Position numbers and translations under genes: made by a program. The notes beneath the pieces are model-generated. The model ran no database searches. It worked only from the letters and a program-made list of their open reading frames with translations, and was not told the DNA's origin. This document shows, in pieces, positions 1 through 64,000 of a stretch of 64,000 nt of DNA. Every line of letters starts with the position of its first letter. Positions within the stretch are counted from its first letter, which is position 1. Source of the DNA: Octopus vulgaris (taxonomy: Eukaryota); the NCBI GenBank assembly GCA_951406725.2, contig OX597821.1:75640001-75704000 (forward strand). Reading direction: 5' to 3'.

Positions 1-1
1 T

Positions 2-251
2 ACTGTTATTTAGCCATAGGAAACACCGTTTCCTCTTGGGCTTGACACGTTTCCTGTGTTCTTATGTTTTCAAAGTGGAGACAAGCACCTCCACCCAGGA
101 AAGCCAGCATCCAGAGACTAGTTTCAGAGTCATTGCTCATCATCAGTTGCTGGGTGGATGTGCTTACACCCAACCCCCCTTGAAAACATAAGGACACAGG
201 AAATGCGTCAAATCCTACAGGAAACAGTGTTTCCTAGGGCTAAATAACAGT
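2..251. mobile_element. Fold-back element: ~72-bp inverted arms (2-73 / 180-251) around a ~106-bp loop containing a hammerhead-like motif
   Basis: ACTGTTATTTAGCCATAGGAAACACCGTTTCCT...CTTATGTTTTCAA (2-73) is the reverse complement, with some mismatches, of TTGAAAACATAAG...AGGAAACAGTGTTTCCTAGGGCTAAATAACAGT (180-251). The left arm may continue beyond the window edge. Confidence 0.8.
111..153 (-). ncRNA. Minimal type I hammerhead ribozyme-like motif
   Basis: Minus strand reads CCAGCAA CUGAUGA UGAG CAAUGA CUCU GAAAC UA GUC UCUGG. All core nucleotides are present, stem III is the palindrome ACUAGU, the triplet is GUC, and CCAG/CUGG can form a bulged stem I. U.U mismatch at the base of stem II. Confidence 0.7.
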
Positions 252-1070
252 GGCATTTTCCCCTTTCATGGCACTGTCACATTAAGTTGACAACGTACTA
301 TCCCTTTATCGTGGTGCTACTACATAAATCTCTCTGACAGATTTAGTAATGTATTATTTCAATCTTTAATTTTGTTCTGAACAGTAATACCTATAACCTT
401 ATATGTAAATCAGCTTTAATGTATGAGCATTACCTTCGAGTGATAATAAAATTATCATTGCTCTTATACAATTTAACATTGCAAAAATTATTCACCAGTG
501 AGTTTCTTGCAGAAATATAGTTTTATGTTTTAGGACAATGTTACAATTCCAGTCATTCCCCACTAAATACACAAATGAGTTCTGAAGCTATTTATTGATT
601 TCTTTCGCGAGGAATGCAGGATGGCCTTAATGAGACTTGGAAACGGTTTACTCGTTCAAATGCATTCAGTGGGGATCTCCGCACACCGGACGCCAATACG
701 TTTCAGGTGCCATCGGGGAAAAATTACGCACCGTTTCGGGGACTTCCTCCCGGCGGCTTTATAGGACACTGGTCCCCAACAATGGCGAGCGCATCCGCCT
801 AATGGATCGACTGACTTATTCGATTTTAAGCCCATTTTAGGTTCAGCACCATCATTTAAGTTTCGAACCAACGACAAGTTTCAAAATTGCATTCTTGAAT
901 AACAAATTCAATTCCAAAATCTCACTTACAGTATCCAAATTTATATACATACAACCATGCATATTTCTAGAAACACACACAAACGTACATAGAGTTTCTC
1001 CTTTTCTCTCTTCCGTTCCTCTACGTGCACACACACATACACGAGTCTCGTCAACTGCTTTAAATGTGCT

Positions 1071-1108
1071 TCGCTGATGAGGTCTACAAAGATCAAAACA
1101 CGTCCATT
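1071..1108 (+). ncRNA. Degenerate minimal hammerhead-like motif
   Basis: CUGAUGA GGUCU ACAA AGAUC AAAAC AC GUC: 5-bp stem II, G12 changed to A, poor stem I. Confidence 0.5.
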
Positions 1109-1204
1109 ATTTTGATCCGCTGGCGTTAAAGAGTAGACTCGCTTCTTACAGTACCACGCTTGTGTTACATACCTTCGTAGTTTTCAGAAATTGTCAGCGA
1201 TATT

Positions 1205-1422
1205 TTTTTACTCTTTTTACTCTTTTTACTTGTTTCAGTCATTTGACTGCGGCCATGCTGGAGCACCGCCTTTAGTCGAGCAAATCGATCCCGGGACTTA
1301 TTCTATGTAAGCCCAGTACTTATTCTATCGGTCTCTTTGGCCGAACCGCTAAGTGACGGGGACGTAAACATACCAGCATCGGTTGTCAAGCAATGCTAGG
1401 GGGACAAACACAGACACACAAA

Positions 1423-1461
<39 letters not shown>

Positions 1462-1633
1462 CATATATACGACAGGCTTCTTTCAGTTTCCGTGTACGAA
1501 ATCCACTCACAAGGCATTGGTCGGCCCGGGGCTATAGCAGAAGACACTTGCCCAAGATGCCACGCAGTGGGACTGAACCCGGAACCATGTGGTTGGTTAG
1601 CAAGCTACTTACCACACAGCCACTCCTGTGCCT
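1205..1633 (-). mobile_element. tRNA-derived SINE, family A (internal microsatellite, CR1-like 3' tail)
   Basis: Minus strand AGGCACAGGAGTGGCTGTGTGGTAAG (A box)...GGGTTCAGTCCC (B box)...CAGCATGGCCGCAGTCAAATGACTGAAACAAGTAAAAAGAG. Near-identical to 16231-16657. Confidence 0.9.
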
Positions 1634-1794
1634 GTTGATATATACTTTTATTTACGTACTACATACGCCAGAAAGGAATTTTTTTTTACTAATAGCAGCG
1701 ACTTTGTGTGTGTGTGTATGTATGTATGTATGTATGTATGTATTTGGAATAAGGTGTTTTATGCATACGGATCGATAATATATAAATATAAATA

Positions 1795-2025
1795 TTTCTT
1801 TACTACCCACAAATAGCTAAACACAGAGGGGACGAACAAGGAGAGACAAACAGATTAAGTCGATTATATCGACCCCAGTGCGTAACTGGTACTTAATTTA
1901 TCGACGCCGAAAGGATGAAAGACAAAGTCGACCTCGGCGGAATTTGAACTCAGAACGTAGCGACAGACGAAATACCGCTAAGCATTTAGCCCGGCGTGCT
2001 AACGTTTCTGCCAGCTCGCCGCCTT
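1795..2025 (-). mobile_element. tRNA-derived SINE, family B
   Basis: Minus strand GGCGGCGAGCTGGCAGAAACGTTAGC...GAGTTCAAATTCCGCCGAGGTCGACTTTG...TCGATAAATTAAGTACCAG. Many copies in the window. Confidence 0.9.
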
Positions 2026-2114
2026 TCGATCATATATAAATATACGTACATACATACATGCATATATGCATACATGCATACATACATGCATACATACATA
2101 CATACATACATACA

Positions 2115-2148
<34 letters not shown>

Positions 2149-2268
2149 CATATACATATACATATGTATTCGGATTACTTATCTGGTTAGCATAGAAATA
2201 AAAATGGTAACAGATGCATACACATCACACACACACACATATATATATATATGTATATATATAATGTA

Positions 2269-2321
<53 letters not shown>

Positions 2322-2539
2322 TCATGTGCACGGGCACACACAAAGGCACACACTTAAACACAGAAGTAAATAAAGGAAGCACTATGGGGACTGTGATGCA
2401 TTTACAAGTTTCCTACTTTCTATACATTTGTACATGCGCATTAGGTGCACTTCTTGATATTATTCTCTGTTGTTTTAAATATGTGCAAAAGTCATCGTTT
2501 TTGCAGATATGTATATTTAAATAAGTTAAAAGCATAGGT

Positions 2540-3255
2540 TATCTGAGTTCCGAAACGGATAAAGTCTTGGAGCATGGATGGTTCAAGCTGCAGTCACTAA
2601 AATTACTGATCTGCTTATGTTTGGTGAGGTGCCGTCTCTAAAATCCTGTTGGCTTTCAAAAATCGTAGCAAAACCAACTTTGGGAAGCATAAATCTGAAT
2701 GAGAGTCAAAGCTCACCCAAAGGAATCGTAGTACCACAGCAGCAAACGTGAGAGCCGATCTAAGCTATCACCTGAGCAACCTTGTATCAATCAAAACCTC
2801 CATACAGCAGGATATCACTGGAGAGCTGTAGCCATCGTTAGCGAAGAAAATACTACCTAGACTATCAAAAGTGGTCAATGATTGGAAGGACCAATTATAT
2901 ATTTTCATATTTTCCAACTTCGGGGAGGGTGTACGTCAGGTGAAAAAATCTTTCAAGCCCAACTTTTTAGACCCCCAACGAGAAGCATGGTGGTGATTCT
3001 GTGCTGATTCGAACAGCGATATAAATTTCTAGGCAGTTTAGTTAACATACCAGGGATAATGTGAATGATTAGCTGATCCTTAGCTGATCATTTCTATCTA
3101 TTGTACAAACATAGTTTTCTGATGGTTGCGTGATCTTACAGGACCAGAATGACCCGATTCATATTGCTTACGGTATTCAAAATTGGTACCAACAGTACAA
3201 AAGAGAAGCAGATCACTTGAATTGGTCCCTGCAATTACTAGATCTCAATACAAAC
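2540..3255 (+). pseudogene. Decayed Tc1-family (DD34E) transposase
   Basis: Frameshifted peptides RSTTAANVRADL, AGYHWRAVA, KHGGDSVLI and ILQDQNDPIH...W...HLNWSLQLLDLN match the Tc1 motifs TVKHGGGSVM, FQDDNAPIH and WPAQSPDLN. Confidence 0.8.
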
Positions 3256-3726
3256 AATGCAGGTGAGAGGCGGCGAGCTGGCAGAAACAATTGGACGAGA
3301 TATCAGGGCAGTGATTGGTGTCAAAGGGAGACAAACGGAGTATGATAAAAATAATAATACTTCCATTTCACAAGATTTTCTCATCATTTTCTCATTCACA
3401 TCTCTATTCTATTGAGATAAAATATACACATTTTTTGGTGTGTATATTTCAGTATAAATATATCTATATATCTATATGTATGTCGGTGTGTATGCTTGTA
3501 TGTTGCATATACATTCGCGTATATGGTCTATTTTTGACAGTTTCTTAACACATTTACTTATTCTTATATGGCGGCAGGTTCGACCCTAGCTTCACTCACT
3601 TGGCAATCAATTGCTCAAGGAGTCTATGTGCGCGTGTGTATGTTTGTGTGTATGCGTGTGTATGCTTGCGTGCCTGTATTTATATATTTGGATACATCTA
3701 TATATACATAATTATGTCTATATCCA

Positions 3727-3815
<89 letters not shown>

Positions 3816-4012
3816 GTCTGTCTGTCTGTCTGTCTGTCCGTCCACCTGTCTGTCTGTCTGTATGTATGTGCGTATGCATGTATATGTACGTGTGTATATA
3901 CACGTATATGCTCCTGTGGTGAAGCGCACACGTTCTTCAGTGTCTTTTTATAATATATCTCTGTACGCACACTCTTAATCACACACACACACAAATATAC
4001 ACTTATATATGT

Positions 4013-4043
<31 letters not shown>

Positions 4044-4111
4044 TATATACATATATACTATGGCTGGCTCGTTGACTGACTGCATGTATACATTATTTAC
4101 GTATGAATGTT

Positions 4112-4149
<38 letters not shown>

Positions 4150-4512
4150 CTTGTGAGTATGCGTGTTATGCATGTGTATAATCCGTGTGTTGTGATGGAA
4201 GTATGGATGGCTGTAAGGATTATCTTCATATTCCTATTCACTTCTGACAGCTGCCTTGCCACTAGCACGGTTCATGTCGAATACTACACATGCCAGTTTT
4301 GAGAGTCACGTGCTGAAAATTCAATTTTTATATATTTACGAGATAAATATTCTCTGTACATACATTGGCGCATGCATGCATCCACACTTGCGCCAATACG
4401 CACCTCACGCCGGCATGCAACCATATAAATTTACTATACATTCTTGATATATTGTATATAAATATAACTATAATATATACAGCAGGTGTGTATACGTATG
4501 TATGTACGTACG

Positions 4513-4582
<70 letters not shown>

Positions 4583-4670
4583 CACACACATGTGTACATA
4601 TATATAATTTATATATATATATATATATAATTTATATATATATATATATATATATACATGTGTACATATA

Positions 4671-4711
<41 letters not shown>

Positions 4712-4973
4712 GTATACTATACACAGTGTGCCTGTATATGTATATATATGTATACATCTATGCCTGTCACTGTCTATATATATTCATATATGTATGTCCC
4801 CCACTCGCTCTTTAAAAAGATGTGTGTTTGTGTGTGTGTGTGTGTGTGTGCGTACGTGTATGCATGTGCCTGCTCACGCGACAGTATGCGTATGCATGCA
4901 TAAATGCATATATACGAAGTACACAAATAGAAGTACATAAATCATATTTTCCAGTAAATTGCAGCATTGAATT

Positions 4974-5018
<45 letters not shown>

Positions 5019-5361
5019 CACAACCTTACAGCTTTGACCCAGTCACTACGCTAACGACAAGTGTTCAACCGTTGATTTTACGATTGCACTTTTTGACGCC
5101 TGTTTGTCTGAACGTAGGAAGACGTACCAAAACCATAGTCAGCAAACTGCAACTCTTGTTAAATTTAGTAGCTTCAGCAATACATAATGACAAACAACTA
5201 AAGCCCCACTTCGTTTTCCATATAAAGAATTCTGTAAAAATAGGAGTTTGGTTCAACTTTTGAGTTTAAGGAAATCCTATCGTGAATCAATATTCTTTAA
5301 TCGTTAAAAATTGTATGCCTGTATATCTGCTAGTTAAAGTTTAACTCATTAAACCCTATTA

Positions 5362-5389
5362 TACATACATGCATGCATACATACATACA

Positions 5390-5423
<34 letters not shown>

Positions 5424-5686
5424 CATACATACATACATACATACGTACGTACGTGCATACATACATATATACATACATACATACATTCATACATACGTTG
5501 TACGTGCATACATACATACATACATACATACATACATACATACATACATACGTACATACATACGTACAAGCGTCCATACATACATACGTACATACATACA
5601 TGCATACATACGTACATACATACATACATACATACATACATACATACATACATACATACATACATTCATATAGACACATACGCTCA

Positions 5687-5719
<33 letters not shown>

Positions 5720-5720
5720 C
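5362..5720. repeat. (TACA)n-rich compound microsatellite
   Basis: Direct reading. It explains the MYVC/HTYI pseudo-ORFs. Confidence 0.95.
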
Positions 5721-5930
5721 TTTTATTTTAATTTTACTATCGAATGATATTTGATTTCGTGGTTTTCTTGAAAATTTTCAGCTCACGTGAATTATTTTTA
5801 AAGGGAACTTTCAAAGTAATCGATACTGAATTGTGGTTTTAGGTATTTATTTATATAATACACAGATACATTTAATACATACATACATACATACATACAT
5901 ACATACATACATACATACATGCATACATAC

Positions 5931-5961
<31 letters not shown>

Positions 5962-5991
5962 CACACATTCATATATATATATATGTATATA

Positions 5992-6075
<84 letters not shown>

Positions 6076-6464
6076 TATGTATATGCATATACACACTCAC
6101 GCACATGCACACACATTTACATTGTGTTATTAAACAATATGTCATAATTTACTATACTACTCTCAGCAATAAACAGTCAGATTCTTTTTTTCCTCTTCGT
6201 TATTTTATTATTGATTCGAAAATAATCGATTTTAACAGTAAATGCCTTTTTTTACAGAAACGAAATTTTAGCATCGAAGATATTTAACTGAATTGAAAAA
6301 AAAATATTTCAATAACTGAGAATTGTTGATTTTATGGCATTTTTCTCTCTGACCCCCTAACCTGTTGCAAATAGTTCTTGTTGTTACATTGTGAAACAGG
6401 TGACCCATCCATAACAGTAATTATGTGATGAGACATTGAAGTTATCGTTTATGTTTAACCAGTT

Positions 6465-7140
6465 AATAGTTTCAGCCGGAGACTGAGGCCATGATACAGC
6501 ACTGCCTATCAGTACGTTTGTGTTTCTGTTTACCACTGTTTTCGGTGAAGCAGCGAGTTGGGCGGAACTGGTTTTCTTTGTGCCTTCTTGTGGATTCATC
6601 TGGTATTTCAGCTAAACATTTGTCCGAACGCTCCTTGAAGACTTCCACATCTACACCACGCAAATGTCTGAGATTGCTTGACAGAATGTTGAACAGTTGT
6701 GAACTCTTGCAACCCAAGATGTGACAGTATTAGGTCCTTATTCTAAATGAAAAAAAAACAGGATCTTTGATGCTATGCAGCGCCGTCTAGTTCGATGGTT
6801 TCTATAGCTTTTAATTCTAGGAGGGCGGCGAGCTGGCAGAAACGTTAGCACGCCGGGCGAAATGCGTAGCCGTATTTCGTCTGCGCTACGTTCCGAGTTC
6901 AAATTCGATATATTAAGTACCAGTTACGCACTGGAGTCGATTTAATCGACTAAATCCCTTTGTCTGTCCTTGTTTGCCCACTCTGTGTTTAGCCCCTTGT
7001 GGGTAGTAATGAAATAGATAGCTTTCAATTCCAAATTCGGGAGCTGGACCTTCCAGGATCTTCCATACACTTATCACTGCATATCATTCAGATCTTCTCT
7101 TTCAGGAATAGAACCTCTGTTCCTTTAGCCTCTGCCAAAC
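6465..7140 (-). mobile_element. CR1-type LINE 3' fragment interrupted by a family B SINE
   Basis: Minus-strand peptides WQRLKEQRFYS, YAVISVWKILEGPAPEFGIES and SQLFNILSSNLRHLRGVDVEVFKERSDKCLAEIPDE. 3' tail CATGGCCTCAGTCTCCGGCTGAAAC. Confidence 0.8.
6822..7017 (+). mobile_element. SINE family B with ~14-bp target-site duplication
   Basis: Head GGCGGCGAGCTGGCAGAAAC. Flanked by ATAGCTTTTAATTC (6804-6817) and ATAGCTTTCAATTC (7018-7031). Confidence 0.85.
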
Positions 7141-7280
7141 TCTTATTTCTAACATTGATTTGAACCGTTAACAATTGGTCAGAATTATAATTAAATCCTT
7201 GCATATTTGCTAACAATTTCATGCTGAGACTCATTAACTCGTAAGGCAGGCGTCGGCATTTATTCTTAAAAAAATTTTTT

Positions 7281-7760
7281 TTAGTTTCTTTTGCTTGTTT
7301 CAGTCGGCAGACGACGGTCATACTGGGCCACCGTCTTGAAGAAGTTTTTGTCAGGTGAATCTGCCCTAAGGTTTATTGTGGGCCACCGCCTTGAAGAACT
7401 GTTTATCGAGTGAATCGACCCTAAAGCTTATTTTTAAAAAGCCTGGCACTTATTCTATCGGTTCTTTTTGCCGAACCGCTATGTTACGGAGACATAAACA
7501 CACCAACACCGGTTGTTAAGCGGTGGTGGAGGAAAAACACAAAGACACACGCAGATACAAAGACACACACACACTCACACACAGGCACACACGCGCGCAT
7601 ATACAACGGGATTCTTTCGGTTTCCGTCTACTAAATCCACTCACAAGGATTTGGTCGACCCGAGGATATAGTAGAAAACACTTACCCAAGGTGCCACGCA
7701 GTAGGACTGAACCGAGAACTATGTGGCTGGGAAGCAAGTTTCTTACCGCACAGCCACGCT
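7281..7760 (-). mobile_element. SINE family A, diverged copy
   Basis: Colinear with 1205-1633. Has a local duplication of TGGGCCACCG(T/C)CTTGAAGAA near the tail. Confidence 0.85.
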
Positions 7761-9460
7761 AACGACAAACTACTTTACGACATGTAGTTACTAAACTTTC
7801 GGTTAGGAGTTCATAATACATCGTGCTGGACTTTGCTCTCACCTATAAATTAAATACCAGTTCAGTAGGTTTAATCAACTACCCGCTCTCTACCAAAACA
7901 ACTAAGGCTTTTGCCTATGATGGGAAATCAATGCAATTTAACTGAATTTTTCTATATCCATTATAAAGCTAATATTTGAAAAGAAATTGGAATAAAATGA
8001 TACTAACTTTACTGCAAGGACTTATTACTTATTTCATGGAATAAATATGGATCAACTGAGCAGCTAATTCAGTCTGTATGGGATATCAGTCATATAAGCG
8101 AGACCAACTGTTTGACATAGTGTTTGTTTTCGTTTTACAATGACACGCAACTAAATTTTTACAGGAGTAATGTCACTAATTAAACCGATTAGTAATATTA
8201 ATTTTTTATCAGGTAGAGAAAATAGAAACTAAATTCTCTCTGAATGTGATTTGATCTCAGAATACAAAGAATGGGATTCAATAGACTCGGAACCACATTT
8301 CTTCCACACCTCTTGTCACCATAATCAACTCAATAACAGCTTTTACTTTCGCCAAACATGATTATTGTTTACACTCTGTAAAGAACTGCTTAATCTTTTT
8401 GTTATTATAGAATTAGCCGTGTTACGATTTGAAATTGTGTAGTTTAAATTTCTAGATAGTATCTGTAAAAATATATTTTTTCTGTCGGGAAGAATCTTTG
8501 TCTTTGTTCTGTTTTATTACTGCTAGGGCTGTGGATTCTTAGACAGTATAATCTTCTTAGCTTCTTTCTCTGTATTAAGTCATCAGTGAGAAAAACCAAA
8601 GAGGCAAACCTTCAAAACTGGCCGTTACGTTGCTTCACTGGTCACAGCTATATTGATCAACGAAGATGAAAGAGGAGACAAAATATTTTAACAATCAGGT
8701 TACGAGAGGTGATTTACAACTCTGCATTTTACTGTCAGATTAATTTCATAGATCATAAGTTAGTCAGCTTTTCTTACTACTATTTCGTGCGCTTCACTAA
8801 CTGACTGAGCTGCACGGAATTGGCCAGCGCTCTGTGAGCTTCATGACATACGCTAACGATTTATGATGGCGAGCTCATTTCCCTGTACTATTCAACCGTG
8901 ACATTAAGAACAAATTTAAGTCGGCTTTTAGTATCACAGCTGGGAATCATCAACATCATTTAGAATGCACTAGTGGTGATATTAGTTAGAGTTAGGGAAG
9001 GGAGAGCGAGCGAGAGAGGTGTGGAGAAGAATGAGAGGGAGAGAGAAAGAAGATAGTTTTACTTAGATATTTGACTGACCATAGGAATTATCCGTTGGAT
9101 CACCGATAGAACATATTTCGCTTAAAAAGGACCGGACGAATGGCTTAAGCGACAAAATGCAAAGCAATCTGTTAGTGTCATTGGTGGTGGTTGACTTTTC
9201 TAACAACTTTCCGCAGTAATCGTCTCAAAACAAAAAAGAAATAATAATAATAATAATAATAGTTATAAGGAAATTAGAGAAAGCTTTGAGAGTGGCGGAG
9301 ATTTCTTTTATTGTAGAGGAATAAAGATAAGAGCATAAATGTAAGTTGCGAGTAAAGATCTAGTTTCGGGTAACTTATGATTATGAGAAAATCTTAGGAA
9401 ATTAACACAGTAAAGTTTAGATTTCAAGCAAACCAACTGCCCGTCCACAACACAATATGT

Positions 9461-9536
<76 letters not shown>

Positions 9537-9682
9537 CCTTCTTTCCTGAGCGTCCAATAATACGTTATTTGTTCCACGTCCTCGCGTTGCTGTGTTTTTT
9601 TTTTTGTGTTTTCTTTTTTGTGTTTTCTTGTTTGGATTAACTATATATATATATATATGTATGTATGTATGTATATACATGC

Positions 9683-9721
<39 letters not shown>

Positions 9722-10065
9722 TATATTTATATATGCATACATATATATATATGTATATAAACATGTGTGTGTATATATATGTATTTGTGTATACATGTAT
9801 GTATATATATATACCTACATATATATATTTATAGAATATGTATATATATGTGTATGTATATAAATGTGTGTGTATATATATATATGTACTTGTGTGTACA
9901 TATGTATGCATTTATAGATATATCCACAGACACACACAAATATATATAAATACACACACACAAAATCATACACACACGCCAAACACATATATGGAAATCA
10001 TACCTAATATTTATAGTAAACATTAAGTATGTATATGAATATATATGTATGTATAAAAATGTCTG

Positions 10066-10098
<33 letters not shown>

Positions 10099-10510
10099 GC
10101 GTATATATATATGTACTTGTGTATATATGTAAGCATATATACATATATCTACACACACGCACACACACACACACACATATAAAGACACACACACAAACAC
10201 ACACGCGCGCGCGCGTGTAACACATACATGGAAATCATACCTAATATTTATAGTAAACATATACTTAGAGCCCCGGTGAGAATATTAGCCGGAGATAAAC
10301 CACAAAAATTTCAACAATGAAAGTAAGAAGCATTAAACGTCCAGGTTAGTTGCTTCGAAGTTTACTATTTGTCATAACTAGGCTAAAAACACGCTTTTTG
10401 AGCATCTTTCATACGATTTGCTTAAACCTCATTATGCGTAGATTATATTGACAACTACAGGTATGACACGGATACTCACATTCGTACACGTATATGCGAG
10501 TACGTTTGTG

Positions 10511-10627
<117 letters not shown>

Positions 10628-10632
10628 TCACG

Positions 10633-10717
<85 letters not shown>

Positions 10718-10722
<5 letters not shown>

Positions 10723-10930
10723 TTACTGGTTTACTTGTTTCGGTCATTTGACTGCGGTCATGCTAGAGCACCGCGTTTAGTCGAACAAATCGACCCCAGG
10801 ACTTATTCTTTGTAAGCTTAGCGCTTATTCTATAGGTTCCTTTTTGCCGAACTGCTAGGGTACGAGGAGGTAAACACACCAACATCGGTGTCAAGTGAGA
10901 GTTGGGGGACAAACATAGACACACAAATAC

Positions 10931-10979
<49 letters not shown>

Positions 10980-11143
10980 CGATGAGATTCTTTCAGTTTC
11001 CGTCCACCAAATCCACTCAAGACTTTTGTCAGCCCAAGGCTACAGTAGAAGACGCATGGCCCGAGGTGCCATGCAGTGGAACTGAACCCGGAACTGTGCG
11101 ATTGGGAAGCAAGCTTCATACTACACAGCCACTTCAGCGCCTA
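10718..11143 (-). mobile_element. SINE family A
   Basis: Same head, body and GGTCATTTGACTGCGG tail as the other copies. Confidence 0.88.
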
Positions 11144-11860
11144 TTTAAACAGTGACAAAGAATGCAGGGAGCACCAGCTTTGCTAGAAATAGGAGTCAAA
11201 GGATTCTTTAGCCACAGAAAGCACATATTCTATTCAATGACAGGGGAGACAAACTCCCCACCACAACTGAGTGGCGTCAATGTATATAGATTTTACCATG
11301 GGAATGAATGGAGTTTGTCTCTCCTATCAGGAAATAGAAAATGAGCTTTCTGTGACTAAATGTGTATAGATCAAATTTCACTGATTAGCTTATTAATAAG
11401 CCTTGATCTTGTAACTGTAATTGTCTGGGTAAATACATTTATCACAATACTGTAGTTTTTCTAGTACTACATTATGATTCGTATAAGAAAAAGAAGGAAA
11501 AGCATTTTGCGTTTCCAGTATGCACTGTTGTGGAAGGAAGAAAGAATAGACAAGTAGAGAAAAATAAACAACAAAATAATGGAGTAAGGAACGCATAGCA
11601 CACACATTCTTATACACACATGTATATATACATATGCACTTGCATGCATAATACATACATGCATGCATGTATATACACACATAAATCTATATATACATAA
11701 ATACGTATATACATATATATATTTTTTTTTTTTTTACTAATATATAAATATGTATATATATGTATGTATGTGTGTGTATATGCGTGTATATATAAATAAA
11801 TATATATATATTTATGTATGTATATATGTGTATATGTGTATGTGTGTTTTTGTGTGTGTG

Positions 11861-11910
<50 letters not shown>

Positions 11911-14429
11911 GCTGCGTGTATACAATGCTTCTCCCCTTCTGGAATCGGACTTTGAATTTTATGCAACGCAAGTAAGATATTTTCCATTCAGTCTGTTGAG
12001 TAATACTCTTGTGAGGAATTTCCCGTTCAAAGCAAACAGAGAAAAATCTTCGATATCTGCTGCATTCCTTCCTGTCAAGATTCCCGAAAAACGCTTTCCT
12101 GTCTTCTGCGCCATTAACGTCTTCCTATGATTCTAGCATAGTTTTAGTCGGTAAAGACGAATAAGTTCGTCTCTTCTATTCTCTGCATCTCTGCTAGAAT
12201 TCCACCCACGCCGAAAGACGATCTTATCTGAGAGTGACCAGGTTGTGATCCACACTTTTAGAATTAGCTGATCATAAGTTATTACAGCAGCAGTGGGATG
12301 CAAATTCTTATCCAAATTTTCCTTTCGACCTTTTGGGACAGTGTCATGTGACAACTTGCTGGGGCTGCCTGCTGGAGTCTAGCGGCAGGTATTTAAAGGG
12401 AAAAAAAATTGACAAATCAGTCAGTCGCCAGCTGACACTCGTGAACGCTACATCGAAGAGGCCAGGAAACAGAAGAAAGAAGACATGCAGCCAACACCAG
12501 AGCTGAAAACTCCTCCGAAAGGAAGGGGGCCCGCCATGTCAAAACGGTAGAGGAGTAGGGGCCAAAACCGGACATGGTTGCTCCTGATGCTGTATTGAGC
12601 TAACTGGATCCTATAAAGGAGCTGTTGTGGTAGCAGGCCACGAAACACGGTTGTAATTCCTCGAAACTTATTCAGTTGCTGGAGGTGTGCTGCAAAACGG
12701 ACAACGTTTAACCTTTTACGTATATCATTGTTGATTTACCAGTCAACCTCTGCTTTTACCAATTCTCTTCTGAGCTACGTACATATATTTTTGTCCAGGA
12801 TAGAAGCATCTCACGTCAACGAAATCATCATCAGCGGCTCTTTGCATCTCCGTCACTTATTTTCCCCACGGCTCCACTTCGTCTCGTATGTGGAGTTATG
12901 TGTTCTCCAATTTTAGTACAAGTTGATCAAAATCTCTCATCGTGGAAACAATTCTCTAAAGTCAACCAGACTCCACGTCATATTGTTCCTTTATCAAATA
13001 CAGCTTCATCATCTCATGCAATGTGATGCGAATCGAAGACCATCTTGCATTCGAAACTAATTCATATTCATTTTGATCTTATTTCTCACGATCCCAGAGA
13101 GAGCGATGCAAATGTGAATCCACCATAATTCACTTCATTACGTAATGAAACCCAAATTAAACCATTTCAGATTCATATCTTTAGTATCCTATTCGAACGG
13201 CGGATGGATATTCGTTGACTTGTTATTTTCGCTCAGGTCAAATTGATCGTTTGGCAGATGTGCTGAACTACAATTTTTAATGCTTAATTTCTTATGTGAG
13301 ACTGGAGAGTGATTCTGCTGGAGATTTCACAGTCATTTCTAGCAGATCATGTAACCACGTACTTGCACCTCCCTGGTTATCTAGTTCTGTATACAAAAGA
13401 CAGTAGAAATAGGCGAAAGACAAAAATATCCCTTATTTCTGTCGGTCCCCCATCTACAAAGATGGCAGAATCACTGTTACCTTTTATCTGTGTAGAGTTA
13501 ACTAAACTGAACACCAGTAATACGCTGGACTTCAATTAAAGAAAAATTATAATTAGTATTAATTATTCTATGAAGTACTATGTTATTGTCAGTAGGGAAA
13601 TGTATAAAGTTCGACGAGAATATTATCTCATGGGTATCCAAATTAATATGGAATGCCAAGAACCACTTTATAAACAGTCTCGTTGCAATAGTTTGTTAGT
13701 CTGAACACATTCTCTATTCCAAGTACTAAAAAAAAAAAAAACTACTCGCAACGTTTCTTTTGAAAGAAGCGGTCATAGTTCATGTCAGTTTATTATTGTC
13801 TCCCCCTGGTTTCGAATTTATTTTCCATTTTGTTTTCTCTTTTGTTTTATTCACGCACTCGAAAGGCGTGTGTGTAGTATTAGACGCTTGTGCTCTCTGG
13901 AGACTTGTTACAACACGCACCCTAATGTTTTACTCACAGAGAAACGGTTAATGGGACGGATACTTAGTTCAGAAATTCAGCCACATGGGAAATTAAAGCT
14001 TCCTTCTACAGAATAAAAATAGTAGTCGAAATAAAGAAATTGCGAAAGAAAAAGATGGAAGAACAGGAGGAAAAGAACGACGTAGAAAAAAAAAAAAAAG
14101 GAACGACAACAATAAAAGCAAATAAAAAGAAAAAGAGAGGGGAAAACAAGAGAATAAGAGAATAGTTTAAGAAACGGACAAGTAAATAAAACGAGCGAAA
14201 AACAGAATAAATAAACAAATAAATAAATTACACATTGTCGCAGAGAAAAGACTATGCTGTGTCTTGGGAATAATTTGGTGAGGATTCTCAAAAGAAACCA
14301 TAGACACATCAAACACGGGATGCTTAGTGTCTGTCAGTATGGATCACGACATAACGTCACTGATCTCCATTTTTATGCAAAAATGGCAGCGAGATGAAAG
14401 CACGGAACAAAAGAAAATTTAAGTATATA

Positions 14430-14483
<54 letters not shown>

Positions 14484-15034
14484 TGTATATACGCACACAT
14501 AATTATTTATATATATTTTTGTGTGTGTGTGAGTGTGTGCATGCGTGTGTATGTATGATATTCCAGTTGATGATAGCTTTTTTTTTAATATTCTTTGTAT
14601 TCATTGCTTACAGTAACAACTAAGTTCTATCTAAAATGGGAAATTATGATCTCCATCAGGGAACAAAATGTAAAAAACAAAACAGAAAATTAACATTTCA
14701 GGGTTTAAACATCCCTGAAATGTTAATTGATGTCACAATAGCCGACTTGATTTTAGTTGACAACGAATGGTAGAACATTTCTTTAAGTAAAACGACTGCT
14801 CGCGCAAAAGAAAGCATAGACGTTTCGCAGAAATTAAACTTTGACCTTCTATTTCATTGTTTTAATTTTCCATATCTTTTTTTTGTTTGTCATATATTAC
14901 GCTTGTACAAGAGTATTTCTTTAACTCCATATTTATCTACCAGTCTATCCATAATCTTTGGACACACACACACACAAGTAAATATCCACATACACAGACA
15001 TGCATTTGTGTAATCACTTGTATGCACACACACA

Positions 15035-15118
<84 letters not shown>

Positions 15119-15387
15119 TATATGTGTATGAATGTATGTATAACAGTTTCAGAGATTGTATTTCGGGTATATTGAAGCAATGCTTCAAGGGGTTTGGGAC
15201 TCCCGATATATTCAAAAACCTAACTTTGTATTAAAGGGGCGTAATCATAAAGTAGACAAATACGACGCGGCACTTTGTTCAACGCATCGATTTCGAAATC
15301 CCACGCTGAGGCAGATATTTACGCGTTTGACTGCGCATACATGCATACATCAATCTCCCCCTCTCTCTCTCTCTCTTCTTCTTCTTC

Positions 15388-15431
<44 letters not shown>

Positions 15432-15470
15432 CGGAGAGAGAGAGAGGGGGAGAGAGAGAGAGAGAGAGGG

Positions 15471-15511
<41 letters not shown>

Positions 15512-15734
15512 AAACGAAAAGTCAAACTGCGACTTTATGAACTCACTAACGACATCTTACGAGTTCCTGCGATTTCTCATCTGTCTCTCTGAGTCAAACA
15601 CGCTGCTGCTTATACGAGTTCGGCTAGTCTCATAGTGTGTATCATTATTCACCCCATATCATCTCCCCTTTTGAGATTCCGTAGGAAGTGTAAATTGTTT
15701 ATATAATTTTATCCTTTCTCTCTTTTCATCATCA

Positions 15735-15748
15735 CCTCTCCCTTTTTT
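15735..15748 (-). promoter_or_regulatory. Polypurine tract of the Gypsy element followed by TG (candidate 3' LTR start)
   Basis: Minus strand AAAAAAGGGAGAGG-TG. A second PPT-like AAAAGGGGAGA-TG lies at 15662-15672. Confidence 0.6.
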
Positions 15749-16230
15749 GAGATTTTAATTTCCCCAGAAGTTTTAATACTTACAACGCGGCAATCGCGGT
15801 ATCTTCGTATTTTTTGGAAATAGCCTTGATAAAGAATCCGCATGGTCTAACCTCTTGGATGCTATATATTCCATCTTAAAGTCGTAATTCCTCAAGATCG
15901 TAAACCCAGTGTTGTAACCTATTTGCAGTATGGCTAGGAATTCTTTTCTTCGGCCCCAAAATTGATAATAATGGTCGGTGATGAGTTCGTAACCGAAAAC
16001 TTCTACCGTACAAAAATCTGTGAAATTTCTTCAAGGCAAAAATGATCGCTAGAGCCTCTTTCTCTATTTGACTATAGTTTTACTCTGCCGCTATCAGAGA
16101 ACGTGAGGCATGATCCACTGCCTTCATGTTACTGTCTTGTATAATATATTTGTGTAGCATTACTACTCCTATGCCGTATTCAGAAGCGTCTCCATCGCAG
16201 GATCGAAATGAACCAGACAAATCCGATATA

Positions 16231-16657
16231 CTCTTTTACTCTTTACTCTTTTACTTGTTTCAGTCATTTGACTGCGGCCATGCTGGAGCACCGCCTTTAG
16301 TCGAGCAAATCGACCCCGGGACTTATTCTTTGTAAACCCAGTACTTATTCTATCGGTCTCTTTTGCCGAACCGCTAAGTGACGGGGACGTAAACACACCA
16401 GCATCGGTTGTCAAGCGATGTTGGGGGGGGGGACAAACACAGACACACAAACATATAAACACACATACACACACATATATATATACATATATACGACAGG
16501 CTTCTTTCAGTTTCCGTCTACCAAATCCACTCACAAGGCATTGGTCGGCCCGGGGCTATAGCAGAAAACACTTGCCCAAGATGCCACGCAGTGGGACTGA
16601 ACCCGGAACCATGTGGTTGGTTAGCAAGCTACTTACCACACAGCCACTCCTGCGCCT
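16231..16657 (-). mobile_element. SINE family A, young copy inserted between Gypsy RT and RNase H
   Basis: Full head to tail. Removing it plus one ATAT copy rejoins pol as ...KKILI-SDL... Confidence 0.93.
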
Positions 16658-18949
16658 ATATTAATATTTTTTAATATGTTCAAACGCCTTTTGACAATTA
16701 TTTGACTAATTCCATTTCCCACAGCTTTCTTTCAGCAAATTATTTAGTGGAGCTCTCAATTCATGTATATTTGGTATACAATTTTGATAATAATTCTCTT
16801 GACCTAGAAAAGCTTGTAAGGTCGTTATATTAGTCTGAGGAGGCATATTTCCAATTGCGTTTGCCTTGGACGGGTGCGGTGGTCGTCCATTCCTGTCGAT
16901 AATTTCTTCTAAATACTTAATTTTAGGTAAGAAAAATACACATCTTCTTCACTCAGTGTGGAACCGTAATCTATTATTTTTTTTCAAAAATACATTTTAT
17001 ATGCTCTAAATGCTAATCATGAGAGTCACTTTTAATTAATATATCATCCAGGTATGGAATTGCTAATTCACAATACGCTAACACTGCATCCATAACTTAT
17101 TGGAAAATTGCAGGTGAGACCTTTAGACCAAACGGTAATCTGATATGTTAATATAGTCCTTTATGAGTATTCACTGTTAGGTATTTTGAGTATTCTTCGT
17201 CTACTCTAATTTGTAGGTACGCGTCAGAGAGATCCAGTTTCGAAAATATTTTGCCCCGTTTAACTTCGGCAAAATATCTTCCGAAGTACGTAGCTGGTAG
17301 TGACATGTTTTCAGATGTTCATTCAAGTCAGTGGAAAAATCGGCTCACACACTGATTTTGTTATTCTTTTTTTTTAATATACACTTTTGGAGCTGCCCAT
17401 TTTGCATATTCCACTTTTTGGATGACGCCAATTCTCTCTAATCTGTTTAATTTTTCGTAGACATGCTTCGTCACAGCAAATGGTACCATTGTGTTTGGTT
17501 TGAACTCTGGTATTGCGTTTTCTTTAAATTGGAAATGTGCCTTAGTACACAAACTTAATTTATCCGACAATAATTGAGGAAAAGCATTTCAAAATTTTTT
17601 CTTCATTTCATCTGACACTTTAATCTTATTGAAAGAACAATCATTTATGTTTTTACAGAACAGGTTTATGAGGTGGTCCTTTAAATCAAACATGTCCATC
17701 CAGTCAATACCGAACAAGTTGTTGCATATTTTTAACACAAACACATTTGCTTTACAAGTTTTACCACGAAATGTAATGTCGCTTACCATTTTGCCTTAGA
17801 AGTGTAATCTTTCACCTGTGACACCTTACGCACTTTTCGATGTTTCCCACTATTCTTCCACGTGTCGGTATTAATAATTGAAATGTCGCTACCTATGTCT
17901 AGTTGTAGTTTCATGTTCGCGTCGTGTATTTTTACATTCACATATTTTCTTTTTGGGGTGACGTTACGACTTGCCGTTGAGTAAACCTTTTTAGAAGGTT
18001 CTTTTTCCGACCTTCTTTGCTTCGCTATGCAGTGCCAGATTTTATGTCTTATTTTTGACAACTAAATCATTTCCGAGTTTTAAATGGACAGACTTTCTTA
18101 AAATACAGACCTCCACACCCATAGAATGGATTTGGTAGTAACACTATATTTTTCTTATTTATTCCCGGTCGATATGTCTATACTTGAAAGAAATTTTTTT
18201 TTCGTCCTGTCGCAATTTATAATTCCTTGACATTCCTCTACTACTGCCAACAGGGTTAAATTTTGGCCCTCCTGTTCCAGTTTTGTAAGAATCCGTGCGC
18301 GTATTTCTGTATCTTTGCCGTCAAACCTTGCACAAAAATGAGGCATTCAAACATGTCCAGAGAGAATTATTTCAGCTTAAATTTTTCGCACATTCTATTT
18401 ACGATTCCAGAATAAGTGGCAAACTCTTCGTCCTCTTTCTTTACTAAGTTCAAACACTCCCACCGAGTGTTAAGCAGGGAACGCATACCGTTGAACATTT
18501 TGGATAGCAATTCAACTGTTTCCTAGAAGTAAATTTCACTTGTTTTTATGCAAGATAAAACTGCAATATTTTTTATGCTCAGTAGATTCACTTCATCGTC
18601 TATCTAACACTTGCATTCTTCCTTGGAGATTTCTTTGTAACTTCTGAAGTACGCCGAAAAGTTACACCCTCTTCTGGGTTGCAACTAAATTCAGTTATAG
18701 CATTCACTACGCCGTCATTCGAAAACGAACTTGCTGTGTTTCCCTTCTTCTTTGACCATAACTCCATCAACTGTTTGTGTGGTAGTTGTTGCTGCTGTTG
18801 CTGTTGCTTTTGCAATTGTAATATGTCAGCTGATGGGTCTTCCATAATTAACTAATTTGTTGTATTCTAAAAAATTGTTAATGATCAACGTAAGCTTCGA
18901 ATCACTTGTGACCACTTTTATAACGTGGTTTCTCTATATGTCACTAAAT

Positions 18950-19470
18950 TCCTGACGCGCCTCGCCTTCAAGAACCATGCCACTGCGGATAACCGACGAA
19001 AACACCAGCAAGCATCAGCGGAATGCCAGCGGGGAATTAGAGAATCTCAGAACATCTGGCTCCTGAGAAAAGCAGATGAGATGAAAAACTATGCGGACCA
19101 AAGAGACTTGCGCCGCTTTTTTGCCGCAACCAAGGAGCTCTTCGGCCACACAAGGTCATCAGTGGGTGGCCTGAAGCCCGCAGATAGCTCTACGATAACC
19201 GATACCCACGGATTCCTCGATCGCTTGAAGTCCCATTTCGAGAGCCTAATTAACGACCACTCACGCACTCCAGATAATCTCCTCCAAAAAACCCCCACAG
19301 CTTCCCATCCGCCATTGGATGCCTCTGCGGCCCTCGCCCATGAGTTCAATAAGGCACTCGAGCGTATGAAGCCGGGCAAAGCTTCAGGACCAGACAACAT
19401 CCCATTTGAGTTTTTCACGCAAGGAGATCCTGTGCTGAGAAATCATCTGATGCCCCTTATCCTTATTGAT
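18950..19470 (+). mobile_element. RTE-clade (BovB-like) LINE ORF2 fragment, linker plus start of RT
   Basis: WLLRKADEMKNYADQRDLRRFFAATKELFG and EFNKALERMKPGKASGPDNIPFEFFTQGDPVLRNHL resemble RTE ORF2 (KAPGPDGIPAE motif). GC-rich relative to its flanks. Confidence 0.82.
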
Positions 19471-20459
19471 CAATGGAAATGCGGCGATTCAATCGACATA
19501 CCCCTCCCCTCAAAACTGCTGGCCTGGTGTCAAACTTTGAAACTAGAACACGAGCTAGAATGAACTTAGCTAAAGATATGTAATAACCAGATGCTTTTGG
19601 TGGAAAATGGGTGAAAGATTAAGACTATTTCTCATGGCATCTAAGTACAAAGAACCAGAACATGTGTTACATTGTCAATTTACATTCTTGAACTTTACTT
19701 CATCGACCCCAAAATACTGAAAAGCAAAGGTACCTACAACGGAATTTGAGTCGATAACTAAGAGCCAGAATATATATCTCAAGATATTTTTTCCTTCGCT
19801 CTTTCACCTCTCCGTATGCGCAGTTGATGAATCAAAAGCCAGTCAGTCAGAAAGTTATTTGATTTGGCAACAGAAACAAGACCGAAGTCCAGACCCCTTC
19901 GTCCGCTACCCTAGCATGTTACTGATTTGGCCATCTTCCTTAATAAAAGTCTCTGCCTAAAATAATTTGTATTCAACTTTGCTTTCGTTTCTATTATTTT
20001 TTGTGAATGACTTCTCTTAGACCAAATGAATATATTTCCCACGTAATCTGTTCACTAAGTTCATAAATAATGTGCGTTCTTATTGTTGATATTTGAAAAC
20101 AGAAAATGAAATATTAGAAGAACATGTTTTAAGTATGATTGATATTTCTGTATTTAATTTTCCGTTGTTAATTTGTACATAATTAGTGAGCAAACGGGAA
20201 ACTAAAACAAATTATAGGACGAACTAGAAGCAAAACATATTTGAAATACGTCAGAAATCCAATTTACTATCACAGAACTAAAGCACTTTAATAATAAGTT
20301 ATGTAATATTTATAACCAACAATAAGGCCATAGGGAAACAAGTTTATATATATATACACACACATATATTCGTTCATGCTTTCGATTCGAAATCCTCTAC
20401 TATTTTATACGTATGTATGTATCCAGGTCAATAACATCTTAATTTTATTCTGGATTTCT

Positions 20460-21100
20460 AAGTGGTGGACTAACAGAATCTTTGTCACACCAAGCAAAAT
20501 GCTTAGCGGTATTTCGTCTGCAGTTACGTTCTGAGTTCAAATTCCGCCGAGGTCGACTTTGCCTTTCATCCTTTCGGGGTCGATAAATTAAGTACCAGTT
20601 ATGCACTGGGGTCGATATAATCGACTTAATATGTTTGTCTATCCTTGTTTGTTCTCTCTGTGTTTAGCCCCTCGTGGGTAGTAAAGAAATAGGTATTTCG
20701 TCTGTCTCTACGTTCTGAGTTCAAATTCTGCGGAGGTCAACTTTGCATTACATCCTTCAAGCTCCATAAAATAAGTACCAGTCGAAGACTAGTGCCGATG
20801 TAGTCGACTTAAGCCCTTCCCTGAAACTGCTAACTTTGTGTCAAAATTTGAAGCCAATATTATTTTGGATTTGAAGGCGACGCCCTGGCTGAATCGTTAC
20901 TACACTGGACAAAATTTCTAGCAGCGTCTCGTCTGTCTTTACGCCCTCAGTTTAAATTCCACCGAAATCCACTTTGCATTCCATCCATTCAAGTTCGATA
21001 AAAGTATCATCTGAGCACTGGTGTCGATATAATCTACTTGCCCAGAACCCTCACTCCGAAATTGCTGGCCTTGTGCCAAAATTTGAGATCAATATATTAT
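20460..21100 (+). mobile_element. SINE family B dimer (20460-20870) followed by a diverged monomer (20875-21100)
   Basis: Repeated TATTTCGTCTG...GTTCTGAGTTCAAATT...GATAAA..AAGTACCAG units. Confidence 0.85.
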
Positions 21101-23198
21101 GGGTTTCCGGACGATGGTTTCAGAGATTTTGAAAAGCGATGGACAAGCTATGCTTTATGTAGTTGTGCTTATGGTTTTAATTCGGATAACGTCAATATTA
21201 CCTTCAGCTTTCATAATTCTAGAAAGTAAGAACCAGCGAAATACTTGTCAATTAAATCGATTATTCATAGTTTATGTCAGAAATCAATGTGTTTGTGAGT
21301 GTCTAATTTAAATGCTTTTTAGACGTAAGAAATAAATATAGGGAAAGTTGAATGTTTGACGACTAGGACACTGGCACAATGCTTAGTTTGGCCCCTGTCT
21401 TTTCCCGTGATCTCTTCTTAATTGATGGTAGCTCTTCTAAAATATAAACAGACAAAAGTTTCCTTCTCGAGCCATGCCAGGCTCATAAGGGCCGGTTTCC
21501 CAGTTTTATTGGCCAAAATTTGAAAGTATTATGGATAAGATAAGCAGCAGTGGTATCTGTACAGTTAAACCAGGATCGCTCTTACATTCATCATGTTTTA
21601 CATTAAAATAATACTGTAATCCTCGTGCTTATTTTCGCTTCGATGATGTGAAATGAATAAGAGATGAAACCTCTTACTCAGACTGCGGAAACTAGGAAGA
21701 TATTGTCAGCAATTTCCTTTGTTAAAATAACAGGAGCAATCAATGAATTAATATTTCTAGTTAACCAATTTATGCTTTAGACGGCTCTTAGAGTTTCATA
21801 GGCTCAGAAGTAAGGGTCTCTTCCATTCACCAATGAGAACGTTTGCTGAAATACGATTGATTTGACGCGAGCTTTGAGATGAAACTCGGTGAATTCTTAA
21901 CTATCTACATATATACATGCGTGCGTATGCTAGTGTACGGCGTGTGTGTGTGTGTTGTACGTATGGATGTGTCATGATCTTCAAAATATGGAACTGATAA
22001 TAAATAATGATGCCTCGCTCGATGGATATATAACTAAAAGTGCAAATCCATGAAGGTATTTTGCAGTTTGGGTCTTGAGAACGTTTAGAAGGAAAAGAAA
22101 AATACCTTTTTTGGACTTGGTTTGCAAGATTCTTTATATGAGTTCGTGTGTTGAAGCATATTCTATTGTGTCTGGAGAGAGTCATTTTCTTTTTGTGCCT
22201 TTATTATGTAACACACTCACCGGTAAAATTTCCACGTTTTTCTTATTTTTATTGTCCTCTCCCCGGACACAATAAAAAATGATACCTTTTCTATGGATAT
22301 TGACACCTTGGATCTCTGCTCCTGTCTAGGATCGTGTCACAGTCGATAGAATTGGAAACGTATCTAATCGATATACACATTGACCACTGCATATATACAG
22401 CTACTGGAACTCATACAAATACAAGCATGCTCGCGCACATACGCATGCGCACACGCATACACACACACACAGAGACAAACTTGGGATCAGCAGCTACTCA
22501 ATCTGAAGATCCCAGGCGCATACGCCTTTCTATCCACCAGTTTTCGGGGGCCTAAACTATTTAATATCAGAGCCCAACCTCCACGGATTCACTTCGAATA
22601 AAAAATAAAGTACTTTTAAAAAGTTAAGAAAAACAAGATTTTTCTATCATTAATGAATTACCGTGATCAGCAAGTCCGGCCAGTTCCTCTCTCTATCCCA
22701 CATCACTCGCTGGCTGATTATTCGCCAATATACAATGTAGGAAATGTGATTAAATGACTTGCCAGCAGGCCGAACTGATTAAATAGTCCTCCCCAGCTGG
22801 AGATAAATTAAATTCAATTTCTCCTCTATGTTTGCTATATATTTCTTCAAATTTTCAGCTCATTTAGAATTTTACAACCTCGAGCTAAACAGAGATTTAA
22901 ACAAACTACAAGATGTTCCATTCGAATCTACATGCGAAATAATTTTTTTTTTTTTTTTGGTAGATTCGCTTTGGTCTTGTTTTTATTTTGATATTTACGT
23001 TATACTTACTTTCAATTTGTTACTCGCCGTTTTTGTTCAAATTCGTTTCCTTTCTTTTATTTTATTAACGCCGTTCTTTTCCAACTTTAATTTCCCCCAC
23101 CGTTGACAGAAATTACTTGTAAAGAACTGTTTAAAGTAAGGCAATAGAAATCAAAGAGCTACACTCGCAATAACAACAACAACGTCAACAGCAGAAAA

Positions 23199-23245
<47 letters not shown>

Positions 23246-24848
23246 AAATGAAAAAAAAATATTGTTTTGACGTTTATTAATCATTTATTATTTATTTATT
23301 CCTGTGTGTACTCCAAGCCAGCAACACCCCACATCTACCGTCAAGCACATTGCGCCATCTCTAACTTCAACCTTTCTCTCTAGTAAAAACCAAATCCGAG
23401 ATAGATGAGCAACAATAGTTTCGTATTTCGCCGCTTAGTGCCAGAGGCAATTTTATACCTCATTCAAATATTCGACCATACGTTATGTTTCCTTGTGCCA
23501 GAATTTCCAGTTTGCTTTCATTAATTTTCTTCTTTTCACAATTTCATAATAAAAAAATAAATAAATAAACAAATAAATAAAATAAAAATTAAATTAAAGC
23601 AAAACAATCAAACAACTAAACTTTTTTTTTTTTCGTAAATTTGTCCCGCTTTTACATTTTAATACTTACATACACGTGTTGTTATACACTTTCATTCATC
23701 CGATTCTACATATATATATATACACATTCGCTCACACACACATATACTGTTTGCAGTTAGACACGCAAGTAGGTGGAACTTCGGCAAAACATCATTTTTC
23801 TCTTTTTTTCTTTCTTGCATTCTTTCTTATCTCTTTCCTTCTCTCCTATCTTTTCCTCTCACACATTCGATTACACATATAATACGCACAGATACAAACA
23901 TATCATAATAGAGATACATACACATGTTTATACATGTATATACCTACATACGCACAAATCAATGTATATATGTATATATATATATATATATGTACGTATT
24001 TATGTATGTATTATAGGGACATGTTATATGCACACACACATGGATATAAGTACATCCATATATACATAGATATGTGCACTACTAGGCACACATACACACG
24101 CATACACATTCATACGGAAACAAATTTACACATTCGACTACTTAACCTTATTTACGATGCATATTTTTCATATTTTTGCTAAAAATTTTATATTTTCGAT
24201 TTCAAACTAAGAGCAGCGAAATTGAAAGAAGAACACGAAATAACATTTAAAAACTTTGCAGACATCAATTATGCATTCAGTAACATAAAGAAGAAGAAAA
24301 AATAAACAGACAGAACTAGTTCTTCGCTAAATAAATCAATGAATGAAGAAAATTTATATTTGTTTTTAACCAGCGCCCAATATCTGTTAATAAAGATAAT
24401 AAAGGAAATTGAAAACTGTTAGATTTTACCGTAGCAAAAAATAAATAAACGGATAAATGAATAATGATGATGATGATGGTTGTGATGATGACGTTGATGA
24501 TGATGATGATGATGATGAAAGAAAATAGAAACGTATGTTAAATTTTAACCAGCACAACATAAGCGAACATAGGCAAATATGTAACGGTACAAAGAAATAA
24601 ATAGCGATACACACATACGCATATACTCACATTTACATATATGCACCCATGATAATAGTAATAAAGAAAAGCCTAGGGTTAAAAACAAAAAAAAAATTCC
24701 CCGTCGTTGTATCCACGTCGTTTCGGTTTCAGCCCCACTGCGCGGGAAATTGGGCAAATGTCTTCTACCAAAACTTCCGGCCAACTAACACGAATTGTAT
24801 CTGAGTGAATTCGGTAGACGAAAACTGTCCGGAAACACGACATGTAAG

Positions 24849-24929
<81 letters not shown>

Positions 24930-25241
24930 CTAACTATCTATCTATCTATTTATATTTCTGTCTAGGTATGTGTGTATGTATGTATCTATCTATATAGCTG
25001 TATGTCTGTCTGTCGGTCTATCTGTCTATCTGTCTATCTGTCTATCTATCTATTTTTCTGTCTATCTACCTATTTTTCTATCTGTTTGTTTATCTGTCTG
25101 TCACTTTCTATCTCTTTCTCTCTATATATACAGAAACAGACAGATACATACACACATACAGACACACACACACACATGTTTGCCTTTGAGTTTGTATCCC
25201 ACTTCCGCCACATGGTGGCTGGGTTCGCTTTTTAAGGAAGT

Positions 25242-25497
25242 AAGTGGTTCTCAATGAGGGGGGGGGCACACGATCCTTGGTGGTCAACATATGATTTTGC
25301 TTGTAAAATTGAGTTTGGAACAAATTATTTATACTTCTCCAATGCACAATGTATTTTTTAAAAATTTCAAATCATAATAACACCTGAATATAGATATATA
25401 ATAGCATGTTTTAAAACATCGAATGGATTTGAGGGTCCACCCGAGAAAAATAGGAATGAAGTGGATCCATATATAGCAAATGGCTGAAAAAGACAGA
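25242..25497. mobile_element. Possible hAT (Charlie-like) MITE remnant
   Basis: Left end AGTGGTTCTCAA resembles hAT TIRs of the CAGTGGTTCTCAACC type. The right end is very degenerate. Confidence 0.35.
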
Positions 25498-26073
25498 AAT
25501 AAACCCTTCAAAGCTGTGGACACGGCATTGCCGCAATCAAAGAAATAAAACAAGTAAAATAAAAAAAACATAGAAATAAACAAGCTTTTGAGGGTTTTAT
25601 AGATATTTCAAAATGATGATGTTATGATGCTAGTTGTTTTCATTATGTTGTCCAACCCCAGTATATATATAGATATATATACGACGGGCTTCTTTCATTT
25701 TCCGTCTACCAAATCGACTCGCAACGCATCTTAGGGGATATAATTTTGGAAGCAGTTACAGATGGTGACTGTCTTAAAAACATCTTCGATCATAGCTCAA
25801 TGGATCAGGACGACTCAAAAGTTAAACAACGACATTAACAACAAATAAATACACATACGTACTGAATATGAATAGGATATTCAATATTCAAAGAGGGGGA
25901 ATAGTAAGAATCAAACAACATATGTTTGCGGCACATATTCGAGTCATTTTGTGCCAAATCACCTGAGACACTTCCACATGTAGGCAAATCATTCCCGCAC
26001 TGCACTCATTAAGCTGAAGAGAAATGGAAACATCACTAGGCTTCAACGCATTACATGTAAGCTGTATTTCTAA

Positions 26074-28160
<2,087 letters not shown>

Positions 28161-28461
28161 AGAGCAAATAATTCAGGAGAAAATACTTGCGAAAATATTA
28201 TTGACTCTGTTATTATCTAGTGTAACAGTTAGATAGTTAACCCAAGTTAAAGTCTCACGCAATGAGGTAAAGCCAAGACCTGAATGTTTATATACGTCTT
28301 CATCACATAGCAATGCTTGATTTCCGATTTAATAGAGCTTAAGCCTTTTGTACAACTTCTTGACCACGTGTCCATTCTTATATGTTGTAGATATCAACAA
28401 AAAGAAGAATATGATGACGGAATCAGCGAAGCATCAGCTGTAAATTTTGGTAAGAATAATA

Positions 28462-29010
28462 TCCATCCTACTCTGGCACAAGGCCTGAAATTTGAGGGTG
28501 GGGCCAGTCGATTAGATCGACCCCAGTACGCAACTGGTACTTAATTTATTGACCACGGAAGATGAAAAGCAAAGTCGACCTCGGCGGAATTTGAACGCAG
28601 AGCATAAAGACAGACGAAATAGCTATCTCTTTACTACCCACAAGGGGCTAAACAAGGACAGACAAACGGATTAAGTTGATTATATTGACCCCAGTGCGTA
28701 ACTGGTACTTAATTTATCGACCCCGAAAGGATGAAAGGTAAAGTCGACCTCGGCGGAAGTTGAACTCAGAACGTAGCGGCATACGAAATGCCTATTTCTT
28801 TACTACCCACAAGGGGCTAAACCCAGAGGGAACAAACGGATTAAGTCGATTACATTGAGCCCAGTGCGTAACTGGTACTTAATTTATCGACTTGAAAGGA
28901 TGAAAGGCAAAGTCGACCTCGGCGGAAGTTGAACTGAGAACGTAACGGCAGACGAAATACGGCCACGCATTTCGCCCGGCGTGCTAACGAATCTGCCGGC
29001 TCGCCGCCTT
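28462..29010 (-). mobile_element. SINE family B trimer: one head, three ~170-bp body units, terminal tail
   Basis: Head at ~29010. Units at ~28790-28960, ~28620-28790 and ~28465-28620, each with GTTCAA.TTCCGCCGAGGTCGACTTT. Confidence 0.85.
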
Positions 29011-29019
29011 AAAATATGA

Positions 29020-29232
29020 TCATTTCTACTATAGGCACAAGGCCTGAAATTTGGGGGAGGGGAATAGTCGATTGGATTGACCCCAGTACTCAACTGGTTC
29101 TTAATTTATCGTTCCCTGGAAGGATGAAAGACGAAGTCGACTTCGGCTGAATTTGAACTCAGAACCTAGTGGCAGACGAAATACAGCAGAACATTTCACT
29201 CGGTGTGCTAACGATTCTGCCAGCTCGCCCTT
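29020..29232 (-). mobile_element. SINE family B monomer
   Basis: Head GGGCGAGCTGGCAGAATCGTTAGCAC. Tail AATTTCAGGCCTTGTGCCTATAGTAGAAA. Confidence 0.87.
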
Positions 29233-31232
29233 TTGGCGAGAATAATAACCAGTCACCGACACTGTATTGTATCTCTGTTCAGGATATTCTGTATGAAATG
29301 GTTCAGTCCATTTCATTGAAAATAAATTCCTAAAATAGAATCGACCTATCGACTACACGTTGTAAATTGTCATAGGTCTGGTTCTGTAAACTATACGATT
29401 ATATAGACTTAAAGCTTGTTGCATTCTTCTTCGCTGAACTCTTCTGATCGGTGCATCACACAAGGCCCTCGTTGATTTAGAGCGAACGTCTTGTTAGATG
29501 TAGCAGCTAATTCTCCCTCAAATCGCCACTTACTAACTAACTCATTGCCAAATGTAGTCCAAAACAGTTTGAAAAACAAACATGACATCAGTAGCAACAG
29601 CAGGAGGGAGGTGGTGGTGGTGGTCTTGTTGTTGATGGTGATAAGATGGTAGTCAAAGCATCATCATTATGAACAACAGTAGTTATAGTAGTAGTAGTAG
29701 TAGTATAAACGTGAGTTTGGTGAGGAATATGTCTTCACTTTATACATGCGACAAAGTGTAATAACACTTTGCAGAGACTTAAGTTCCTGTTTCTTTACTT
29801 AGCAGAAACATATATTAGCTCTGTAGTGGACAATCATATTATATGCACATGTATAGATGCATTAATAGTTTTCACAACCACCCATTCACCACATGCACCA
29901 ATAAAAATCAGAACGCATCTTCTCATCTCTTTGCTTAATAATTGTTTTCTTGTATAGACATGTGTACACACACACACACACACACACAGAGAAACAGACA
30001 TACATACACATATACTCAGAGAGGTGTGTGTATGCGTGAGAGAGAGAGAGGGAGAATGAGAGATAAGAGGCAAAAAGTGTCGAACAAAAACAGAAGACTT
30101 TTAAAAACTAAGACGCTTCATTCACAGAGAGAAGCAGAGACAATAAGAAGGCGATAGCTGAAGAAAAAGAAAAGATATAAGAGAATATTGGCTGTATTAG
30201 TTCATAATATGAGTTCCATTATATTTCATATAATCATCCTTATCCTGGTTTCTAATCTAATTCGTTTCCATTTTTTTGTCATATACTTTTTTCGCTGTCG
30301 TATATCCCTCAAAATACAGCAGCAATAAAATAGAGTTAGACTTACTGACGAGGAAACACAATGCAGACGAACAATATATATATAGAAAATATAAAAGAAG
30401 AATGTGCATGATTTACTGAGCCAGCTCATTTTATGCACAGAAGCAAAAAGGTCAAGTTTTCTGGCCAAACATTGATCTTCAAAGTTGACTTGCAAATCAT
30501 TTCTTTAAGTGTGTGATAATTCTTGGAGTTCTACCGCAGCATCTTTGTCCCCTCCCACGTAGTCACTCTTCCCTTTTAAATACTGCTTGCTATAGCATCC
30601 CCATCTCTAAGCACAATTGTCCAAAAAAGCAAAGCTTCAATCAGAACACATCACTCGTCCGATATTTTCTAATGGTCTGCTTACAGTTTTCTGTTCTTCC
30701 TTTTTACTCTATGATCCGTACAATTCACATATTTTATAAAAGATAATCTCAGATCGTTATTTTGTTACAAGCCAAATAAAATCCCTGGGATGCTAAGCTA
30801 TTTCATATCAGAGAATCTTAATTCTTACTGCTCTCTAGAGATGGCGCTCGTGACCAACCATAAGACTTTGGTCCAATACGCAGAGACCAAATTGATTTTC
30901 GCCACCTTTTTACCCCTCACTTCACGGTTTTTGCAAGAATATTTTTTGCCATCATCCTTATTTCTATTTATTTATGTGATTTTTCTAGTTTTCATTTGCT
31001 TTATTTTTTACTGTATGAACAAGACGTGCTTCAAATAAGGAATGACGACAATAACAAGATCTGTAAGAAAGACCTAATATGTTGCTTGGGGAGATTGGTC
31101 AGCTTTCACTGGCTTTCTGTCTGCAGTAATAATTCGGGAATATAAATACATCCATACTTATGCAGATACATACATACACATATATGTGTTACATATTTAT
31201 ATATGCATGCGCATGATATACGTAGATGTACA

Positions 31233-31302
<70 letters not shown>

Positions 31303-31590
31303 TACGTGCATACAAACACACGTATTTCACACAAATAAATATAAATATACATACAGGTGTAAGGTGTATACATACGCATATATTTTATTTTTTACGCACT
31401 TAAGCGCATACATATATGCATAAATATTATATACACACACACACAGAACTAACGTGCACAATGAAAATAATAAGTGTTAGAAGAAAGCTACAAAAAAACA
31501 TCATAAGATGTTTGCCTTTAATCGTTCCCTCCCCCTTTCACTCACTCTCTCTCTACACAAATACACACATACTATCTACATATATAGATG

Positions 31591-31645
<55 letters not shown>

Positions 31646-32179
31646 ACATATTGTGTTAGGGGAAAAGCGGCAAATCAATTGAAAATTGCTGTCGGTTGTT
31701 TTGACAGCTATGCATGCATGCTATACAAATAAATTTATCTATCATAAGGAAAGAACACAGAATTACCAACGTAATATTTGGGTATTAAAAAGAAAAAGCA
31801 TAAGAAAAATCCTTCTAAGAGACTAGGGTGCCAAATATATTGTTTTAGAAAATACTTCAAGCATTAGAGTCGGATACACCGCCTCCTATTAAATGGTATT
31901 AGAGAGTCTATATGAAATAATATACATTCGCAAGTAGACGCATATGCACAATCATGAGGATGTAACTGAAATCCTAAGTATTCTTCTATAAAGTGTATTT
32001 CTAAAGCTGCGTGCAAAAACGATGGATGTCAATTTTGGTAAAATGCTGGATGGAGCTCCCTGCGATATCGTGTTATGCTCCCTTATATTCTAAGTTCAAA
32101 TCCTGCTAGAGTTCACATACTCTTGCGCATGAACACACGAACACACAGACACTTGAATTGTAATGTAGATTCTAAGTAA

Positions 32180-32390
32180 GTTGGGGAGCTGGCAAGATCG
32201 TTAGGATGCCGTACAAAATGCTTAGCAGTATTTCGTCCGCCTTTGCATTCTGGTTTCAAATTTCACCGATGTTGACTTTGCCTTTCATCCTTTCAAGGTC
32301 GATAAGATAAGTACCAGTTATGCACTGGGGTCGATTACATCGACTTATCCTCCGAAATTGCTAGCCTTATACCAAAACCTGAAACCAATA
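32180..32390 (+). mobile_element. SINE family B, diverged
   Basis: GAGCTGGCAAGATCGTTAGG...GCCTTTCATCCTTTCAAGGTCGATAAGATAAGTACCAG. Confidence 0.8.
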
Positions 32391-32654
32391 CAAATTCAGA
32401 TTTCGAATCTTCTTCCATAAATATAGAAGGGTTACGTGCGGCGATGCCCGGGCGTAAAGTAGCTGAAGATGGCCAAGAACTGTGCATAAGGAAGGTATAT
32501 TCAGCTTAACAGATCACTCTTCAGATGTTATTTTTCATTTAAGAAATAAAAGTTTTCCAACGCGCTTCTAGACGCCTTGCGATGTCGAATGCATTTTGAT
32601 ACAGATAGGAACTTAATGCCACTTTCAAATAACCGGCACTTATATGCGTCCAGT

Positions 32655-32930
32655 ATACAGCTGGTACTTATTTTATCGACTCCGAAATGGTGAAAGTCGA
32701 GCTTGGCGAGATTTCAACTCAAAACGTAAAAACGGATGAGATGCTATTACGTATTTTCTACAGCAAGATAATGTTTCTGCCAGTTGTCTACCTCAACCTA
32801 AGATAGGACCTGAAAATTGGTGTCAGATTTTGGCTGAATCTTGGGATAGGGCGTAAGTCGATTGCTGGTACTTCATATATCGACCCCGAAGGGATGAAAG
32901 GCAAAATCTACATCGGCGGAAATTGATTTC
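32655..32930 (-). mobile_element. Two diverged SINE family B fragments
   Basis: CTGGTACTTATTTTATCGAC... and ATCGACCCCGAAGGGATGAAAGGCAAA. Confidence 0.7.
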
Positions 32931-32959
32931 AGGTAAGATGTTAATATTAATTGTACACT

Positions 32960-33990
32960 TACATTCGGAGTTCAAATTCCGCAGCGAAGTCGGGGACATT
33001 TTGTTTAGTTGTGTTTAGGATATAACAGAAGCGTCTCTTGAATTTAGAAATTCGGCAGGATAAGGAACTATTCTTTCCTCAAGCGCAACACTTTTGATTC
33101 TTAGCGATGACTGGTTCCTGGAAGGGAATCATTGACAGTTGATATAAATTCTAATAGGTTTTTTTCTACACACAGCTACATAGGTGCATGGCTCAGTAGT
33201 TAGCGCGTCGGTTTCACAATCGTGAGATGGTGAGTTCGATTCTCGAATCGGTCTGTGAGTTGTGTTCTTGAGCAAAACAATTTATTTCACGTTGCCCCAA
33301 TTCACTCAGCTCTAGAAATGAATTGCTACGTCACTGGTGCCTAGCTGTACTGGCCCCTTTGCCTTTCCCGTGGATAACATCGGTGGCATGGAGAAGTTAG
33401 GTTGGTATGCATGGGCGACTATTTGTCTTCCATAAACAACCTTGTTCGGACTTGTGCCGCGGAGGGGAACTTTCTAGATGCAATTCCATGGTCATTCAAG
33501 ACCGAAGGGGGTCTTTAATCTTTGCTTGTGTATTTGTTAATAATGTTTAGGTAAGGAACTTCTTCGATTCAACTCATTGACCTTTTTAAAAACTGTGCCT
33601 GCGAAAGCAGGATTCATAGCAATATTACCGTTACAACCAAATCTTCCCTGTTAAAGTATTGGCAAATTTGAAGTAAAGTGCCCTAACATCTAATCTCCAA
33701 AATGATTGATTCATGTTTGCTGACAGTTTGATAATGTTCGTTTTGGTCCAGAGCGATAACGATATATACCAAACTCTAATACCAGCAGCTTTTGTTCCTT
33801 CTGGGATCGCTGACAGGGTCGGCTAGAAGTAATCTGACAATACTATGGCAACTCGTCTAATTTCAGATGTGTTGTTATGCAGATGCCAAAATGTTCTGTC
33901 CAAAGTCTCTCGTTAAATCGCTGATACAAGTAATTTACTAGTGGTATCAGCTCCACTAATCCCAGTTCTCCATTGCATTGCAAAAGACTC
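32960..33990 (-). pseudogene. Helitron RepHel PIF1-like helicase remnant, interrupted by a CORE-type SINE
   Basis: Minus-strand peptides LDRTFWHLHNNTSEIRRVAIVLSDYF*PTLSAIPEGTKA, LWTKTNIIKLSANM, YPAEFLNS and LRNLN match Helitron helicase motifs (LDRTLQDLR..GG..V.L.GDFRQ.LPVIP.GTRA; YP.EFLNS; LLRNLN). Confidence 0.8.
33182..33522 (+). mobile_element. tRNA-derived CORE-type SINE (family C)
   Basis: A box TGGCTCAGTAGTTAG, B box GAGTTCGATTC, then TTGTGTTCTTGAGCAAAACAATTTATTTCACGTTGCCCCAATTCACTCAGCT, which resembles the CORE domain. Confidence 0.75.
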
Positions 33991-34013
33991 CCTCGCTTAT
34001 AGCCATCAGCACC

Positions 34014-34205
34014 TGTTTTGTCGTTCTACGTCACACGTAAATATTTTGTCGTTTTACGTCATACATAACTTTTTTGTCGTTGTACGTCACTCGTAATTGT
34101 TTTGTTGTTCTTCGTCACACGGAACTGTTATGTTGTTCTTCGTCACACGTAACTGTTTTGTCGTTCTACGTCACACGGAACTGTTATGACGTTCTACATC
34201 ATCTG
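34014..34205. repeat. 28-bp minisatellite, ~7 units
   Basis: Consensus TGTTTTGTCGTTCTACGTCACACGTAAC. Units start at 34014, 34042, 34070, 34098, 34126, 34154 and 34182. Confidence 0.93.
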
Positions 34206-34461
34206 GAGTGAACGGCTGTGCTTCTATTCCCAAATACTCTCATGTAACCTTGCACTCATTTCCAGTCGCCATTCCTCTCCTCTTCATTCTAATCATGTTT
34301 CTTCCCAATCGTAAAACACACTCGGAATCTTTCGTTCTTCCTTTCCTCTTTAATGCAGAGAAAGAGAGAAATTGGAACTGAACATCACCACCCAAATCGA
34401 ATCTGCCTCTCTAGCTGCCCCTACAATATATAAGGCGCTGCTACTTAAAAAAAACGCTTTT

Positions 34462-34643
34462 GACGTAGGAGTGGCTATAGGCGTAGGTGTGGCTGTGTGG
34501 TAAGTAGCTTGCTTCCCAACTACATAGATCCGGGTTCAGTCACACTGCGTGTCACCTTGACAAGTGTCTTCTACTATAGCCTTGTAAGTGGATTTGGCAG
34601 ACGGAAACTGAAAGAAGGCCGTTATATATATATATATACATAC

Positions 34644-34675
<32 letters not shown>

Positions 34676-34932
34676 ATGTATATGTACATAAATATATATA
34701 TATATATATGTATGTATGTATGCATATATATATGTTTGTGTGTGTGTGTCCTCTCACCATCGCTTGACAACCGATGTTCTCGTCCCCGGAACTTAGCGGT
34801 TCATCAAAAGATATCCATAGCATAAGTATTAGGCTTACAAAGAATAAGCTCTGGGTTGATTATTTGTTTGCCTAATGGCAGTGCTCCAGCATGGCTGCAG
34901 TCAAATGACTGAAACTAGTAAAAGAGTAAAAG
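34462..34932 (+). mobile_element. SINE family A with duplicated 5' head
   Basis: GACGTAGGAGTGGCTAT-AGGCGTAGGTGTGGCTGTGTGGTAAG. Tail CAGCATGGCTGCAGTCAAATGACTGAAACTAGTAAAAGAGTAAAAG. Confidence 0.88.
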
Positions 34933-35030
34933 TGTGTACCGTGATGATGTTAAAACTCTACTTGTTTGGAAAGCACCGAATCCCAGGAGGTATCCGACTA
35001 AAGCTGTTCCGCTATATCTATATATATGTA

Positions 35031-35515
35031 CAGGGTACTCAAAAAGTCTCTACGTACTGATTTTTGTATTTCAAAACATGTGTAGAAGAGTCAACTTTTG
35101 TATTGAAAATGAAGGATGACAATTTCAACACATCTTATTAAATTTTTTTAAAGTCTTGTAAAATGTAATATTGGGTTGGGGCATAATTATTTCGGCTTTT
35201 TGCAACAATTTTTTTATTCAGCAAAAACAATAACAACGTGTAACAAAAACAACTTTAAATGATTATTCCGGAGTATATTCACCATCTACTTCAATTACTG
35301 TTTCCCATTTGCTTGGCAGACGGTCAGATCGTCATTTAAAGATGATTTTGTTCAATATTGTTATTGTTTCTATTGAATAAAATTTGTTGAAAAAAAAAAA
35401 TAGCCCTAATAATTATGCACCAACCCCAATATATTCTTTAGTAGTCTTATATCATCTTAGAAATATCTATTTTGCAATAAAACACTTACTGCGGAGAGAC
35501 TTTTTGAACATCCTG
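35031..35515. mobile_element. Tc1/mariner-superfamily MITE (outer element)
   Basis: TIRs CAGGGTACTCAAAAAGTCTCTACG and CGGAGAGACTTTTTGAACATCCTG. TA on the left flank. Confidence 0.75.
35171..35429 (-). mobile_element. Internally deleted mariner element (inner), TA-flanked
   Basis: TIRs TTGGGTTGGGGCATAATTATT / AATAATTATGCACCAACCCCAA. The minus strand encodes DRLPSKWETVIEVDGEYTPE*, a mariner transposase C-terminus. Confidence 0.85.
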
Positions 35516-35774
35516 TTTTACCTTTAGTAAGAGTATGGACGTTATGGTTCCGTCTTCTTTTGAAATAAAGGTTTTATACACTTCGGCTTATTTACTTTGC
35601 TTCACTCAAAATCTGAGATGAATATCCACAGTTGTGAACATTCAACTTCGTAAATTATAGAATGAAAATATTAACATGGAGTAAAGGGAATAATATATTC
35701 ATGTTACATTATGTTTAAAACTGTTACTTATCGTCTGGAAGTCAAACAACACGGAACTAATATTTAAATGCACT

Positions 35775-35960
35775 ATGGCAGTGAGCACGCCGGGAAAACT
35801 GCTCAGCGTTCTGAGTTCAAATCCCGCTGAGGTCGACTTTGCCTTTCACCATTTTGGGGTCGATAAAATAAGTACCATTTGAACGCTGAGTAGATGTAAT
35901 CGACTTAGCCACTCCTACTGAATTTGCTGGCCTTGTTGCAAAACTTAAAAGCAATATTCT
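35775..35960 (+). mobile_element. SINE family B, diverged
   Basis: GTTCTGAGTTCAAATCCCGCTGAGGTCGACTTTGCCTTTCA...GTCGATAAAATAAGTACC. Confidence 0.8.
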
Positions 35961-36603
35961 AATGCTATTCGAAGCATTTTAGAATTTATGAATTTCATTC
36001 ATCAAGATTTGCGTTGAGATAAACCATATTTATCATCGTCATTCTACTTACAATTATTTCATCTAAACGTGCTCCGATGCAATCTGTAAAACTTTGTCAG
36101 CTGTTTTAGTCGAAGGTTTAACTACTTCACATATAAGTTTACATTGCAATTGTTAACTTTCTTTTATAAGCTGATATGAAGAAAGAAAACAAATTTCACA
36201 GTCGACTTATAAATACAGGGGGGGGGGGATTTTGACTGAGTTGACGGGGTAGAAAAAGTCTGAGAATATTACTTGTGGAACAACAATGTGAAAATACTTT
36301 AAAATCCTTCATGACTTAAATTTGTGAAAATATGAAACTAATGTCACAATAATATCTTGCGTCTGCTATAGTGAAGCGTGCGCGCACACAAACACACGGA
36401 CACAGAAACGTGTGTGTGTGTGTGTACATTTTAATAAGGTCAGAATTCATTAATGAAGACCTGAGTGGACTGAACAGAAGTAAATGAAAACAATGTAAAA
36501 TCTGGCTGACACAAATTCAAATACGTCAGGCAGTGAAATTAATTATCAATGATAAACAATGGCAAACAAAGAGACCCAATGCACACGCTTGCACACAATG
36601 GCA

Positions 36604-36634
<31 letters not shown>

Positions 36635-36636
36635 GT

Positions 36637-36714
<78 letters not shown>

Positions 36715-37609
36715 CAAGAGAATGAGAGAGACACACACACAGAGATGAGGAGAGAGAGGATTGACTAGGAAATAGGAAATAATAGCCATTAGTGATCCAA
36801 AGACCATCATATATTGAACTTAACTTTAGCAGTCCAAGATACAGCGTTGTTTTCAAAGCGTCTGTTTGGAGATGGCATGGGTTGGGATTTTCGTCGGCGA
36901 AGAATAGGAGACCAAGCGAGCAAATCTCGCTGGCTTCATGACCAGGAATAAATTTCACGACAAATTGTGTGTACTTCGCACTTCGCATCACCCCTACAGA
37001 GAAGCAATTTTCAAAATAAACATTACTCATCTATTTATGACAACGTATGTGTGTGTAAAGATTTGTGCATGTGTCGAATCTTGGAGCATACATCTTATTT
37101 GTAAGCCGGCAATAGCGCAACGTGCACACAAACGGATCTGACTTAACGAATACATTTCACTGAACCCGACTGCAGTTCAGACGTGAATAAGTACTTTACG
37201 CTTATAGTGTTGTGTGTATTTATATGTTTAGCTACTCGTGTATGTCGGAATGTGATTGGCTGCCTTGCTCACGCTTGCGCATTTTCTCCTACGTGACGTA
37301 GCATATAATGTCGATACTGATGTATTTTTGTTTTGTATTTTATACACATAATCATACGTTTGCAGGGGCACTGAGTGTATATGTGTGGATATATTTTCCT
37401 ATTAATTTTGCTTCCTTCTTTCTATAATGCATTTTCTTTCAGTGATGCAAACTCATCTCAAGCCATTATGGAATATAACTGAATTATCCTCCTTTTTTTT
37501 TTTATTCATATTCTTAAATTTCGAAATATTTTCATATTTTTTATGACAAATCGTGTTTGAATATCCACTACCCATTTCCTTTTTATCTCTCTATATATCT
37601 TACTAACAT

Positions 37610-37678
<69 letters not shown>

Positions 37679-37705
37679 GTCCGTATATATATATGTGTGT
37701 GTGTG

Positions 37706-37741
<36 letters not shown>

Positions 37742-37776
37742 ATGTCCGTATATATATATGTGTGTGTGTGTGTATG

Positions 37777-37839
<63 letters not shown>

Positions 37840-38311
37840 ATAAATGCTTGTATATACGCATGCACGCACACACAGCCGCACATATATCTGAATACATGTA
37901 CGTATGTATGTAGGTATGTATCTAGAACCACGAATTTCTCTCCAACTGCACATCCTGCATATACCATTTGGTATGCATATCTTCATCTCTGTTACTCTCC
38001 CTAACATGTATATATGTATATGTTTGTATATGATTGTGAATATGTGGTTTCTATCTATCTACATCTCCTTCTTTCCTTTTTCCCTCCTTCCTTTGAATCA
38101 ATCTTTCAGTTTCACCCTTTCTATTCATGGAACTATCTCCTTACCCCAGTAAACATCTTCATATACCCCGACACACATACACGCAAAGTCCCTCACACAC
38201 TCTCTCTCACACACACACATATATATCGAGTAATTCAATAACACATCTGCTTTTCCTACATATCTATCTATCTTTCTATCTATCTATAACACACACACAC
38301 ACACACACATG

Positions 38312-38356
<45 letters not shown>

Positions 38357-38491
38357 ATATAATGAAGATTTAGTTGGATTAGGTACTTAAATTGAGACAC
38401 CTTGCTAGTACGGTATAGTCCGCACGCCTCATCAATATTATTTGAATATCAAGTTTCCACCTGTACATGTCTGTTACTTAGTTATATATAT

Positions 38492-38548
<57 letters not shown>

Positions 38549-39278
38549 AGAAGCAGTAATATTTGTCTCTTTTTATGTAAACAAAAGGGATTATAGGACT
38601 GCAAAAAAGAAGTTATGTGTAAACGAGACAAAGTTAAAGAAACACTGATCATAGAACTAACATCTTATTTTTAAAAAAAACATTTTTAGTCGATTGATAT
38701 TTTATTTTATTTTATCTTAGTATATTAGTTTTTCGTAGCATGACACACTTTAAAATTTCTCTGAGTTTTTAGACGATTACATTTACTTTTTTAATCGGCC
38801 GTTCTATATATTTGTATTTTATTCGTATACATATTTTCATCTCCTGTGTTTCTATGTATATGTATATATTTATATGTTTAAAATATATTGTAATAATTAC
38901 TTATATATAATTCAGTGTTTGAGATGTGGTGTTATGTATAAATTCGTTGACTGGAATTTGATGTTTGTTCTATGACCAATGTTTCTTTATATATATATAT
39001 ATATATATATATCAAACATATATGTACTGAAACAGTGTGGTTTCTGGTTCATCATCCCAAAATGGCGAGTGTGTTCCACGTCTCTGCCCGACCAATGCCT
39101 TGTTCATAAATTTGATAGATGAAAACTGTGCCTAAATCCGTCCAGTAAGAACGTGTGTGTCAGCGAGTGTTTGAATATTCATCACTCGCTGGCTATCCAC
39201 AAGTCAATCATAACCAATAATCAAAACTATAGTATATATCCAACCAACCAAACACAATCAATCTCAAACAAAATTCCT

Positions 39279-39516
39279 GTACAGTTCTATATTTAAGAGA
39301 TGAGGAATTATGTACATTATTTACATTATAGACATTTGACGGATATTTGTTCTCATCTTGTTTGTTGTTAACATAACATTTCGGCTGATATACCCTCCAG
39401 CCTACATCAGGCGTCTCGGGAAATTTCGAACCTGGGTTCTCATTCCTAAGGTATTTTTCTATGTTATTATTATTATTATCAATATTATTCCCCAACTCTT
39501 AAATATAAAACTGTAC
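39279..39516. mobile_element. Hammerhead-bearing repeat (Penelope-terminus-like) with 21-bp terminal inverted ends; sister of 58328-58580
   Basis: About 130 bp near-identical to 58328-58460. GTACAGTTCTATATTTAAGAG (39279-39299) vs CTCTTAAATATAAAACTGTAC (39496-39516). Confidence 0.8.
39370..39415 (-). ncRNA. Mutated minimal hammerhead-like motif
   Basis: GACGC CUGAUGU A GGCUG GAGGGUAUAU CAGCC GAAAU GUU AUGUU (A9 changed to U). Confidence 0.6.
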
Positions 39517-39659
39517 TCTCTCACTTAGTAAACCGAATTGAAGTATAAACTAGGTACCAGGACAGGGTTGTGATAACTATTGCTGAAAACGCTATGTATA
39601 ATGTAGGCTAAAGAAAATGTAAAAATGGTTTTGATTTATTTTATAACTAGATTAACAAT

Positions 39660-39940
39660 CCTTTCTACTATAGGCACAAGACATGAAATTTGGATGGGAG
39701 TGATGGGGAGAGTCGATTAGACCGACTCAAGTACGCGACTGGTACTTAATTTATCGACCCTGAAAGGATGAATGGCAAAGTCGACCTCGGCGGTATTTGA
39801 ACTCAGAACATAAAGACAGACGAAATACCTATTTCTTTACTACTCACAAGGGGCTAAACACAGGGAGGACAAACAAGGACAGACAAACAGATTACGTATT
39901 TCGCCCAGCGTGCTATCGACCCTGCCAGCTCACCGTCTAA
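39660..39940 (-). mobile_element. SINE family B dimer with the first core deleted
   Basis: The head joins directly to the linker ATCTGTTTGTCTGTCC, followed by one full body unit and the tail. Confidence 0.82.
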
Positions 39941-40084
39941 CGAGTAGACTAATGGAATATGGACTACGAACATGGAATATGAAGTGTTAGCAAAATTTTT
40001 GTTTAGATACGTCTGTGAAATCTCATGCATACGGTATAAACACAGTTCTCTTTTTTTTACTGAATATGTTTATATATATATATA

Positions 40085-41094
40085 CTAGCATTAAAGACCC
40101 GTCGTTGCCGGGTCATAGTGCTAGTGCATGTATATATGTGTATATATATGTGTACATATTACATGTACATCTATATATATACGTCTACACATAAAATACA
40201 AAATACAAAGTTATATCTTGATATCGCTAGTGATAACAATACTCAAAATATATAACAGACTGGAATTGTTAGCCCGTCTCCTTTAATTTCGATCAATTGT
40301 ATCTTGTTCTCCCTCTTCTATAGAAGTGTGGCTACAATCCAGCATACCTCTACTTCGGGGGGGGGGGGGCATTAAAAATTTTTTTCCGGAATGTCCTACG
40401 TCCCGGATATAAAGGTAAGAATAAAATATTTCCACTTTGCAAGTTCGAGTCGAGTACTCCCTTGCACGCTCCGTTGACTCGAACCTTGCTTCTATTGTGG
40501 CGAATTTATCGCCTCTGATTAGATACCTTTCATAGTCGCACCAAGACACTTTTCGAAGGTGCTTTCCTCCATATGTTCAAATCTTCTTTTTTCTCTACAT
40601 TGTATACTTTATACACAATAGTCTTTTCTTTAATTTATTTTTTTATTATCCATCTGGACTATTCCATTTCTGCACTTAAATTTTATTTTTAATTTATTCC
40701 CATTCATGTGAAACCACTTATTTAAGTTCAAATCATTGATGCAATTTTATACCAATTGCTAATTTTACTTTTGTCATGTTACTTTAGTTTGATTTTAATT
40801 ATTACTTACTACATATAATTCAATTGTTATTATTATTTTTATTGTTAAAGTGAAAGTATCTGACATAAATTAGAGAAACTTTTTTTGTTTCCCTTTTAAC
40901 ACGTAATACTGAAATAGTGGAGAAGATATGATATTACTATGGGCTCGCTCTAGGCAAGAAGTTGAACATATTTTTTTGGCTCATGAAAGTACATGGACCC
41001 TAAGTAAGACATGTGTAAAATTTGAATGAAATTGGTTGTGTAGTTCTCAAGTTTTGGGGAAACACACAGACAGACAGACAGACACACATTCTCA

Positions 41095-41105
<11 letters not shown>
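40085..41105 (-). mobile_element. Non-autonomous Helitron
   Basis: Minus-strand 3' end: hairpin GACCCG-GCAACGA-CGGGTC (40096-40114), then CTAG|T. 5' end (TA)n-AAAACTGAGAATGTGTG(TCTG)n; the exact 5' TC is lost in the TA run. Confidence 0.8.
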
Positions 41106-41154
<49 letters not shown>

Positions 41155-41208
41155 TATATGTATATATATTTCCGTCTTTCTTGTCTCCTGGGCTTTCCTC
41201 TGTCTCCT

Positions 41209-41243
41209 GTTTCTGAAGAAGAGCTTTGCTCGAAACATAAAAT
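41209..41243 (+). ncRNA. Minimal type I hammerhead-like motif, GAGC/GCUC family
   Basis: GUUU CUGAAGA A GAGC UUU GCUC GAAAC AUA AAAU. Both conserved boxes are intact; C-A mismatch in stem III. Confidence 0.7.
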
Positions 41244-41340
41244 ACCCTTTAATTCTTTCTATGAGCCTCTAACTAATACTTTGCAAGTAGCATGCTCTCC
41301 CGTTGTTGTGCTTTTCTTGACATATTTCTCCTTTTCTTGA

Positions 41341-41379
<39 letters not shown>

Positions 41380-42659
41380 ATCTCAGTGTCTGACAAAGAG
41401 ACTTGCAGCTCTTAGAATATGGCATCATCTTCGTCTAACGCCTTTATGAAAAGAAACAATTGTAATATTTGTCTTATAATCTTGACCTTCCGTATTATTT
41501 CCGGAAGTGTTGTTTTGTTTGTGTACGAGTGAATAAAGTGAACAGAGAAATGTGAAAGATGTTACTTTTATGATGTGAATAAGAGTATCTACTTTCTTTC
41601 TCTCTCTATCATTCGAATAACATTTTTTTTAAAATTCTAATCATAAAATTTCGATATTACTTGATGATATATAAACATATCTGATACTTTTCTTTTTACA
41701 GGTTGATTTATTGACAAATTAGAAGCGATGGAACTAAGCAACTCTCTCTCCTGTGTCTCATAGACAGCCATAGTCAACAGATTTAAACCAATCATCTGAT
41801 AATTCGAAATCGTGTGACATTTAAGCATGGAAACTTTTCACTGACGAAAACTTAATTTTTACTCGAGAGACAAGAAGCATAAGGTCATTTATTTCTGGCA
41901 AAACACTAATTTATCTCCCTTGAGACACAGAAATACATCAGCCAACCTCAGTAACAATCATACTAAACTGTCACCAATGAAAGTCAATCTTCTGCCGCTA
42001 CTTGATTTGGTTTGCAAAATTAGAAACGATTCAGCAGAACTAGTTTCCATAAACTTTACCTTACCATAGTATTAATTAGGTAAATTGATACCATCACATT
42101 ACAGACTTGTAACTGTAACCTAAACAGATAAAACGATATTTGAGAATATTCTTAATTTAATTATGTATCAGGCAGATTTGTTAGTAGTGTTCCATTACGC
42201 CGCATCAGCTGCATATTACACTAGCATATATCTTTCCAATCTATATATTATCTCCTTTGCTGCATTTCCTTACTTTGAATGTAAGCAAGGGGAACTGGAA
42301 TTAAGAACCCAATCAACGAAAAAACAAATTTAGTTATTTTAAGTGAAACCCGAACTCGCATCGCTTGGTAATCCCTTTCAAAAATTTCGCTCCTAGAAGA
42401 TGGTCAATATTTACCATTAATTGAGTTTACAACCACATCTTATTTATATTCTATTTAATATCAACATTGATGCAGAGAAATTAATTTTTCATGCCATCAT
42501 GCTAATAGAATGCAAACCACCAATAACCTCCAATTAAGTTGGTTTGGATTACTGTTAGATTATCAACGACTACAAGTCGATTTCTCTGAGACAGTTTGCA
42601 CTTCTTATCCTCGCTAAAAATATCACCTGATAGAGAAACGGGTAAAAAAAGAATCGTTA

Positions 42660-42875
42660 TAACATTGGTTTCAAATTTTAGCACAAGACCAGCAAGCTCA
42701 TGGAAGGGAGGTAAGTCAATTGTATCGACTCCAATGTACTTATTTTATCGACCCCGAAAGGATGAAATAAAAAAAAAATAACCTTGCTGGAATTTGAACT
42801 CAGAACGTAAAGACGGACGAAATGCCGCTAAGCATTTTTGCCCGGCCTGCTAACGATTCTGCCAACTCGCCGCCA
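42660..42875 (-). mobile_element. SINE family B monomer
   Basis: Head GGCGGCGAGTTGGCAGAATCGTTAGCAGGCCGGGC and B box GAGTTCAAATTCC. Confidence 0.85.
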
Positions 42876-44761
42876 GCAGGATAGCCCTAAAATTCAAGTT
42901 ACATTATTTTATGTCCTGTTGTCTAAAATCTCTTTCCAATAATGTTTTATGGTAAAATATAAAAAATAATGAAGTTTGGTCAAGAATAAGTAAACCTTGT
43001 GCTTCTGATGGTTCTCTTATCCAGTGAAAGTTTATATATCAAATTGTTCTGATGCTAAAATTTCACAGGAAAATAACAATGGAAAATTCATTCTGATATC
43101 CATTTCGAATTTGTCACATTCATTTGGGAATGGTGACTGCTAAATGTTAGCCAATTAAGTAACTCGAAGCTCATTTCATTTATATCTGCCTACGCAAAAT
43201 TCAGCCGCCGAGGGTACCTGTTCATTGTTTGGAATTTCATTTCGAATGCTGTGCTCTGAATGAAGGCGAAACGTGAACTGCTAATCCCGGTAGACGAACA
43301 AATGTGGCTCATATATTTAGTATTCCAAGCATTTATCGCTGGCCACAAATGGTGAGATTCTGAATCAGGAGGCGTCATTCCTAGTTTGAGCAATAATGCC
43401 GCTGGGCTTGCTAAATGAATTTGCCCTAGTAACGTGACAGAAATCATAGCAGTTTGACAATTTAGGTTTAGATTTGGCTGAAGTCTTATTTTAGATAAGT
43501 TATCAACGCCAAAAAGAAGTAAAGAATGACTATAGAGAAAAAGAATATAAAGAGAAATTAGTGAGAGAGGAGGAGAAAGAGACAGAGAGAAGGAGAGAGA
43601 GGGGGAAGAGATAGTGACTGGCTGACCGACAGACAAACAGAAAGACAGATAGACAGATAGATAAGCAGACAAACAAATAAAGATAAAGAAACAGGAAGAG
43701 AGAAAAATAGAGTTCATTACGTGACGAAGAAAAAGGAGAATGAAGGAGAAAACTCCAGAGGACTTGTTATAATGAGAAAGTTCTAGAGATATATACATAG
43801 AGACAGAATGAAAGAAGATGAAGGAGAGACTAAAGAAGGAAAGTATAGTGGAATATTGTAAGGGGATATTTTCTAAGAGAAAATGAGACGAAGAATAGAA
43901 TAAAATTAAATCTAAGAATGCTTCAGAAGGAAAAGCTCACAACTAACAGTGGGTTTTTGTTAAGAAACAAGAAAATCTGAAAGAAAATTATAATACTGAA
44001 AGTAATAACAAATATATTTAAAAAGAAAAAAAAACTGAAGTAAGAAATAATAAGGCTACAAGGTGGACTGATCAGTCAGGCTTGCCGTGGCCCAAACACT
44101 GAAATCGATCAAATTAAAGTTAATTTGTAAAAAAGATATCTGATTATTCTGCCATCGGTTTCGCATCAGCGGATAAGAAGTAAGTAACACGAGTACTATG
44201 TTCGTTATTTGGTTTCTTTAGGCAATAGCAACTGTAATTAGCATGTCTAAAGAGCAACGAAATTAAGTCAACAACTGAGACCTATTAATTAATCCAACAG
44301 GAGTTAGAAGAGCTGAAGATTAATAATATCCGCTATGATATTTGTACTTTTCGGAATTAGAAGACTAATTTATCATCATGTCACCCGGAAGCTGACTGGA
44401 ATAAATTGCTCAAGGAATCCCTTAATAACTAACAAAAATAAACAAAATTATGAAAACTAAAACCAATGGATAAGCTAATTCTACACCTTCATTTTTCAGT
44501 TCAGCTTTTTTTTTTATCTCAATTGAAAATAAAAAGTACTTGTTCTTTCCCTTCTCCTCAATCTTTCCCTATCAATTCTTGTATATTTTCTCTTATTACA
44601 TTTCTATCATTTACCATTTCCGTCTTCAGTGCCATTATCACCAGACATCTTCACCAACGTATTCTACTTAATTTTTTTTTCTTCTCTATCATCATTTAAA
44701 ATTTTCTCCTACTACCACCACCGCCGCTACTACTACCACCACCACCACCACCACCACCACC

Positions 44762-44833
<72 letters not shown>

Positions 44834-45480
44834 ATTGTTGTTGTTGTCAAGCAACGAGAGGGGTAAGGGCGATTAGGTGATGGTTTAGGGCTTAGGAGCG
44901 GGAGACCCCAGACCTTGGAAAAAAAAACTTTTGTCGTCTTGTTGTAGTCGAGGGTTCTTCGTTGACGCCCGACACCACTGGGAGGTGGCCCTCGAAGTCG
45001 CTGGAAATGGAGATCTCCAGGTCCAAACTCTTGAACGGCTGCTGCTGCTGTTCATAACTTTGCCATAACTCAAAATTTGTCTTCAATTTCATTGTTAGTT
45101 GTAACACCAGACATGTCTAGTATTACGCTATGCGTTGAAAACCGCGTCAGACAAAGGACAACGACACCTCACCGTCAAAGAAACACCAGAGGTGTCGTAA
45201 CCTCAGTGCATGTCTGCGCATTATGAACTGCAGGATGTCCAGCCCTTTTGGCATCGGGTGTTGATAGCGAATAAACCGCATGACAAGCAGGAATAGTCTT
45301 CTCCGCGGAAAGCCGAAGAACTTCTATGCGTTTGATATCTGACACTATTACGATGACACTGCATTTACAAACTCAAGCCTGCTTTGCTAATTCTAGAGTT
45401 ATGCCTTTCGAAATCCGAAACGTTTGCACTAGTAGATCTAGGCTCAGTACGAAAAAAAAGGGGGAAGAAGAACCAATCTT

Positions 45481-45890
45481 CTAGATTTGTCTACTAGGAG
45501 TTGATCCTTGGTACTTCAGCACTTACGCTTGCAAACCTCCTGCTCATGTGGCAGGACTCCATTTTTTCCCAGATGTCAGTACATTGACTCTGCGACAATT
45601 CCAGTCAATAATTTCCACATAAGTGGCTAGCGAGGATATCGGCTTGCAATAATCTGCCGTATTACCTTTTTCGATGTTTTTCAAGCACAGCACTGTCCTA
45701 CTCATTGTCAACCACTCTCATGTTACTTGGTCGGCATTTAAAAGAGTGTTGAATAGTGCAGCTATTCGTGCATGACATTCACTAAATCTTTTCATTCAGT
45801 AACCTTCATCTCCAGCTGGTCCCGGATTGTCTTCTTGCAAATCATCTTATATGTCTTACTTCGAGCAAGCTATCACTGTTCCTTGTGCCT
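45481..45890 (-). mobile_element. R4/Dong-type (REL-endonuclease) LINE reverse transcriptase fragment
   Basis: PGPAGDEGY*MKRFSECHARIA, EWLTMSRTVLCLKNIEKGNTADYCKPIS, LMWKLLTGIVAESMY*HL and LPHEQEVCKRKC*STKDQLLVDK. Confidence 0.82.
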
Positions 45891-45904
45891 TTAGTAGAAA
45901 TAAT

Positions 45905-46070
45905 TCTTCTTCTTCTTCTTCTTCTTCTTCTTCTTCTTCTTCTTCTTCTTCTTCTTCTTCTTCTTGCTTTTGTACAGCTTCTAACGCTGGAGATGTACTA
46001 CGGTGTCAGCTGTTCACTACCTCTTATTTTTCGAGCACCTTTCGGAGTATTCGAGCGGTTCCAAGCAGTG
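45905..46070 (-). mobile_element. R4/Dong-type LINE extreme 3' end with (GAA)n flank
   Basis: Minus strand SLLGTARILRKVLEK*, then a short 3' UTR ending GCTGTACAAAAGC(AAG)n. Confidence 0.8.
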
Positions 46071-46104
46071 ATTGTTGTTGTTGCTGTTGTTATTGTTGTT
46101 GTTA

Positions 46105-46165
<61 letters not shown>

Positions 46166-46184
46166 CATTATTATTATTATTACT

Positions 46185-46380
46185 GCGAGCTGGCAGAATT
46201 TTTAGCACCCTGGCATTTCGTCCGTCTTTACGGTCTGAGTTGAAATTCCACCGAGGTCGACGTTGCCCTTCTTCGTTTCGGTGTCGATAAATTAAGTTCT
46301 AGTGAAACACTGGGACCGATGTAATAGATTAGTCCCCTCACCACAAAATTTCAGGCCTTGTGTCTAGAGTAAAAAGATAT
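46185..46380 (+). mobile_element. SINE family B, diverged
   Basis: GCGAGCTGGCAGAA...CCGAGGTCGAC...TCGATAAATTAAG...AATTTCAGGCCTTGTG. Confidence 0.82.
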
Positions 46381-48599
46381 ACTAACATACCGGATGATCA
46401 TAGACAGAATATTGTGAATATGAGAGTTCAATTACGATTGGGTTAGATAACAACAATAACAATAAAATTGGGAGTTTTGTTTCAAAAATGATAAGAACCA
46501 CAAGATCTCTATATTAGAACTAGTCGGAGTTTTGATCTACACAATGACAGGGAGACTAGGTTTTATGATGCAAAGTGGGACGTTAGAGACCAACATCACA
46601 GTTTGTAGAACTGTTTAATGAACATTGTTCATTGGCCTATTGGGATGGCTTTCCGAATATTCTAACGAGGTGAAATATTGGGAAAATCCACTAACGGTAT
46701 CTGTGAGCCAAACTTACTTTATAGTTGTGCAACGAGAAAGTATGATCGAATTTGGATGACCCATGGAACAAGCTTTAACACCTGCCTGAAATGTTTGTCA
46801 ATGTACCCGAATTCAGACTGACCCTTGTCTCTAGCAGCATCATGATCATGTCTAGGATTAAGAATTCCGTACATTCGAATATATTTACGATATTGTTTCT
46901 CGTTTTCTCTGGATAAAGAGATATGGAAGTAGTAGCAACGCAAAACTTTTTTAGTGTTTCACTGATAAGTTTATTGAAATCGATTGAAAAGGAAGATTTC
47001 AACAATATGTGAACTGACCAATTGCAACTATTAAATCGTCATACCATTAGCTGATACCATTAAGACGAATAGATGCTGGGCGAAACATTAATAGTGTTTC
47101 GATAGATATTCACTGAAATATAATAATTGTTGGTCAGCAGATGTACATATACTGGTGTAACGCATAAAACATTTGAAATGGCAACATTCAGCGTTAGCAG
47201 TAACGATATAACAATGCATAAAATAAAAGAAAAGTTATATTATTGTCATTAAAGAACATAAAATGAGATGAAACATGCATCTTAACTATTTCTATTTCAT
47301 GGACGAATAATAGGATGTTAGACATAAAGGATAATGTCACGAGAGAAGGAAATATTAAAAGAGATGAAAACAAAGTGAAAATGTTGGTTAATTAGAATTC
47401 TGTCAATTATCATTGCAGATGATGAAGCCAAACAGTTATTGTTTGATAAATTTCTTCATTCGTGTTGTGGAAGACTGTGTTACATGCAATAACCCATCGT
47501 TCTATAGTAGAAAACTCAAAGAAAAAGATGCAAGCCCACGGCAAAACAAATACTTGACGCTGTTTCAATTCTCAGTTGGGATCATCTCAATTTCTCTGCT
47601 AAGAAATTCCCTTAAGAAAGACAAGATAACTGTGATTTGAGATTTCTTCAACGCGTAAAGTATAAAATTTTAGAGCATCGGGATCAACGCAGAGTGTCAT
47701 ATTAATGTATATCACCTTTAGTTTCCCGCAGATATTGTCTTCTGAGTTCAAAACTCTCTGGGAATAGACCTGCTAATTATTCATCTAACTGTCAAGAGAC
47801 GATGAACTTAACGTTAAGATGGTCTTGTGCCATGCCTACCATTGTATTTCTCTCTGAATCTGTGCTGGGAATTCTTGAACCGTATCCTCTACATTACATA
47901 TCATTTAGTATGAAGCAGGTTTCAAATAAACTTCATTTCACCGGACGCAGTGGGCAGCTTATGTATTGAAAATTTTAATGTCGCAACGTAAACTGCAGTT
48001 ATAAAGTCCTAACAGGCACGAACATACATACACAAAAACATATACATATCTGTGTGTGTGTGTGCGTGTGTGTGTGTGTGCGTGTGTGTGTGTGTGTGTG
48101 TGTACCCTAATATCGGATAGTGAGAGAGAGTGCTCAATACAGCATTCATGGATAAATATTCTTTATGTGTGGGTTACGAAAGCAACCGATGCTTTCTTAC
48201 TGTTGAAATTTCTAAGTAATTATCAAGCCTGACGTATGCAAACATTGGTATTCGTTTCCACAAAGTTCGCTTCATAATTATTAGATTTCAAATTTGATTC
48301 ATAGAATGGACACTTGAGCTGGTGTTTTAACCATAACCTCGGATCGACCCAAGGTTTGTCAGTAAACGTGGCAAAATAGAATCCCTGTAAACCAAAGTTC
48401 AGTCTTGTTGTAACACAAGCACACAGATTCTTATTGAATATTACTTAAAGACATCCAGGATAGGTCAATGTGTTGAAGGTTCGGATGTATGAAATGCAAT
48501 CTTGGATATCATCGATGGACCAGTGAATCATATTTGTGTCTATATACTCACGTACGTATGTCTGCATTGTATCTCTGTGTGTATGAATATACTGCATGC

Positions 48600-48656
<57 letters not shown>

Positions 48657-50103
48657 CTATGTGCGTGTGTGTATGTGTGTGACGTATCCACGTATGAATG
48701 CATGCTCGAGTGTATGTACTAACTAGTGTACATTCACACCTACAAATATATTTATATTTAATTATCACGGTATTTCCTATTCGCTTACCTTCACCACTTA
48801 CCTTCCAAGGTGCCTAAATAAATTCCTAACAAAATATTATTAGATCATGCCCGTAATTCTTTTCAATTTTAACAGAAGACCAACAGTTTTGAGCGGAGGG
48901 GCATGACGAACACATTGAGCCCGTACTTGATTGGTACTTCATTCTATCGATCTTGAAAAGATGAAAGGCGTAGTTCATGCCGGCGGGTCATATACATAAT
49001 TAATACGGTGTGTTCTGCCATCGTTATGCTGTACGTTCCTTTTTCATTAATGATCAAAACATGGACATGAAACAGGCTGTTTACTCTTGACCGTACAAAA
49101 ACATGCACACTCGTAATACAGCAATACGAAAGCTAAGTCGTAAGTATGAATAGTTATGGAATAATAAGCTAAAAATGCCTTCTTACCACAATGTCAGAAT
49201 GGAATGGCAAACAATACACTGATGTACATAGTCTTTCTTCATTGCGTATACGGTCTCTTCCACAAAATAATGGTAAAACTAGCTTCTAATGATTCAGCCT
49301 ACGAGTCACTACGTAGTTGCTCAACTTGACAATCGCAGCCAAAGCTCTCTCAACTCACAGCCCGTCGTCTTAATAGCAAAGGATAAATTTGATCATGTAT
49401 TTCTATGTAAATAAGATGAAATGATCACGGTTAAAATAATAAAAAGTCTCCCGGCCAAAGATGTCGTGGAACTAAACATAAACAACTAGGTTTTGAGTCC
49501 TAACATGTAAAGTTTATGAAAAGCTTGAAACTGACCTGACTCAAATCAAAATCAATCTCAGCTTTATATTGCCGTTAATTATTTATAAATATCAAAACAT
49601 TAAGAAGAATTTCAAAGCTGTGAAGTCCATTAAAATTGTTATCCACTTTCTATGTATAAGAACGGACAGACCTAAAGCTCTCCAATTGAGAAAAACCATC
49701 ACGTTCTTCGACTATTTGAGCGTCATCGACTATTTGAACGATATAAGCTTTCCAAATTTTTTCGTGGCTATTTCTGTTTACGACGGATATGCTACATTTT
49801 CAGAAAAAATATCAACCCACACAATTCTCAAGCTGATTCTGAGTAAAAACTATCAACAAGCTATCGCTTTTTGATCCTCTAACGATATAAACACGGGACT
49901 AATATAGAAAGTGTTAATTTCTGATGAAAACATAATGTTTTTCTCCATTTCCTGTTTGAAGACATGCGTGAGCAGGCGAACATTTACGTTGTAATTTTCT
50001 TTCGCCAGGATAAGTTCTCCAGTCAGATGGATGCTCCGTAATTATATTTATTATATTTATTATTGATACTTTTAATTATCTTTATTAATATTTCTTATAC
50101 ATG

Positions 50104-50462
50104 AAGGCGGCGAGCTGGCAGAAACGTTAGCACACCGGGCGAACTACTTAGTGGTATTTCGTCTGCCGTTATGTTCTGAGTTCAAATTCCGCCGAGGTTG
50201 ACTTTGCCTTTCATTCTTTCGTGGACGATAAATTAAGTACCAGTTACACATTGGGGTCGATGTAATCGACTTAATTTATTTGTCTCTCCTTGTTTGTCCC
50301 CTCCATGTTTAGCCCCTTGTGGGCAATAAAGAAATAAGAAACGCTAGAACGCCAGGAAAATTACTTAGCGGCGTTTTGCCCGTCTTTACATTGTGCGTTC
50401 AAATTCTACCAGAGTCGACTTTGCCTTTCATCCTTTCGGGGTCGATAAAATAAGTACCAGTG
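50104..50462 (+). mobile_element. SINE family B dimer
   Basis: Head AAGGCGGCGAGCTGGCAGAAACG. The second unit restarts at AGAAACGCTAGAACGCC. Confidence 0.87.
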
Positions 50463-50510
50463 TAACAAGAAGCAAGTGTATTAGTTTGACGCTCTGAAAC
50501 ACGAGAAGGT

Positions 50511-50546
50511 CTTTTACATTTCGAACCTATGCTCTTCAACAGAAAG
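50511..50546 (-). ncRNA. Hammerhead-like motif, GAGC/GCUC family (A6 changed to U)
   Basis: CUUU CUGUUGA A GAGC AUAG GUUC GAAAU GUA AAAG. Perfect 4-bp stem I CUUU/AAAG. Confidence 0.6.
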
Positions 50547-51310
50547 GAGTAAGAGGAAATTGAGAGAGAAAAAAAAGAAAACTCGTAGATTTCAGCGGTC
50601 CAACATGGAGACTCATTTTAGTGTCAACGTGGGATTGTTTATCCACAAAGCATTCTTGTTCGTGCAAACTCATTCCAAGAATACACAACATTCTCCTTTT
50701 CATATCAGATTCCTATCCAGTTTTTAAAAGTAGAATTTGATGTTGCTTGCAGTAACAGGATTTATTAAGGGATTATGTTTTGTGAATAAGAAAAACAAAT
50801 TGCATTTCATGATGTACGAACCTACGACACTTCAGTTGGTTTTCTGCAAAACTCACGAATGTTCTTGCATCTACTGATTCTGATCTGAAATGCTGGATTC
50901 TACATACTGTTGCTGCTGATAGGTATATATTAAAAAAATAGCGCATCCTCATATAATCTCAAATGTTTCTGATGATTTTGATTGTAATCTCAATGAGAAA
51001 CACGTCCAGATTAATCCTAAATATTAATTTTAATCTATTCTCGATTACTGACAAATACAGTTTAAGCGATTTGTGATTAATTGGAGATATTTTCCTCAGA
51101 TAGGTATTAATGAAAATACAATTTCTTGTGCGGATATTTAAGATCAACGAGATCGATTTCTATGAAGCAAAATTAATTTCTTTACGCAGTGTGCAAATTG
51201 ATTTAGAATTTAAACTGAAATTAGAGAGTTTAAATATCGTAGAGTATTTGGGACGGATTACAACAACTTATTTACAACACACACACATACACACACACGC
51301 ACACACATCC

Positions 51311-51393
<83 letters not shown>

Positions 51394-51682
51394 CATACAT
51401 ATATATAGATGGTTATATATGTATGCATATATGGTATGTATATGTAAATGATATATATGTATATATATTACACATATATACACATGCTAGCACACGAACG
51501 AATAATTGTTGAGAATAAATTTTATAATTAGGTCAAAATAAATAAAATAAATGAAATAAATATAATAAATAAAAATATTAGAAAAGCAAGAATATGATAA
51601 GGAAAATATATATAAAAGCACTCTCGAATGCACATACATTTCTATGTATAGTTTAATATTTATCAATCAATCAATCTGTCTG

Positions 51683-51787
<105 letters not shown>

Positions 51788-52032
51788 ATATATATATATA
51801 TCTAGACTTTGACGTGTGGATGTGTGCATGTGTGTGTGTGTGTGTGTGTTTGTGAGGTCAGTAATGTTGGGTGTGTAGATGATTCTATGTAGGTGCGTGA
51901 ATAATGGGGTGTGGTGCGGTGTGGAGGTGTAGGAATGTGAGGGTGAGGTATGAGTGTCGGGTGGGTGTGGATGGAGAGGGTATCAAAGAAGAAAGTAGGT
52001 GGGTTGTAGTGAAGAGAGGAAGTAAGTGTATT

Positions 52033-52071
<39 letters not shown>

Positions 52072-52120
52072 AATAGATACATACATAGATAGATATATAT
52101 CGATAGACAGACAGACAAAC

Positions 52121-52159
<39 letters not shown>

Positions 52160-52174
52160 TAGATAGATAGATAT

Positions 52175-52244
<70 letters not shown>

Positions 52245-53278
52245 GAATAGATAGATTAGAGTTCCACTATGGATGAATGATTAAGCTGTTCGTTTGGCAA
52301 TTTAAATCTACAATTGATTGAATACCTGAATATTCATAACCGAAACCAACAGAAGATCTATTATAATAATACCGAATCGTCGAGAGAGTCTGTGTAGGGT
52401 CAATCAACACGCTAAAAATAATAGTCAAATTTCACCTCTTCCCATATCAACTGCTAACAACTATGTTGATTTTAATAAGCGACCACACCATGAATTGTTG
52501 GTGGAATTGAAGGAGATAGCATTAACTACAGTATATTACTGGAAGCAATTGAATTGATCTGGCAATGATAAAACATTCTGTTTACTCCTGCGAGATTTGA
52601 ACTGAGTCGGGCAGCATTAAATGTTGCAGGACTCGCGTTCATTTCTGTCAGCACACCAACTGAGTAGGAAGTTAATAACAGTTGGCCTAAGAAGTGTACA
52701 AGCTGTGATGAAAGCTTCGATACACATTTCCCAAGGTAACATATGATGACAGATGCAATAAACAACAACCAGCGCAAAATCTGCTTCTAGTAATATCGGT
52801 GATTTTAACTAATTAACTTTTTCCTCGCAGCTATATTAAATGATACATTAGTTTCCGTGTAACTAAAATTGAAATGAGATAATCATTGTACTTTTTACTC
52901 CATCAGTCTAGGAACGCTGCAATTGTTAATGAACTCTATGACCCTGCTTTAATTTTAATATAAATGTGTTAAATAGTAAAACTGTCATTTACACGAGATT
53001 TCATAGATTGAAATATTACCAAATCGACTAAAATTTGTGATATGACAGTCCTTCAAATTATTTAACAACAAAATTGAAGTTTTTTTCTTTGTATTTGTTC
53101 TCGCCATTGTATATTCAGGCATATTTAAATACATACATATTTACACTCACACACACATACATACATATATGTATGTGTGTGTATGTGTGTGTGTGTGTGT
53201 AAATATATATATACACATCTATATATGTATATATATATATTGATAAAAATGGTAAGACAACATTTAAAGATTTATATG

Positions 53279-53342
<64 letters not shown>

Positions 53343-54148
53343 GAGAGAGAAAGAGAGAAACAATTGCAATAGACCAATAGATTCAAAACAGCGGGCACTG
53401 AACCTAATCGAAAGATACTGCTTCTAGAATTATTAGGGGGAGAAAGGAAAAAATATTTGAGTTGTTAATGATATTATTTAAAAAATAGAAAATATAGAAA
53501 CACTGAACTTGCTTTGCCTATCATGCTAGATGTGAGGTAGAATAATTGAAGAGATGCAAACTATGCGTATTAAGATTTTTTTGTCATTTTTACGGATTGA
53601 TCAACAGCAATGGTTCGGAACCTGGGAGTTTATACCTTGTGAAAGAGTCCTGCTGAGTGAATAAGCGGTTTTATCAATATCGGGTGAAGCTTGTTAGCAT
53701 ATAGTTAGTTACTGACAATAGAGATAGCATGTATGTCCTGTGTGAACAATACTTGGCAGATATTGGAAAATGACCTCCCACTGAACAGTAGCTACATACA
53801 GAGCGACGGTGATCGTTTATAAAAATCATGCTATTATCAAAAATAGGAGAAAGAACAGAAGTAAAAAAGGACTGATTTCTGTAACATATTAGAAGAGATT
53901 TACATTCGGAAATCGGAGTATTGATCTGCAAATATTTGCATATCGCTGAAATGATTTGTATCGAGAGAATTTAGAACCTTATTTTCTTGGTATTTTTTCT
54001 TTGTTTTCCTGATTTTTCTTACTTTAAAGAATTATTTCTTGTTGCCAGTGTGAAAATGTGAAAATGAGGTATGTAGCAATATTGAATAATACGTTATACA
54101 TAATTGTAAGTATGTACGTACATTTGTATGCATGTAAATATACATACA

Positions 54149-54247
<99 letters not shown>

Positions 54248-55994
54248 CAAGCATATTTTAATACAAAGGAAAAAAACCAGCAGATTGCTGTAGGTAAAGA
54301 TAATTTAAAAGTTTCCTATTAAATTATACACAAAATTCACCACAATTTAATGTCGACACACTTTATAGTAAAATATGTAAATACGAAAATAAGAATCTCA
54401 TTCTATCAAAGCGAATGACAGCAATTCTGATTCCGAGTTTATTTCTGTGTATTTCATTGATTACTTAAACTAGCGAGGAAACATTTTGGCTAAGCTGGAA
54501 TAGATGCAAGAAAGTTCTAATGTACTATTTTTGTAATTGCTTCTTAATTAGGAAAAATATGAGATTATCTGATGTCATTTAAACAACGTTCAGTCCTGAA
54601 AGGTGTTCCGGTCATAACCGTCCAGCTTTTTTTTAATATTTTTATATAGCGTACGCCCAGGTTCACATCACCTAATATATAATTTCTGTTGTAAATAGGT
54701 TGTCCGTAATTTGAGAAAGATTCGCTGCCTTTTCTAGCAGATCAAGTGACCAGGTAAAGGTTTCCTCTTTGGGTCATACCTGATAGATCTTTTTAATGCA
54801 TATGTAAAAAAGAGAAAGTTGAAGTAACATGACAGTTGCTATCTCTCCTCCGTACTTTTCACCGTAAAGGCACTTGCTGAGAGTCGATCCATTCACTCCC
54901 CAGACTCTTCTGGTTCTATTTACCTAGCGTCTGATTGTAATTTGTAGTACCTCATTTTATTTATTCAAATATTTGTTTGCTTATTTATTTTTGATACTCT
55001 TTGTTTTCTGGCTGTTACAGTTGTTGGGGTGGTCGTTGTTGTGACTGTAGTTTTGGTAGCACTGAAGGCCTTACTCCAGTTCACTTTTGTTGTTCTGGAA
55101 AGAATTTTTATTTGAATAAGTGTTGTAGCATCTTGCTTTTCTGTCTTCCGCCATGACTTGAATTTGTACGCCATTCAGCGGCTCAATAAAACCGAAAATC
55201 TTTTCCGGTGTTCCCAGTTTCATCCGGATTAAAATCTCCAATCCGATTCCAGCCCAATCTTCTTTACGATATCTTGTAATATCAATCAGGTCACCCGGGC
55301 GTTTAATTCCTACACACTCTACTACTTAATAAATTTAATTCTCATGGCAGTTTTGCTATTTTCATTTTTTTCCACACACTGACCAATATACGTGTGAAGG
55401 AGAAGTAGATCTCCGTGTTTATTCTGAGCCATTCAATGTTTCTGCGCCAGAGTGTGTACGGGTTTCTGTCTTCTTTACAGAGATATATTGCCGGTGACAA
55501 GTTAAAAAGTTGATGTCAGTCCAGATTGAATTTAAGCATTTTTCGAATTGGACGTGTAAGTTATGAAAAACCCATCGCATTTTAAAAGAAACAGACCACT
55601 ATAAAACAGGTCTGGCCATCATTTTCATCAATTTCGAAGGAACAGCAACTTCGGTTTTTCCCTCTCTCTCAGGTAAGCTTCTTGTAGTTTTCTTCATACT
55701 AAATCAGTTTTACATTATGTAACACCACCTTTGTTCATGGGTGCCAATTGTTGTTATTAACTCTAGAAAGTATGAAACATGGCTACTATTACCTTCAAAC
55801 TTTGCTTTTGTTACGATATTTATTTAAACCCCAAAGAATCCCTCTCAACACATGACTAATGATGCACCTCAACTACTGCTCGGGATCAGAAATACACATA
55901 TTGTCAGCCACTAAGGAACTTGCTCAAGTGGTTGAGGTCGAGCAACTGACAAGCAATACGTGGTAGTGAGCAGAATATTTGCTATAAAGCGAGA

Positions 55995-56068
<74 letters not shown>

Positions 56069-56144
56069 TGATATTCTATGGGATTTTATAAAGTAGACAG
56101 AAAGAAACACAATGAATGGGTCAGGAAGATAAATATCACTGGTA

Positions 56145-56722
56145 CACCTATGGATGACTTTCTTTCTCAGCCGCTTGGACTACTCTGGTCCCCAGAGAGT
56201 GTGAAACAAACGGCGGAACTCGAAGCAATATAATGCCAATACTCAAAGACTGACTCTATGCAAAAGATGGGCTACTGGGTGAGGTTAAAGGAACTGAGTC
56301 TCTATTCCCTGGAGAGGAGACGAAAGAGATATGCGGTGATGTATATATATGGAAAATCTTGGAGGGTTTAGCTCCCAGTTTTGCAATTGACAGCTATACC
56401 AATCCTCGAACTGGACAGCACTGCATCGTACCAAAGATCCCGTCTTCTCTATCTAAAATAAGGACAAGTACTGCAATAAACTGGGTTTCAAGGACCCGCA
56501 ATTGTTCAACATCTTTCCAGGCCACCTTGGAGATCTACATTGTGTTAATTGTGGCAGTTTTCAGTTAACGTCTGGACAGGTTTCTATCTGAGATACCAGA
56601 GGAATCCACATCGCGTCCAACTCGCTACTTCACCAAAAACAATACCAGAAACAACACCGAGTATTACAGGTGGTGCACCAGCATGACCTCAGTCGTGGGC
56701 TGAAACCAGTAAAAGGTAAAAG
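56145..56722 (+). mobile_element. CR1-type LINE 3' fragment with tail
   Basis: FLSRLDY, LWSPESVKQTAELEAI, YWVRLKELSLYSLERRRKRYAVMYI and WKILEGLAP. Tail CCAGCATGACCTCAGTCGTGGGCTGAAACCAGTAAAAGGTAAAAG. Confidence 0.88.
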
Positions 56723-56856
56723 AAAAGATATATAGTCAATTCAGTTAAACAAGCAATTCAGATAAACGGATAAAAAGCGAAATCAGGAAGAAAAAAAAAT
56801 GAATGTGGGGGCGTGCACAGGAAATAGATTAGCTTGAAGTCTAGTGAAAGAAGAGA

Positions 56857-56891
56857 GTTTAACGTTTCAAGCAAAACTCTTCGTCGGACAG
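56857..56891 (-). ncRNA. Hammerhead-like motif, GAGC/GCUC family (U4 changed to C)
   Basis: CUGU CCGACGA A GAGU UUU GCUU GAAAC GUU AAAC. Confidence 0.55.
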
Positions 56892-58418
56892 GAGAAAGGG
56901 ACAATTTCTAAGAAGGTGGAGAAGAAGAAATCACCAAGGGGCCACGTGTTGTTACATTGCTGAAGTGACCGGAAGTTGGTGAGAAATTACACTGACAAAG
57001 GAATGGACATAAAGATGTATGTTAGGAAATTACTTAGCTTACAGCTGTTTCTACTTTAAGATGCAATGCATTCATAGTTGAATTCTTGAGTATGACCCTG
57101 TAGTTTCATCGGAGTTTCAAATATGAAGTTGCTTATTTGGCTGTTTTGATTTTTAGGCTACCAGACCTATTTATTTGATCAAGTTAAATAATAAAGTAGA
57201 TACGTCTACAACATGAATATATTTGATAAACTACACTTAGACAAAGCTTTCGATTTGAGTTGGCCAAAATCTACTTCCCTTTCGGACGCTGGACAAGGAG
57301 AAACTGCAAAAAGATTCTCACTTATAATGTCTTATACCAACTAAATAATAAAATTTTAAACACAGACAGTGGATAAATCCGATACAGTCAACGGCACAGC
57401 AGCCGTTGTTGTAAGTGGTGAACGTTCAACAAAATAGACAATTAAGAAATCTATCTATCTATCTGTCTATCTATCTATCTGTCTATCTATCTGTCTGTCT
57501 ATCTATTTGTTTGTCTTTCTGTCGGTATGTATGTATGCATGTGTGTATGTGTGTGTATGTATGTATGCATGTATGTATCTATGTTTGTATGTATGTATAT
57601 ACGTACATACGTAAATGCATATGTATGTGCGCGAAAGAAAATTGTTCTTTTATTGTAATTACCAGTAAAAACATAAGTAGACCAAGAAAGAACACAATAC
57701 AGTGAGATAACGTGCAAACCAGTTTGCGATCACTCCTCTAACAAGAGATAAGTACCAAATCTCCCTTGATTTGTACATCACCATAAATAACTCCACAGTG
57801 GATCAGAATTTCTTGTCTGAATATTGAGGAATGGACGATTTTCCATCACTGCAATCTATTTTCCTTCTAATTTCTTCTTTGAAAACTATAAAACAAAAGC
57901 GATGTCCTTTCTAAACTTAAGGAGACAATGACATCAGTATCTTGAGCAAATTTTATTTATCAATGACAACAGTGTGCTCAGAGAATTAATAATAAACAAA
58001 ATTATGAACTGCTGTGTTAGTTTATAGAAATATCCTTTTATGCGAAATCTCACGTGCGCCATCACCTGAAACAGAGAATGAAATGAAGCTGTTGGACGAG
58101 ATATTTCTTTTAATTTTCTTCCTTATTAGAAAAAAAAAATGGAATAGGCCGTTAGCGACACTTGTGTAATTTGCGTTTCTTCCAACTCAACCGTTTCGTC
58201 CATTTTTGTTTACCATTTAGACCTTCACTTTCCAGGTAATGTCCATCTCAATATTTAAAAACGAAAATCCTCATTTCTATCTGTCACACTTTAACAAAAA
58301 AATAGATAATACAAATCTGCTTAAGAAGTACAGTTCTATACTTAAGAGATGAGGAATTATGTACATTATTTATATTATTTACATTTGACGGATATTTGTC
58401 CTCATCTTGTTTGTTGTT

Positions 58419-58464
58419 AACACAACGTTTCGGCTGATATACCCTCCAACCTTCACCAGGTTCG
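58419..58464 (-). ncRNA. Hammerhead-like motif (A6 changed to G)
   Basis: CUGGUGA A GGUUG GAGGGUAUAU CAGCC GAAAC GUU GUGUU. Confidence 0.6.
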
Positions 58465-58476
58465 AATTTTCCCCAA

Positions 58477-58522
58477 GACACTTGATGAAGGCTGGAGAGT
58501 ATATCAGCCGAAACATTGTGTT
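58477..58522 (+). ncRNA. Hammerhead-like motif (C3 changed to U)
   Basis: GACAC UUGAUGA A GGCUG GAGAGUAUAU CAGCC GAAAC AUU GUGUU. Stem I GACAC/GUGUU and stem II GGCUG/CAGCC. Confidence 0.65.
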
Positions 58523-59268
58523 AACAACAAACAAGTTGAGAACAAATATCCGTCAAATGTAAATAATGTAAATAATGTGCTATGAAGTGTTGGAAGTTTT
58601 AGAGACAACGACAATTATTCAATCGTAGTACCTTTTGTTATTCTCTTATCAAGTTTAGGCTTAGTCAGGGCAAAGATATTTTATTACTTTGATCTCTTTG
58701 AAAGGTCATTGATATGGAAGGGCAAATGACAAACAACAACTAAGAGTTGCTACAATAAAATCAGAATCATAAATCCGGTCACTTGGAGGGAGATCTTGAA
58801 GCAAACTGTACAACACAAAAAGCATGCGAGTACGTAGCGGCTCTGCTGTGGGTTTGATTCTTTTCTTGTTTCCTCATTATCGTTAACCATTCGCTTTTCA
58901 TCTTCCAGGAACTCGTCGGCTGTGGTCAGAATAGTTCTACAATGGTTCAGTCTCCCGCCATGTTTAAATGGCTGAAGACATGTTTTTTTTTTATCACGAA
59001 GACACATCTGTGATCCTTTCAGACTTGAGCTTCGATGCAAAGATTTATGTGTGTGTATCTCTGCGCGCAAGTATATATATGTATAAGTAAACTTGTGTTT
59101 GTGTACGTATGCGTCCCTTAGTGTGTATGTATAGTGTGTATGTATATATATATATATATATATACAAAAATACACATACATGCATACACACTAACATACT
59201 CACACGTATATATATATATATATATACAAAAATACACATACATGCATACACACTAACATACTCACACG

Positions 59269-59326
<58 letters not shown>

Positions 59327-59965
59327 TATACTCATCGCTTTACATGTATCCCTTTTTAACGATAGGAAATAGAATGCTCAACGGTTCGGACAGAGTCCTT
59401 TTTCAGGATAATGATAAGAGGAAGAAACTTAAAGAAAGACAGCAGAGTTTTTCATTTTCTGTTTGAGAAATTAGTTGCAACAGATGCGGTGAGCAGGTCA
59501 ACATTTGCTTCATGAGTAGACCGGGAAGAGCAAGAAGCTTAAGAGGATATGTACGAGTAGAAAGAAATGTTACTTTGGACTAATCAAGGACGCTGTTCCC
59601 AGTATGGAAATGAAGCACGTTTCTTTCCATTTTATTTTTAGTATGTACGCGAATGTTGCACACTGATATATATAAATAATGGAATGACCCGCTGTGTTGA
59701 AGTAAATGATTGATGTGGTAGATCCGGATTATCAACGATCAAAAGGTTGAAGTTCATTGAGAGGGTACACCTCTGGTAAAAATTATGAAATAATTCCACT
59801 TACCTATTGAAGGACACTGATACTACAAAATAATGCATAATGTACAGTTATGTATGGACAATATATTTAGTAGTGCATGTGTGTATGTATACACATGCAT
59901 ATATTTATAAAAATATCTGTCTATCTACCTATGTACACACACACATATATATATGCATATGTATT

Positions 59966-60015
<50 letters not shown>

Positions 60016-60539
60016 TACATACATATATATATATATATATATTAAGAGAGAGAGAGAAAGAGAGAAAGAGAGAAAGAGAGACAGAGAGACACACGCATAG
60101 CGATAAAGACATCGATTGATAGATAAATAGATTTATATTCACAAGCGCGTATATATATTATATGTATGTTTGCACGCAAACATTCTCTCTCATACATATA
60201 TATATGTGTGTTTGTAAAATATTTTGAAACTTCTAATTTAACCAATCAAAACACATTTATAATTTTCATATTCGAGAACAAATAAAACAGTGCGCCCTTT
60301 TTTTTTTTATCTACGCAACACAAGACATACCACGTACACTTTTAATTGTACTGGATTATAACGAAAATCTGCCACAGCATATATTCTTCTTTGAACCGAT
60401 GTTTATCAGTAAAATATTTACAGCATAGAATTATTGTTTTTATATATCCACTCTGTCAGTTGTGAAACTCTTAAAGATTCTGAATAAAACATATTTCTTT
60501 CATAAAATGCTTTCGTTTCTATTATCATCATCATCATCA

Positions 60540-60603
<64 letters not shown>

Positions 60604-61496
60604 CGTTGTTGTTTTATATAATATGTTCCTTTAGATTTACTACTGGGCATAAACATAAGCAACTGAGGCGTCATTCATTTTCACTTTCTGCATTTCTGCC
60701 AGCATCATTATATTTTAATAGGTAGATAATATTTTTGTGCTATTTTGTGTAGTTTATTTTCATTTATTCCAATATTTTTGTTAAGTTCTTTTACACACAA
60801 ACACACACACATACACACACACACACACACACATATAAGTTAAATCACTTTCACTATTTCCCCGTTGTTTTTGTAGTTGTTGCCGTTTTATCATTCCATC
60901 AACACTCACTCTTCTTCCTACATATACCTTACATTACACTACATCTTAATTTTTAACTCTTCATTTTAAACATCACAATGGTTTGCTGTAATTCTTTCAA
61001 TTCCTGCTATTAACTTGTTTCTACCTAAATTATTCAAACTTTATTGAAATACGATAAATGTTTCAAGCAGAGGTTTATCTCACCAAGCTCCCACCAAGCT
61101 AGAATTCATGAATAACATTAACAATACAAATGGCCGTTTGATTAATCTTAGTCAGTAAGTTTCTCAAAAACAGATATTAGTTTCAGTGGAATCAAAAAGA
61201 ACGAAAGGAAAAGTCAGCAGTAAAAATGATAATGATAAAACAAATGAATAAAAACACTCAAAATAATAAATGTATTTCAATGCTGGGTTTAAATCTTATC
61301 AAGACGAAACCAAAACGAAAATCTACGAATATATCATTTTCGTTCGATAGCTTTCGATCAGTTTACAGCTGAAATAAACAATAAATAAATATATCATTAG
61401 CAATCCTGCTATTAATTTTGACCATTTGGAGGAAGTAAACTGCATCGAAAGACTAAACCAAAATCAACAAAAAAATACTAAAGCAAATATATAGAA

Positions 61497-61557
<61 letters not shown>

Positions 61558-61590
61558 AATACCTATCTATATGTGTGTGTGTGAATACCA

Positions 61591-61627
<37 letters not shown>

Positions 61628-61827
61628 CGTATGTGTGTGTGTATGTGTGTGTGTGTGTATGTATGTGTGTGTATAGTTTTGTATATATATATATATGTGA
61701 ATACAGATATGTGGGTGTATATACGTATATATAGATGCATGCGTGTAAGTAAATTTTTGTTTTACTCCAAATTGATTTAAAATTATATTTCCCTCTCTTT
61801 CTAGTATGCATACACGCATACGCACTC

Positions 61828-61889
<62 letters not shown>

Positions 61890-62372
61890 TTTGTATAACT
61901 ACGAACATGAAGATATAGGCCATGTACGTATGTGTGAGCGTTTGCGAAAATATGTATGAGTGGCGTACTATGTGGAAATATTAAGAATGATCATATCCTT
62001 TGAAATATTTAAATATATTTACATTTTAAGATGGAAGTATTAAAATATAATATAGTTTCTCTTTAATACAAATTTACCATCTATCTACCTATATATCTGT
62101 CTGTCTATTTATTTGTCTATTTCTCTCTCCCCCTCTCATTCATCTCTCTGTCTGTTTACATGTATATCTATTAATATACTTAAGTTGATATCTACGATAA
62201 GTTTGTCTCCCATATGCTTCTACATTAAAACTAAAAGTTTGTATTATATAATTTACAATTAGTCGCATTTTATATGATCATATATACAATTTAGGATTTG
62301 TAACAACGCACTTTCTCTCATGGATGCAAGAATCATATGTATATATATATATTGGTGTATCTTCTTGCGCTG

Positions 62373-62413
<41 letters not shown>

Positions 62414-62959
62414 CACACACACATAGATGCATGTTGTCGCAGCAGAAACACGTGTCCACGTTTATCCTCTTATTTTCAGACAATATGTCCAATGAGATGT
62501 CAGCTTTAGAGACATCTTGACGTTGTCTCCTTTTGTCATATAAAGCAGCCCTTAATTGCCATTTTATTCATTGTATAACATCTTCAAAAGGAAAAGAATT
62601 TACGTCTATATTATATTTGATACACCTGTATTTGTGTATCATTTTCATACATATGCTATTGGCCACTTTGTGTCATTTCTTTTACTCCCTTTTTATATAT
62701 ACACACACAAACACACACTCACACTTCAATATATTATATTATGATGTATTATATTACATATTATATTCTTTTTCAAACAACTTGCTTGCAAGTTTAAGGG
62801 GTCATCAGGAGAGAATGGATATTTTCATACATATGTGTACGCACTCGACTATGGAAATTCCAAAAGGGATTTACCTCGAAATATAAAAGACGATTTTAAG
62901 TTAATTTGGAGTAAAACTAAAATGAATGTGTGAAATATGAAAATAAAGTATTATTATTT

Positions 62960-63345
62960 TTATTTTTTTTATTTCATCTAGTTTCAGCTCACGAGCTGTG
63001 GCCATGCTGGGGTAAGGCTATTTGGTGTTGCTACATAATTTTACTTAACGAATGCTTTTTAGCTATTGACATTTGGTGCATGAGAAAGTTTGATACAGCT
63101 GCCCTCGTCTGCACTTCCTACCGCGAAGTTAGTTCATCTGGGACACCTGACAGGAAGAGGTCCAGCATTATTTTGAAGACACCTACATCTACTCCATGCA
63201 GGTCTCTCAGGTCCTTCGGTGGGATATAGAAGAGCTGTGGACCTCTGAAGCCCAGGCTATTGCAGTATCTTGTCCTAAGTCTTGATGGCAAATTTGGAAA
63301 CCTTGGCTCTATGCAGTGGAGCCCAGTTATTCTATACCTTCCATA
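62960..63345 (-). mobile_element. CR1-type LINE 3' fragment with tail
   Basis: RITGLHCIEPRFPNLPSRLRTRYCNSLGFRGPQLFYIPPKDLRDLHGVDVGVFKIMLDLFLSGVPDE, homologous to 6465-7140 and 56145-56722. Tail CCAGCATGGCCACAGCTCGTGAGCTGAAACTAG. Confidence 0.85.
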
Positions 63346-63881
63346 TTGCCGAATAATGTAACACGTTTTTGGCAAGTGGTGGTCAGTGGCAGGAAGATGT
63401 GACTTGAATGTTTCATATACACTAGATTTCGTGAAAATTTTATAGTAATTATATAATAAAATTGCTTCGATACAATATTTAATGGCGTCAAGCGTTAAAC
63501 ATTTTATATTTCAGCCATCAGAGATTTTGTGTACTATTGCAATCGGTTTTGTTTGTGTAAATATTTTTCATATCTATATGTAGTATAAATATAGAGCGGT
63601 GGAAGAACAATGCACTAATATTTACTGGAAATAGCAGTCGATACAACGCTATAGTAAAGCTTCACTATATATTTATATGTAAATAATATTTATATGTAAA
63701 TAGACTGAGTTTCTAAGGAACGTTAAACGCACCTCATGAAATACATGTAGAAGAGAAACTTAGAACTGATTAGTAAGTATTAAAATAAAATTCTATGATA
63801 TGGTGTTATGTATATATATATATATATATTAATATATTGTTAATATATTTTAAATATATATATATAAAGAGAGACAGAGAG

Positions 63882-63960
<79 letters not shown>

Positions 63961-64000
63961 TGTACATACATACATATGTATGTAATATATATAAATATGC

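Follow-up and report, generated by a model that had tools for sequence, protein, structure and literature searches.

An old head-to-head insertion of an abundant hammerhead repeat, probably of Penelope-like origin, in Octopus vulgaris

Introduction

Insertions of Penelope-like elements (PLEs) can carry an inverted, 5′-truncated copy at their 5′ end and an optional tail of 30–40 bp (PMC8557442; PMC3846280; this and later statements on published work refer to excerpts of the papers named). In vitro, this tail corresponds to the sequence that separates two start sites of reverse transcriptase (RT), and cutting and extension take place on both target strands (PMC11167929). Minimal hammerhead ribozymes lying close together on opposite strands have been known since 2014, when Cervera and de la Pena described them 100–700 bp apart in Schistosoma (PMC4209133). 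For the non-LTR retrozymes, a PLE origin or mobilisation by PLEs has been proposed (PMC7229834; bioRxiv 10.64898/2026.07.22.740005).

Here we analyse a palindrome in a stretch of 64,000 nucleotides of the Octopus vulgaris genome (contig OX597821.1; the window). The locus, referred to below as 58k, is probably an old copy of an abundant hammerhead repeat that is present as two head-to-head pieces. The repeat likely represents the 3′ end (pseudo-LTR) of a PLE or of a non-coding derivative. A second copy of the same family in the window is referred to as 39k.

Results

Features of the window

The window is microsatellite-rich, animal-like DNA, and the coordinates of its features are collected in Table 1. 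A SINE-like repeat is very common in it, often in tandem or inverted clusters. The LINE-like frames are ones that we take to be RTE-like and CR1/L2-like. No tRNA was found in the window. A 72-residue stop-free frame on the minus strand (58753–58968), receptor-like by eye, was set aside; it gave no Pfam match, and no homologue was found among three longer candidates.

Table 1 Coordinates of features in the window, with strand where one was assigned
Feature	Position	Strand	Remarks
SINE-like repeat	1793–2025, 6821–7020, 20441–21098, 28455–29229, 32177–32390, 39658–39897, 42657–42874, 46116–46376, 50041–50461
Second dispersed repeat	1200–1636, 7401–7757, 10720–11148, 16228–16664, 34476–34931		about 430 bp; internal microsatellite; five copies, 66–92%
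Stop-free frames	18871–19563, 56254–56568, 63118–63510	+, +, −	LINE-fragment look by eye; no Pfam match
Degenerate (TA)n tract	26000–28200		2.2 kb
Second family copy with tail (39k)	39279–39465	−	hammerhead remnant at about 39370–39415
Inverted solo tail (39k)	39484–39516	+	33 nt, 88%; opposite end of the 39k insertion
Candidate decayed target-site duplication, left	58318–58329	+	TGCTTAAGAAGT; last two bases common to the element end
Left repeat copy	58328–58461	−	5′-truncated, inverted; ends in the full family 3′ end
Tail	58328–58362	−	35 nt; left arm only
Left palindrome arm	58363–58461		99 nt; partner is the right arm
Left hammerhead remnant	58419–58459	−	core CUGGUGA; one G-U change in stem II; AACGUU intact; 5′ strand of stem I missing
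Inversion junction	58456–58461	.	CAGG(T) fits both orientations
Right repeat copy	58456–58578	+	5′-truncated, direct, without tail; 89.4% to 39314–39435
Spacer	58462–58479	+	18 nt; family sequence directly upstream of the ribozyme, single copy
Right hammerhead remnant	58477–58522	+	stems I and II 5/5; core UUGAUGA; consensus cut would follow 58517
Right palindrome arm	58480–58578		99 nt; 18 nt from the left arm
Candidate decayed target-site duplication, right	58578–58588	+	TGCTATGAAGT

The family is abundant and its consensus is a predicted minimal hammerhead

The 58k palindrome belongs to a very abundant repeat. Part of the stretch is present in 20 of the 24 public runs listed, and the family was examined in the contigs of four public runs at 85% likeness (about 80% of run X1 and 98% of run X7 were read). 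Between 20,314 and 32,456 contigs per run fall on the element, as compared to one contig for each flank. Summed depth on the element is about 1e5 to 3e5 times the flank depth, a ratio that is a sign of abundance and not a copy number. Within the window itself, a 15-mer from the ribozyme with up to two mismatches has three matches where 0.12 are expected.

From these three copies the initial annotation had derived a hammerhead with complete stems I and II and a palindromic stem III. The same majority is recovered from the wider family, whose majority by summed depth agrees with that of the three copies in all four runs. C3 accounts for 95–98% of the depth, A6 for 97–99%, G12 for 86–92%, C15.2 for 81–88% and G16.2 for 82–92%, and the CUGAUGA core and the stems are retained in every run. 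The motif has the core pattern CUGANGA and GAAA-N-N-UH, a stem I of 5 bp, one additional base between positions 9 and 10.1, a G10.1-C11.1 pair and a zero-loop stem III with palindromic 15.2–16.2. These traits match the features listed for minimal hammerheads, and the proposed kinship with the ribozymes of PLEs therefore stands. When the three-copy majority is folded alone, the predicted pair probabilities are 0.70–0.99 for stem I and 0.97–1.0 for stem II. Judged from its sequence, the consensus of the family belongs to the minimal type I hammerheads. Ribozymes of this kind would require a dimer; a dimer result for them was reportedly obtained by Lunse et al. in 2017.

Variation within the family is of several kinds. 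A sign of decay is seen at two CpG sites that lie outside the ribozyme, where 11–20% of the family depth carries a change. The unconstrained core position N7 (58486) reads A in place of U in 8–14% of the depth, a transversion outside CpG; this variant may mark a subfamily in which the ribozyme has been kept functional. A 9-nt unit before the tail (58365–58382) is present in two copies in both arms and in the 39k copy, and loose ends before 58374 suggest that many family copies have one unit. Positions 58400/58541 were considered as a subfamily marker for the arms; the less common base there is not phased and occurs too seldom to assign them. No locus with the family motifs was found in viral contigs, metagenome contigs or prokaryote genomes. 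The family may already be catalogued, in the supplements of PMC4209133 and PMC8557442 or in the repeat library of PMC13282606.

The palindrome consists of two truncated copies

The palindrome had been described as having inverted arms of about 100 bp. This was borne out by a pair of 99-nt arms that are 92% complementary, with 8 of the 99 columns mismatched, around an 18-nt spacer. The whole palindrome is predicted to form a single hairpin of −142.4 kcal/mol (z −23.6), which none of 200 shuffles equalled. Its left copy is 92.5% identical to the 39k copy (39279–39411) over 133 nt. Head-to-head, 5′-truncated copies with a tail on one arm are the layout of a known kind of inverted PLE insertion, in agreement with the Penelope-like structure originally suggested.

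We considered whether the palindrome could be an assembly artefact, that is, a fold-back chimera. Among the contigs listed, none crosses the junction at the centre. Those at the outer joins reach 24–31 letters into the element, which is at or under the 31-letter bridging rule. An artefact is nonetheless extremely improbable, as the arms carry the mismatches given above, the tail is found on one arm, the spacer is true family sequence and a candidate target-site duplication brackets the unit. The join between left flank and left arm recurs in four of four runs, and that between right arm and right flank in three of the four runs listed. Run X1 is identical to the window and may be its source, and is thus not independent for the joins. 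The outer joins are seen in runs under three organism labels, and in other runs the flanks differ by about 2.5–3.5%. The 58k insertion is likely an old copy that has since decayed neutrally.

The copies change orientation at a CAGG(T) microhomology

The inversion had been placed at a CAGG microhomology, and the comparison with the family upholds this with an overlap of 4–5 nt. Relative to the 39k copy, CAGG (58457–58460) is compatible with both orientations, and in the family majority so is 58461. The base at 58456 fits the sense arm alone, and family loose ends start behind 58461. A random junction would have a microhomology of at least 4 nt in 2.0% of cases and of at least 5 nt in 0.6%.

Similar joints are present elsewhere in the family. 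Among the 15 listed (of 192 joints), 12 lead from the left arm to the right arm at varied positions, some of them in two or three runs. Given the palindromic reference, we interpret them as further family insertions in head-to-head arrangement. The listed family joints are scattered and do not lie at one fixed position.

The family also has a short inverted repeat, located about 20 nt upstream of the ribozyme, and in the sense RNA pairing of this repeat with the initial core bases is predicted (probability 0.73). Pairing of the upstream CAGG lowers the predicted pairing of stem I from about 0.97 to 0.25. As a speculation that we regard as rather doubtful, this inverted repeat might attenuate self-cleavage, stall RT and serve as a preferred site at which cDNAs of opposite strands are joined.

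Both local motifs are damaged and likely inactive

The claim of a hammerhead-like motif in each arm holds insofar as each arm has a remnant; neither matches the consensus ribozyme. In the left motif, three of the five stem I pairs are formed, the 5′ strand of this stem is replaced by the spacer, and no hammerhead fold is obtained. Its G at position 6 corresponds to base 58456 and is supplied by the junction, where 97–99% of the family has T. Both lesions of the left motif (A6G and the loss of the 5′ strand of stem I) are there because the inversion junction falls at this point. The right motif carries C3U at 58482, with G8 uncompensated, and G16.2A at 58515, which leaves C15.2 and A16.2 unpaired. 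We expect the C3U and A6G changes to impair cleavage.

Taken by their sequence, both local motifs are thus damaged and likely inactive. Mutants of the C3-G8 pair (C3G/G8C) show that C3 matters in another PLE ribozyme (PMC11167929), and a U3-A8 covariant has been described among hammerheads (PMC4209133). Neither arm was hit in a search with the exact pattern CTGATGA...GAAAC, which gave two unrelated matches. Two look-alikes at 41209 and 50511, returned with the right arm by a relaxed descriptor that allowed one core mismatch, were taken as chance. In Rfam, no hammerhead family was found among the best 150 of 394 matches for the whole window (E ≤ 5), nor among the 12 matches for 58300–58620 (E ≤ 10). 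The microRNA matches in the latter interval lie far under the gathering score and were taken to reflect a generic hairpin.

The earlier statement that either strand yields a ribozyme is not supported, in view of A6G and the loss of the 5′ strand of stem I on the left and of C3U and G16.2A on the right. Each strand holds one sense motif and its antisense. With the motifs on opposite strands, there is no dimer in cis within one transcript. In a read-through transcript, the predicted pair probability of stems I and II of the right arm is 0.0, and forcing them would cost 46 kcal/mol. Provided the locus is transcribed, the ribozyme is predicted to be sequestered in dsRNA.

These results bear on whether 58k could be a retained functional unit, be it a ribozyme switch that works in both directions or a locus that provides dsRNA, small RNA or editing substrate. 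If transcribed, the 99-bp hairpin is predicted to be very stable, and the outer joins are common to runs under different organism labels. Four runs guessed to be RNA contain 25–27% of the sampled words, which may stem from any copy of the family. Set against this, the motifs are both damaged, the arms have diverged by 8% without compensation, and comparable joints are spread over many positions in the remaining copies of the family. Sharing across close lineages requires age alone. We thus regard retention of a function as highly improbable.

The ends suggest an optional tail and a decayed target-site duplication

The loose ends of the family cluster at 58329–58331 and at 58374/58576–58578, about 35 nt apart. 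Per run, and among the 24 of 1283 rows listed, 256–274 contigs end before 58329, 198–224 before 58374 and 103–140 behind 58578 (four runs). Among the matches listed, loose ends past both clusters are long, with a median of 255 nt and an agreement of about 0.4. Two 3′-end clusters at this distance therefore fit the optional 30–40-bp tail of PLEs. The right arm ends about 5–6 nt before the apparent tail-less end of the family, as estimated from a blurred loose-end consensus, and this counts against a PLE-type origin.

The sequence of the tail is absent from the right flank, where the best match is 16 of 35 positions. Fold-back of a single target-primed cDNA is therefore excluded for the left arm. 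The flanks are 64–72% AT, like the background of the window, and no preference for an AT-rich target, as associated with endonuclease-positive PLEs, is visible.

The candidate duplication of 11–12 bp matches in 10 of 12 columns, with one gap and one mismatch. It was equalled by 18 of 1500 random flank pairs (1.2%). From this single case, a decayed target-site duplication at 58k appears likely. If it is real, the element spans about 58330–58577.

The 39k copy

At 39k, the hammerhead remnant has the core CUGAUGU (A9U), a U at 15.2 and four of five stem I pairs. By eye, the 30 nt upstream of the motif are similar to the loose ends that the family shows before 58456. Between the body and the solo tail lies a short (AAT)n run. 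Over the roughly 18 codons visible, the frame upstream of the ribozyme (39411–39465 on the minus strand; 58456–58484) contains no stop, and in the majority sequence of the family it would terminate at a UGA within the core. By eye it has a weak likeness to the end of a GIY-YIG domain; at 39k it gave no Pfam match.

The termini of this copy prompt a different reading of the family, as a MITE of the Tc1/mariner type. Under this reading the tail would be a terminal inverted repeat of 33–35 bp, the hammerhead would have been captured and 58k would be a rearranged copy. The 33-nt inverted termini of the 39k copy are 88% alike and both start with GTACAG, which can be read as a TA duplication followed by CAG. 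The TA-CAG pattern of such ends is presumably that of Tc1/mariner-type elements. The inverted repeat is, however, missing from the right end of the 58k unit and present in form at 39k only. Hundreds of contigs stop where the tail begins on its inner side, internal truncation of variable extent is seen at many joints, and the 58k flanks suggest a duplication of 11–12 bp and not of TA. We accordingly judge a MITE very unlikely.

Two features of the 39k copy count against our preferred PLE reading: no target duplication beyond 4 nt was found there, and the copy is tailed at both ends, contrary to a strict rule of one tailed and one tail-less end. The 39k copy is MITE-like in look and probably another PLE-type insertion.

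Neither window locus has tandem hammerhead units. The window holds no full-length copies and no partial-tandem direct pseudo-LTRs. None of 12 frames of the window gave a Pfam match, and the upstream family sequence seen amounts to 30 nt. No RT or GIY-YIG gene was thereby linked to the repeat, which likewise counts against the PLE reading.

Discussion

Origin of the inverted arms

The evidence taken together makes it very probable that 58k represents an inverted insertion of the PLE type in which the motifs are dead. Given an insertion of this type, priming from both strands is a reasonably likely explanation of its two arms. In this scheme, the PLE endonuclease would cut both DNA strands about 11–12 nt apart. 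The 3′ end of the top strand would prime at the outer start site on the RNA and give the tailed arm, while the end of the bottom strand would prime at the inner site and give the tail-less arm. Both cDNAs would halt after about 120–135 nt, near the ribozyme. Their 3′ ends would then anneal over CAGGT and a terminal G-T pair, by means of the inverted repeat built into the family. Host repair would fix the G (G-T to G-C), and the core CUGGUGA of the left motif would exist because repair fixed the G of this pair. In active members of the family, tandem transcripts would be cleaved by the ribozyme, acting as a dimer or with the help of protein, as has been reported for other PLEs.

The initial annotation had called the palindrome a template-switch product. 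The junction is compatible with this, but a template switch is only one of two mechanisms that give such a junction. Closest to it is self-priming as modelled by Arkhipova et al. 2013 (PMC3846280), whose Discussion reads palindromic head-to-head junctions in this way. Applied to 58k, an antisense transcript or cDNA with the tail would fold at its 3′ end over CAGGT and prime its own extension, and endonuclease processing at integration would then produce the tail-less end. The junction fits equally, since the minus strand reads as antisense arm, spacer and, from the microhomology onwards, sense arm. The family itself supplies the necessary inverted repeat, for which pairing in the sense RNA is predicted at 0.73. 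In DNA, however, the fold-back hairpin is the preferred fold neither of the right-arm cDNA end nor of its 39k analogue, a point to which we give mild weight. Moreover, a PLE protein in vitro extends both cut strands from two internal sites on sense RNA (PMC11167929), and this accounts for the two types of end with no further step. Self-priming of an antisense strand is, on balance, the unlikely route, though one that merits being kept in view.

Returning to priming from both cut strands, it fits the single-base anatomy of the junction, the presence of a tail on one of the arms, and the likely duplication. The family is abundant enough to weigh both-strand priming versus antisense self-priming by counting. 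If the attenuator and joining-site role of the upstream inverted repeat were true, the many copies of the family would allow the joining hotspot and the rule of one tailed and one tail-less arm to be measured, and both-strand priming in PLEs could be tested directly at the genomic level. The locus itself, as a decayed insertion of a kind already described, is likely to be ordinary debris of the genome. It serves as one data point on how PLEs form inverted ends.

A related process is known from LINE-1. In its twin priming, cDNAs from the two target strands are joined by microhomology, and the 5′ part of the insertion becomes inverted. The pieces there are different parts of the RNA, whereas the arms at 58k cover the same stretch. 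A narrow search of titles and abstracts found no paper on twin priming for inverted Penelope insertions, and we do not claim that the idea is absent from print.

Comparison with known systems

Among the systems described in the excerpts cited, Adineta Pen2a (PMC3846280) is similar in its head-to-head terminal copies and in a tail found on one copy, which has 31 bp as compared to 35 at 58k. A short spacer or overlap at the junction is shared with Pen2a and with endonuclease-positive PLEs (PMC3846280; PMC8557442). Target-site duplications of the latter have about 8–10 bp (PMC3846280; PMC8557442), and the candidate at 58k has 11–12. Unlike endonuclease-positive PLEs, 58k keeps about 125–135 nt per copy and has no ORF between or beside the copies.

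The family motif resembles the minimal hammerheads of metazoan PLEs (PMC4209133) in lacking loop 3, in the palindromic 15.2–16.2, in the extra base before stem II, in G10.1-C11.1 and in the 5-bp stem I. Stem II has 7–8 bp in the Schistosoma families (PMC4209133), as compared to 5–6 bp here. The two cores at 58k start only about 23 nt apart, with the junction at the core, whereas those of Schistosoma are separated by 100–700 bp; both 58k motifs are, in addition, mutated. Metazoan non-LTR retrozymes (PMC7229834; bioRxiv 10.64898/2026.07.22.740005), in the parts consulted here, are likewise short non-coding repeats of high copy number with a type I hammerhead. They differ from the present family, which has no tandem unit at the window loci and a motif of the minimal PLE type.

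For the green anole element Poseidon_Ac, Frangieh et al. 2024 (PMC11167929) describe, in the portion drawn on here, an ORF that runs from the start of stem II through the tail. In the octopus family, the frame from the AUG of the core closes about 25 codons on. As in this family, Poseidon_Ac has two preferred 3′ ends past the hammerhead, separated by the tail, and the extension of both strands seen for it in vitro (PMC11167929) would yield a two-armed product like that at 58k.
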